From: Octopus vulgaris
Lineage: Eukaryota
Direction of reading: 5' to 3'
DNA: 64,000 nucleotides
Assembly: GCA_951406725.2 (NCBI GenBank)
Contig: OX597819.1
Location: forward strand, 48,670,001-48,734,000
The notes under the pieces are model-generated. The model was not told the DNA's origin. It made no database searches and saw only the letters and a list, made by a program, of their open reading frames with translations. Of this stretch, positions 1-64,000 are shown piece by piece. The position numbers and the translations under genes were made by a program. Position 1 is the first letter of the stretch. Each line of letters begins with the position of its first letter.

Positions 1-176
1 CATATATACTGGTGGATAGGTTCACAGAGACAGGTGCAAAACCTGGAATTGTTGCTGAAGCCCATTCTGGATGAAGTCATGATTGGTTAGATTTTGTTGA
101 TCACATAGGTAATAATCTAGCAAATAGCGACACTGGATATAGTAATCAATTCTGGAATATTCCTACAACACACACA

Positions 177-246
<70 letters not shown>

Positions 247-329
247 ACATATATATATATATATCAATAATAATAATAATAATAAGAATTATTATGAAGT
301 AGCATAGTATTACCTTTAATTCCTTTATA

Positions 330-632
330 TCATCATCATCATCATTCATTTAGCGTCCGTTTTCCATGCTAGCATGGGTTGGAGCACTGGGGTCTGTGAA
401 GCCAGAAGGCTTCATCAGGCCCAGTCAAATCTGGCAGTGTTTCTACGGCTGGATGCCCTTCCTAACGCCAACCACTCCGTGAGTGTAGTGGGTGCTTTAC
501 GTGCCACCCGCACTGGTGCCAGACAGAGCTGGCAAACGGCCACGAACGGATGGTGCTTTTTATGCCACCGGCACGAAGGCCAGGCGATGGCAACGGACAC
601 GAAACGGGGCGGTGCTGGCAACGGTCGCGAAA
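330..632 (-). mobile_element. RTE-type non-LTR 3' tail, 5'-truncated, with (GAT)n tail
   Basis: (CAT)n followed by TTTAGCGTCCGTTTTCCATGCTAGCATGGGTTGG...CTGGATGCCCTTCCTAACGCCAACC. The same tail is attached to the RTE ORF end at 15217-16021. Confidence 0.75.
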
Positions 633-634
633 CG

Positions 635-668
<34 letters not shown>

Positions 669-701
669 CTTCAAATAGACCTACACATGTTTCTGCATAC
701 A

Positions 702-733
<32 letters not shown>

Positions 734-993
734 GCATTTAAGAGAGAAGCATGCACACATAAACAGCTCAAAAGTAAATGGACACTTTCCAGTATACCAT
801 TTTAAATGTGCAGACACTACTCATTAGTATGATGTCCAAATGAGTTAAACCAATAAAAACTGAACAAAGCATGTCTACTAAATACTAGATTAAATATTTA
901 TATGTATCAAATGACATTTGTTTCTAGAAATAAATCTTTTAAAAAATGGTGGCGTCTACTTACTTTTCAGATGTCTGTGTGTGTGTGTATATA

Positions 994-1029
<36 letters not shown>

Positions 1030-1057
1030 TGTATGTATGTATGTATGTATGTATCTA

Positions 1058-1142
<85 letters not shown>

Positions 1143-1152
1143 ATATATATAA

Positions 1153-1674
1153 CCTCATCCGACGACAGGCACGTATGCCTACCCCCCTTTGCTTGCGAAG
1201 ACCTGTTGGGGCAAGTGAAATCGGAATCGAAATTGAACCAATCCTATGACTGGCACCCGGCAGATGCCAGGACCCCTGGACTGGAGATACGTAAAAAGCA
1301 CTATCCGAATCGTGGCCGATGCCAGCGCCGCCTCGACTGGCTTCGTGTCGGTGGCACGTAAAAAGCACCATCCGAATTGTGGCCGAAGCCAGTGCCGCCT
1401 CGACTGGCTTCCGTGCAGGTGGCACGTAAAATGCACCAATCCGCCCGTGGCCGATGCCAGCCTCACCTGGCACCAGTGCAGGTGGCATGTAAAAAGCACC
1501 CACTACACTCATGGAGTGGTTGGCGTTAGGAAGGGCATCCAGCTGTAGAAACATTGCCAGATAAGACCGGAGCCTGGTGCAGCCTTCTGGCTTCCCAGAT
1601 CCCCGGTCAACCGTCCAACCCATGCTAGCATGGAGAACGGATGTTAAACAATGATGATGATGATGATGATGATG
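1153..1674 (+). mobile_element. RTE 3' UTR with internal 63-68 bp tandem units and (GAT)n tail
   Basis: GTAAAAAGCAC-type motif at 1291, 1358, 1426 and 1489, then GGCGTTAGGAAGGGCATCCAGC...GATGATGAT. CpG-rich, so probably young. Confidence 0.75.
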
Positions 1675-1682
1675 ATATATAT

Positions 1683-1852
1683 AGGCGCAGGAGTGGCTGT
1701 GTGGTAAGTAGCTTGCTAACCGACCACATGATTCCAGGTTCAGTCCCACTGCGTGGCATCTTGGGCAAGTGTCTTCTGCTATAGCCCCGGGCCGACCAAT
1801 GCCTTGTGAGTGGATTTGGTAGACGGAAACTGAAAAACCCTGTCGTATATAT

Positions 1853-1892
<40 letters not shown>

Positions 1893-2100
1893 GTTTGTGT
1901 GTCTGTGTTTATCCCCCTACCATTGCATGACAACGGATGCTGGTGTGTTTACGTCCCCGTCACTTAGCAGTTTGGCAAAAGAGACCGATAGAATAAGTAC
2001 TGGGCTTACAAAGAATAAGTCCTGGGGTCGATTTGCTCGACTAAAGGCGGTGTTCCAGCATGGCCACAGTCAAATGACTGAAACAAGTAAAAGAGTAAAA
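1683..2100 (+). mobile_element. Full-length tRNA-derived CORE-like SINE (family A)
   Basis: A-box-like GTGGCTGTGTGG, B-box-like GGTTCAGTCCC, CORE-like CTTGGGCAAGT, internal (TA/TG)n, A-rich end. More than 15 related copies in the window. Confidence 0.85.
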
Positions 2101-2478
2101 GAGATATATATATATTCTGTTAGTTGTTTTAGTCATTAGACTGCAGCAAAGCTGGAGCACGGCCTTGAAGGTTTTAGTCAATCAAATTGATCTCACTACT
2201 TATTTTATTTTCAAGTCTGGTACTTATTCTATTGATATCTTTTTGCCAAATGTGAAAGTTTACAGGGCTGTAAGCAAACGAACACTGCTTGTCAAACACT
2301 GTTCAGGGACAAACACAAAAACATGTATAATACATACATACATACATACACACATACATACATACATACATGCATGCATGCATGCATGCATACATACATA
2401 CATACATACATACATACATACATACATACATACATGCATGCATACATACATGCATGCATGCATGCATACATGTATGCA

Positions 2479-2515
<37 letters not shown>

Positions 2516-2654
2516 ATTAAATAAGTATTATATGATGATAATAATATAGTGGCGAGCAAGTGACACATTTACAAGTAAAATATAAACTAAATTCAAGTGG
2601 TATTTCAATACCCATTTCAATTTGAATTTAGTATATATATATATATATATATAC

Positions 2655-2830
2655 AGGCCAAATTTACAGGAAACAACAAGGAGGTGTATTAGATTGACAC
2701 TTAAGAAGAATAGAAAAGTCTTTGATGTCTCAAGCCTAGGCTCTTCCACAGAAAGGGTGTAGAGGAAACAATAGTGAGATATCTAAAAGAAAACGGAGAG
2801 AGAGAAAAAAATGTGAAGGGATTAATGATT
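2655..2830 (-). mobile_element. Penelope-like terminal-repeat remnant with degenerate hammerhead motif
   Basis: Homologous to 63765-63935. Minus strand reads CTTT CTGTGGA A GAGC CTAG GCTT GAGA CATC AAAG. Confidence 0.5.
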
Positions 2831-2834
2831 AAAA

Positions 2835-2882
<48 letters not shown>

Positions 2883-3131
2883 GATGGGCTTCTTTCAGTT
2901 TCTGTCTACCAAATCCACTCACAAGGCTTTGGATGACCCAAGGTTATGGTAGAAGGCACTTGCCCAAGGTGTCACACAATGGGACTGAACCTGGAATCAT
3001 GTGGTTGGGAAGCACACTTCTTATCACCCCACCCACACTTGTACATATTTCTCTCTCTTTCTTGCCCTCTCCCACCCTCTCTCTCTCACACAATATATAT
3101 ATATAAATATTGCTAAATTTGTCTTTGGACT

Positions 3132-3189
3132 AGTCTGATGAGTCATCCATAAGGCTATAACCTTCATGGATGCAAAACCATTGGTCACT
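3132..3189 (+). ncRNA. Degenerate type I hammerhead ribozyme motif
   Basis: AGT-CTGATGA-[GTCATCCAT AAGG ctataa CCTT c ATGGATGC]-AAA(for GAA)-ACCA T TGGT-C-ACT. This gives the core, stem II, palindromic stem III, a GUC site and a 3-bp stem I. Confidence 0.55.
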
Positions 3190-3213
3190 CTATGACCTGA
3201 CATTAACTTTATT

Positions 3214-3266
<53 letters not shown>

Positions 3267-3269
<3 letters not shown>

Positions 3270-3433
3270 TGTGGCTGTGTGGTAAGAAGCTTGCTTCCCA
3301 ATCACATGGTTCTGGGTTTAGTCCCACTGCATGACACTTTGGGTAAGTGTCTTCTAGTATAGCCTCAGGTCGATCAAAGCCTTGTGAGTGGACTTGGTAG
3401 ATGGAAACTGAAAGAAGCTCGTATATATATATG

Positions 3434-3466
<33 letters not shown>

Positions 3467-3668
3467 ATATTTGTGTCTGTTTTTGTCCCCCTACATTCGT
3501 TTGATGTCCGATGTTGGTGTGTTCACATCCCTGTAACTTAGCTGTTCAGGAAAAGAGCCCTATAGATTATGTACTAGGCTTACAAAGAATAAGTCCTTGG
3601 GTTGATTTGTTCGACTAAAGGTGGTGCTCCAGTATGGCCGCAGTCAAATGACTGAAACAAGAAAAAGA
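3267..3668 (+). mobile_element. CORE-like SINE family A, full length
   Basis: Colinear with 1683-2100. Confidence 0.85.
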
Positions 3669-3697
3669 ATACACGCACACACACATATATGTATATA

Positions 3698-3886
3698 TCA
3701 TCATCATCATCATCACCATCGTTTAACGTCCGTTTTCCATGCTAGCATGGGTTGGATGGTTCGACCGGGGATCTGGGAAGCCAGAAGGCTGCACCAGGCT
3801 CCAGTCTTATCTGGCCATGTTTCTACAGCTGGATGCCCTTCCTAACGCCAACCACTCCGTGAGTGTAGTGGGTGCTTTTTACGTGC
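3698..3886 (-). mobile_element. RTE 3' tail copy 1, left flank of the H2A fragment
   Basis: (CAT)n plus about 160 bp of the tail family, ending abruptly at TTTTTACGTGC. Confidence 0.8.
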
Positions 3887-4028
3887 TGGCAGCATTTCCT
3901 GCCAATTCCAACACCTCAGCAGCCAAATATTCCATCACAGCAGCCAAGTAGACTGGGGCTCCGGCACCAACACGTTGAGCATAGTTTCCCTTACGGAGAA
4001 GACGATGGATACGACCGACGGGGAACTG
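3886..4028 (-). pseudogene. H2A: Internal histone H2A fragment (47 codons), retro-captured
   Basis: Translates to [47 protein letters not shown], the canonical H2A histone fold. No start codon, N-tail or C-terminus, and no stops or frameshifts. Confidence 0.95.
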
Positions 4029-4186
4029 TCCGTTTTCCATGCTAGCATGGGTTGGACGGTTCGACTGGGGAATTGGGAAGCCAGAAGGCTGCACCAGGCT
4101 CCAGTCTTATCTGGCAATGTTTCTACAGCTGGATGCCCTTCCTAACACCAACCACTCCGTGAGTGTAGTGGGTGCTTTTTACATGC

Positions 4187-4189
<3 letters not shown>
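4028..4189 (-). mobile_element. RTE 3' tail copy 2, right flank of the H2A fragment
   Basis: Direct repeat of 3728-3886 with several substitutions. It lacks its own (CAT)n tail. Confidence 0.8.
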
Positions 4190-4258
<69 letters not shown>

Positions 4259-5510
4259 TTGTCTCAGTTTATGAAGCAAGAACAATGCTAGCCTGAGAAA
4301 GTTTATGATAAACTAACCTCATATTCAGAAAATACTTCTCAACTGGTATCTGGTATCTGGTTAATGTAACAAACATAGAAGTTAAGAATTGACGCCATGA
4401 CACCCTGAAGTTTTTGAAATGGATTAACAAAGGAATTGTCTGCAGAATTTGTAATTTATTATGTTTTCTATAAAGAAAACATTGATTGTAAAGCAAGTAT
4501 CTGTTTACTTTTGTAAGAGCTATAGAGAAAAATAAACAAATAAACGTATAAAAACCACCGATTATTTACTAAACCCTGAAGATATTGGACATATATCTTA
4601 TACGTATTCATTTGTATGCACAAGAAGTAATTTTGATAAAATTGAGAATAAAAGATTGGAAATTGAAAAATAAAATTTGATGATTGGTGAACATTTAAAA
4701 AAAATAAGATAAATAAAAAGAAAACAGTATATATGCATTATTGTTGATGTTAATGATAATGGTGATGGTAGTGGTGATGGTTATGGTGGTGATGGTTATG
4801 GTGGTGATGGTAGTGATGATGACGATGGTAGTGGTGGTGGTGGTGGTGGTGGTAATGTATCTCTTTTGTGGTATTTGAGTGCAATATACACACACACATA
4901 GACATAGAGATGCATACACATATACACACACACACAAATGTATGCACGTACACACACATGCACGCACATGCACATACACACACACACGCGTACAATTTAC
5001 TTTATATTTCAACAGAACTTGTGAAACGAAAAGAATTTTAAAAATTACATATGCATACATGCATACACACGTACATACATACATACATATAGGCAGACAC
5101 ATGGACAGACATGCTTACACACACACATACACACACACAAGTGTACACATATGCATGCAAACTGGAGACTGTTCAATTGTTTTGATAAACTAACAAACCT
5201 TTCAAACACTTTTTTTAAAAATTTTTATTGAAAACTATTAGAAAGTAAAAAGGAATTTGAAGTAGCAGAGTGCACACACACACGCGCGCACACACACATA
5301 TGTACAAATATGTATATGCGTACATATATATATATGTCCATGCATATTCATATATGTACATACATGTACAAATATACACATATGCATACATACATATACA
5401 AATATATACACACACACATGCATATATATATATGTGTGTGTGTGTATATATATATATATATAATATACGTTTAGAGGAGAAACAACGACAACATAATAAT
5501 AATAATGATG

Positions 5511-5585
<75 letters not shown>

Positions 5586-5886
5586 GTAATAATAATTACG
5601 ACAACTAAATGTGCAAAGCAAAACAATCAAGGGAAAAGAATACAACAAAAATAGACCATGAAAGATTGTTAGCAACTTCAACCAACAAACTAGTAACAGT
5701 ATCAATAGCAGCAGTTTTAGTTTGTTTTTTAATTTTCTTTCTCTCTCTTTTTTTTTTCTTTTTTCTTTTAAACCTTAAACACCATCTACAGATGCTCTGA
5801 AAATCAAAATTCCTAAATGTAAAAATGAGATTTGATTTCTCTTTTGTTAAGCAATAAAAATTATTTTTCTCTTTTTTGTCTACTTA

Positions 5887-6069
<183 letters not shown>

Positions 6070-6358
6070 TCACACACACATGCATGTATTCATTTTCATA
6101 AACACATTCATACATTGTCTAAAATTGTAAAGAAAGAGAACATGTATGATGAACTCTAATGACGAGTTTACAGCTCTTGTATCCATGCTGTAGATATTCA
6201 TTTGTACCTATTACCATAGGTGCATGGAGATATGTAACTAAAGGATGTGCATTAAGGTCTTGAACCTGAGACCTCATGAGTGTAGAGTGAACCTCTTAAC
6301 AATACAGTCATGCTGCATCCATACAAACATATATGCATTTATCCTCTATATGTGCATA

Positions 6359-6880
6359 CCGTAAATCCTCGAGTATAATCCGCATTTTTTTCCCAAAATT
6401 TAAAGGTCAAAATCCCTAGTACATACTATATACAAGGTTAAAAATGAAAAATATTTTCTAAGCAATGTCCAAGTCTCTATTTGCTGTCTGGGAATGTTTA
6501 TTCAGACGCACTTTGTGATGTCGGGCACAAAAATACCTTAAACTAAACCTGAAAGCAATGAAGCCCTAAAAGAATCATCCATAACTTGCAGTAAGCAACA
6601 TTTATTAAAATAAAAGTATTCAGAACACAGAATAACATGTAACAAAAACAATTTGCAAACATATTTACATTCCCATATAACAGTTAAGAACATCACCATT
6701 ATTGTATTAAACATGCATGAAAGTGTTTGTTTGACTAGGTGTTGCTAGCTTAATTACGCATGACTCAAGTTAGAGAAGGGATGTGTATTATACACAAGGT
6801 TTAGGTTTTTCAGAGGTACAGCCCCCTAAAAATCCCCTGCGTATTACACTCAAGGGCGAACTATACTTGAGGATTTATGA
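6359..6880. mobile_element. pogo/Tigger-like MITE
   Basis: TIRs CCGTAAATCCTCGAGTATA / TATACTTGAGGATTTATGA, TA on both sides. Inverted sister copy at 41221-41732. Confidence 0.85.
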
Positions 6881-7214
6881 TATATATTGTATACACCACC
6901 ATCACCATTTAATGTCTGTTTTCCATACTGACATGGGTTGGATGTTTTGGCTAGAGCTGGGAAGCTAGAAAGCTGCACCAAATTTAAGTTGCATATTTTG
7001 GTTTTGTTTCTTTGGTTCTATAGTTGGATGCCCTTCCTAACACCAGCCACTTTACAGAGTGTACTGGGTGCTTTATATATGGCACTGTCACAAGTATTTT
7101 TTATGTGGCACCAGCACTGACAGGGTCACCGAATAGCTTGCAAGAATCCCTCCCCCTACAGCTGTGAGTGAAGGGGGGCATCTATCTGTCTGTCTGAATA
7201 TCTAACTATACATA

Positions 7215-7595
7215 CATTCTTTTATTTGTTTCAGTCATTTGACTACGGCCATGTTGGAACATCACCTTTAGTTGAACAAATCGATCCAGGACTTATTCTC
7301 TGTAAGTTTAGTACTTATTCTTTTGATCTCTTTTGCTGAACCACTAAGTTACAGGGGACATAAACACACCAACATCAGTTGTCAAGCGATGGAACAAACA
7401 GACACACAACTACATACATACATACATACATACATACATACATACATACACACATACACACACACACACACGATGGGCTTCTTTCAGTTTCCATCTACCA
7501 AATCCACTTACATGGCTTTGGTCGACCTGAGGCTATAGTAGAAGACACTTGCCCAAGGTGCCACACAGTGTGACTGGCCACACAGCCACTCCTGT
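7215..7595 (-). mobile_element. CORE-like SINE family A
   Basis: Reverse complement of 1683-2100. Confidence 0.75.
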
Positions 7596-8290
7596 GGCTC
7601 TGCATACATTCATGCACACACACATTATTACTTCATCTTGTCTTACATTCAACCTGATTGTTCTGACTTACTTTCGTCGTTACATGTGTACGGATATGAC
7701 TTTTCATGCCATGTATCCATTGCTATAGGACTTTATAAGATATAAAATAGATCAAGAAATGAAATGATAGTGAGACATCTGTATATCATTGGATTTAAGT
7801 GACAAAAGCTTAAATCATGAAACCAACACCCTAACTACTAAGCCATGCACCTTCACTGGTGATATGTAGGGCCTCCAGCCATAAAAATCTACTTCGACAA
7901 ATCTTGTCTTATCCATGTAAGCATGGAAAAATGGATGTTAAACAATGATGTAAGTGTGTATGTCTGTCTGTCAGTATGTATGAATGTATGGACTCTTTTG
8001 CCATTCTTCTGGCTGCCCTAGTAGGTTTCAGTGACAAGCATTGCAAGATGACTGGTTCTAATTTGACTGCAAATTTTATGCCCGAGTATCTTTCTCCTAG
8101 AAGAGCTGCCTCCTCCACAGCTTAGTCAAAAATAATGCATGGTCCCTCTACACCTGGAAAATCTATTTAACCCATAGATGTGACCCTGAAGGGTACTACT
8201 ACTCTGAGTCAGAATGGACCTGGGAGTGATGGTAATTGAGGGGAGACTCTACACTCCTCACAACTCCAGAACTTCCGAACTATAGTCTCA

Positions 8291-8449
<159 letters not shown>

Positions 8450-8529
8450 TCACTTTTCCATGCTTACATGGGTAGGATAAGATTTATTGAAGCAGATTTC
8501 TATGAGTGAATGCCCTACATGTCACCAGT

Positions 8530-8790
8530 GGAAGCACATGGCTTAGTGGTTAGGTTGTTGGACTCCTGATTGTAAGATTGTGGTTTCAATTCCTGAACTG
8601 AGTGACGCATTGTGTTCTTGAGCAAAACACTTCATTTTATGTTGTTCCAGTCCACTCAGTTGGCAAAAATGAGTAATCCTGCAATGGACTGGTTTCCCAT
8701 CCAGGTGGGGAATATATATGTGTCATGAAACTGGGAAACTGGCCCTTATGAGTCAGCAAGATTTGAGAAGGTAACTTTCCTTTTACTTTA
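8530..8790 (+). mobile_element. tRNA-derived SINE with V-domain-like motif (family B), inserted in an RTE-tail repeat
   Basis: TGGCTTAGTGG and GGTTTCAATTCC boxes, GCAATGGACTGG..CCCATCCAG motif, TSD-like CTACATGTCACCA / CTACGTGTCACCA. Confidence 0.75.
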
Positions 8791-9201
8791 CTACGTGTCA
8801 CCAACCCTTGTCCCTCTCCAAACGAGGTAATATTTTCCCATGTCTGGACATGTTTTGCACAGAAGACTGGAAATAAACTGCCACATCTACCACTGATGGT
8901 TCGTTGTGAACTTCACACCACCACCACTATATGTACCACCAGTGGTTCATTTTCATAATTTGAAAAAATATTTTATTCTGTATGTCTGACATGGTTTTGA
9001 GAATATTTAAATAAGTTGAGCACCAGCATGGAAAATGGAAGTTAGAGGATGATGATGACAAGTGCTAAATATTAAAGTTTAATAATGAAATATTGTAAAA
9101 ATGCAAAAAGAATTACATTTCCTTGTAATTAAACGGTATCCAGTATGACTGGAAAAACATGGTATCACTGGTAAGTTCCAGTAACATGTTAAGGCAGTTA
9201 A

Positions 9202-9422
9202 CCCTTTCATTACCAACCCAGCTGAAACTGGCTCTGGTCCTGTAGTACAAATGTCTTGTTTTCATAAGTTTTGAATTAAAATCTTCCAACAAACCTTAGT
9301 CACAATTCATGTTCCTGACACTAGCTTAATGATAACTAAGTTATTTTACCAAATTCTTTGTTATGCTTAAAATAATTGAAAGAAACACAGAGCATCTCAA
9401 AATAAATATGGTAAGGAAAAGG
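9202..9422. mobile_element. piggyBac-type MITE
   Basis: TTAA|CCCTTTC...GAAAAGG|TTAA. Second copy at 28604-28828. Confidence 0.8.
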
Positions 9423-10090
9423 TTAATGATATTAGTTTCATATTTTGGCACAAGGACCTCAATTTTAGGGGAGGGTGTAAGCTGATTATATCAACCCCAG
9501 TGTTCAACTGGTACTTATTTTACTGACCTCAAAAGGATGAAAGACAAAGTGAACCTTGAAATTTGAATGTAAAGCTGGACAAAATTCCGCTAAGCATTTT
9601 GCCCAATGTACAAATGATTGTGTTGGCTCGCCACCCTAACACACTTAATGATATCCCTCTCTCTCTTTCGCAGAGGCACTGAGCAGCTATACGCACACAT
9701 ACACACACGGCAGTAACTTCCACCTACCGAATTCAATCACAAAGCTCCGGTCGGCTCGGGGCTATAGTGGAAGACACCTACCCAAAGTGCCACGCAGTGG
9801 GACTGAACCCGAAACCATGTAGCTAGGAAGCATCATTAAATAGTAAAACAGAAGTTAGTGTATTAATATTCCGGTATGAAGAGATACAACAGTATCTGAA
9901 TACTAGTAACCATTGTGGCTACTAGCGTAAAACAGCAACTACAGTACAATGGCAGTCACACATCACACCAGTGGGAGGAACCCACTTTACAACAGATTAT
10001 TAAAGCAAAAAATTACTATGAAACAAAGCCATCTAGCGCTTTCAAGATCTCAGAAGAACCTACTACTTTGCTTTTGACTTCATGTCTTAA

Positions 10091-10303
10091 CCCTTTAGCA
10101 TTTAAACGTTGCAACTGGTCCAAATATTTTGCCTGTTTCATATTCAGACTAGATCCAGCCTTTCACACCTACACTGCAATGTAGTTCTAAAGAGAAACAG
10201 TCACATCAAAATCTTGAAATCACCACGCGATAGTGCATTATTCATTCAAAATAATGTGAATAAACAAGCATTATATTTGTCAGAGTAATCTGAATGTTAA
10301 AGG
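10091..10303. mobile_element. piggyBac-type MITE (second family)
   Basis: TTAA|CCCTTTAGCATT ... AATGTTAAAGG|TTAT imperfect inverted termini. Confidence 0.55.
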
Positions 10304-10970
10304 TTATATCACTTTTATTCTCCCAATTGGTCCGTTGTTACAACTGTAGTTGGCTCACTTAGGGAATGTTCTTTCTGTTTATTCCTTTTATATTTTCTTT
10401 TCAGCACCTTTGTGACACTTGCCCTGTTTATTTTGCTTAATTGTAACTGGGGGCAAGTGTGCCCATATCATTTTAAACAGCCTGCTCATCTCTCTCTCTC
10501 TCTCTCTCTTCCCCTCTTATGCTCTTCTCTATCTCTCTCTTTCTCTCCCACTTACCCTCTTCTCTCTCTTGCTCTAACCCCCCTTCTCCCTCTCTCCCCC
10601 CCCACTCTTACCCTCTTCTCTCTTACCCTCTTTCTCTCTCTATCTCCAGTGACATTATTGCTGGAACCCGAAACCTTTCATGACATAAAACAATTTATGT
10701 ATGTGTCTCACCTCAACGGCAATATAACATTATCAAATTTCCTATTTCTTGAATCTCTTTTTGTAAAGTGCATACTATATATATTTTTGAATCCTACATG
10801 TTTAAATGCCTGTATAGAAGTATTTAGAGAAATGCACATAATTAACTACTACATGTATACATTTTCAAATATGAATTATATTCACTCATGCGTGTTTGCT
10901 TTGTTATACAATTCTATTGCCAAATCCATCCATCCATGCACACACACACACACACATACACACACACACA

Positions 10971-12196
10971 TTGGGTCATCCCATAAATAATGTGGTTTTT
11001 TCAATTGCATGAAGTAAAAGTTGGAGGGGGAACAGGATAAACTACCTGCATCAACTTGCTATAAAAGCAGGTAGTAATTGTACTTTGTACTTATTCTTAG
11101 TGCAAGTTTTTTCAAAGCTATAATGGAAGTGAAAATGGAGCATATTCAGCATATTTTGCTTTATGAGTTCAATAAAGGCAACAGCACGACGGAATGTGCA
11201 AGGAATATTAATGCCGTATATGGGGATTGGACAATAAGCATAAGCCAGTGTCAACAGTAGTTCCAGAAATTCTGAGCTAGAAATTACAGCTGAGAAGGCA
11301 AACCTCATCCTGGAAGCTCTGTGAAGCTCAACGAGGACATCCTGCAAACCCTGGTGGAACAAAATCCCATCATAACTGTTGAGGAACTAGCAGAGAAGCT
11401 TGGATTTGGTCATTCAACCATTCATCGACAACTGCAAGCCATCGTTGTCAGAAAATTCGTCAGAAAATTAGGTCAATGAGTTCCTCACAAACTTTCTGAG
11501 TCTAATCATGTCCAGAGAGTGAATGTGTTCACGAATGAACCTTTTATGGATCAAATAGTGATTGGTGATGAGAAATGGGTTCTCGCTGATGACAGTGGAT
11601 AAGGCGTTGTTATCTGTTTGGTGGGATACGAAAGGTTTAGTCCCCTTTGAACTTTTTAACTCAAACCAAACAATAACAAGGGAGATCCGCTGCAAGCAGC
11701 TTAAATCAGTTTGAGCTGCTTAAATCAGCACTAGAAACAAAAACAACCATCTTTGGTTTCAAGACAAAATGTGTTCTTCCATCAGAATAATATTCAGCCA
11801 CATACTGCTAAGATGACATTTCAAAGGCTGGAGCAGTTTGAATGGAAAACGTTGCCCCACCCACCATATTCACTGGACATTGCCCCATCTGATTATCATT
11901 TATTCTGCAGTCTTCAAAATCATTTGGATGGAAAAAATATGAATTCTTTAGATGAGGTGAGAAAATACTGGAGGAGTATTTTTCGTTACGGATAGGTGAA
12001 TTTTGGAAGCGGGGCCTTGCAAGTCTTCCAGGTGGATGGAAAGCATTGTAGAAAAAGAAGGAGAGTATATTTTAGATTAAAAAATCTCATCTAGGTCATT
12101 CCATAGGATGCCCTAAATTAAAAAAGAACTTTGTTTATCTTAATTTTGAAAACTAAAAGGAGTATAAAAATATGCATTATGTATGGGATGACCCAA
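10971..12196 (+). mobile_element. Mariner (DD34D-type) transposon with dead transposase
   Basis: TIRs TTGGGTCATCCCATAAATAATG / CATTATGTATGGGATGACCCAA, about 1.23 kb. ORF relics from ATG 11123: HILLYEFNKG, (W>*)VPH, GDEKW, HQNNIQPH, PHPPYSLDIAPSDYHLF. Multiple stops and frameshifts. Confidence 0.93.
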
Positions 12197-12475
12197 TATA
12201 TATATATACATACACACACACACACACATGCATGCATGTATGTGTGTGTATGTATGTATGTATGCATGTATATGAGTCTGAGAACTTGAAAAATTTCAGG
12301 ATAATACATGGTACACTGCAAGCTGGTCTGGATACTGTACTATCTGGGAATGAAACCTATAGCGGCTTACATTTAAATCCTGTGCTTATTAAATATTTCT
12401 CTCACTAGATGGAGTCGTTTTTTTGGGGGGTTGATCCTATATATATATATATATACACACATACATATTGTATGT

Positions 12476-13250
12476 ACTGAAAGAGTGATTGCTAGATTAA
12501 GAATAGGATGGAGGAAGTTCAGAGAGCTTTTAATTCTGATGGCAACCAATAGTCTCTCTATCCAAGTGAAAGTTGTATGATGCATATATATGACCAACAA
12601 TGTTACATGATAGAGAAACGTGGGCACTTAATGTAGAGGACATGTGAAGGCTAGAGAGGAATGAAGCTGGTATGGACCACTGGATGTGCAGTGTCAATGT
12701 GCATGTGCAACAGAGCACTAGTGTATTGAGTGAAATAAAAAAAAATAAATGCACCCTTTTAAAGCCTAGCCAGACTCATGGGCCCGGTTTCCCAGTTTCA
12801 ATAACGTATGTGTTCCCTAGCTGGATGGGACGCCAGTCCATTGCAGCGTTACTCCTTTTTGCCAGCTGAGTGGACTGGAGCAAAGTGAAATGAAATGTTT
12901 TGCTCAAGAACACAACGCATCGCCCAGTCCAGGAATCGAAACCACAATCTTACGATCATGATGCTGACACCCTAACACATAGCCACGTGCCTCCACTATT
13001 GAGAGAAAAGTTAGGCATAAAAGGAATTGTATGTAGGGTGCAAGAGAGAAGACTGTGCTGGTTTTGTTATGTGATCCATATGGATGTGGACAGTTGCATA
13101 AAGTGGATGGAACTTGTGGGCAGGGGAGGTGCATGAAGACATGGGATGGAGTATTGAAGACTGATCTCAAAATACTGAGCCTTATGAAAAAGATGACTAA
13201 TGACTGAGATATCTGGTGCTTTGCTGTACTCGTGAAGACCTGCCCACCAC
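12476..13250 (+). mobile_element. RTE LINE ORF C-terminal relic interrupted by a SINE
   Basis: Relic peptides ARLRIGWRKFREL, LREKLGIKGIVCRVQERRLCWF and GRGG..KTW-like. Confidence 0.75.
12736..12995 (-). mobile_element. V-domain-like SINE family B
   Basis: Reverse complement of 20488-20740. TSD TATTGAGTGAAA / TATTGAGAGAAA. Confidence 0.85.
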
Positions 13251-13879
13251 AGCAAAATTGATATCCTAAAACCACCTTGGTGATGCTTGTCCATGAGGAG
13301 CTCTGCCCTGCAACCCCACCCACCACATTTCATCCCCTAACACCCATCACTACCTCTATCTCCTAAGAGTAGAATAGGCACATACTATATATCCCCTGGC
13401 TTTCTCAGTTACCTTTCCTCTCCCTCCTCAGTTACTTTTCATCCCCTGCCTACTGTCTCCACCAATCACCTCTTTTCTGCTTCTTCTCTCTGCTCCCTGT
13501 GCTGCTCTCCATCATCAATCCTCATTTACCTGCTATCATCCTCAGTACCTTCCACATATCTACTGTAACCCCTGGCTCCGACCCTCTCCTGCAATTCTCT
13601 TCATCATATGCTACAGTCACCTCTTCCTGCCCACTCACCCAGTTGAAGCCACTATATCACCTCACCTATTCACACCACCTTCAGTGCCTGTTGAGGACAT
13701 GTCCTGACATATTCCTGCCATCATCTCTCTCACTATAACTCCTTTTATTTTACTATCCATCTCTCTTTTGTTTACATGGGGTATCCATGTATCTGCTCTA
13801 CAGCAAGATGCCTATAGATGTCCCTTCTATACCTTAAATCTCTCAACTGGGACAAAGCCACACCATCTTAATACTACTC

Positions 13880-14205
13880 CCCACCTCTCGGTTGAAGAAT
13901 TTTTGTCATGTAAAGGTACCTGGTGACCCTATCAGTGATGGTACCATATAAAAAGCACTGGTAATGGTGCCACTTAAAAAGCACTGGTGCTGGTGCCATG
14001 TAAAAAGCACTGGTGCTGATGCCACATATAAATGCACCCAGTACACTCTGTACAATGGTTGGTGTTAGGAAGGGCATCCAGCTGTAGAAACCAAGCAAAA
14101 ATAGACAAATAAATCTAGTGCTTTTCCCAGTCTTGCCAGCTCCTGTCAAACCATCTAACCCATGCCAGCATGGAAATTGAATGCTTGATGATGATGATGT
14201 TGATG
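13880..14205 (+). mobile_element. RTE-tail repeat with about 22-bp tandem units
   Basis: Repeated GGTGCCA..TAAAAAGCACT, then GTTAGGAAGGGCATCCAGC and (GAT)n. Confidence 0.7.
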
Positions 14206-14609
14206 TTCAAACACTCACATAATGGCTGTCAACTCATAGACAGGTGTGACCATCACTGACAAAGCAATGTCTGTGCAAAATTTTAGGTCCAATAAAGTTT
14301 GTACAACACCTCATAGATTTTTTTCCACCCTATTAACATGACTCTGAGATGAGCTGAGGTAAGATATCTTGTACTAATATGGGTCAGAAGCTCAAGAATT
14401 TAGGAGCACCATGATCTCAAATGCAAGCAAATCATCCTCAGACTGTCTATATTAATGACTCAACCATGCAATAGGTTGTGCTGGATTATCTGTTACCAGA
14501 AGTACTCATGAGTGACCTCATAAATGACCTGACATACACACACATATATATCTATATCTATATCTATCTATATATATATATATATATCTATATACACATG
14601 TAATTGGGT

Positions 14610-14886
14610 ACTCTATTGATTATGACAATGAGTGTTCCAGTTGATTCAGTCCATGGAACAGCCTGCTCATGAAATTAATGTAATTCCAGGGAGATTTAGC
14701 ATGATATATAGAATGTGACAAGGCTGGCCCTTTGAACTCCAGGTAGAATTCATTTTTCCCAGCTGAGTTGACAGAAGCAGTGTGAAATAAAGCATGTTGC
14801 TTAATACACAACACACCACTAGAAATTGAACCCATGACCTTATGATTGTGAACTGAATACACAAACCACTAAGCCATGCACCTTCA
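14610..14886 (-). mobile_element. tRNA-derived SINE family D
   Basis: Homologous to 40425-40742 and 52210-52490. Confidence 0.65.
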
Positions 14887-15177
14887 CTATACATACATGT
14901 ATACATACAGACAGACACACACACACACATGCATGCATGCACACACATATGATACTGCTTATTTATTTAATTATTTAAAAACATACAGAATTTTGTGAAT
15001 AATAGAATCATTAGTTATGAAGTTCCATGTAATCATTGGTTCACTGCATTTCCCAGTGGTGAAAAGAACGAGGGATTGTCTATTCAATTCAGGCCAAGCA
15101 AATATCACACAAGGGAATTTTGCTTGATGAAAGCACCTTCTATTGATTTTCTCATCATTGCTTATATTTTTTTGCAG

Positions 15178-15215
<38 letters not shown>

Positions 15216-15216
15216 C

Positions 15217-16021
15217 ATCATCATCATCATCATCATTGTCGTTTAACGTCTGCTTACAATGCTAGCATGGGTTGGATGGTTTGACTGAGGACTGGCAAGC
15301 CAGAAGGCTGCACCAGGCTCCAATCTCATCTGGCAAAGTTTCTACAGCTGGATGTGCTTCCTAATGCCACTCACCCTGAGAATGTAGTGGGTGCTTTTTA
15401 CGAGCCACTGGCATGAGGGCCAGTCAGGTGGTACTGGCTTCGACTATGCTTGAATGGTGTTTTTTATATACCAATGACATAGGAGCCAGTAAGGCTTCTC
15501 TGGCAACAACCACGCTCGAATAGTGCTTTTTACATGCCACCAGCATGAGTACCAATCAGGTGGTACTGTCATTGGCCATGACAATGACTGCACTTGTCTC
15601 AACAGATCTTCGCAAGCACAGTTTATTGCTCAATGATTGAAGGGTACTCTTAAATGGGCCAGTTATGTTGCACTGGCAAATGCCACAGTTACGGTCTTAC
15701 TTGGCTTGCTGGGTCTTCTTGAGCACAACATCTCTCCAAAGGTCTTGGTTACTTGTCATCGCCTTGGTGAGGCCCAACATTCGAAAGTCATACTTCACCA
15801 CCTCATTCCAGGTCTTCCTGGGTCTACCTCTTCCACAGGTTCCCTCTACTGCTAGGGTGTGACACTTTTTTACACAGCTGTCCTCATCCATACATAGCAC
15901 ATGAGCATACCAACACAGTCATTTCTCTTGCACACTACATCTGATGCTTCTTATGTCCAACTTTTCTCTCAGGGTGCTTACACTCTGTCATGTATGCATA
16001 CTGACATTACACATCCAGTGG
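15217..16021 (-). mobile_element. 5'-truncated RTE-clade LINE (ORF end, 3' UTR and GAT tail)
   Basis: ORF 15697-15900 DSCVKKCHTLAVEGTCGRGRPRKTWNEVV...DLWR is a typical RTE C-terminus. It is contiguous with the tail family. Confidence 0.88.
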
Positions 16022-16024
16022 AGC

Positions 16025-16066
<42 letters not shown>

Positions 16067-17427
16067 ACACACATACATATAAATATGTAGCCCCTATTGT
16101 ACCTACTTAGAGTTAAGAGAGCTGACAAGAAAGTCTCTATGATGGCATTCAACCTACGAGAAGCAATCATCATCATCATCATCATCGTTGCTAACTCTTA
16201 TTTGTTTCCTAGCAAGGCCAGGCCTGTTTTAGTAGAATGTTGAAAATGAATGATATCGTTAACAGCAATCATGTAATGTCAAGACAAGGAGACACAAATA
16301 TTCATCCACTACATACATACATACATCATCATCATCATAATTATCTTCACCACCACCACCACCACCATTATCATTTAAAGTCCGTTTTCCATGCTGATAT
16401 GGGTTGGATGGTTTGACTGGAGCTGGCAAGTCAAAAGCTTGATTGTCGGTTTTGGTGTAATTCCTATGGTTGGTTGCCCTTTCTAACACCAACCATTTTA
16501 TAGAGTGTGCTGCGAGAGGGGAGTAGTATTGAGGGAGGTGGCATTGTGTCAGGTGATGAAAGGTTAGGGTATGAATAGGGAGACAGAAATAGGTGCCTTA
16601 CATTAAAGGAGATACCTTGGTAAGAGAGAGGTGGAAGGGAGGGGAAGGAATATATGATGGACTTCTTTCAGTTTCCATCTACCAAATTCATTCAGAAGTC
16701 TTTGGTAAGTTCATGGCTATAGTAGAAGACACTTGCCCAAGATCCCATGCAGTGGGACTGAACCTGAAACCATGTGGTTGGGAAACAAACTTTTCTCACT
16801 ACTGTATTGAGAAATAAATGTCATCTTTTCTCTTCTATCTTTCATTTGTTTCAGTTAAGAAAATGGGGCACCACCTTGAATGAATTGACCCCACTTATTT
16901 TTTTAAGCTTGGTATATATTCTATTGGTCTCTTTTCATTGAACTGCTAAGTTACAGGGATGTAAACACACCAAGACCGGTTGTCAAGTAGTCATAGGAGA
17001 CAGACACAGACTCAAAGACACACACACACATAGGTATATATAAGATAGGCTTCTTACAGTTTCTGTCTACCAGATCTACTCACAAGGCTTTGGTTGGCCT
17101 GAGGCTATATTAGATGTTTACCCATGGTGCCATGCAGTGGGACTGAACATGGAACCATGTGGTTGGCAAGCAAACTTCTTACCATACAACCACATCTGTG
17201 CATATGTTATGTTTGAAAAACAAATGAATTGGTCATCATAGGAATGTCTTTGACTGTAGGTTGTTTCAGTCACGGTTGATAGTGAGTTAAACATCTTAGA
17301 GCTAGGTTGATTTGGCAGTGAAGAGCTAAGGATGCTTCCATAGACATAACACACTACCACACGATGATGTCTGTGGAAACCTTTCAACTCAGTTATTCAT
17401 ACATCTTTGTTTTGTTACTTTGGTTAA

Positions 17428-17925
17428 CTCCTTTGATACAAGCCAACCTGATATTACTATTGGTTTATGATACACGACCTCAGGTTTTTATAGTTTTCAA
17501 ATTTACAGTAAAAAGAAAAAAGCAAAGCATTCCAACATAATTTTATGTAAGAAACTATTTTTAGGTTAATTTCAAAACATCAGCTTGATATACCAATAAA
17601 CGAAAAAGTTAGCAATCTTACTAAATCCATCTGAATTATTGATTATTTTCAAAATTAACCGAGAGACACAAGCGGTGTATTTCATTGGAAATATGATGGG
17701 GTGCTGAAAAGTTTCTGGCTTTAAGGGTATCACAAAAGTCCTGGTTGGAGGCCCATCCTTCTGAGTTCTTTTACAGGACTTAGGAAAACTGAAGGACTGC
17801 TGCAAAAGTGTGTGAATCCGAGAAAGGAATATGTTGAATAAAATCATAATTAACTGATCCTCCTGTATTTTCTTTTACTCAAAGCCAGGAACTTTTCAGC
17901 TCCCCCTCATATGTATATGGAAGGG
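17428..17925. mobile_element. piggyBac-type MITE containing a nested mariner MITE
   Basis: TTAA|CTCCTTTGATAC ... GGAAGGG|TTAA. Confidence 0.55.
17694..17909. mobile_element. Internally deleted mariner / MITE
   Basis: TIRs TGATGGGGTGCTGAAAAGTTTCTGGCTTT / AAAGCCAGGAACTTTTCAGCTCCCCCTCA, with TA flanks. Confidence 0.8.
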
Positions 17926-19089
17926 TTAAATCACAGTTTCTTTGATATGAAGTTCACCAATATTATATCCCTTAAGAAGACCATTGAAAAATTTCAGTAA
18001 AATATCTCTGAGATCCTATTACAGTCATTATAAGCTAGGTCCAGAAGCAGACATGCTTTCTTCAAAATTTCCTTTATTTCATAAAAATTAAATTAAAATT
18101 ACATTTTTTATCTGAAGTAGTAGACAAGCTCTGTTATCTTATCTCCCCACTTCTAAATTCCCTAGTTACCACTTAAAGGTTGTGAGAATTTCATCATAAA
18201 GAACCTATTCCCTGCTTTAATCGATTTTCATCAGGATAATGGGATCAATTTGATGTGTCTAATTTGACAGGAAGAAAGATAAGCGAAGAATGAATCCAGA
18301 AAAGAAAAACAAGTGAACAACACAAACAGACATTCTCTCTTATACGATACTGTAAAGAAAACCTAGCATCATTACATAGGTGAATAACTTAAAATAGAAA
18401 ATGAGTTTAATTATATAATGAGTGTTAATGGCTTCCATCTTTTTTAAAATTTTATTCAGTTTTCAGATTGTCATGTCTATTGTAAGTAAGAGCAAAGAGA
18501 ATTTAAAGTCTCTTTTTCCAGGAGGTTAATTTATTTAAATGCTTTTTGTTGTTGTTAATGAAGTGTAAAGTAACTGGGATCGCACACGCACCTTTAAAAA
18601 CACAACGCAGCAGAATGCACACAGAGATAGAGACAGAGACATACAAAGAAGCAAAGAAATCAAAAACATGATGGTGGGAAAGATTCTAAACACCATCTGT
18701 ACACATCTTTCTCTTCCTTGTCACATAGCAGCCATTCTTATCAGGTTATAATCAGTGTAGAATAGTCTCAAACCAACTTACTAATTCAGACGTATACACA
18801 CACACAAACATTAACACAATGCACACAGTAACTAGACTCCAACATCGTAGTCTGACTCCAAATGGTTTGCACAAGCTAAAAAGCTAAACATTCATTATAT
18901 AACATGTAATGTGTGTATGTGCATGCCTGTCACTCTCTCTCTCTCTTTATATGTGTGTGTGTGTATGTATATATATATATCTGTATATATATACATACAT
19001 ATATATATATATCTGTATATACATACATACATATATATATATATATCTGTATATATACATACATACATATATATATATATTCTGTATAT

Positions 19090-19153
<64 letters not shown>

Positions 19154-19214
19154 ACATACATATATATATATATATGTATGTATGTATATATATGTGTATG
19201 TATATATATATATA

Positions 19215-19592
19215 TTCTTTTATTTGTTTCAGTCATTTGACTGTGGCCATGCTGGGGGACCACCTTTAGTCAAACAAATCGACACCCAGTACTTATTCTT
19301 TGTAAGCCTAGAACTTATTCTATCGGTTTCTTTTGCCAAACTACTAAGTTACAGGGACATAGACACACAAACATCAGTTGTCAAGTGATGGTGGTGGGGA
19401 CAAACACAGAACATAAACACACACACACATATATATGATGGGCTTCTTTCAGTTTCCATCTACCAAATCCACTCATAAGGCGTTGGTTGGCCTGAGGCTA
19501 CAGTAGAAGACACTTGCCTGAGGTGCCATGCAGTGGGACTGAACCTGGACCCGTGTGGTTGGTAAGCAAGCTACTTACCACACAGCCACTCC
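19215..19592 (-). mobile_element. CORE-like SINE family A, full length
   Basis: Reverse complement of 1683-2100. Confidence 0.85.
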
Positions 19593-20414
19593 TATATATA
19601 TGTTTGTATGTATGTGTGTATGCATGTATGAAGTATGTGTGTGTGCATTTTGTTTCAGTTATTGAACTTATTGTATCAGACTCTTTCACCAAACTGTTAA
19701 GTAATGAGGGACATAAACAAACCAACACTAGTTGTCAAGTATTAAGAGGGAGGGGACAAACATAAACAGAAAGAAACAGATACACACATACACACACACA
19801 CATGCACACACTCACATATGCATACTCACACATGTATACACACATACACACATGCATATATATATGTGTATATGATGGGGTTCCACACAGTTTCCATTTA
19901 CCAGATTCGCTCACAAGGCATTGGTTGACTTGGGATTATAGCACAAAACACTTGCCCAAGGTTTTGTACATTGAGGCCAAACCCCAAACCACTTGGTTGC
20001 CAATCAAGCTTCTTAACCACATATATATGTTATTGATAACATCTAGAAGATGTTTCTTTTCCACTCACCAAAGTGAATGGAGTTTTGCCAGAAGGAACTG
20101 ATATCAGATGGCATCCAACGGTCATCAGATGTTTTGACCCTTAACCAAACACCCTTCGGTTGGTGGGTCAGCAGTAATAGCCAACTCACTGCTCATCTTC
20201 TCCTCCTTGCTTCCAGCCTAATTCCTCTATCTTGCTCCATAACCAGCAAGAGGATTTTTCTGCTGCCTCTCCCATTCTGTGCACAGCACCCTTTGCTCTT
20301 TCCTCTTATTCCAATGGCTATAAACATCCTCCGTACTGACTGGGCAGGGAATATCCTATAGCCATCCTCAACTGGGAAAAATAGGCCTAATCACACCTTT
20401 CTTGTCACAGGACT

Positions 20415-20487
<73 letters not shown>

Positions 20488-20489
<2 letters not shown>

Positions 20490-20740
20490 AGGTGCGTGGT
20501 TTAGTGGTTAGGGTGTCAGCACCATGATCGTAAGATTATGGTTTCAATTCCTGGACTGGGTGACGCGTTGTGTTCTTGAGCAAAACACTTCATTTCATGT
20601 TACTCCAGTCCACTCAGCTGGCAAAAATGAGTAACGCTGCGATGGACTGGTGTCCCATTCAGCTGGGGAACACATATGCCATAGAAACTGGGAAACTAGG
20701 CCCATGAGCCTGGCTAGACTTTAAAAGGGCACATTTATTT
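20488..20740 (+). mobile_element. V-domain-like SINE family B, full length
   Basis: GGAGGTGCGTGGTTTAGTGG tRNA head, GCTGCGATGGACTGGTGTCCCATTCAG, and T-rich tail. Confidence 0.85.
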
Positions 20741-21048
20741 TATTATATGTATATGTATATTGTGCTCTCTTCTACAGAGTAGCTGCAGTAGCAAACAAAA
20801 TTTGCTTGGATGTGTGAGACAACCTGCCACTTGACTGCTTCCAACCAATGAGAATCAACTCAACTAGTCTCTTATCAATACAATTCAATACAATTCCTTC
20901 ACTGGAAATATTCCCTGAGCAAAAGAAGTATTAAAACTTCTGAGGAAATTAAAATCTCAAAAAAGAGATAGGTGATGACGGAAAAAACAGAATAAAATTA
21001 AATAATCAAGTTGCACTTCCTACAGAAGTCAAATCTAAAAAGGGGAGA

Positions 21049-23503
21049 TGTTATGGCAGGAGAATGGACTAGCTGAACTTGTATAGGTAGCAGTGTGTTT
21101 GACTGAAAGTGAGAGATGAGAAATTGCAGAAAGTCGAAAGGTGTCATTTGTGAGTCTGTGGAGTGGCAGGAAATTATCGAGTTGTTATAGTTTGTTGAGA
21201 GTTGTTTTGGCTTGGTTACAGTTGTTGGCAGAGTATTTGGGAAGATACTAAATGGAGACAGTTGGTGTCTACTTTGTCCTGTGGTACAATGTATCACACT
21301 GCATTGGTGCATGACGCTAAGGTGACATATACAGAAACCACGTTATAAGTGGTGACATGTGATTTGAAGCTTACATTGATCATTAACAATTTTTTATGAT
21401 ATAAAATATTTGTTAATTATGGAAGACATATTACAGTTGCAAAAGCAACAGCAACAGTGGCTGCTACAACAACTACAACAACTACAAAACAATCAGTTGC
21501 TGGAACTAATATTGAAGTTGGGAAACACTGCAAGTTTGTTTTTGCCAGACAGCGTAGCGAATGCTATAACAGAATTTAGTTATAGCTCAGAAGAAGGTAT
21601 AACTTTTTTCAGTGTACTTCAGAAGATACGAAGAAATCTTCAAGGAAGAATGCAAGTGTTGGACATGATGAAAAAGTGAGACTACTTTTATGGAAACTAG
21701 GTCCTTTAGAGCATGAAAAATACTGCAATTTTATCTTGTCTAAAAAAAACAAGTGAAATTAGTTTTGAGGAAACAATTGAGTTGCTATCCTAAATGTTCA
21801 GCGACAAGAGTTCCCTGTTCAACACTCGCTGGGAATGTTTGAATTTAGTAAAAAATGAGGACAAAGATTTTGTCAGTTATGCTGGAATTGTAAATAAAAT
21901 GTGCAAAAAATTTAAGCTGAAGGAATTATCTCCAGATGTATTTAAATGCCTCATCTTTGTGGCATTTATTGATACCGATAAATGGAGCAAAATGAGGAAA
22001 CCTACATTAAAGAAAACACCGAAAAGTGTGCGAGGCATCACAGGTGAAAGATTACACTTCTTAGGCAAAATGGTAAGTGACCTTACATTTTGTGGTAAAA
22101 CCTGTAAAGCAAAAGTGTTTGTGTTAAAAAATGCAACTAACTTGTTCATTACTGACTGGATGTAGTTGCTTGATTTATGGGATCTCCCCATAAATCTGTT
22201 CTGTAAAAACATAAATAATTGTTCCTCCAGTAAGAATAAAACAGATGAATTGAAGAAAAAATTTAAAAAGTGCTTTTCCTGAAGCGTTGTTGGATGAATT
22301 AGATTTATGTACTAAAACTGAGATGTGTTTCCAAATTAAGGAACATGCAATACCAGTGTTCAAACCAAAAAGAATGGTATCTTTTGCTGCAATAAAACAT
22401 GTCGATGGAGAATTAGACAGATTAGAAGAAATTGGAGTCATCCAAAAAGTAGAACATGCAAAATGGGCAATGGTGTGTATTAAAAAAACGAATAACAAAA
22501 TCAGGGTGTGTGCTGATTTTTCCACTGGCTTGAATGAATGTCTGAAAATGTGTCATTACCTGCTACCTACTCCGGAGGATATTTTTGCAAAGTTAAACAG
22601 GGGCAAGATATTTTTGAAACTGGATCTCTCCGATGCATTCCTACAAATTAGAGTAGACGAGGGATGTTCAAAATACTTAACAGTGAATACACATAAAAGA
22701 CTATATAAATATAACAAATTACCATTTGGTTTAAATTTCACATCTGCAATTATTCAACAGGTTATGAATGCAATGTTAACCGACTGTGAATTTGCAATTC
22801 CATACCTGGATAATATATTAATTAAAAGTGAATCTTGTGATCAGCATGTTGAGCATGTAAAATGTGTTTTTTTGAAAAATAAGAGATTACTGTTTCACAC
22901 TGAGAGAAGAAAGATATGAATTTTTCTTACCTAAAATTAAGTATTTAGGACAAATTATCGACAGGAATGGATGATGACCAGACCCCTCCAACTAATATAA
23001 TGACCTTACAAGCTTTTCTAGGTCTAGCGAATTATCAAAATTATATATACCGAAAATGCATGAATTGAGAACTCCACTAAATAATTTGCTAAAAAAGGAT
23101 GTAAAATGGAATTGGTCAAATAATTGTCAAAAGGTATTTGATGATATTAAAGAAATGTTAGTATCAGATTTGTTGCTGATTCATTTCAATCCTGCAGTGG
23201 AGATTGCTGTAGCTTCTGACACTTCAGAATATGGCATAAGAGCAGTAATGCTACACAAATACAAAGATGGTAATATGAAGATAGTGGTTCACGGCTCATG
23301 TTCTCTGATAGTAGCAGTGAGAAACTATAGTCAAACAGGGAAAGAAGCTCTACCGATCATTTTTGCCATGAAGAAATTTCACAGATTTTGCATGGTAGAA
23401 GTTTTCAGCTACAGATTAATCGCTGACCATTATTATCAATTTTGGGGTTGAAGAAAGGAATTCCTACCCATACTAAAGTGACATATACAGAAACCATGTT
23501 ATA
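21049..23503 (+). mobile_element. Degenerate Ty3/Gypsy LTR retrotransposon (K02A2.6-like), integrase deleted
   Basis: LTR TGTTATG..CGTTATA (21049-21347) and PBS-like AGTGGTGAC. The last ~30 bp of the LTR recur at 23473-23503. Gag (SLFNTRWECLNL), partial protease, RT and RNase H relics. Confidence 0.9.
22287..23470 (+). pseudogene. Gypsy reverse transcriptase / RNase H relic
   Basis: KIRVCADFSTGLN, LDLSDAFLQI, LPFGL, YLDNIL (YxDD>YLDN), VASDTSEYGIRAV, NYSQTGKEALPIIFAMKKFH. Frameshifted. Confidence 0.9.
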
Positions 23504-24151
23504 AAAATATCACTGAGTTGAAATTGCTCGGCATGACATACTGAGCACCAGCAAAGTGAAACATACATTATATCATGTATTCTGTTCGTTTTTCTCAGGT
23601 TGTTATCCAGAACATTCACTGAGGTACATTCCATTTCAACTGGAGGAACCTCTCTTTCATATTGCCCAGTACCACATATTTGGGGCAGGTTTTTGTTTTG
23701 AAGATTTGACTTAACTCACTACGCCAAACACGAAGAATGCTGAAAGAGCTTTTCAGGCTCCTAGATAGAATTTTACTCAGAATGCAGAGAGCTGGATTAA
23801 ATATTACTAAGCATTTGGTTTAACATTCTTATAGTTTCATAAATCCATCTTCCTGGATTGGTACTGTTTTATCGCCATAAAAAAGATGAAATGCAAAGCT
23901 GACTTCAGTAGGATTTGATCTCAGAACAGAGAGTCAGAAAGAGTTCTGCAAGGCATTGTTTTGATGCTCTAATAGCTTGGTCAATTTATTATGTATGCAG
24001 TGTATTTGCATGTATGTATACACTTGTATATTTATGCGTACATTTGTATATTTTTACTTATACATATAAATATGTCTCTACTGGGATAAAGTTTCTATCA
24101 ATTTTTACATTAAACATAATTTCTCCACAAAAACAATAAACCATAATTATG

Positions 24152-24189
<38 letters not shown>

Positions 24190-24268
24190 CCATACACATG
24201 CTTACACACACACACACACAAACTGACATACAATCATTTATACATATATAAATGTAAGTATATATATG

Positions 24269-24371
<103 letters not shown>

Positions 24372-24868
24372 TGTGTGTGTGTGTATACATACATACATAC
24401 ATATATATATGGTAAGCTTTTATTTTTTGTTATTTTTACTAAAAACGAAAATGGGAATTCAGAAAAAGAACAGACGTTTCATTTACATTAACAAAACTAT
24501 TGATTTACAAAAGAGAGAGGAAAAACATATACATACATACTAAGCTAAATAAACAAACATTAAAAATAGAAATACAATTACAAATAAATAAATGAATAAA
24601 TAAATACAATTCTTTTCTGTCTATGTATAACAACTCCAGAGACATTCACTATCTAAAAGATGGTCACTGAAGGACCGAAAAAAAATAGCTGGGAAGAAAA
24701 AAGAAAAAAAAAAAAAATGATTAAAAATATACAACAGGAATCTTGTTGATTTATTTGTGACATTTATAAGAATAAACAAGTCTGGCTATAAGCAAATAAT
24801 TGGAGTCATTGTTCTTTTAATATTCTTCAGATCTTAAAGAATTGAAAGAAGATACACACACACATATC

Positions 24869-24948
<80 letters not shown>

Positions 24949-24981
24949 TATTTAGATATATATATAGATATAGATATATAC

Positions 24982-25139
<158 letters not shown>

Positions 25140-25569
25140 GTATATATATATATAAATGTATATATATGCATTTGTATTTGTCTGAGTGTTTGTATATGAG
25201 TGAATCTGTAGTGTGAGTATATGTGTGTGTATGACTGTATATCGTGTATATGTGTGTGTGTATGCGTGTGTGTGTCAGACATTTTTGCGCTATAGGAAGA
25301 GTCATGCTGACACCTGCGAAACTGTATGGAAGAAGATATTGCAATCTGAAATAATCTGAAGCAGGAAGCAGTAAGCTGAAAATGGATGTAACAGAAAAAA
25401 AAAAGAAGAGATAAATAAATAAAAAAAAATTAATATGAAATGACAAACGGAGGAAAGAATAAAAAAAGAAAAAAAGAGGAAAGGATAGATTGGTTTGGAA
25501 ATATGTAAAAATGGAGAGAGTCTGTTAAGTAGACTTGTTCAACAAATGCTAACAGCTTTAAATGGACTT

Positions 25570-25597
25570 TAAAACTAAATGATGATGACAATGATAA

Positions 25598-25629
<32 letters not shown>

Positions 25630-26260
25630 ATGACAATGTAAGTGGTTATGGTGGTGGTGGTGGTGGTGGTGGTAGTGGTGATATAAATGATAATAGTGAT
25701 GGGCATGAAAATGATGATGATGATGATGATGATGTTAGTGAAGATGACAATGATGATAAGTGGTGACAGTGATGAGGATGTTGAGGATAATGATGATGAT
25801 GATGATAATGACAATAACAATGAAAGTGATAAGGATGACGGTGGTCGTGGTAGTAGCGGTGATGATGGTGGTGGGTGTGGTGGTGGTGGTGATGGTAGCG
25901 GTGATGATTATGATGATGATGATGGTACTGATGGTGGCAGTAGTTGTAGTGACAGTAATGATAATGGTGAGCCTGAAAATGATGATGATGATGACGATGA
26001 TGGTGATGATGATGGTAATGACAAAGAAAATGATTAAGATGATGGTAGTGGTGGTCAAAAAGGTGATGATGATGATGACGATAATGAAGTTGATGTTTAC
26101 AATGACAATAAGAATGCTTATTATTATGATGGTGTTATTGCTGTTGTTGTTGTTGTTGTTAGTAGTGGTAATGGAAGTGACAATAATGATGACAGAGTGA
26201 CAGTGGGCTGGTGTTGGTTGGCGGAGCAATGGTAATGATTGATGATGACGTTTGGTGATG
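25570..26260. repeat. Cryptic (GAT/GGT)n low-complexity tract
   Basis: Mixed trinucleotide repeats. Confidence 0.9.
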
Positions 26261-26548
26261 GGAAAGCATATTTTTGAAGGCATTTGGCGTAAGTTTCTTC
26301 AAAGTAGAATACTAAGTATATTCTTCGTATGCCTATTAGAGACATTCAAAACTCTGCACGAAATGTCTGCAAAAATATATAAATAAATAATTAAATAAAT
26401 AAATAAATAAATGAAAAGAAGTAAAAAAAAAATGTAAAAGCTATAATGAAGGACAACTTTTATAAACGTCTCAATTAGAGAAGATATAGAATATGAGATG
26501 AAAATTGCAATCATACTTTTAATTTATTTTGTTTAATTTTACCACCAC

Positions 26549-27927
<1,379 letters not shown>

Positions 27928-28498
27928 CACCATCATCATCATCTTCATAATCATCATCATTACCACCACCATCACTGGCACTGCTACCACCACCACCACC
28001 ACCACCACCAGCATCATCAAACACTTGTATTTCATGCTGGCTAGGGTTGGACAGTTTGACAGGGTTCATGTAAGCAGCAGAGCTGCGTCAGGTCCCATTG
28101 TCAACTTTCACATTGTTTCTTCAGCTGGATGCCCTTCCTAACAGAAACCCCTGTTAAGATGTGTACTGGGTGCTTTATTTTTTTTCATGGCACCAGCACT
28201 AATGAGGTCACCAGGTAACTTGCAAGACAAAGTAAGAAAAGGAAATGGAAGAAGCCCTTTTGGCTGAGTGGAAGTGCATTTGAAAGAGAGTTGGTGGTTG
28301 GCTTTTATGCATGGTGTTGGGGGTCAAAAATATGATAAAGGAACAAATACAGGTGTGCTGCTATAGAGAAGATACATTGTTTACTTGCATTAGATAATGG
28401 TGAATGAGAGTGTCTGGGAGGGAGGTAACGATGGTACTGAGGAGTGCCAGAGCATATTTTCAAGGTACAAGAAGGTGAGTATATGGGGGAATATAAAC

Positions 28499-29153
28499 AA
28501 GTAGTTCTCAGCTATGGATCCTAGGGTTGCATGCAGCCTTCAAGCATTCTTACAGTGGCCCTTGATGGTCTTCCCTCTATAAATATAACAAATCTTTCTT
28601 TAACTCTTTCAATATCAACCCAGCTGAGACCACTTCTAGCTCTGTAGTACAAATGTCTTGTTTTCAAAAATTTTGAATTAAATTCGTTCACCAAACCTTA
28701 GTCACAATTTATGTTCCTAACACCATCTTAATGATAACTAAGTTATTTTACTAAATTCTTTGTTATATTTAAAATTAATTGAAAAAAAAAACACAGAGCA
28801 TCTCAAAATAAATATGGAAACAAAAGGATTAATTGACTTGTGTTTTACTTTCTTTTGTGCAGCCCTTTAAAAAAAATCTAGGTTTTGTATCTGGCCCAGA
28901 TATTGTCTTCAAATTTTGACACAAAGCCAGGAGTTTCGGTAGGAGGGAGTAAGTTGATTACATCAACTCCAGTGCTCAACTAGTACTTATTTTATTAACC
29001 CTGAAAGGATGAAAGGTAAAGTCAATTTTGGTGGAATTTGATCTCGGAACAAAAAAATATGAAATGCTGCTAAGCATTTTATCCAGTGAGCTAACATTTC
29101 TGCCAGCTCACTGCCTTATCTGGCTCAGTTATCAAAAAGGTTGAGAATCACTG
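28499..29153. mobile_element. hAT-type MITE with nested piggyBac MITE (28604-28828) and SINE (28915-29117)
   Basis: AAGTAGTTCTCA / TGAGAATCACTG termini, degenerate 8-bp TSD ATATAAAC / ATATAGAT. Confidence 0.6.
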
Positions 29154-29499
29154 ATATAGATTGTGGGTCAGGATCGAAGAAAAAGGTGGGTAATTTCATA
29201 GGTGTGTAGAAGGAGAGTGGTAGATGGGTAGAAATCAAACTAAAGGTGAATGTAATAAATAATGAAAAGGAGTAAAGGTGTAGTTGATGGTAAATATCAA
29301 TAGAGTGGGAAAGTAAGAGAAATAGAAGTGGCTGAATATAGTCTTAGATAGAGTATGCTTGTAAGAAAAACTAGTGGTCATAGTTAAACTGCCTTTGATC
29401 TATTTAATCAGGACCAACATGGTGTTTAAATAACAGCAACAAATGTTGAGCCTTAAGGAGATGATAAAAGACTGAAATATATTGTGTATTGCTGTACTC

Positions 29500-29824
29500 A
29501 AGAAGACCCATCCACTACAACAGAATTAATATCCTAAAACCTTGGTGCCATGTAAAAGAGTGTTGGTGCCACATAAAAGAAACTAGTGCTGGTGCCATGT
29601 GAAAGACAAAGTTGATGATGCCACATAAAAAGCACTGGTAATGGTGCCATGTAAAAAGTATCCAGGACTCTCTGTAGTGAGTAACATTAGGAAGGGCATC
29701 CAGCTGTAGAAACTAGGCCAAACAGACTATGGAACCTGGTGTGGCCTTTGGCCTTGCCAGCTTCTGTCAAACTGTCCAACCCATGCCAGCATGGAAGATG
29801 GACTTTAAATGATGATGATGATGA
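29500..29824 (+). mobile_element. RTE 3' UTR with short tandem units and GAT tail
   Basis: Repeated GGTGCCA(T/C)RTAAAA motif, AGGAAGGGCATCCAGC. Confidence 0.7.
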
Positions 29825-30497
29825 ATCACCATCACCTTATTAATCTAATCTAGTTGTTTTATGAACTCAGCTGAGAATACTTTGAGTAAGCTATGGCATG
29901 GTTATTTTTTGTACTAAAAGGTTAAATAAGAGGAACTAGCTTGCCATATGCATTCTCTCCATTGATGCCTATGCAAGCTAACAAGGCATTTTCTTTGTCA
30001 TCACCCAACCTGCTAAGAGTAGTAGCCAAATCTCCTTCAAATTCTACCAAATTAGGAAGGATTCGTTAAATAATGTTGTACGAAGAGCTTTGCTTATTAG
30101 TAAAAAAGACAGCAATGTTCACTGTTAGAATGTCTTTGATCATATGTTTGCTTGATCAGGACTGACCTGGGGCTAAACGACATCAACACTAACAATAATA
30201 ACAACCCAGACCCCTGTGATCCACTTATCTCCTCCTTGCTTTGTCTCCCCACTGCCAGACCCATCACCCATGAAATAATTTTCCCCACACTCTCGTTTTC
30301 TGTAATTCCTTCACCACCATGATTTTCTTGTAATCAACAATTTATAGACGTTCAAACTGAACATTAGCCGTATCAATCACACCGATCTGGGAGGATGACC
30401 TGCAAAGGTTACAGACACTGTCCATTCTTCTTTTCTTTAATCTGTTAAAAAAAAACACAAAACAAAACAAAAAACCCCAAAATACAACAAAAAAAAC

Positions 30498-31290
30498 ATG
30501 CCTGATGATGATGACGACAAAGATGATGATGATGATGACGACAAAGATGATGATGATGACAATGTTGCTGTTGATGATGATAATGATAGTGATGCTGACG
30601 ATGTTGATGATGAAGATAACAACACTGACACCAATCGTGTTGATGATGCTGACAATTATGATGATGATGATGATGATGATGATATTGACAGTGGCCATAA
30701 TGAAGATGATGAAACTGATTCCACTAAAACTGATGATGATGATGATGAAGATGGTGATGATGATATGCTGATGCCTCTTTTGCTGCTGCTGCTGATGGTA
30801 ATCATAATGATGATGGGAGCAGTAATGATGGTGTCACTAATGATGCAACTACTACTGCTACTGCTACTTTTGCTGCTATCACTGCTGCTGTCACCACTGC
30901 TACCATCCCCTCTGCTACAACTGCTGCAGCTGCTGCTACCATTACCACTGCTGCTGCTGCCACTACTGTTGCTTCTACCACTGCTACTACTACTACTGCT
31001 GCTGCTGCCATTGCTACTATTACCTCTGCTATGACTGCTACTGTTGCTGTCACTGCTGCTGCTGCCGCTACTGATGCTACTGCCACTACTACAGCTGCTG
31101 CTGTTGCTTCTACCACTACTGCTACAGCTGCTACTGCTGCTCATGCCATTACCTCTGCTGCTATCACTACCATCCCTGCCACCACACCCAGCACCACCTC
31201 CACCACTGATGATGAGATGCCAATAGCAATGACAATAAGAGTGATGATGTGAGGGGTGGTGATGATGGAAATAATGATGATTGATAATGA
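30498..31290. repeat. (GAT)n/(GCT/ACT)n low-complexity tract
   Basis: Trinucleotide mosaic. The poly-D/poly-L ORF is a by-product. Confidence 0.85.
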
Positions 31291-31839
31291 AGTTGAGTGA
31301 TGGTAAAAAAAAAAGAAGAAATATTTTCAAAGACATTTGGGTTGGGATTTTTCATGTACAAAAGGTAATGGTAATACAAGAGTCTGCAAATGTCTTCTTA
31401 GAACATTGTCTCAAAGTATTTGTAAATCTTGAATATTTCTTGAATGTCTGTTTTCCAAAACGGAGTGATGAAATACCTCAGGGAATACAGCTTAGCACTC
31501 TATCATTTCTGTCACTTCTTGTGCACTCAAACTTGGCTATGTGGTTAGGAAGTTCACTCTCCAATCACATAATTCATGGTTCAATCCCACGGCATAACAC
31601 CTTGGGCAAGCATCTACTATTGCCCTGAGCGAACCAAATCCTTGTGAATGGATTTGGTAGCTGGAAACTGGAAGAAACCTGTCATGTCTATCTATCTCTC
31701 TGTCTGTGTCTGTCTATCTGTCTGTCTGTTTATCTATCTATCTGCCTGTCTATCTATCTATCTACCTATCTATCTATCTGTCTATACATACATACATGCA
31801 CATATACATACACACGTACATACATTCATACATACATAC

Positions 31840-31870
<31 letters not shown>

Positions 31871-32090
31871 CATACATACATACATACATACATACATACA
31901 TACATCAAAACCAGAAAGGAGAAAGCTGATTCCAAGACTACAGATCCAATCCATCACTGGAGCTGTAAAAATCTGTAAAACTTTCCAGAAGTTTATCATT
32001 TAAGTATATATGAGCATGTATAGATATGCTCATGTATATGAGAATTCATACATAAAACAAAAGAGTTGAATCTGCACATATACATACATG

Positions 32091-32307
32091 CAGTAATCCC
32101 TTGCCATATCGTGGTTCACCTATTGCGGTTTATTATTTAAGCTTATGCCGATTCCTCCATGGTGTTGTTTTGCATTTATAATAAAGTAGATATATACAAA
32201 ATATAAAAAGAATTAAAAAAATATTCAGTACCGTACTGTTTCTACTCCGTGGATTTTTGCCTATCTCGGGGGGTTTTGGAACATAATACCCAATCAAGGG
32301 ACTACTG
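32091..32307. mobile_element. Tigger-like MITE
   Basis: TIRs CAGTAATCCCTTG / CAAGGGACTACTG. Confidence 0.6.
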
Positions 32308-32322
32308 TGCATACATACATAC

Positions 32323-32504
32323 ATGATGATGATGATGGCCGTCCACTCGTGACCGAGGAAGACCATTACCGACCTTCAGGAACATTGTGCGCCCTAGGAC
32401 TAACTTATATTTTGCATTTGTGGCTCCGTTGGTGGCTAATGAGCCCTGCTCTTGACAAGCATACACGACTGCAAACATTGCAGACCAAGCTTTCCCCATT
32501 CACT
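32323..32504 (-). mobile_element. 3' end of a second RTE-like LINE family with C-terminal C2H2 finger
   Basis: Minus frame VNGESLVCNVCSRVCLSRAGLISHQRSHKCKI*, short UTR and (CAT)n tail. Sister copy at 63355-63590. Confidence 0.75.
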
Positions 32505-33130
32505 ACATACATACATACATACATACATACATACATACATACATACATACATGCATACATACATGCACAAATACAAAAATACTCTGTTGTTGATGTTGAA
32601 ATTCCAATGAAGGAGCCTTGGATCTAGGTTAGAAACTGGCTCTCTCTCTCTATTGGCAAGGAATCTTGAAATAAAACTGAATAAGGGCATACATATTGAT
32701 AGATAGATAAATAGATAGATATATAGAGATACATACGTATGTACATACACACATATGTATACATACACACATATGTATATATAACTGTCTTGAGATGCCA
32801 CATTGTTTCGATTTTGATCAGCAAATCTTGATATTATTATTATTATTATTAATTTGGTTTGGTTCAGATTTGATCTTATTCCTGGTAGGACTTATATGAG
32901 GAGTGGGTTACTACCTGTACGTGTATGTGAGTGTTTATGTGTGTGATTGTGTGTATGCTTGTTTTTCATTTCAAGTCTTCTTTTAAATCATGTTTGGCCA
33001 TGGGGAAGCATTACCTTGCTCCTGGAAGCAGGTGACAGTTGGTGGTAGGTGGGGCATCTGGCTGTAGGAAATCTGCCTCAACAATTTCTTTCTGACCCAG
33101 CAAGCATAGAGAAGTGGATATTAAATGATG

Positions 33131-33162
<32 letters not shown>

Positions 33163-33511
33163 GAGGCTTTATAGGAATGCTAAATTAACCGTTTTAACCC
33201 CACTCCTCAACACAGTCTGTAAGGGTCTGTAAAGATCAGGAGTACTGACTGTTCTCTTCTGAACAAAGCATAAACTAAATATGAATAAAACTCTGGCAGA
33301 GACCCTTCTTTTATTAGTTAAGCTCAAATATTGGTGTTAGGAAAGACATCCAATCATAGACACTTTGCCAAAGTAGTCACTGGTGCATGAATTTGCTAAC
33401 TCTTCATGTCCTGACAAAATCTCAAACCCATGTCAACATAGAAGCCATGCATTAAATGATTATTTAGGGATTCTAATTATTTAAAAATTTATTATATATT
33501 TATATAACTGT

Positions 33512-33603
33512 GAGGCTTTTGTCCTAGGGGGCTTTTTTCCTGGGGGGCTTTTGTCCTAGGGGGCTTTTGTCCTGGGGGATTTTGTCCTAGGTGGCTTTTG
33601 TCC
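33512..33603 (+). repeat. About six copies of a 15-16 bp G-rich unit GGGGGCTTTTGTCCT(A/G)
   Basis: Direct inspection. Confidence 0.9.
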
Positions 33604-33959
33604 AGATCCCACATGGAGTACCATGCATTAGGTAGTGAAGTGACCACAGAGTAACATGAGATGAAGTGTTTTGCTCAAGAACACAACATACCACCCAGTC
33701 TAGGAATTGAAACCACAATCTCACATTTGTGACTGCAACACCCTAACTACTAGACCAGGCACCATCATTTATTTCTCTAATTTCGATTATATATTCTCTG
33801 TATATACTTTAATGTGGTACTATCTCCCTTTGATTGATGTAAACCCCTCCTGTTTATGTATATTTTTTGTTTTATTTTTGTGTGCTGTAACCTGCTCTTC
33901 GATATTATCCTCCATGTCGTGAGCCCTTGTGGCTAATAATAAAAAGCATTATTATCATT

Positions 33960-34245
33960 TGGCCTAGTATGTAAGATGTCGCACTCCTGTTTGCAAGTTC
34001 GTGGTTTCAGTTCTTGGACTGGGTGGTGCGTTATGTTCTCGAACAAAACAATTCATCCCATGTGACACTGTGACCACTTCGACACCTGGTGTGTGGTACA
34101 CCGTGCACCTGTTCAGGCAACATTGATTTGATGGAAGGAGTGAGCTAATGTATGAGACATGCATTTGATTACTATAAGCAAATCATTTGTGCAGGTCATT
34201 TAGTAAAAGCTGAACACTCATGTGTCATCTTTGACAGGAGAGTTC
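33960..34245 (+). mobile_element. Degenerate tRNA-headed SINE (further family)
   Basis: TGGCCTAGT A-box-like start and head shared with families B and D, with a different body. Confidence 0.5.
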
Positions 34246-34469
34246 ATCATTATTATTGTTATTATTAAGGTGGCTGAATCATAAACCCAATGGGCAAAAT
34301 GCTTAGTGGCATTTCATCCATATTTATGTCCTGGGTTCAATTTCTGCTGAGGTCAACTTTACTTTTCATTCGTTTGTGGTTCATTCAATACCAGTTAAAT
34401 ACTGCAGTTGATCTAATCGACTTAACCCTCTCCCTGGACTTGCTGGCTTTGTGCCAAAATTTGAAATCA

Positions 34470-34881
34470 TCATCATTATCATTATCATCTTCTTTCGATT
34501 TTGTTTCCATTTCTTGCTGAGTGTCTACCCGACACCTAGGGCAGAGAAACTCATGGTATACATTGGTAGGCCATTAAAATAAAGACACCAGATTGTTCAT
34601 TTACAAAGTCACAGAATAGAGAAAAAAGGGGAAGAAAAACAGAGAAAAAGAAAAATGAAAAAATGTAAGCAAAGAAAATTCACAGCAACAATGCTCTTCT
34701 CAATATGTGTGACATACCAGTTAAGACAATCTTTTGCACCTCCTGCATGGATGGTAATCCTGGGATTATCCTCAAATAGTTTTCAGATCCTTTTTTGATC
34801 ATTCCAAGTGCTCCTACAATCACTGGTATTGTAACTGTCTTAACATGCCCCATCTTTTCGATTTTAATCAGCAAATCTTGA

Positions 34882-34884
<3 letters not shown>
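34470..34884 (-). mobile_element. R4/Dong-like (restriction-like endonuclease) non-LTR 3' fragment 1
   Basis: YQDLLIKIEKMGHVKTVTIPVIVGALGMI...VQKIVLTGMSHILRRALL*. The 5' end abuts a (TAA)n run. Confidence 0.8.
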
Positions 34885-34921
<37 letters not shown>

Positions 34922-35246
34922 TTGGTTTGTTTCAGATTTGATCTTATTCCTGGTAGGACTTATATAAGGAGTTGGTTACTACCTGTATCCACACGTTTTC
35001 AGCAGTCTTTCAAGTGCTTAGAACCCTCCTGATAATCCTTGCTGTCCCTAAGAGACAAACTTTCTGTAGGAGCTCTACCAGCATTCTATTCCAATCTCCT
35101 TCAGCCATTTGTCCATATCTTTGCTTACTGTCCCCAACATACCAGTTATTATAGGCATAACCTTTACTTCTCTCAAGCTCCAAATTCTTCCTATTTCAAA
35201 TTTTAAGGGATTGTATTTTTTGTTATTGTTTTTCTTCCTCTTTCAT
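34885..35246 (-). mobile_element. R4/Dong-like non-LTR 3' fragment 2 with (TAA)n tail
   Basis: KYNPLKFEIGRIWSLREVKVMPIITGMLGTV../..LLQKVCLLGTARIIRRVLST*, then UTR and (TAA)n. Confidence 0.8.
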
Positions 35247-35439
35247 TACAATCCTGAAAGTTGGCAGAATCATTAGCAAGCGAGACAAAATGTTTAGTGG
35301 TGTTTTTTCCAGCTTTATGTTCTGAGTTCAAATGCCACCAAGGTCAATTTTGCCTTGCATATTTTTGGGGTCGATAAAATAAGTACCAGTCAAACATAGA
35401 CTGGTAAAATAAATACTGGTTGAGCATGGGTTGATATGT

Positions 35440-35745
35440 GGAGGTGCAATGGCCCAGTGGTTAGGGCAGCAGACTCGTGGTCGGAGGTTCACTGTTTCGA
35501 TTCCCAGACTGGGCGTTGTGTGTGTTTATTGAACGAAAACACCTAAAAAAGCTCCATGAGGCTCCGGTAAGGGGTGGTGGTGACCCCTGTTGTACTCTTT
35601 CATCACAACTTTCTCTCACTCTCTCTTCCTGTTTCTTGAGTGACGCTGCGATGGACTGGCGTCCCGTCCAGCTGGGGGGAACACATACGCCACAGAAACT
35701 GGGAAACTGGGCCCATGAGCCTGGCTAGGCTTGAAAAGGGCGACG
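35440..35745 (+). mobile_element. V-domain-like SINE with tRNA-Arg-like head
   Basis: TGGCCCAGTGG and GTTTCGATTCCC boxes, GACTCGTGG anticodon-like loop, GCGATGGACTGGCGTCCCGTCCAG. Confidence 0.8.
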
Positions 35746-36016
35746 TTTATCGTTATGCATTGATATAATCAACTAGCTCCTTCCCAACAAAATTTCAGGC
35801 CTTGTGCTTGTAGTAGAAAGCATATGCTGGACAAAATGCTTAGTGGTATTTCACCCGTCACTACACTCTGAGTTCAAATTCTGCTGAGGTTGACTTTGTC
35901 TTTCATCTTTTCGGGGTCGATAAATTAAGTACCAGTGAAACACTGGGATCGATGCAATTGACTTATCCCCTCTCCCAAAATGGCTGCCCTTGTGGTAAAA
36001 TCTGAAAACATCATCA

Positions 36017-36062
<46 letters not shown>

Positions 36063-36813
36063 CTTGATAATGATGATAATTAAATGTAGCATCAATGTAA
36101 TTGCAAAAGAGAGAAGGTTGGGGGTGGCAGGCTTGGACAAATCGATAGTGCGTTAGATAAAAATTAAGAATTAAATCAAATGGAAAAAAAAAATTTATGA
36201 AAGTTCATTTCAGAATTAAAAATTAAATGAAGTGAAATCATAATTTATGGAAGTTATACAGAAATGACAAATTTTTCTCCAGACTAATGCTGTAAACAGT
36301 ATGGTATGAAGAAATTAGTTATGGTTCTGTGTTGGCAATTAGTGAGTATTAAACATTTTAAAAGTGAAATGAATTGGTTTGCTGTGAACAAGATGAAAAA
36401 TTTAGCATTTTGATCTGAATCCTTTATTGGAGAAGCATGTTTTATTTTTTTGATGGTAATGAAAGAAAAGATTAAGAGAGAGAAAGAGAAAGAGAGAATA
36501 GGAAAGAATAAGGGAAAGGAAGAGTATGTTACAAAGTGAAACAAACGCTTATTGGGAGATATTGCTTGAAGATATTGCAGACTATAAAGATGCTGGCAAA
36601 TTTGAAGAAAGTCGAAGGGTGGGTGTAAAAATCAAGAGATGCAAAGACTACTTGGAGATGGACAACATGAGCACTGGCAAATCTAGAGAGTGGAATGGAG
36701 AGTGAAGAATTTGAAGTGCTAGGAAATGAGCATGCATAATTTGAAAGCCTTGTGAAGTTTTGCTTAGTCTAATCCCAACAAGAAATATGAACAAAAGATT
36801 GGAACATCTTGAT

Positions 36814-37035
36814 CAGTGGTTCTCACCCAGGATCCAAAAACGTATATGCAATAAACTGGTTACACTTCTATAATGCACTAAATATATTTAAGTTTTTTTT
36901 TTTAACATAGTCTCTAATAATATTCAATTATAAAAATATAATAGGATTTTTTAAAACATCGAATGGCTATTAGGGTCCAGTAGAATAGAATAAGAATTAA
37001 AGGGGTCCATTGGTAAAAATGGTTGAGAACCACTG
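36814..37035. mobile_element. hAT-type MITE
   Basis: TIRs CAGTGGTTCTCA / TGAGAACCACTG, 8-bp TSD ATCTTGAT / ATCTAGAT. Confidence 0.88.
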
Positions 37036-37044
37036 ATCTAGATG

Positions 37045-37983
37045 GTTAAATTGGCACTGTTTCAAACAAAGATATGGCACTCATTTGTTTCGTCTGCTAT
37101 ATATATTGGAACACTTCATCCGTCAAAAACTTGTGGAAGATTTCCAATGACAAACTTCCATGTTCAAGGTTTGCCTTTATGCCATTTGTACCAGTAAATC
37201 CATGCCGTCAGAGGAAATTGTTTCTCACTTGCCACATGACCTTCTGTTATCCAGGGTCATTCACTGCTGCCTGCCTGTACTTTTGATTCACTGGAATATA
37301 ATCATTGCTATCGGAATCATCTGATTCTGAACTAGGAAAATACTCACTCTCCGAGTCATCATCTGGAAGAAACAACTGGTTGTTTCTTCCAGACATTGTT
37401 TCTAAGGGCGGCAAGCTGGCAAAAATGTTAGCATGCCGGGCAAAATATTTAGCAGTATTTCATCTACCGTTACGTTCTGAGTTCGAATTCTACTGAGGTC
37501 GACTTTGCCTTTCATCCTTTTGGGGTAGATAAATTAAGTACCAGTTATGCACTGGGGTCAATGTAATCGACTTAATCCCTTTGTCTGTCCTTGTTTGTTC
37601 CTTCTATGTTTAGCCCCTTGTGGGCAATAAAGAAATAAGAAACAACTGGTGAGGAGGTGGAGCTTGGTGTAGCTTGGTATGACGACTATAAATTCAATGA
37701 AACAGGATGCGACAATGAAGTTGACGGAGCCAGAGTGGTAGGATGTGACAATTGTAAATTCGACAAAACAGGATGTGACAATGGAGTTAACAGAGTTGGA
37801 GTGGTAGGACCAGCTTATCGGCTTGTAAATATTTACACGAGACATCTAATTGGCCTATCAGTTGGCAGGTGTAGCGGTACTAACTCAGGCAACAGGTTCT
37901 AAGTCAGGCGGTGTATAATTATATTGACCAATTAAAAGCATGTACATTGCATGTGTAAATTTACGTCAGCCATTTTAAAAGGA
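37045..37983 (-). mobile_element. 5' half of a decayed piggyBac (PGBD-like transposase N-terminus), SINE-interrupted
   Basis: Minus frame from 37396: acidic DDDSESEYFPSSESDDSD..FTGTNGIK..LEIFHKFLTDEVFQYI with stops. Terminus AAAAGGA|TTAA at 37983. Confidence 0.65.
37405..37642 (+). mobile_element. tRNA-derived SINE family C
   Basis: GGCGGCAAGCTGGC head, GAGTTCGAATTC B box, central GCCTTTCATCCTTTTGGGGTAGATAAATTAAGTACCAG. Copies also near 9435, 28915, 34268, 35255, 35820, 40010, 50590 and 51385. Confidence 0.85.
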
Positions 37984-39039
37984 TTAATTGAATAAAATGA
38001 TGCTTGTAACAGAAATGCTATGATAGAAAACATTTGCATGAAGTGGGATTGAACCTGAGACTACATGGTTGTGAAACAAACTTCTTAACTATGTGGCCAT
38101 GCCTGTGTCTATTATCAGAAACAAAACAGAGCACATTTCAGTTTGCTTTCTTCAAGTTTCTCCATGTTTTGACTGTCATAGTTTATTTTCTTTCTCTTGT
38201 GAAATTCTATGTCTAGTTCCAATGGCATTAGGAAAAGGAGTTTTCTGGTTGAATGAAAAATTCACAAGATTTTTACCCCTTCCATTTCGTACAAGGCTAT
38301 AATTGTATTTCCAAAGAGAAATGCCTGTTTATCTATTTGCCTGCTCCCCACGTATAGATATCCAGATGTGACTAATTCTATTTCTTAGATATTAACATAA
38401 CTTAACATGTGTTTAACAAATTTGAAATGAAAATCTTAATATCCAATAAATTGATTGACAAAGACTTTTATGTTCTAGAATATTATAATTTACTTTTTCT
38501 TCTTTAATCTTACTAAACTTTCAAAATTATATTTATTTCTCTCTGTGTAATTGGTACTATGGTACTGAAGTATGGCTTTAACAAGCAGAATTTATGGTTC
38601 AGTTTCAATTCTTATCTGGATTCACAGTACATACTTTTATAAATGTACTTGGAACAGATCTGAATTTCTCATTTTCCCTTTTAAGTTTTAAAGAGGATTT
38701 TTGAGAACCATTGCCTGCAATGTAGAATGCCAGGATATTCTTCGTTGTGCTTTATTAGAAGTTGGTAAGCATTTGAAAGAAGAAAATTAATTTTCCTCAG
38801 TTTTTCTTTAACTCCTCAGCAACCCTGATTGAGTAGACAGACCTATAATCAAAGGCATTCCAGTCATGACCAACCTGTTTTTCTCAGATCTTATATATGT
38901 AGAGTGTAGAAGTCATGGATACATTCCGTTCTTTTGACAAAAATGTAGATTTTTTTTTCAAGGCAGCAGAGTATAGTTTGAAAGATCTTTTGCTCCTATT
39001 TCTAACAACTCAAGTCATTTTACAGAGACTTCCGCATTG

Positions 39040-39298
39040 GTGCAGGTGTCACTGTGTGGTAAGAAGTTTGCTTTCCACCATATGGTTCTAGGTTCAGTCC
39101 TACTGTATGACACCTTAGGTAAGTGTATTTTACTGTAGTCTTGGGCCAACCAAAGCCTTGTAAGAAGGTTTGGAAGATTCAGGCAGTACTGGTGATGGCC
39201 ACACTCAAATGTTTTTTTTTTATGTGCCACCTGCACAGGAGCCAGTCCAGCAGCACTGGCAACGACCTTGCTCGAGTGTTGTTTTTCACGTGCCACCT

Positions 39299-39329
<31 letters not shown>

Positions 39330-39353
39330 TGTGTGTGTGTGTGTGTGTGTGTG

Positions 39354-39389
<36 letters not shown>

Positions 39390-39615
39390 CTGTGTGTGTG
39401 TGACTGTGTGTGTTTGTCTTTGTCCCCCCCCACCGCTTAACAAGCAGTGTTTATGTTCCTGTAACTTACTGGTTTGGCAAAACAGACTGATAGAATAAGT
39501 ACCAGGCTTTACAAAAAATATTAAGTTCTAGGGTCGATTTATTCAAATAAAAATTCTTCAAGGTGGTGCCCCAGCATGGCCACAGTCTAATGCCTGAAAA
39601 AAGTAAAAGATAAAA
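39040..39615 (+). mobile_element. SINE family A with an inverted RTE-UTR segment in its middle
   Basis: Family A head (39040-39175) and tail (39410-39615) flank RTE-UTR units (39180-39298) and (TG)n. Confidence 0.65.
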
Positions 39616-40424
39616 GATACCAAGTAGTTTCTGAATGGTGTGCCACAATCTTTAGGTATACATGGGTTTGGGTGCTGTACCAAAGAATTGGGTCCCTACT
39701 CTAGAAATATTTTACCAAAATTCACACTGTTTAAATAATTTGTTGAATCCATTGTACTATAGGCAGTTTCTCATCTGTTTTCTTAGAGAATTGCAATATT
39801 TTTGCTCTTTATTTTTTCTACTCTTGCACTATTGAATGTCTGCTGGAATGCAAGTTCACATGTGTGTGTATATGCATGTACATGTTTGTGTGTGCATGTG
39901 TGTGTGTATGTGTGTGTGTGCATGTGCACGTGCATGCATGTGTATGTGTGAGTGTGCTTATGAATATGTGTGCATATGTAACTTTGTTCTTTAATATATC
40001 TAGTAAGTAAGGAGACGAGCTGGCAGAATTGTTAGGATACTGGGCAAAATGCTTTGTGATATTTTGTCTGTCTTTATGTTCTGAGTTCCAATTCCACCAA
40101 TGTCAGTTTTACCCTTCATCCGTTTCAGGGTCAATATAAAATATGTATCAGTTGCTCATTGGAGGCAATGTAATCAACTTAACTCCTGCCCAGGAATTGC
40201 TATTGCTGACCTTGTGCCAAAATTTGGAACCAATATTGTTAGTTGATCAATTGAATTGTAGTGCTTATGTTTTAATATAAATCTGGTACTTATTATATTG
40301 GTCTCATTTTTAGCCGAACTACTAAATTACAGAGGTATAAACAAACTCATACCAGTTGTCAAGATGTGGGAGATAAACACACACATACATAAATACGTAC
40401 ATGCATATATGTATATATAAGAGC

Positions 40425-40742
40425 ACTCTGTCGGTTACGACGATGAGGGTCCCAGCTGATATGATCAATGGAACAGCTTGATGGTGAAATTAATGTACAA
40501 GTGGCTGAGCAAACCACAGAACGTGTACCCTTAATGTAGTTTTCTGGGAGATTCAGCGTGACACAGAGTGTGACAAGGCTGGCCTTTTGAAATACAGTTA
40601 CTACTCATTTTTGTCAGCTGAGTGGACTGGAGCAATGTGAAATAAAGTGTCTTGCTCAAGGACACAATGCGTTGCCAGGAATTGAACTCATGACCTTACA
40701 ATTGTGAGCTGAATGCCCTAACCACTAAGCCACGTGCCTTCA
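40425..40742 (-). mobile_element. tRNA-derived SINE family D, full length
   Basis: Same head as family B (CCACTAAGCCACGTGCC on +) with a different body. Confidence 0.8.
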
Positions 40743-41220
40743 TGTATGTATATGTATATATATATATAATATCTATCTGCCTGTCTGTCTATCTATCATC
40801 ATCATCATCATTTAATGTTCCTTGCTTCCATGCTGGTATAGGTTAGCTGGTGCATCATGAACAGATGAGCCAGATGGATGCATCAGGTTCTATATCTGCT
40901 TTGGTAAGGTTTTCATAAGTGGATGTCCTCCTTCCTAATGCCAACCATTTCACAGAGTGTACCAAGTGAATTTTGCATGCACCAACACTGGTGATGCCAC
41001 TAAGTATCAGCAAGATGAGACTCCTCAACTGAGTGGAGTATAGAATGGAGAGATAAGAAACTAGGAAAGTCGGTGTCTTGCTGAAGAGGTGAATACATGG
41101 CTTGTCCACCTTTTCCTTCCTTTATATTCTGCAGCAACCACCAGATGAAGCAGCAAGGCACCTCATCAAAAGCTTACTTCACATTGATGAATGCTAAGTA
41201 CAGTAGTTTATCTTTGACTA

Positions 41221-41732
41221 CCGTAAATCCTTGAGTATAGTCCGCCCTTGAGTATAATACACAGGGGTTTTTTGGGGGGCTGTACCTCTGAAAAACCTAA
41301 ACCTTGTGTATAATATGCACCCCTTCTCTAACTTGAGTCAAGGAGGTCTATATAACGTCCTTGGTTTGTAAAAATGTATATGGTAACGTCCTTTATTATT
41401 ATTGTATATATAACATAATGAAAATGTGTAGCTTTTTTGTGCGTTTTGTTTGCAGAAAATAAAGAAATAACAGTAATAACGTTTAACAAATGTTGCTTAT
41501 TGCATGTTATGGATGATTCTTTTATGACTTAATTGCTTTCTGGCTTAGCTTAAGGTATTTTCGTGTCCAATATCACAAAATGCATCTGAATAAACATTGC
41601 CAGACAGCAAATAGAGACTTGGACATTGCTTTGAAAATATTTTTCGTTTTTAACCTCGTATATAGTATGCACTAGGGATTTTGACCTTTAAATTTTGGGG
41701 AAAAAATACGGATTATACTCGAGGATTTATGG
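41221..41732. mobile_element. pogo/Tigger-like MITE (inverted sister of 6359-6880)
   Basis: TA|CCGTAAATCCTTGAGTATA ... TATACTCGAGGATTTATGG. Confidence 0.85.
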
Positions 41733-42179
41733 CAAATATTTCTCTTACAGTTGTTGAACTATAAAGAGAGCATCAGTGCTTTTCCTTGGCACAAAACCAA
41801 ACTGCATCTCATATATATTAACTCTCTTTCCAGTTAACTGGGCTATGACTCTTTCAGTGACTTTCATAACCCAGTCCAGTAATTTGATACCTCTGTAATT
41901 ATTTCTCTCTAAAGCATCTCCTTTACCCTTGTAACAGTTAACTATGATACTGCTACACCAGTCATTGTGTACAATACTCTGCTATGTGACTATCATATTG
42001 TACAGCAAAGTATCATGCTTATGACTAGGCTGAATCCTACTCCACCACATATTTTAAGCATTTCAGAGGTAATTCCTGATGGACCAAAGACTTTCCCAGT
42101 TTTCATAATTTTAATTACTTTATCTATAACACTGCTGCCAACAAGGATGGTTTGATGGACCCTTTATCAAGTTCACATT

Positions 42180-42700
42180 AGAAGACTCAATTTCTCCCAT
42201 TTGTTTCCCACATTTAGTAGCTTTCCATAAAAGCACTTCCATGCCTCTTTCTTTTCTGAATCACTAAGTGCTAGTGTGCCATTATTCTTCAGCACGCACT
42301 TCTTTCCCATAATATCTTGACTTTCTCTGGTACATTGTCTTGCAATCTGGAATACCTCATTCCGTTGGTCCTCTTCTGCTTTTCACCTTTCTAAATAGAC
42401 TTGTCTCCTAGCTTCTCTTCTACCTGATACAGTTCTCTGCTGCTCTCATTCTTCTAAATCTTCTAAGCTTGCTTCTTAGCTTTTATCTCTCTCTCTCTTT
42501 ACTGCCCTGTTCCACCACCACATCACCCTTGGTCTTGCTGGAATTTTGCATCAGCCACTGATTTGGACTATAGCCTTTAGTAGGTTGCCTTGTAAGAACT
42601 TCCAGTTGTCTTCTATATTAAATATCTGCATCTCCTCTTCCTTTTCATTAAATGCTTTAATTAGCGCGTCTCTAAATCTCTGATTGTTTGAAGGTCTTCT
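42180..42700 (-). mobile_element. Decayed RTE-like LINE internal fragment
   Basis: Minus-strand relics such as EDNWKFL and RPRVMWW, typical of the endonuclease-RT tether region. Confidence 0.5.
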
Positions 42701-42869
42701 TCACAGTTTCCTCCTTCCATTCACTCACAGGGCATCTGTTGACCTGGGGCTATAGTAGCAGACATTAATCCAAAGTGATACTCAGTGTTACTGAATCTGA
42801 AAACCCCGCACAGTTGCAAAGCGAACTGCTTAAACAAACAGCCATGCAAGCACCTATATCGTTTGTCAT

Positions 42870-43365
42870 TTACCTTTTAATTGCTTCAGTCATTAGACTA
42901 TGACCATGGTGGAGCAACACCTTGAAGAATTTTGGTCAAATGAATCAACCCCAATACTTACTTATGTTTTTCTTTTTAAATAAGGTACTTATTCTATTGT
43001 TTTTTTTTTTGTTGACCTGCTAAGTTACGGAAATATAAACACACCAGTATCAGTTGTCAAACTGGTGAGAGAGAAACAGACACGAAGAAACAAACACACA
43101 CACACACACACATGCAAACACACACACATGCACACACACACACATGCACATACACATGCATGCACACACACACACACACACACACACAGATACATACACA
43201 TACATGACGGGCTTCTTTCAGTTTCTGTCTACTAAATCCACTCACAAGGCTTTGGTTGGCTTAAGGCTACAGTAGAAGACATTTGCTGAAGATGCCATGC
43301 AGTGGGACTGAACCCAGAACCATGTGGTTGGGAAGCAAGCTTCTTGTCACACAACCACATCTGCA
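42870..43365 (-). mobile_element. CORE-like SINE family A
   Basis: Reverse complement of 1683-2100. Confidence 0.8.
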
Positions 43366-44226
43366 CTTAGTAAAAAGTATAAATATTTTTTAAATACGTT
43401 TTTTGAATTTATGTTCAAAGTACACAATAATATTTGCAATCTACTCTAAAGCACCCTGCAACTTATCTAAAAAAAAAAAGAGGGTGGAAAGTTTAGAAAC
43501 AACTTGTCTAAACAGCACCCTTGACAATTTTATAGGTTTCCAGCTAAGAAATATGGTAGTGAACCTAAATTCTATGAAAGTTACAGCAGAATAGTGAAAA
43601 TACATGTGAAGGTTTTAAAATAATTAGTATATTACTTTATTAACCCTTTTTATCTTTCTTCCTCTCCTTATTTTTGTTTATGGCCTGACAAAAAAAAAAA
43701 AAGAAGAAGAAGAAAAAGAAAAAAAGCACCAAAATCAGGGAAAAGAGGCTTTGATATTTCTAAGAAATTCTTTATTTTGCCAGAAAAATTAAAGAACATA
43801 CACATGCACACATATTCATCAACATACAAACAAGTTATACACATGTACACAAACACACACATACTCATAATGTAAACACATGTGAGCATGCATTCCAGCG
43901 AATATACAATAGTGCACAAGGCTAGAAAAAAAATGTTGGGATTCTCTAAAAAAACAGATGAGAAACTGCCTTGCACCCAACAGATTCAATAAATTATTTA
44001 AACAGTGTGAATTTCGGTAAAACATTCCCAGGCTTTACCATTTGAATCTACTTAAGGGGTATATACGCACACACAAGCATGCGTTGGAGTCACACACCGT
44101 GGGAATTGAAACAGAGCGTGCTGAACACTACAATAAAATAAACTTCAACATTGTTATAAAAAAAATAAATACCATATGTTTAACTAAGAATCCAAGACTA
44201 TTCTATGTTAGTGCAGAAAACAGGAA

Positions 44227-44279
<53 letters not shown>

Positions 44280-44355
44280 GTATGTATGTGTATATATATG
44301 TATGTATGTGTATCTATATGTATATATATATATATGTATCTGTATATATATGTAT

Positions 44356-44395
<40 letters not shown>

Positions 44396-44554
44396 ATAGA
44401 TATATGTATATATGTGTGTGTGTGTGTGCCTATTTTGTGTGTACTAAGTAGCATACCTCATGTACATGGTACAAGCATGTATGCTTGTATGTATGTATGA
44501 GTGTATGTATGTATGCATGCAGGTATGTATGTATATGTATATATGTATATAGGC

Positions 44555-44640
<86 letters not shown>

Positions 44641-45264
44641 GTGTATGTATGTATGTATGTATGTATGTATGTATGTATGTATGTATGTATAGGAAGATGC
44701 AATTTGGATGTGTATGTATATGTGTGCAATGCATATTTTTTCCTTATATGTCCATGTATTTACTTCATTATCATAGCCCCCATCCCCATCATCATCATCA
44801 TTATCATTAGCAGCAGCAGCACCATTTTTTTGCATCTATTTTCTTCCCATGCTGGCATGGCTCGGACAGGTCTCACCGTGTCTTGGTCAATGTCAAAGGC
44901 AGAGAATATCAACTAGTTTTGCTGTTGTCTATGCCTTACAGGTTGTACTGGTTGCAGTTTATTGCTCTTCCATAACTACAACAGTATTTCTCTTGTGTCT
45001 TTCATATGTGCTGTGAATATTGTAGAAGTGTACTTTATAGTTTCTTGGAAATTTTTCTCTTCTCCATGTGTTAGTGCTGTTGTTTAACCTCAGATCTGTT
45101 CAGCACTCCAGGTGAACAGATCTGTAGTTAAAGACATTCCAGTCGTGACCATCCTGTTGTTTTGTATAGTGTTCAATGTGTCCTTTGTTTTTGAAGATAG
45201 CAAGCTGATTTAATTTGAACAGGATTTGGCTGCCAGTTCTAGCAAACTAGGTGACCATGTAGAG

Positions 45265-45612
45265 CAGGGGTTCTCAACCATTTTGTATGTATGGACCCCT
45301 TTGATTACTATTTTATTCTGATGGACTCCCATGGCCATTTGATGTTTAAAAACTAGTTTTATAGAAACTTCTTTCAAAATTCCTATTTTGTTTGTCACTC
45401 ATTGAATTGTGAAGGTTGAACTATGTAAAATGTTAGAGAATGACACCTCACTATTTCTTGCAGTACATACTAACATATGCATTTAAAATAAAAGTTTTTC
45501 AGAGGCCCTTAAAATAGTATTGCAGATACCCAATTTATAATTTCTTTGTGTAGACCCCTAAAATGTTATAAGGACCCTCAAGGGCCAAATGGACCCCAGT
45601 TGAGAACCACTG
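45265..45612. mobile_element. hAT-type MITE
   Basis: TIRs CAGGGGTTCTCAAC / GTTGAGAACCACTG, perfect 8-bp TSD ATGTAGAG. Confidence 0.92.
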
Positions 45613-46039
45613 ATGTAGAGGCTCCATCATTGATAGTTGTATTTTAACCCTCACCCCATCCCCGAGGCCAAGTCTATGATCAAAGGTATTCTAGCCATCA
45701 CCATTCCACCTCTTTTTTTAGGGGTATGCAGCATTACATCATCTAATGTATCCTGTCTTAATGTAAACTAGCAGGGTATGAATCTATGAGAGATTTAGCT
45801 ACTGTTTTTGGCAGGTTGAACTGAGTAAGAATTAGCAAAGTAGTTAGTGAGGAATCAGGGAGGAGGGATGCACAGTGTGAGAGATAAGAGGAGAAGAAAC
45901 AACTGATTTCTTGGGTATGCTTCGGTTGAAGGAATATACAACTAGTTAGCTGCAAGTAGCAGAGGCCATTGTAGCAGCTACAGAGTGATAGGTTACTTCA
46001 GGGCTCATTTTTGTTTTTGCACCTTATTGATTTTGCTGT

Positions 46040-46460
46040 TATTTCTTATTTCTTTATTGCCCACAAGGGGCTAAACATAGAGGGGACAGACAAGGACAGA
46101 GAAAGGGATTAAGTCAATTACATCGACCCAGTGCGTAACTGGTACTTAATTTATCGACCCTGAAAGGATGACAGGCAAAGTTGACCTCGGCAAAATTTGA
46201 ACTCAGAATGCAATGGCAGATGAAATACCTATTTCTTTACTACCCACAAGGGGCTAAACACAGAGAGGACAAACAAGGAGAGACAAATGGATTAAGTCGA
46301 TTATATCGACCCCAGTGCGTAACTGGTACTTATTTAATCGACCCTGAAAGGATGAAAGGCAAAGTTGACCTTGGTGGAATTTGAACTCAGAACGTAGCAG
46401 CAGACGAAATACCGCTAAGCATTTCGCCTGGCGTGCTAACGTTTCTGCCAGCTTGCTGCC
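46040..46460 (-). mobile_element. Tandem dimer of SINE family C
   Basis: Two head-to-tail units (46045-46228 truncated, 46229-46460). TTTTGCTGTTATTTCT is repeated on both flanks as a TSD. Confidence 0.85.
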
Positions 46461-46799
46461 TTTTGCTGTTATTTCTGGCTGATTGGTTACTTTGCAATCA
46501 TCAGGAGCAGCTGAACACTTGTGGAAGTATGGCAGATTGAATGTTACAAATATAAAAAAAAGAAAATGGTAGTGATGAAAACTGAGTATTATAGTGTGTG
46601 TGTGTGTGTGTGTGTGTAAATGCAAATAACTTGGAAAATTGATTATTATATCCAGTAGAATTTCCTTGTTACATAATTATATATTTATGATGATACGTGA
46701 GGATTATTGAAACAGTTGTAGAAGATGAATATTTGAAGTAACAGTGACTTCCGCTTTTTAAGCGTGTGTGTGTGTATGTGTGTGTGTACTGTCCAATCT

Positions 46800-47120
46800 A
46801 CTTCTGCCACTTCCACTACATCTTGACGCCCTCTAATTTCTCTCTCACTCTTTTCTCTATTGTTTCTGTCTATTGCTTATGCCAATTATATGATTGGATG
46901 CTATGGAACCCACCTACATTTTATCCTCCTACCACCATCCTCATCAATCTACTTCTCTTTCCCATCACAAAATTTATATATTAAAGACTGCTTTGAATAT
47001 GTTGTACTCAATCGACACAACCTTTACCCTTTTCTAGACTGCCAGTCATCACTCTCTCTCTCTCAACCCAACCACCCTATTTCTGCCATCATGCCCTTGC
47101 TTCTTTCACCTACAGCATCC
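46800..47120 (+). pseudogene. Possible highly decayed Penelope-like RT fragment
   Basis: SIAYANYMIG resembles (A)PxYANLFMG and LYIKDCF resembles RYIDDCF, in order and in one frame. Confidence 0.35.
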
Positions 47121-47179
47121 TGGCACTTTTCTTGTCATCACCCTCTTTTCTATCATTTCCTTACTCTCTTTTACTCTTT

Positions 47180-47560
47180 AAAGACCCCAGGACTTATTCT
47201 TTGTAAGCCTAGTACATATTCTATCAGTCTCTTTTGCCAAACCACTAAGTGATGGGGACGTAAACACACCAACATCGGTTGTCAAGCGATGTTGGGGGAA
47301 AACACAGAAACACAAACACACACACACACACACATACGCACACTCACACACACACACATACACACACACACATACACACACACATATATATGTACATATA
47401 TACGACGGACTTCTTTCAGTTTCCGTCTACCAAATCCACTCACAAGGCTTTGGTTGGCCCGAGGCTACAGTAGAAGACACTTGCCCAAGGTGCCATGCAG
47501 TGGGACTGAACCCAGAACCATGTGGTTGGTAAGCAAGCTACTTACCACACAGCCACTCCT
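47180..47560 (-). mobile_element. CORE-like SINE family A
   Basis: Reverse complement of 1683-2100. Confidence 0.85.
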
Positions 47561-48503
47561 GCACCATGTGCATGTATGTATGTATTTATGTATGTATATG
47601 TACATACACTCTGTAAAGTGGTTGGAATTAGGAAGTGCATCCAGCCATAGAAACTATGCCAAAGGAAATATTAGGACTTGATGCAGTTCACCAACCAATG
47701 CCAGCATGGAAGGCTGATGTAAAATGATGAGGATGGTTATAACAATGAAGATGATGATGATGATGATTACAATGATGATAATATATTCAATGTTGATGCA
47801 TGTGTTCAGAATGGATGCATCACTTGTTACTAATTTTATAGGTATGTCATCATGATCTGTAATTTGGATGATATTCAATGATGTTAATACTTTTTTTCTT
47901 CTTCCTATCCACCTCTTTTAACTTCTATCTTTTCTAAAAACCTAAGCCTTTTGTTTTGTTGGTTTTTTAAAAAAATATTTTGCTGTTTTTCTTTTTTCTG
48001 ATATATTAGCATACAAGTGTTTATAGTGCACACGATGTAGGATGTAGTAGGCTAACAAGTTAAGGTGCTATATTAGTGAAGAGTACATTCAATTTAGTGC
48101 ACCTGTGTTTCTCTAACTACCAGATCATTTAATTCCATTGATTATTTTGGAAAATCCTTTTACAATTTTGTTTTATTTCCCTTTGAAGAATATCAAATGT
48201 TTTATTTTAAGTTGTGGCTGTTTGTAATTTTGTTAATTTTCTTTTATAAATTTGTGTTTTGTTTTATTTTATCAATGTTATTTGATTTTTTTGTTATTGA
48301 GGAGGGGTTAGCTTAAACTTTTGTAATATTGATTTCGAAAATTTGTGAAGGAGAATGAGTAATTAGTAGTTTGGATCAGCCTCAGTATATAACAGGTACT
48401 TGTACAAGTCATTAAAGGAGCTGTTAAATGATGCCTTGACTATTTATTTTATATCCTTGCATTTTGGATATATCATTTAATGAAGAAGTGGGGATAGAAA
48501 GTA

Positions 48504-50184
48504 CAGGGTGTTCAATCAGTCTCTCCGCAGCAAGTATTTTATTGCAGAATAAATATTTATAAAATGGTATAAGACTACAAAAGAATATATTGAACTTTAC
48601 AAGATTTAAAAAAAACTTTATAAGAGGTGTTGAAAGTGTCGTCCTTAATTTTCACTACGTAAGTTGACTCTTCTACACATGTTTTGAAATACATCTTGGA
48701 GAATCTGACATGGTATGGACCATGTGAAGGTTATGATTTCTCCCTTTTTTTTTAGCTCATTAATGTTTTTCAGGCGATTCTTGTACACTGATCCTTTACT
48801 TGCTCCCCAGAAAAAAAAGTCTGGCGGTGTTAAATCAGGTGATCTTGGTGGCCAAAGTCCCTTTGAAATAATCTGTTCACTGAAAAACACTTGATGTTGT
48901 GCTATGTTGATGTGCAAAGTATGTGCTGTAGCTCCATCTTGCTGAAAGTATGCATTATTAATTTCACTTTCAATGAGTTGGCCTACAAATGGATAGACAA
49001 TATTTGAGCAATATCTCTCAGTGTTGATGGTGTCTTCAAAAAATATCAGTCCCACAATATCCATACTCCAGCTTTTTCAGGATGCAGAGGCTGCTCATGC
49101 ATTGCATGTGGATTCTTAGTGCTCCATAACCTTGTGTTTTGTGAATTTATGTGTCCTGACAGATGAAACCAAGCCTCATCAGTGTAAAAACACCCATCCA
49201 GCACTTCTATGCCTTTTTTGGCAACAAAGTTTTGGAACCAATGACAATAATGAAACCTTTTAGTATGATCTGTAGTCTTCAATTCTTGAATGGCCAGCAC
49301 TTTGTATGGAAAGAAATTTAATTTCTGTTTTACTGCTGTGTGAGCACTTCCTAGGCTGATTTCCACTTCCTGTGACAATTTGTGTAAGGACTTTGATGGG
49401 CTTGCCGACAGTTTATCAGAAATATTGGAGAGTTTCGGCATCCGGAGGTTGGCAACAAGTTTTTATATAGGCACAGGAGTGGCTGTGTGGTAAGTAGCTT
49501 GCTTACCAACCACATAGTTCCGGGTTCAGTCCCACTGTGTGGCATCTTGGGCAAGTGTCTTCTGCTATAGCCTCGGGCCAACCAATGCCTTGTGAGTGGA
49601 TTTGGTAGACGGAAACTGAAAGAAGCCTGTCGTATATATGTATATATATATATATATGTATGTGTGTGTATATGTTTGTGTGTCTGTGTTTGTCCCCCCA
49701 ACATCGCTTGACAACTGATGCTGGTGTGTTTACGTCCCCATCACTTAGTGGTTCGGCAAAAGAGACCGATATAATAAGTACTGGGCGTACAAAGAATAAG
49801 TCCCGGGGTCGATTTGCTCAACTAAAGGCGGTGCTCCAGCATGGCCGCAGTCAAATGACTGAAACAAGTAAAAAGAGAAAAAAAGAGAGAGTGTGTTTCT
49901 AACTTTTCTTATCAAATCCCACACAGTGTCATGATGTGGGAACAACAGTATTTGGAAAAGTTTCACTGAACTTCTGTTTCATAGCATCTGTGTATTTGTT
50001 TCCAGCTCGAAATAGCCGTTCAACTAAAAACGTATGTTCTTCAATGGTTAGCGTGTCGACACGCTGAAAGGTACACAACGACTGAGGAACAATGGCTGAC
50101 ACCCAGCCACCAATGCAGTGATAGCCAAGTTGCGCATGCGCAGGATGAAAAATTTCACTGTGGAGAGACTTTTTGAACACCCTG
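48504..50184 (-). mobile_element. Tc1/mariner transposon (rosa/maT-like DDD transposase), broken and SINE-interrupted
   Basis: TA|CAGGGTGTTCAA..AGTCTCTCC TIRs at both ends. Motifs TIEEHTFLVE, TDEAWFHLSG, NSQNTRLW, FQQDGATAH, WPPRSPDLTPPDFFFWG. Confidence 0.93.
49470..49890 (+). mobile_element. Young full-length SINE family A inserted in the transposase
   Basis: Very similar to 1683-2100. Splits the transposase ORF. Confidence 0.9.
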
Positions 50185-51084
50185 TATTTACACAATGCAC
50201 TACTATTAATATTACACGAGACTCAACACTCAGTCACGACTCACAGTGAAGTGCTTACCAACCCAAACTGCTGACGATTCGACAGTTGTCTATCTAATAG
50301 AAATGTCTCAATCCATTTTTAGTCACATGGGGGTGGTCAGAATTCTTCCACAACAATTTAGAAATAACAGCCAAAGTTCTGTTTGATCAGAGCTGACAGG
50401 GGGTCAAATGATAATAGGCACTTTTATTCTTTAGAACAATCTGCTTCCATGGGAATCAAGTAAAATTTGTCTCTTCCAAGATTTGAACTCAGAACATTAA
50501 ATAGTGTAAATAAATGCCAGAAGACATTTAGCTTAGTACTATTCTTTCTGCTACTCACAATTTTCTCTTTTAACCTTCCTATTATAGGTAAGGTGGCAAG
50601 CTGGAAGATTTGTTAGCATGCTGGGCAAAATGCTTAGCAGCATTTCGTCCATCTACATGTTCTGAGTTCAAATTCTGCCGAGGTTAACTTTGCCTTTCAT
50701 CTTGCCCGGGTTGATAAAATAAGTACCAGTTGAGCACTGGGGCCGATGTAATCAACAAAATTGTTGGCCTTGTGCCAAAATTTGAAACCTTTCTAATATA
50801 TGTGACTGAGTGGTAGAATTGTTGGAGTATTGGATAAATGCCTTGCAGTATTTGTTTTGGCCCTTTGTACTCTAAGTTCAAATCCTACAAAAGTCAACCT
50901 TGTCTTTCAACTTTCCGAGATTGACAATAGATAAAGTAACATGCTAGTGAAGTTTGGATTGGATTGGATTGCCATGTTCAGTCCAGGTCAGGATGAGGAT
51001 ATCAGCATGTTCTCTCCACCAACTATGGTCCTATTTGCAGGCTGTGAATTTGAGCATGAGAACATACTGGTTTGATGAGCCTAT

Positions 51085-51310
51085 TCTTATTTCTTTATTG
51101 CCCACAAGGGGCTAAACATAGAGGGGACAGACAAAGGGATTAAGTCAATTACATCGACCCCAGTGCGTAACTGGTACTTAATTTATTGACCCTGAAAGGA
51201 TGAAAGGCAAAGTTGGCCTCGGTAGAATTTTGAACTCAGAACCTAGAGACGGGCGAAATACTGCTAAGCATTTCGCCCGGCATGCTAATGTTTCTGCTAG
51301 CTCGCCACCT
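51085..51310 (-). mobile_element. SINE family C
   Basis: Flanked by TSD TTTGATGAGCCTATTCT. Confidence 0.85.
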
Positions 51311-52584
51311 TTGATGAGCCTATTCTACCACACTGGCTTGATATGGTTTGCAGAAGGGTGTGATTTTTATACTCATACCCAGGAGTAGTTAAATTGATTA
51401 AATCAACCCCAGTGCTCAGCTGGTACTTGTCTTATCAACTGTGAAAGGATGAAAGGCAAAGCTGACTTCGATGGAATTTGAAATCAGAATGTGTGACGGA
51501 TCTGAGTTCAAATTCTGCTAAGCATTTTGCCTGCTGTGCTAATGATTCTGCCAGCTTGCCAATCAAATTAATTTGGATTAATTTGTCCCTCCATCTCTCT
51601 CTGTTTCAGAATCAGTTGCGCTGTTTTCTTGGAAGATTGTCGTCAACCTATTCTCTTGCATCTTTTTCCTCAAAGACAAAGACTTCTACTTCATTGCTAT
51701 GGAAGAATATGGTCAGTGAGGCTCTGACAGGAAATGGTACATATAGTGTTGTTCTTGGCTCTTTTAACTTTGGTCATTCACGCTGAAGCTTTTACTCTTC
51801 TGTAAGGTAACAACTGAAGAAGCCTGTTTCTAATCTTAATCTTTTATTAGCGATTCTGGTTTTATCTCTTATTTCAATTATTAGACTGTGGTCATGCTGG
51901 AGCACCAACTTGGAGAATTTTTAGTTGAATGAATCAACTTACATTTTTTAAAACCTGGTACTTATTCTATCAATCTCTTGTGCTGAACTGCGAAGTTACA
52001 AGGATGTAAATACACCAACATCTGTTGTCAAGCAGTGGTGGACACACACACACACACATACCACAGGATTCTTTCAGTTTCTGTCTACCAAATCCTCTCA
52101 CAAGGCTTTGGTCAGCCTGAGGTGCCATGCAGTGGGACTGAACCCAGAACCGTATGGTTGGGAAGCAAGCTTCTTACTACACAGCCACACCTGTGCCTAT
52201 ATATTTTGTAAAGTTGTGAGTTGGGTTCCTGATGAATCAGTGCATCCTTGAGCAAGACACTTTATTTCACATTGCTACAGTCAACTCAACTGGTAAAAAT
52301 GAGTTGTACCTGTGATTCAAAGAGTAAACCTTGTCCCATTCTGTGTTATGCTGAATTTTCCTGAGAACTCCGTTTAGGGTTTGTGTGTCTGTGGAGTACT
52401 CAGCCACTTGCACATTAATTTCATGAGCAGGCTGTATGGTTAATTGGATCAACTAGAGTCCTTGCCATTGTGACCTACAGAGTGCCACTCGTGTCAGGTA
52501 ATAGTTGAGGAATGAAGCATTTTCTATCATCTTTGAGATGTAGTTTTTGCTATGTTTAGGATATATGTTCACCAGGTGAGATCT

Positions 52585-52820
52585 TGTACTTATTTCTTTA
52601 TTGCCCACAAGGGGCTAAACACAGAGGGGACAAACAAGGACAGACAAAGGGATTAAGTCGATTACATCGACCCCAGTGCATAAATGGTACTTAATTTATT
52701 GACCCGCAAAGATGAAAGGCAAAGTTGACCTTGGCGGAATTTGAACTCAGAACATAACGGCAGACGAAATATGGCTACGCATTTCACCCGGCGTGCTAAC
52801 GTTTCTGCCAGCTTGCCGCT
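52585..52820 (-). mobile_element. SINE family C
   Basis: Reverse complement of 37405-37642. Confidence 0.85.
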
Positions 52821-53329
52821 TTATTGTCATCACTACTGTGTCGAGCTCCAATCTCAGCTTTGGTATGGTTTTTATGTCTTATGTCTGTTTTCAATGCCGA
52901 TATGAATTGGATGAGTTTTTAGAGCTTGTGTTTTCTGTCCTGATGGTTTTTCTTTTGCTAATACTTTTAACTGACCCTTATAGCACACAAAGATCCAATG
53001 TACCTATTGTACAATTCACGTGGTATAATTATGTTTTAACATCTATGGAATATTTCTTTTGTAGTTTTAGCATGTTTCAGGAATGTCTTCTATTAAGGAA
53101 AACATTCTTTCATTATATGATCTATTGCTAATAACTTACTTGATACTGCAGTAATACTAATTAACTTGTTATAATTATTACCTGATCATTTATATATTTA
53201 TATTTATATTTACCTGATATACATGTGTGTGTGTGCATGCATGCGTGTGTGCGCGTGCGTGTGTATATATGTATATATATGTGTGTGTGTTTATATATAT
53301 ATATATATATACGTGTGTGTGTGTATCTT

Positions 53330-53360
<31 letters not shown>

Positions 53361-53411
53361 GTATATATATACGTACGTATGTGTGTGTGTTTATATATAT
53401 ATATATATATC

Positions 53412-53912
53412 TCATCATCATTATTTCATGTCTGTTTTCCATGCTGGAATAGGTTGGGTGGTTGGGCCAGGGCTGGCATGCTGGAAGGCTGCATCAGACT
53501 CCAGTCTGATTTGGCATGGTTTTCTAAGGTTGGATGCCCTTCCTAATGCCAACCACTCCAAGAGTGTAATGGATGCCACCAGCACGGGTGCCATTTACGT
53601 GACATCAGGGTGCTTTTATGTGCCACCGGCACAGGTGCTAATTTGCGTGACATGACTGCAATTTTGCACAACATAATGCCAAGGGTCTCGGTCATTGGCT
53701 CCATGAGGCACATACTCCAAAGGAACTCAGCCACTTTGCCTCCGTGAGGCCCAACACTCGAAAGGTGTTCTTTACATGCCATCAGCACGGGTGCACTTGG
53801 CTTCACAGGTCCTCTCAAGCACAGCACATTGCTAGAGGTCTTAGTCATTAGTCATTGCCTCTGTGTGGCTCAAAATTCCAAGATCATGCTTCACTTCCTT
53901 GTTCCATGTCCA
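53412..53912 (-). mobile_element. RTE 3' end with internally duplicated ORF tail
   Basis: Tail family plus two GGTCTY(A/G)GTCATT..GAGGC segments homologous to 15740-15810. Confidence 0.65.
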
Positions 53913-54277
53913 TATATATATCTTTTATTTGTTTCAGTCATTAGACTGCAGCCATGCTGTGGCACTGTCTTAAAGACTTTTAGCTGAATGAATCAACACC
54001 AGTGTTTATTATTTTTTTTGTAAAGCCTGATACTTATTCTATTGGTCTTTTTTGCTGAACTGTTAAGTTATGGGGACGTAAATGTACCAACACTCGTTGT
54101 CAGATGGTGATGGGGTACAAATACAGACACAGACAGACAGGCAGACACACACACTTGCACACACACACACACAAACATACACACACACACACAAACACAC
54201 AAACTCCCACATATATGTATGTGTATCTATCTATCTATATATCTATGTCTCTCTGTCTCTGTCTGTCTGTCTGTCTC

Positions 54278-54340
<63 letters not shown>

Positions 54341-55018
54341 TTCAACCACAGTAGTAGTTGAATAATATTCTTAAGGCCACAATTTACTCACACACAGTGT
54401 CTTTCAGAGCTTGTTGCTAATTCAGTTCTTAACCAAATTGAAAACTGTTAACACTTTTGAAGAGGACTGGTCCCTAGTTACATTTTGGCATAAAAAATTG
54501 AGAATTGATCCAGTAGAAAAAAAGTTTATAGCTACATTATAGGAGAGTAAGTAACGCCACCAATCAAGTTTAGATCTGAATAACTTTTTTATTTTAAAAG
54601 CAAAATATATTTATCTTAGCTTCAATGATAGAAGAAAACATAAGGAATTTCATAGTTTTGATCCCATACAGCAAAAATTTGTATTAAAAAAGTTATGCGG
54701 TAAAATATAAAAATTATAAAGCGAAAAATTGGATTTAAGTATAATTAACTTTTTTATTTTAAAACAAACAACATTTTAATTAAGCTTAAATGATGGAGCT
54801 GAATTCAAGGAATTCTTAGACTGGGTGATGTGTTGTGCTCTTGAGCAAAATACTTCATTTCATGTTACTCTGTTACTCCAGCCCACTCAACAGGAAAAGA
54901 ATTAGTAGTCCTGTAATGGACTGGTGTCCCACACAGTGGGAGAATACATACATCACAGAATTCAGGAAACTGACCTTATGAGCTAGAAATCTTGAAATAA
55001 AACATATAATAGCATATA

Positions 55019-55072
<54 letters not shown>

Positions 55073-55073
<1 letters not shown>

Positions 55074-55300
55074 TTTATTTAAAGCAGCAGAAAATTCAAC
55101 AAAACCTGTTACTCTGAGTTTCATGTTCCTGTTCGTCGGACAGTTTTTGCTAGAATGTCCGACAAACGGGAACGTGAAACTCAGAGTAACAGGTTTTGTT
55201 GAATTTTCTGCTGCTTTAAATAAAGCATATTACTCTACCACTGGTATTTGAGTACTCTTTTTTCCACCTAGTTTCACATTTATGTGTTTACTCCGGTATA
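55073..55300. mobile_element. Penelope-like inverted terminal repeat: 70-bp-arm hairpin with a hammerhead in each arm
   Basis: Arms 55073-55142 and 55156-55225 differ at 3 positions, with a 13-nt loop. The right arm continues as unpaired sequence. Confidence 0.7.
55156..55192 (+). ncRNA. Minimal type I hammerhead ribozyme variant (mirror copy on - strand at about 55106-55143)
   Basis: TGT-CCGAC(G/A)A-ACG GGAA CGT-GAA-ACTC A GAGT-A-ACA. Confidence 0.6.
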
Positions 55301-56219
55301 TATATACATATATATATATATATACACAAATACACACACATACATGCAAATACATACATATACATTCACACATACCCACATGTATACATTCATATGTATA
55401 CGTGTGTGTGTGCATTTGTGCATGTGCATATGCAAGAAGATGTGTGGAGGTGTTTCCTTGGCTGCTTGAGTGTATGATTATGCATAGGTACATGGTGCTC
55501 TTTGGCCACATTTTGATTGTGGCTACATGATAATGCACATGTATGTGTATGTAATTGGATATATGTTCTTTTATTTATTTGCATTCTGTTGATTTTGGGA
55601 ATCTGTGCACGTGTGCATGTATCTATGAGTGAATGTAATTGTATGTGTGTGCATGTGCATGTGTGATGTGTGTATTTATGCAAGTGTTCATGTATGCAGC
55701 TGTTTGCATGTCTTTGTGTGCAGGTGCATGTGGGCACGTGTGTTTGCATGTGTTTGCATTTACAGGTGTGTGTGTGAATGTGTGTATGTATGTGTGTGTG
55801 TGTGTGTATGAGTTCACATTTGCAGGTGTATGCATGTGTGTGTGTGTATGTGTGCGTGTGCATGAGTGTGTATGTGTGTGTGTGTGCATGTGCATCTGTG
55901 TGTGTCTGTAAGTGTGTAGTGGTGGGGTGCAGATATGCGATTTTGCAGAAATATGAAGGTTAGAATACATCGAATAATGGGAAAAAAAAACATTAAAAAA
56001 AATAAAAAGATAAAAAAATAAAACAAAACATAATATAACTACAAATAACAATATCAATATAAACACTATAAAAACAAAATGCATTAAATAAACAGCAACA
56101 TATAAACAAAACAATAATAAATAAATGTGAAAACAAATAAACAAACAAGCCATTGAAAGGCTTTTGTCTCTCATTCAGAGACGGTGGTGGTTGAGAGGGG
56201 GGAGGGAAGAAAAGGTTAG

Positions 56220-56760
56220 ACTGTTGTTGTTGTTGTTGTTGTTGTTGGTTGGTGGTGGTGGTGGTGATGGTGATGGTGGTGGAGGGGACTGACTGAGAGG
56301 ATAGAAGACTGAGTATCTTGTTGTTGTTGGTGGTGGTGTTGTTGGTATTGGTGAGGGCTGACTGGGAGGATAAAAGACTGAGTGATGCTGTTGCTGTTGT
56401 TTTTGCTGTTGTTGTTGTTGTTATTAGTGGTAGTAATGGGGTTGTTGTTGTTGTTGGTGTTGTTGGAGGTGGTGATGGTAGTGGTGCTGGTATTACAAAT
56501 AGTACAGGCAGTAGTAGTGTTGGTTGGTAGTGGTGGGAGTAGTAGTAATAGTGGTGGAATCGGTAATAGTAGAGACAGCAGTTTTGCTGTTGTGAGTAGT
56601 GGTGGTAGTGCTAGTATTGGTACTAGCACATGTAGTAGTGGTGTTGTGGTGGTGGTGGTGGTGGTGGTAGTGGTGGTTTTGGTGATGTTGGAATTGGTAA
56701 TAGTGCAGGCAGTTATAGCGTTGTTGTTGTTGTTGTTATTGGTGAGATTGATAACAGTGC
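56220..56760. repeat. (GTT/GGT/AGT)n low-complexity tract
   Basis: Direct inspection. Confidence 0.85.
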
Positions 56761-57230
56761 AGGTCAACCTTAATCTAGCAGATCCAGGTTAATCTTAATC
56801 TAGCAGACTTAAGTTAATCTAGTGGACCTAGGTTAGTCTTAACCTAACAGACCCAGGTAAATCTTAATTTAGCAGAACCAGGCTAATCTTAATCTAGCAA
56901 ATCCATGTTAATCTTAATCAAGCAAACCCAGGTTAATCTTAATCTAGCAGACTTAAGTTAATCTTAATCTAGAAGACTTAGGTTAATCTTAATCTAGTAG
57001 AGCCAGGTTAGTCTTAATCTGGCAAACCTAGGTAAATCTTAATTTAACAGGGCCGGGTTAATCTTAATCTAGCAAATCCAGGTTAATCTTAATCTAGCAG
57101 GCACTGGTTAATCTTAATCTAGCAGATCTAGGCGCATCTTAATCTAGCTGACCTAGGTTAATCCTAGTTTGGTAGACCTAGGCTAATCTTAATCTAACAA
57201 ACTTAGGTTAATCTTAATCAAATAGATCTA
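56761..57230 (+). repeat. 25-bp minisatellite, about 19 copies, consensus near AGGTTAATCTTAATCTAGCAGACCY
   Basis: TTAATCTTAATCTAG recurs every 25 bp. Confidence 0.92.
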
Positions 57231-57659
57231 TATGATCAAAGGCATTTCAGCCATGACCATCTTGCCTTCTTAGCACTATGTTATCTAACATGTCCTTTGT
57301 TTAAAACTGTATGGTTTGATCTGAGAGAAACTTGGCTGCTATTTCTAGCATCTTGATCCTCCCTCACTGGCTCAGGTACCCAATTGTTGTTGTTGCTGTT
57401 GTTTAGCTCCAGATCAATCATAATTAAGTAGGCCTACAGTCAATGGTCTTCTAGCACCCTACCTGCCAATCCATGACCTTCCCATCTTATTTTCAAATGG
57501 TATTACATATGGGACTACATTATCTTATATGTCCATCATCATGATTTGAGGGAAATTTGGCTGTTCTTTCTAGTGTCTACATTGAGACTCCACAGTGGCT
57601 GAAGTGGTACTGTTCATTGCAGTGTTTGGGCTGTTGTATTTAGTAGTCTAATTATAGAT

Positions 57660-58597
57660 GTAGTTCTAGTAGTGGTTGTGATTGTGGTGGTGGTAGTTGT
57701 GGTGGTTATGATTATGGCAACAATAAGTGGTAGTTGTTGTAGTGTTGGTTGTTATGGTAGTGTGGTGGTTGTGGCAGTAGCGGTTGTGTAATACTTGTAG
57801 TAGAAGTTGCTGTGGTGGTTGTGTAGTAGTGGTAGTGGTTGTGGAGATGGTGGTTGTGGTAGTGATTGTGGTAGTGGTGATTGTGATAGTGGTGAATATG
57901 GTTGTGGTGGCTGTGGTAGTGGTCATTTTATCTAGCAGCTGCAGTTGTTGTAATGGTTATAGTAGTGGTGATTGTGATGGTGGTCAAGGTTGTTGTAGCA
58001 GTAGTGGTTGTACTATTGGTAGATGTGGTACTGGCATTCGTTGTAGCAATTACGGTAGTGGTAGTGGTTGCAGTGGTAGTAGTTTACAAGGTGGGGTGTG
58101 GCAGTTATAGTGTAGTAAAGTGGTAGTGGTGATTGTGGTAATAGTTGTGGTGATGGTTGTAGTATAAGTGGTGGTAGTAGTAGAGGTGTAAACATGGCTG
58201 CTACAGTGGCAGTGGTGGGATGGGTGCTTGTCATGGTAGTAGTAGAAGTGGTAATTGTGATAGTTGTAGTGATGTTAGTGGTGGTGGTGGTAGTGGTGGT
58301 AGTGATCATTGCAGTAGTGGTGATAGTGGCTGTTATAATGATTGCAGTGGTTTTGGCAGTAGTTGTGATAACTGTAGTAGTGTTGTTGGTGGTGGTGATT
58401 GCCGAAGTAGTGATGTGGTGGTGATAGTGACAATGATAGTGTTGTTGTTATTGGTGGTGGTGGTGATTAGCGGTGGGTGGTGATCATGGTGGTGGTGGTG
58501 GTGGTGGTGGTGGTGGTGATGGTGATGGCTGCAGCAGAATTATTTACTTTGATAGTCGTGGTAGTTGTAGTGGTAGAAAAAGTACTGACTGTGGTAG

Positions 58598-58629
<32 letters not shown>

Positions 58630-58992
58630 GTGGTAGTGGTGGTATTGGTAGTGACTGTGTTGTTGTTATTGTTGTTTTTGAGGTAGTAATAATGATAGTT
58701 GTAGCAGTGTTGATGGTGGTGGTGGTGGTGGTGGGTTTGGTTGTGGTGGTGGTAGTGATGGTGGTGATAATTGTGGTGGTGTTGGTTATGGTGGTTGTGG
58801 TTGTGGTGGTGGTGGTGGTGGTGGTGGTTATGTTGGTGGGTGGTGTGTTGAGAGGAGGAGTTAGAAGGAAAAACAAGGCAAAGGTTAATTCCTGAGAAGA
58901 AAAAAAATAGATAAAAATAAAATAAAAAATGTGAAGATGTCAATTAAGAATGCAAATGTAAAGAGGAATAAATAAATAAATAAATAAATAAA

Positions 58993-59046
<54 letters not shown>

Positions 59047-59072
59047 GGTGGTGGTGGTTTTGGTGGTGGTGG

Positions 59073-59113
<41 letters not shown>

Positions 59114-59125
59114 GTGATGATGATA
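57660..59125. repeat. Long (GGT/GTA/GAT)n low-complexity region
   Basis: Direct inspection. Confidence 0.9.
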
Positions 59126-59389
59126 ACAATAACAAGTATGAATGAATGAATGGACGGATGAATGAATGAATGAAATAAGGAGGGTCTTTAAAATAAAGAA
59201 GAAAAAAAATAAGATGGGGGAAAAAAAGCCAAAAAAGAAAGACAAATTGTGAGATGTAATGAAGGAAGGAGGTGAATGGTTAAGAGGAAGAAGTTAGTGG
59301 AATAAGACAAGGAGAAAATGTGATGAAATATATTAGGAAGCATTGAGACATTTGTGTTGTGTGTTGATGGTGGATATGAACATTTTGTG

Positions 59390-60000
59390 TATGCGTGTGT
59401 ATGTGTGTGTGAATGTATCTGAGTATGTGTGTGTGTGTTTGTGTCTCTGTGTGTGTTTGTATGTGTGTTTGTGTGTGTGTGAATGTATTTGAGTATGTGT
59501 GTGTGTGTGTTTATGTCTGTGTGTGTGTTTGTATGTGTGTTTGTGTGTGTGTGAATGTATTTGAGTGTATGTGTGTGTGTGTGTGTGTGTATGTGTGTAT
59601 GAAGGTATCTGAGTGTGTGTGAGATCGTGTGTGTGTTTGTGTATGTGTGTGTGTGTTTGTCTGTGTATGTGTGAATGTATCTGAGTGTTTGTGTGTTTGT
59701 GTATGTGTGTGGTTGTGTGTATGTGTGTGTGTGTGTATGTGTGTGTGAAGGTATCTGAGTGTGTGTGTGTGTGTGTTTTTGTGTATGTGTGTGAATGTAT
59801 CTGAGTGTGTGTTTGTGTATGTATGTGTGTGTGTATGTGTGAATGTATCTGAGTGTGTGTGTGTGTGTATGTGTGTGTGTGTGTGAACGTATTTGAGTGT
59901 GTGTGTTTGTGTGTATGTTATGGAGATGTGTATTTGTATGGGCATGTGTATGTAAGTGCGTGAATGTAAAATTATGTGAATGTTTGAGTGTGTGTGTTTG
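59390..60000 (+). repeat. (GT)n-derived higher-order repeat with recurrent GTGAATGTATCTGAGT anchor
   Basis: The anchor recurs about ten times at irregular spacing. Confidence 0.8.
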
Positions 60001-60856
60001 TATGTGTGTGTAGATGAATGCTAAAGTGTGTATGTATGGATATCACTATCTCATTGTGTGTGTTTATGTGTGTGTGTATGTGTGTGGTGTGTGTACTTGT
60101 ATGAAAATATATATTTGTGTGTGCATGTATGTATAACAGTGTAGGAATGTAAAAATATATGAATACATAAAATGTATATGTATGTGTATATATGTATCTG
60201 TGTGTGTGTGTGTGTGTATCATTGTAGGAATGTAAAAATATATGAATGCATAAGATGTATATGTATGTGTATTTATGTGTATCTGTGTATGTGCATATGT
60301 GTGTGTGTGTATTCTATGAAGATGTATATTTATGTGTGTTCATATGTATGTCAATATGTGAATGTAAAATTATGTGTGACTGCAGATATGTATGTGTAAT
60401 CTGGGCATGTGTGTGTGTGTATGTGTACGTGTGTGTGTGTGTGAATGTGAGTGTGTATTTGTATGTAAATGTATATTTATGAATGTGAAATATGTGAAAG
60501 CATAAATGTATATATGTATATATATATGTATATATATCTGCATGAGTGTGTGTGTGTATCTGAGTGTATGTATGTGAATATGAATGGAAATGTGTGTGTA
60601 TATGTCGGTATGTGTGTTGTGTAGGTGGGTACTTGTATGAATATAAGTATATAAGAGTATATGTGTATGTACATGTATGGAATGCAGAGTGATATGTGAA
60701 TGTATATGTGTCTATATGTGCATGAATATGTATGTGTGCATTCCCGTGTGTGTGTGTGTGTTTATAATATAAATATATCAGAAAGTATGTGCATGCATGC
60801 ATGAATACAGAATTATATCTGAATGTATAACGTATAACAGAACATGTTTGTGCACA

Positions 60857-60904
<48 letters not shown>

Positions 60905-61008
60905 CAAAAATATATATACATGCATGTGTATTTGTACATGTATTTGTTTATATAACTGTATCACAAAAACCTATAATGTTTAACAGAGTGTGTATATGTT
61001 TGAGTGTG

Positions 61009-61047
<39 letters not shown>

Positions 61048-61310
61048 TCACCATCATCATCATCATCGTTTAACGTCTGCCTTCCATGCTGGCATGGGTT
61101 ATGCAGGAATGTGTGTTTGTGTGTGTGTGTATTTGTATGGCTATACCATAAAGAAGTATAATGTATAACAGAGTATGTACACGCAAGTATATAGTAATAT
61201 AAATATGTATATACATGTATGTGGGACTGCGGGTGTGTTTATATTTAGATAAATATACCATATAACTATATAAGAGTGTATGTGCATTCATAAATGAATA
61301 CAAAGTTACA

Positions 61311-61364
<54 letters not shown>

Positions 61365-61390
61365 TGTAAAAATAAATATATGAAGGAGAT

Positions 61391-61632
61391 GTGTTGGAGA
61401 AGCTGGCAGTCAAAACACATGAAATAAGTTCTTACAAATGGTTTGAGGGTTCCCTAGAAGTAGTAGATATCTTCTGTTACCTAGGTGACCTAATTAGCAG
61501 TAGGGCCGGGTGTTTTGGAAGCATAGTAGCTAGAGTAAGAACAAAATAGTGGTGCAAAAAGTTCTGGGAGCTATTTTACCTCAGCAGGCAACAAGAGGTT
61601 TTTCTCATTAAGAGAAGGGTAGATTGTATGTT
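61391..61632 (+). mobile_element. RTE LINE internal relic
   Basis: SLEVVDIFCYLGDLISS..ARVR, the RTE post-RT motif. Confidence 0.7.
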
Positions 61633-62135
61633 CCCCGGGAACACCATCACCATCACCATCATTTAACATCTGGTTTTCCATGCTGGCATGGATTGGATAG
61701 TTTGACAAGAGTTGGTTAACCAGAGGACAGTGCCAAATCTGCTTTGGAATGGTTTCTACATCTGGATGTTCTTCCTAATGCCAGCCACTTTACAGAGTAC
61801 TAGGTGCCTTTTAAGTGGTATTGGCACCAGTGAGGTCACTTAAGTAACTCACAAGACAAGACAGTCAACCAAAGGTGGCTTTATGCTAGATGAATGATTC
61901 TTAACCATTTTTTGCCCACAGATCCCTTTCATTTTTATTTTACTTTGATGGATTCCCATATTGAAAAAAAAACAAAAATCCTATATCTTTAATGAGATAT
62001 TATTAAGGATGCCTTCCTTTTACCTTTTTCTTTCACTTGTTTTAGTTATTAGACTCTAGCCATGCTGGGGTACTGCGCTGAAGAATTTTTAGCTGAATGG
62101 ATTAATTTACATTATTTACATTATTTACATTTGAT

Positions 62136-62336
62136 GCATACGGTGTAGTCGTTAAGAGCGTGGGCTACTAACCTCAAGATTCTGAGCTCGTTTCCAGGCA
62201 GTGACCTGAATAATAATAATAATAGCCCGTGGGCATATGGTGTAGTCATTAAGAGAGTGAGCTACTAAACCCAAGATTCCAAGTTCGATTCCAGGCAGTG
62301 ATTTGAATAATAATAATAATAATAATAATAATGATG

Positions 62337-62404
<68 letters not shown>

Positions 62405-62405
62405 T
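62136..62405 (+). mobile_element. Two tandem ~75-80 bp tRNA-like SINEs, each with a (TAA)n tail
   Basis: (T/C)GGTGTAGTC(G/A)TTAAGAG A-box-like and AGTTCGATTCC B box, directly followed by (AAT)n. Confidence 0.7.
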
Positions 62406-62406
62406 A

Positions 62407-62449
<43 letters not shown>

Positions 62450-63354
62450 CGATGACGATGATGATGATGTTGCTATTGTTAACATATGCTATGTTAACAA
62501 CAAACAAGATATCTGTCAAATGTGAATAATGTAAATAATGTAAATAATGTACATAATTCCTCATCTCTTAAATATAGAACTGAATGAATTAACCCTAGTA
62601 CTTCATTTTCTTTTTAAGCCTAGTACTTACTCTATTAGTCTCTTTTGCCAAACTGCTATGTTACAGGGTCGTAAACATAACAACACTGATATGTATGTAT
62701 GCAAAAATGCATACATACATATATATATATTTGACGGGCTTCTTTTAGTTTCTGTCTAGCAAATCCACTCAAGGCTTTGGTTGGCCTGAGGCTTCAGTAG
62801 AAGGTGTCACGCAGTGGGACTGAACCTGGAACCATGTGGTTGGGAAGCAAGCTTCATACCACACAGCCATGCATATTTATTTATATTTATGTTTATATGA
62901 GAAAGTGGATATGTCTGTTTGGACATGTGTGTTTGAATGTTTATAAAATCTATAGATTCATATACACGCATACTCATACACATACACACACATGTAAACA
63001 CACACATTCACACTCTGATGTTCATTCATTTATATATGTATTCTACACATGTATTCATGTCTTTATCTAAATATGAGTAAAGAAATAGTTGTCCAAACAG
63101 TAAGACATATTTTCTTATAATCTATAAATCTAAATGCACATATACAGAGAGGGAGAGGGGGAGGGAGAGAGAGAGAGAGGGAGAGAGATGGGGAGGGAGA
63201 GAGAGAACAATAAATGCGAGCATATACATGTATATATGCACATACAGAATATATCTATATCACAATATCTTCTCAACCATGTTAATATATTTATATGTGT
63301 GTTTCTATGTATGTGAGTGTGTATATGTGTGTGTGTGTGTCTACAAATTTGATA

Positions 63355-63590
63355 GCTGTCCACTCGTGACTGAATAATACCATCAATGACCATGAAGATC
63401 ATTGTACGCTCAAACAAATTTACACTTTACACTTTACACTTGCGGCTCCACTGGTGACTAATGAACCCAGCCCTTGGTAACCATACATGTCCACAGATAT
63501 TGCAGACCAAGCCTCTCCCCCATTCACTATACTGTCTTTGTGTTTTTGCACAGCTTACTTAAATTCTGCATGAAGCAAGAAAAATGTGTG
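63355..63590 (-). mobile_element. RTE-like LINE 3' end with decayed C2H2 finger
   Basis: Homologous to 32340-32504 (LVCNICGHVWLPRAGFISHQWSRKCKV*). Confidence 0.7.
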
Positions 63591-63764
63591 ACGATAGGTC
63601 TTTGTTGGATAGTGTCAATTACTGCATCATTTACAACCGACTTGTGGTTTTGAAGTTCATATAAGATATGTCCATGTGTGTGTGCGTGTGTGTATATAGG
63701 TTTGCATAGGTATGTGTGAGTGTGTTACTGTACATACACACACATATATATAGTTGAAATTTAT

Positions 63765-63935
63765 AGGAAAACAAAAGACTAAGATAGGTGTATGAACAAC
63801 AAGCAAGTGTATTAGCTTGACGTTTCGGAAAATGAAAAAAAGTCTCTTACATTTTGAGCCTATGCTCTTCAACAGAAAGGAATAAGAGAAAATAAACAGG
63901 GAGAGAATCAAGAAAAACTTGTAGATTTAGTAGTC
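63765..63935 (-). mobile_element. Penelope-like terminal-repeat remnant with degenerate hammerhead motif
   Basis: Minus strand CTTT CTGTTGA A GAGC ATAG GCTC AAAA TGTA AGAG. Homologous to 2655-2830. Confidence 0.5.
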
Positions 63936-63965
63936 AAGCATATATGTATGTATGCATGTATGTAT

Positions 63966-63996
63966 ATACCCGGGCAACGCCGGGTATCTCTGCTAG
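63966..63996 (+). mobile_element. Isolated Helitron 3' terminus
   Basis: ATACCCGG GCAACG CCGGGTAT hairpin, then CTAG|T. Resembles the end of 26715-27224. Confidence 0.8.
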
Positions 63997-64000
63997 TGTA

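What the first reader, a model, noticed from the sequence alone, without database searches (positions are those of the whole stretch)
3698..4189. Pristine histone H2A fragment captured between two co-oriented RTE 3' tails
Seen: RTE tail (with GAT tail), then 143 bp of H2A coding sequence (47 codons, no lesions), then a second RTE tail starting a few nt inside its 3' end. All three are sense on the minus strand, and the two tails are similar but not identical. Established: non-LTR RTs copy from the RNA 3' end and can jump templates, and canonical histone mRNAs lack poly(A). Inference: one insertion event with two template switches (RTE RNA to H2A mRNA to a second RTE RNA), capturing a non-polyadenylated S-phase mRNA. 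If multi-copy, this is a histone-carrying mobile chimera, and a + strand host transcript would give antisense H2A RNA.
Basis: partly seen in the sequence, partly recalled or inferred. Interest (0 to 1): 0.72.

Follow-up and report, generated by a model that had tools for sequence, protein, structure and literature searches.

The report
Histone scrap between duplicated LINE tails
A 143-base piece of a histone H2A gene sits, once in this genome, between two near-identical copies of a jumping gene's tail, likely left by a single insertion in which the copying enzyme strayed onto a histone message and then copied its own tail a second time; it is probably a dead fossil, not a mobile element.

Summary
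H2A codons 24-70 (3886-4028, minus strand) match an intact H2A gene on another contig at 142 of 143 bases and lie between two LINE 3' UTR tails; only the downstream tail keeps its (GAT)n end. Both junctions occur once in the genome, so this is not a mobile histone-carrying family.

The tails are probably one template copied twice, not two different RNAs. They share a variant carried by about 2-4% of their subfamily, and their 5' ends lie 0-3 bases apart (1.6% of random pairs). Best reading (0.6): one integration with a jump onto H2A mRNA and a second pass over the same tail. Against this, the tails differ at 7 of 159 sites while H2A shows at most 1 change.

Twelve other isolated histone fragments lie in this genome, none joined to a tail. 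Tripartite LINE chimeras and tailless histone retrocopies are published, and earlier scan notes (not checked) report similar chimeras elsewhere in this genome. No read confirmation was obtained, and no evidence was found for antisense RNA.

The parts
4028..4189 (-). Tail A: 162-nt copy of the LINE 3' UTR end, lacking the last 7 nt and the (GAT)n run; 4187-4189 (GTG) may come from the element or from the target microsatellite
   Evidence: 5 changes from the young-subfamily type plus the variant shared with B; its CCAATT variant is unique in the genome
3886..4028 (-). H2A coding fragment, codons 24-70 plus 2 nt, both ends inside the ORF
   Evidence: 142/143 to L002
3728..3886 (-). Tail B, the part repeated in tail A (159 nt)
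   Evidence: 2 changes from the young-subfamily type plus the shared variant
3697..3727 (-). 3' end of tail B: GTTAAAC plus (GAT)n run, the likely start of reverse transcription
   Evidence: same end as in the 83 sampled copies
4190..4248 (.). (TA)n tract, 5' flank and likely target site
   Evidence: other copies also sit in (TA)n tracts
3682..3696 (-). 3' flank; 14 of 15 nt match 4187-4201, a possible target-site duplication but low in complexity
   Evidence: and the sequence; the family rarely shows a duplication (4 of 83 passed, all microsatellite-like or overlapping the tail)
3253..3671 (+). Neighbouring dispersed repeat, probably a tRNA-derived SINE (label recalled, not tested), whose 3' microsatellite holds the insertion
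   Evidence: families D17, D18: second copy at 1675-2097

Best explanation
This is a single-copy sandwich of LINE tail, H2A coding fragment and LINE tail, likely made in one target-primed insertion in which the reverse transcriptase copied about 190 bases of its own RNA, likely jumped to a histone H2A mRNA fragment, and then likely copied the same tail template a second time before joining the (TA)n target. Shown: the structure, single copy number, the source gene cluster on another contig, the shared rare variant and the coincident 5' ends. Inferred: the RNA template for H2A, the single event and the re-copying. Two routes fit the re-copying. (a) About 0.35: the enzyme runs off a 5'-cut RNA, jumps to the H2A fragment, then jumps back onto the same RNA near its 3' end and displaces the first cDNA. 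(b) About 0.25: second-strand synthesis started from the target, made tail A, came off, and was end-joined to the H2A-extended cDNA. The product has no promoter or start codon of its own and is probably inert.
For: Junctions are unique. 10,486 exact intact tail ends exist. Of 13 copies that depart after GGAC, 12 still have a GAT run and only this one runs into foreign sequence (the pattern would catch only part of such cases), so the missing tail is tied to the capture. A and B are both of the young 4-C subfamily and both carry GGAAAAC: 125 copies against 2887 with GGAGAAC, 4.2%. Restricting to the same subtype gives about 1.7%, extrapolated from 9 of 30 and 24 of 31. Their 5' ends are 0-3 nt apart; 56 of 3403 random pairs among 83 copies are that close (1.6%). 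Short duplications of the element's first 10-21 nt occur at 6 of 168 5' junctions against 20 of 1658 control positions (period up to 40 nt, p=0.027; filter chosen after the first try). For an RNA template: same orientation as the tails, and 12 other isolated histone fragments, of which the 2 H4 pieces that reach the 3' UTR both stop 2 nt before the stem-loop. Template jumping, no RNase H and strand displacement are described for R2 RT (PMC13586686, passages).
Against: The tails differ at 7 of 159 sites while H2A has 1 change, or 0 if the T is a standing paralogue variant (T in 10 of 29 other loci). At one rate 3.1 changes are expected: P(<=1)=0.18, P(0)=0.04. A has 5 own changes against 2-3 in B plus H2A (p=0.05-0.13), which leans toward an older A. 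The junction-duplication excess vanishes when periods up to 350 nt are allowed (6 of 168 against 83 of 1658; first crude test 6 of 168 against 29 of 499), and no sampled duplication is longer than 21 nt. H2A has no intron, so an RNA template cannot be proven. There is no informative target-site duplication around the whole unit.
Confidence: 0.6

Rival explanations
1. A tailless H2A piece was inserted later at a break or stalled fork inside an existing tail, with a 159-nt duplication; the (TA)n edge would set one boundary. The template could be RNA or DNA.
For: Explains the shared variant as a private mutation and the missing tail on A. Twelve tail-free histone fragments show that such inserts arise here without an element.
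Against: 0 of those 12 has a flanking duplication beyond 5-nt or microsatellite matches. Young tails are a very small share of the genome, so a chance hit is unlikely (inference). It has the same mutation-count tension as the best model.
Confidence: 0.13
2. One reading: one insertion with two jumps, the last onto a different RTE RNA molecule (an unrelated copy or a sister transcript).
For: Seven differences between the tails with a near-pristine H2A. Double jumps are published (PMC2104539, section 8). A weak excess of 5' ends near this position, 6 of 83 against 2.8 expected, p=0.06, softens the coincidence.
Against: An unrelated RNA needs both the shared variant (2-4%) and the coincident 5' end (about 2%); a sister transcript still needs the second. 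The apparent subfamily markers dissolved: G at site 71 is in 0 of 76 unbiased copies, and site 121 is a CpG.
Confidence: 0.12
3. Tail A was already there; a two-part H2A-tail B cDNA inserted at its 3' end and deleted its GAT run (one jump only).
For: A carries more changes than B plus H2A (5/159 against 2-3/302, p=0.05-0.13). Doucet et al. name this alternative for tripartite chimeras (PMC4476161, passage).
Against: It needs the same two coincidences as above. No other tail-less copy was found among the 13 departing copies.
Confidence: 0.1
4. Assembly chimera.
Against: It needs two clean junctions 143 nt apart in one orientation. A, B and the H2A piece each differ from every other copy scored, which a mis-join of existing loci would not give.
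Confidence: 0.05

Closest known systems
Tripartite LINE chimeric retrogenes (WEIRD/Mg-SINE/MGL in Magnaporthe; B2/U6/L1 in mouse; PMC2104539, abstract and section 8 read)
   Same: Three co-oriented pieces with the LINE 3' end last, read as two template jumps; some human cases lie in microsatellites without a clear duplication.
   Different: Here the middle piece is protein-coding mRNA and the first and last pieces are the same LINE tail, probably from one template; no clear target-site duplication.
U6-RTE, U6-RTEX and U6-L2 chimeras (PMC4476161, passages read)
   Same: Non-L1 LINEs, RTE-like ones included, capture cellular RNA by template switching.
   Different: Those carry U6 snRNA and are two-part.
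Tailless histone retropseudogenes, 51 in human (PMC5322556, passages read)
   Same: Histone mRNA pieces without poly(A) get reverse-transcribed; the 12 isolated fragments found here resemble them.
   Different: The human ones were attributed to L1 and selected with target-site duplications; the ones here show none, and only this one is joined to LINE tails.
L1 insertions holding two or three RNA-derived pieces in cultured cells (PMC11702581) and mRNA/L1 chimeras (10.1101/2025.02.02.635956); passages read
   Same: Same-orientation pieces are read as template switching or RNA ligation, with little or no microhomology.
   Different: L1 machinery with poly(A); no LINE-mRNA-same-LINE repeat in the passages seen.
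Extra nucleotides and local duplications at LINE 5' junctions (PMC4245944, abstract and part 3 of 5; PMC2718515, passages)
   Same: 5' joining by annealing can add or duplicate sequence.
   Different: Those additions are short and mostly from target DNA, not 159 nt of element plus a host mRNA piece.

Membership tests
RTE-clade LINE (source of the tails) | AP-type endonuclease and reverse transcriptase upstream of the tail, in one ORF | tested here: met
   L227: Exo_endo_phos_2 E 1.4e-5 (25.3 bits, below the 27.4 cut-off), RVT_1 E 9.3e-18 and 1.6e-9, in three consecutive frame pieces of a broken copy
RTE-clade LINE (source of the tails) | Short tandem-repeat 3' tail, heavy 5' truncation | tested here: met
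   (GAT)n tails; lengths 33-587 nt as scored in 83 copies, long copies underestimated
RTE-clade LINE (source of the tails) | RT groups with the RTE clade in a tree | not tested
   Label rests on recall, earlier scan notes and PMC9115989 (passages)
Tripartite template-switch chimera | Three directly fused, co-oriented pieces with the LINE 3' end last | tested here: met
Tripartite template-switch chimera | Three different transcripts | tested here: inconclusive
   First and third pieces look like one template, but 7 differences remain
Tripartite template-switch chimera | One target-site duplication around the whole unit | tested here: inconclusive
   A 14/15 match inside microsatellite; the family rarely leaves one
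Tripartite template-switch chimera | Empty pre-insertion allele exists | not testable with these tools
   No relatives held; public contigs skip the flanking repeats
Mobile chimeric retroposon family | Several dispersed copies of the same junctions | tested here: not met
   1 match for each junction pattern (exact match, so diverged copies could be missed); no tail abutting any of the 39 other H2A hits
Histone retropseudogene | Derived from mRNA (lies within the transcript, sense to the element) | tested here: inconclusive
   Both conditions hold, but the gene has no intron, so a DNA origin is not excluded

The most novel reading that the evidence does not exclude
This LINE's reverse transcriptase can capture a host mRNA decay fragment and then loop back onto the very RNA it has just copied, writing a tail-X-tail sandwich in one step. 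Histone mRNAs that have lost their stem-loop would be regular germline substrates for it, so dispersed histone scraps would record histone mRNA decay intermediates.
Probability: 0.3. Interest if true: 0.5.

Novelty: new variant of a known kind. Interest (0 to 1): 0.3.

Why it matters
If true, it is an in vivo trace that a non-L1 LINE enzyme can copy one template twice around a captured host mRNA. That bears on how LINE 5' ends are joined and how repeat arrays in LINE UTRs may grow. It also shows that non-polyadenylated histone messages enter an invertebrate germline genome. As a single, promoterless 490-base relic it is unlikely to have a function, and each separate step has a published precedent.

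Tried and rejected
Read support: two lays of public contigs (X1, X4, X2, X3; X1, X4, X3, X5) listed no piece bridging either junction. This is uninformative: only a fraction of pieces is shown, X1 and X5 did not cover the H2A middle at 99%, contigs drop rare branches between high-depth repeats, and histone sequence may be filtered. One X3 contig ran from the H2A piece straight into the normal gene.

Two-subfamily reading: one search seemed to place A and B in different subfamilies (T/A against G/G). The unbiased sample showed this was search bias, so it was dropped.

Hairpin stall at the shared 5' end: a 32-nt piece folds into a hairpin (-10.4 kcal/mol, no shuffle control), but the 130-nt context folds otherwise, and the excess of ends there is weak (p=0.06). 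Not claimed.

A direct genome-wide search for tail-gap-tail structures could not be run. The substitute sees only copies that break at or one base after GGAC, so other sandwiches remain unsearched.

Host gene: 145 of 149 filtered ORFs in the window plus 20 kb upstream gave only RT and RNase H domains; short exons would be missed. H3 and H1 were not searched. The H2A and H2B searches scored 40 of 50 and 40 of 51 candidates; H4 scored 34 of 34.

Full report
Observation. On the minus strand the locus reads: (TA)n tract, tail A (4189-4028), H2A piece (4028-3886), tail B (3886-3728), GTTAAAC and a (GAT)n run (3727-3697), then a CA/TA microsatellite at the end of a neighbouring repeat. The H2A piece translates to 47 open codons and scores as Pfam Histone. 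The tails are a 159-nt direct repeat with 7 differences. Each junction has one shared base.

Source of the H2A piece. A search of the own genome scored 40 of 50 candidates. The best non-self hit is an intact, stem-loop-ending H2A gene in a cluster at C10:35.07 Mb, with one synonymous difference; its cluster neighbours differ at 2 sites. The differing letter is C in the 7 closest loci and T in 10 of the 29 loci overall. All 39 other hits were inspected. None has this tail abutting the H2A sequence, so the piece is not a duplication of a histone locus that already neighboured the repeat.

What the tails are. Longer copies run upstream into an ORF end. One near-full copy, broken by frameshifts, holds endonuclease and RT domains. 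This is an AP-endonuclease LINE. The RTE label, and the view that the genome is an octopus, rest on recall, on earlier scan notes and on PMC9115989 (passages); no tree was built. The family has 10,486 exact intact 3' ends.

Copy number. Each junction 20-mer matches once in 2.8 Gb. Of 13 copies that depart from the normal end after GGAC, 12 still carry a GAT run; only this one continues into foreign sequence. The chimera is single-copy, and loss of the tail on A is tied to the capture.

One template or two. A first alignment of 58 search-selected copies suggested two subfamilies. An unbiased set of 83 copies, from the first listed exact-end matches on contig C1 (80 stretches fetched), overturned this: B's G at site 71 is in 0 of 76 copies and site 121 is a CpG. 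Against the young type, A has 5 own changes and B has 2; 4 of the 7 are CpG-type, and both share GGAAAAC. Genome-wide that variant is in 125 of 3012 copies with the young 42-mer. Within the same subtype it is about 1.7%, by extrapolation from 9 of 30 and 24 of 31. The 5' ends are 3 nt apart, or identical if GTG comes from the target; 56 of 3403 random pairs are that close. Independent templates thus need two coincidences, together about 1 in 1500-3700. One template copied twice needs neither.

Results against that reading. If all three pieces have one age, H2A should show about 3.1 changes; it shows 1 or 0 (P=0.18 or 0.04). A looks older than B plus H2A at p=0.05-0.13. These are weaker than the evidence above but keep the rivals alive. 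Polishing errors in repeats could add differences; this was not tested. Short duplications of the element's start occur at 6 of 168 5' junctions. This is an excess over controls only for periods up to 40 nt and with a filter set after the first try.

RNA or DNA template. H2A has no intron, so this is inference. The piece is sense to the tails. Searches with H4 (34 of 34 scored) and H2B (40 of 51), plus the H2A list, gave 12 other isolated fragments: 3 H2A, 7 H4, 2 H2B. Other partial hits were left out as cluster genes or cluster pseudogenes (L222, L223, L242, L245, C29:20016027 not fetched) or as full divergent genes. None of the 12 is joined to a tail or has a real flanking duplication. The two H4 pieces that reach the 3' UTR (L235, L239) both end 2 nt before the stem-loop of the reference gene, as an RNA-derived copy might. 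Histone mRNA capture is therefore likely recurrent here, and this locus is the one case found with LINE tails.

Mechanism. Best reading (0.6): priming at the GAT run in a (TA)n tract, copying of B, a jump to an H2A mRNA fragment, and a second copy of the same tail, then joining to the target. R2 RT, a related enzyme, jumps templates, lacks RNase H and displaces strands (PMC13586686, passages), which makes a return to the same RNA feasible. Aborted second-strand synthesis followed by end-joining gives the same product and cannot be told apart here. Rivals: later insertion with duplication 0.13, a second RNA 0.12, pre-existing A 0.10, artefact 0.05.

Function. There is no start codon or promoter in the unit and a stop follows the H2A frame. 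No host-gene domain was found nearby, and no RNA reads were laid. The antisense idea has no support here.

Comparison. Tripartite LINE chimeras (PMC2104539, abstract and section 8), RTE-type U6 chimeras (PMC4476161, passages), mRNA/L1 chimeras (10.1101/2025.02.02.635956 and PMC11702581, passages) and tailless histone retrocopies (PMC5322556, passages) are known. LINE 5' junction additions are described in PMC4245944 (abstract, part 3 of 5) and PMC2718515 (passages). I saw no LINE-mRNA-same-LINE case in the listings of six searches or in the passages read. The library lacks most subscription papers and no supplements were read, so catalogues there may hold such cases. Earlier scan notes report U6, 7SL, tRNA, CDC5L and LSM8 captures in this genome; I did not check them.

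Verdict. A real-looking, single-copy retro-chimera, a new variant of a known kind; interest 0.3.

Noticed in passing
L235:1029-1339 (+) and L239:1035-1121 (+): Isolated H4 copies (99% and 91%), 5'-cut, without poly(A) or duplication; both end 2 nt before the histone stem-loop, a possible trace of mRNA decay intermediates.
   Followed up: partly
L236, L237, L238, L240, L241, L246, L247, L252 (=L015), L225, L226: Ten more isolated H4, H2B and H2A coding fragments of 57-308 nt outside clusters, none joined to the LINE tail.
   Followed up: partly
L138, L167, L043, L050, L065, L089, 5' junctions: The first 10-21 nt of the element, sometimes with adjacent target bases, are repeated at a period of 11-32 nt.
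   Followed up: partly
L229:6150-6800 (L065) and L041: Tandem repeats of a roughly 160-nt unit inside the LINE 3' UTR.
   Followed up: no
L227:5396-6310: Weak PHD-finger match (E 0.002, below cut-off) after the RT motifs of the LINE ORF, as in earlier scan notes.
   Followed up: no
L003 / L251 (G000:C23:44.84 Mb): H2A-H2B pair away from the main clusters, with a SINE-like insertion in the H2A ORF and another in the spacer.
   Followed up: no
L222 and L223 (G000:C29): Two cluster H2A genes cut at the same codon by the same upstream sequence, probably an insertion later duplicated.
   Followed up: no
L138 (G000:C1:5.24 Mb): Two young tails joined tail-to-tail through their GAT/ATC runs.
   Followed up: no
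window 21794-23448 (+) and 48648-49462 (-): Decayed LTR-type RT and RNase H ORFs; a transposase-like ORF pair (recalled, no Pfam hit).
   Followed up: no
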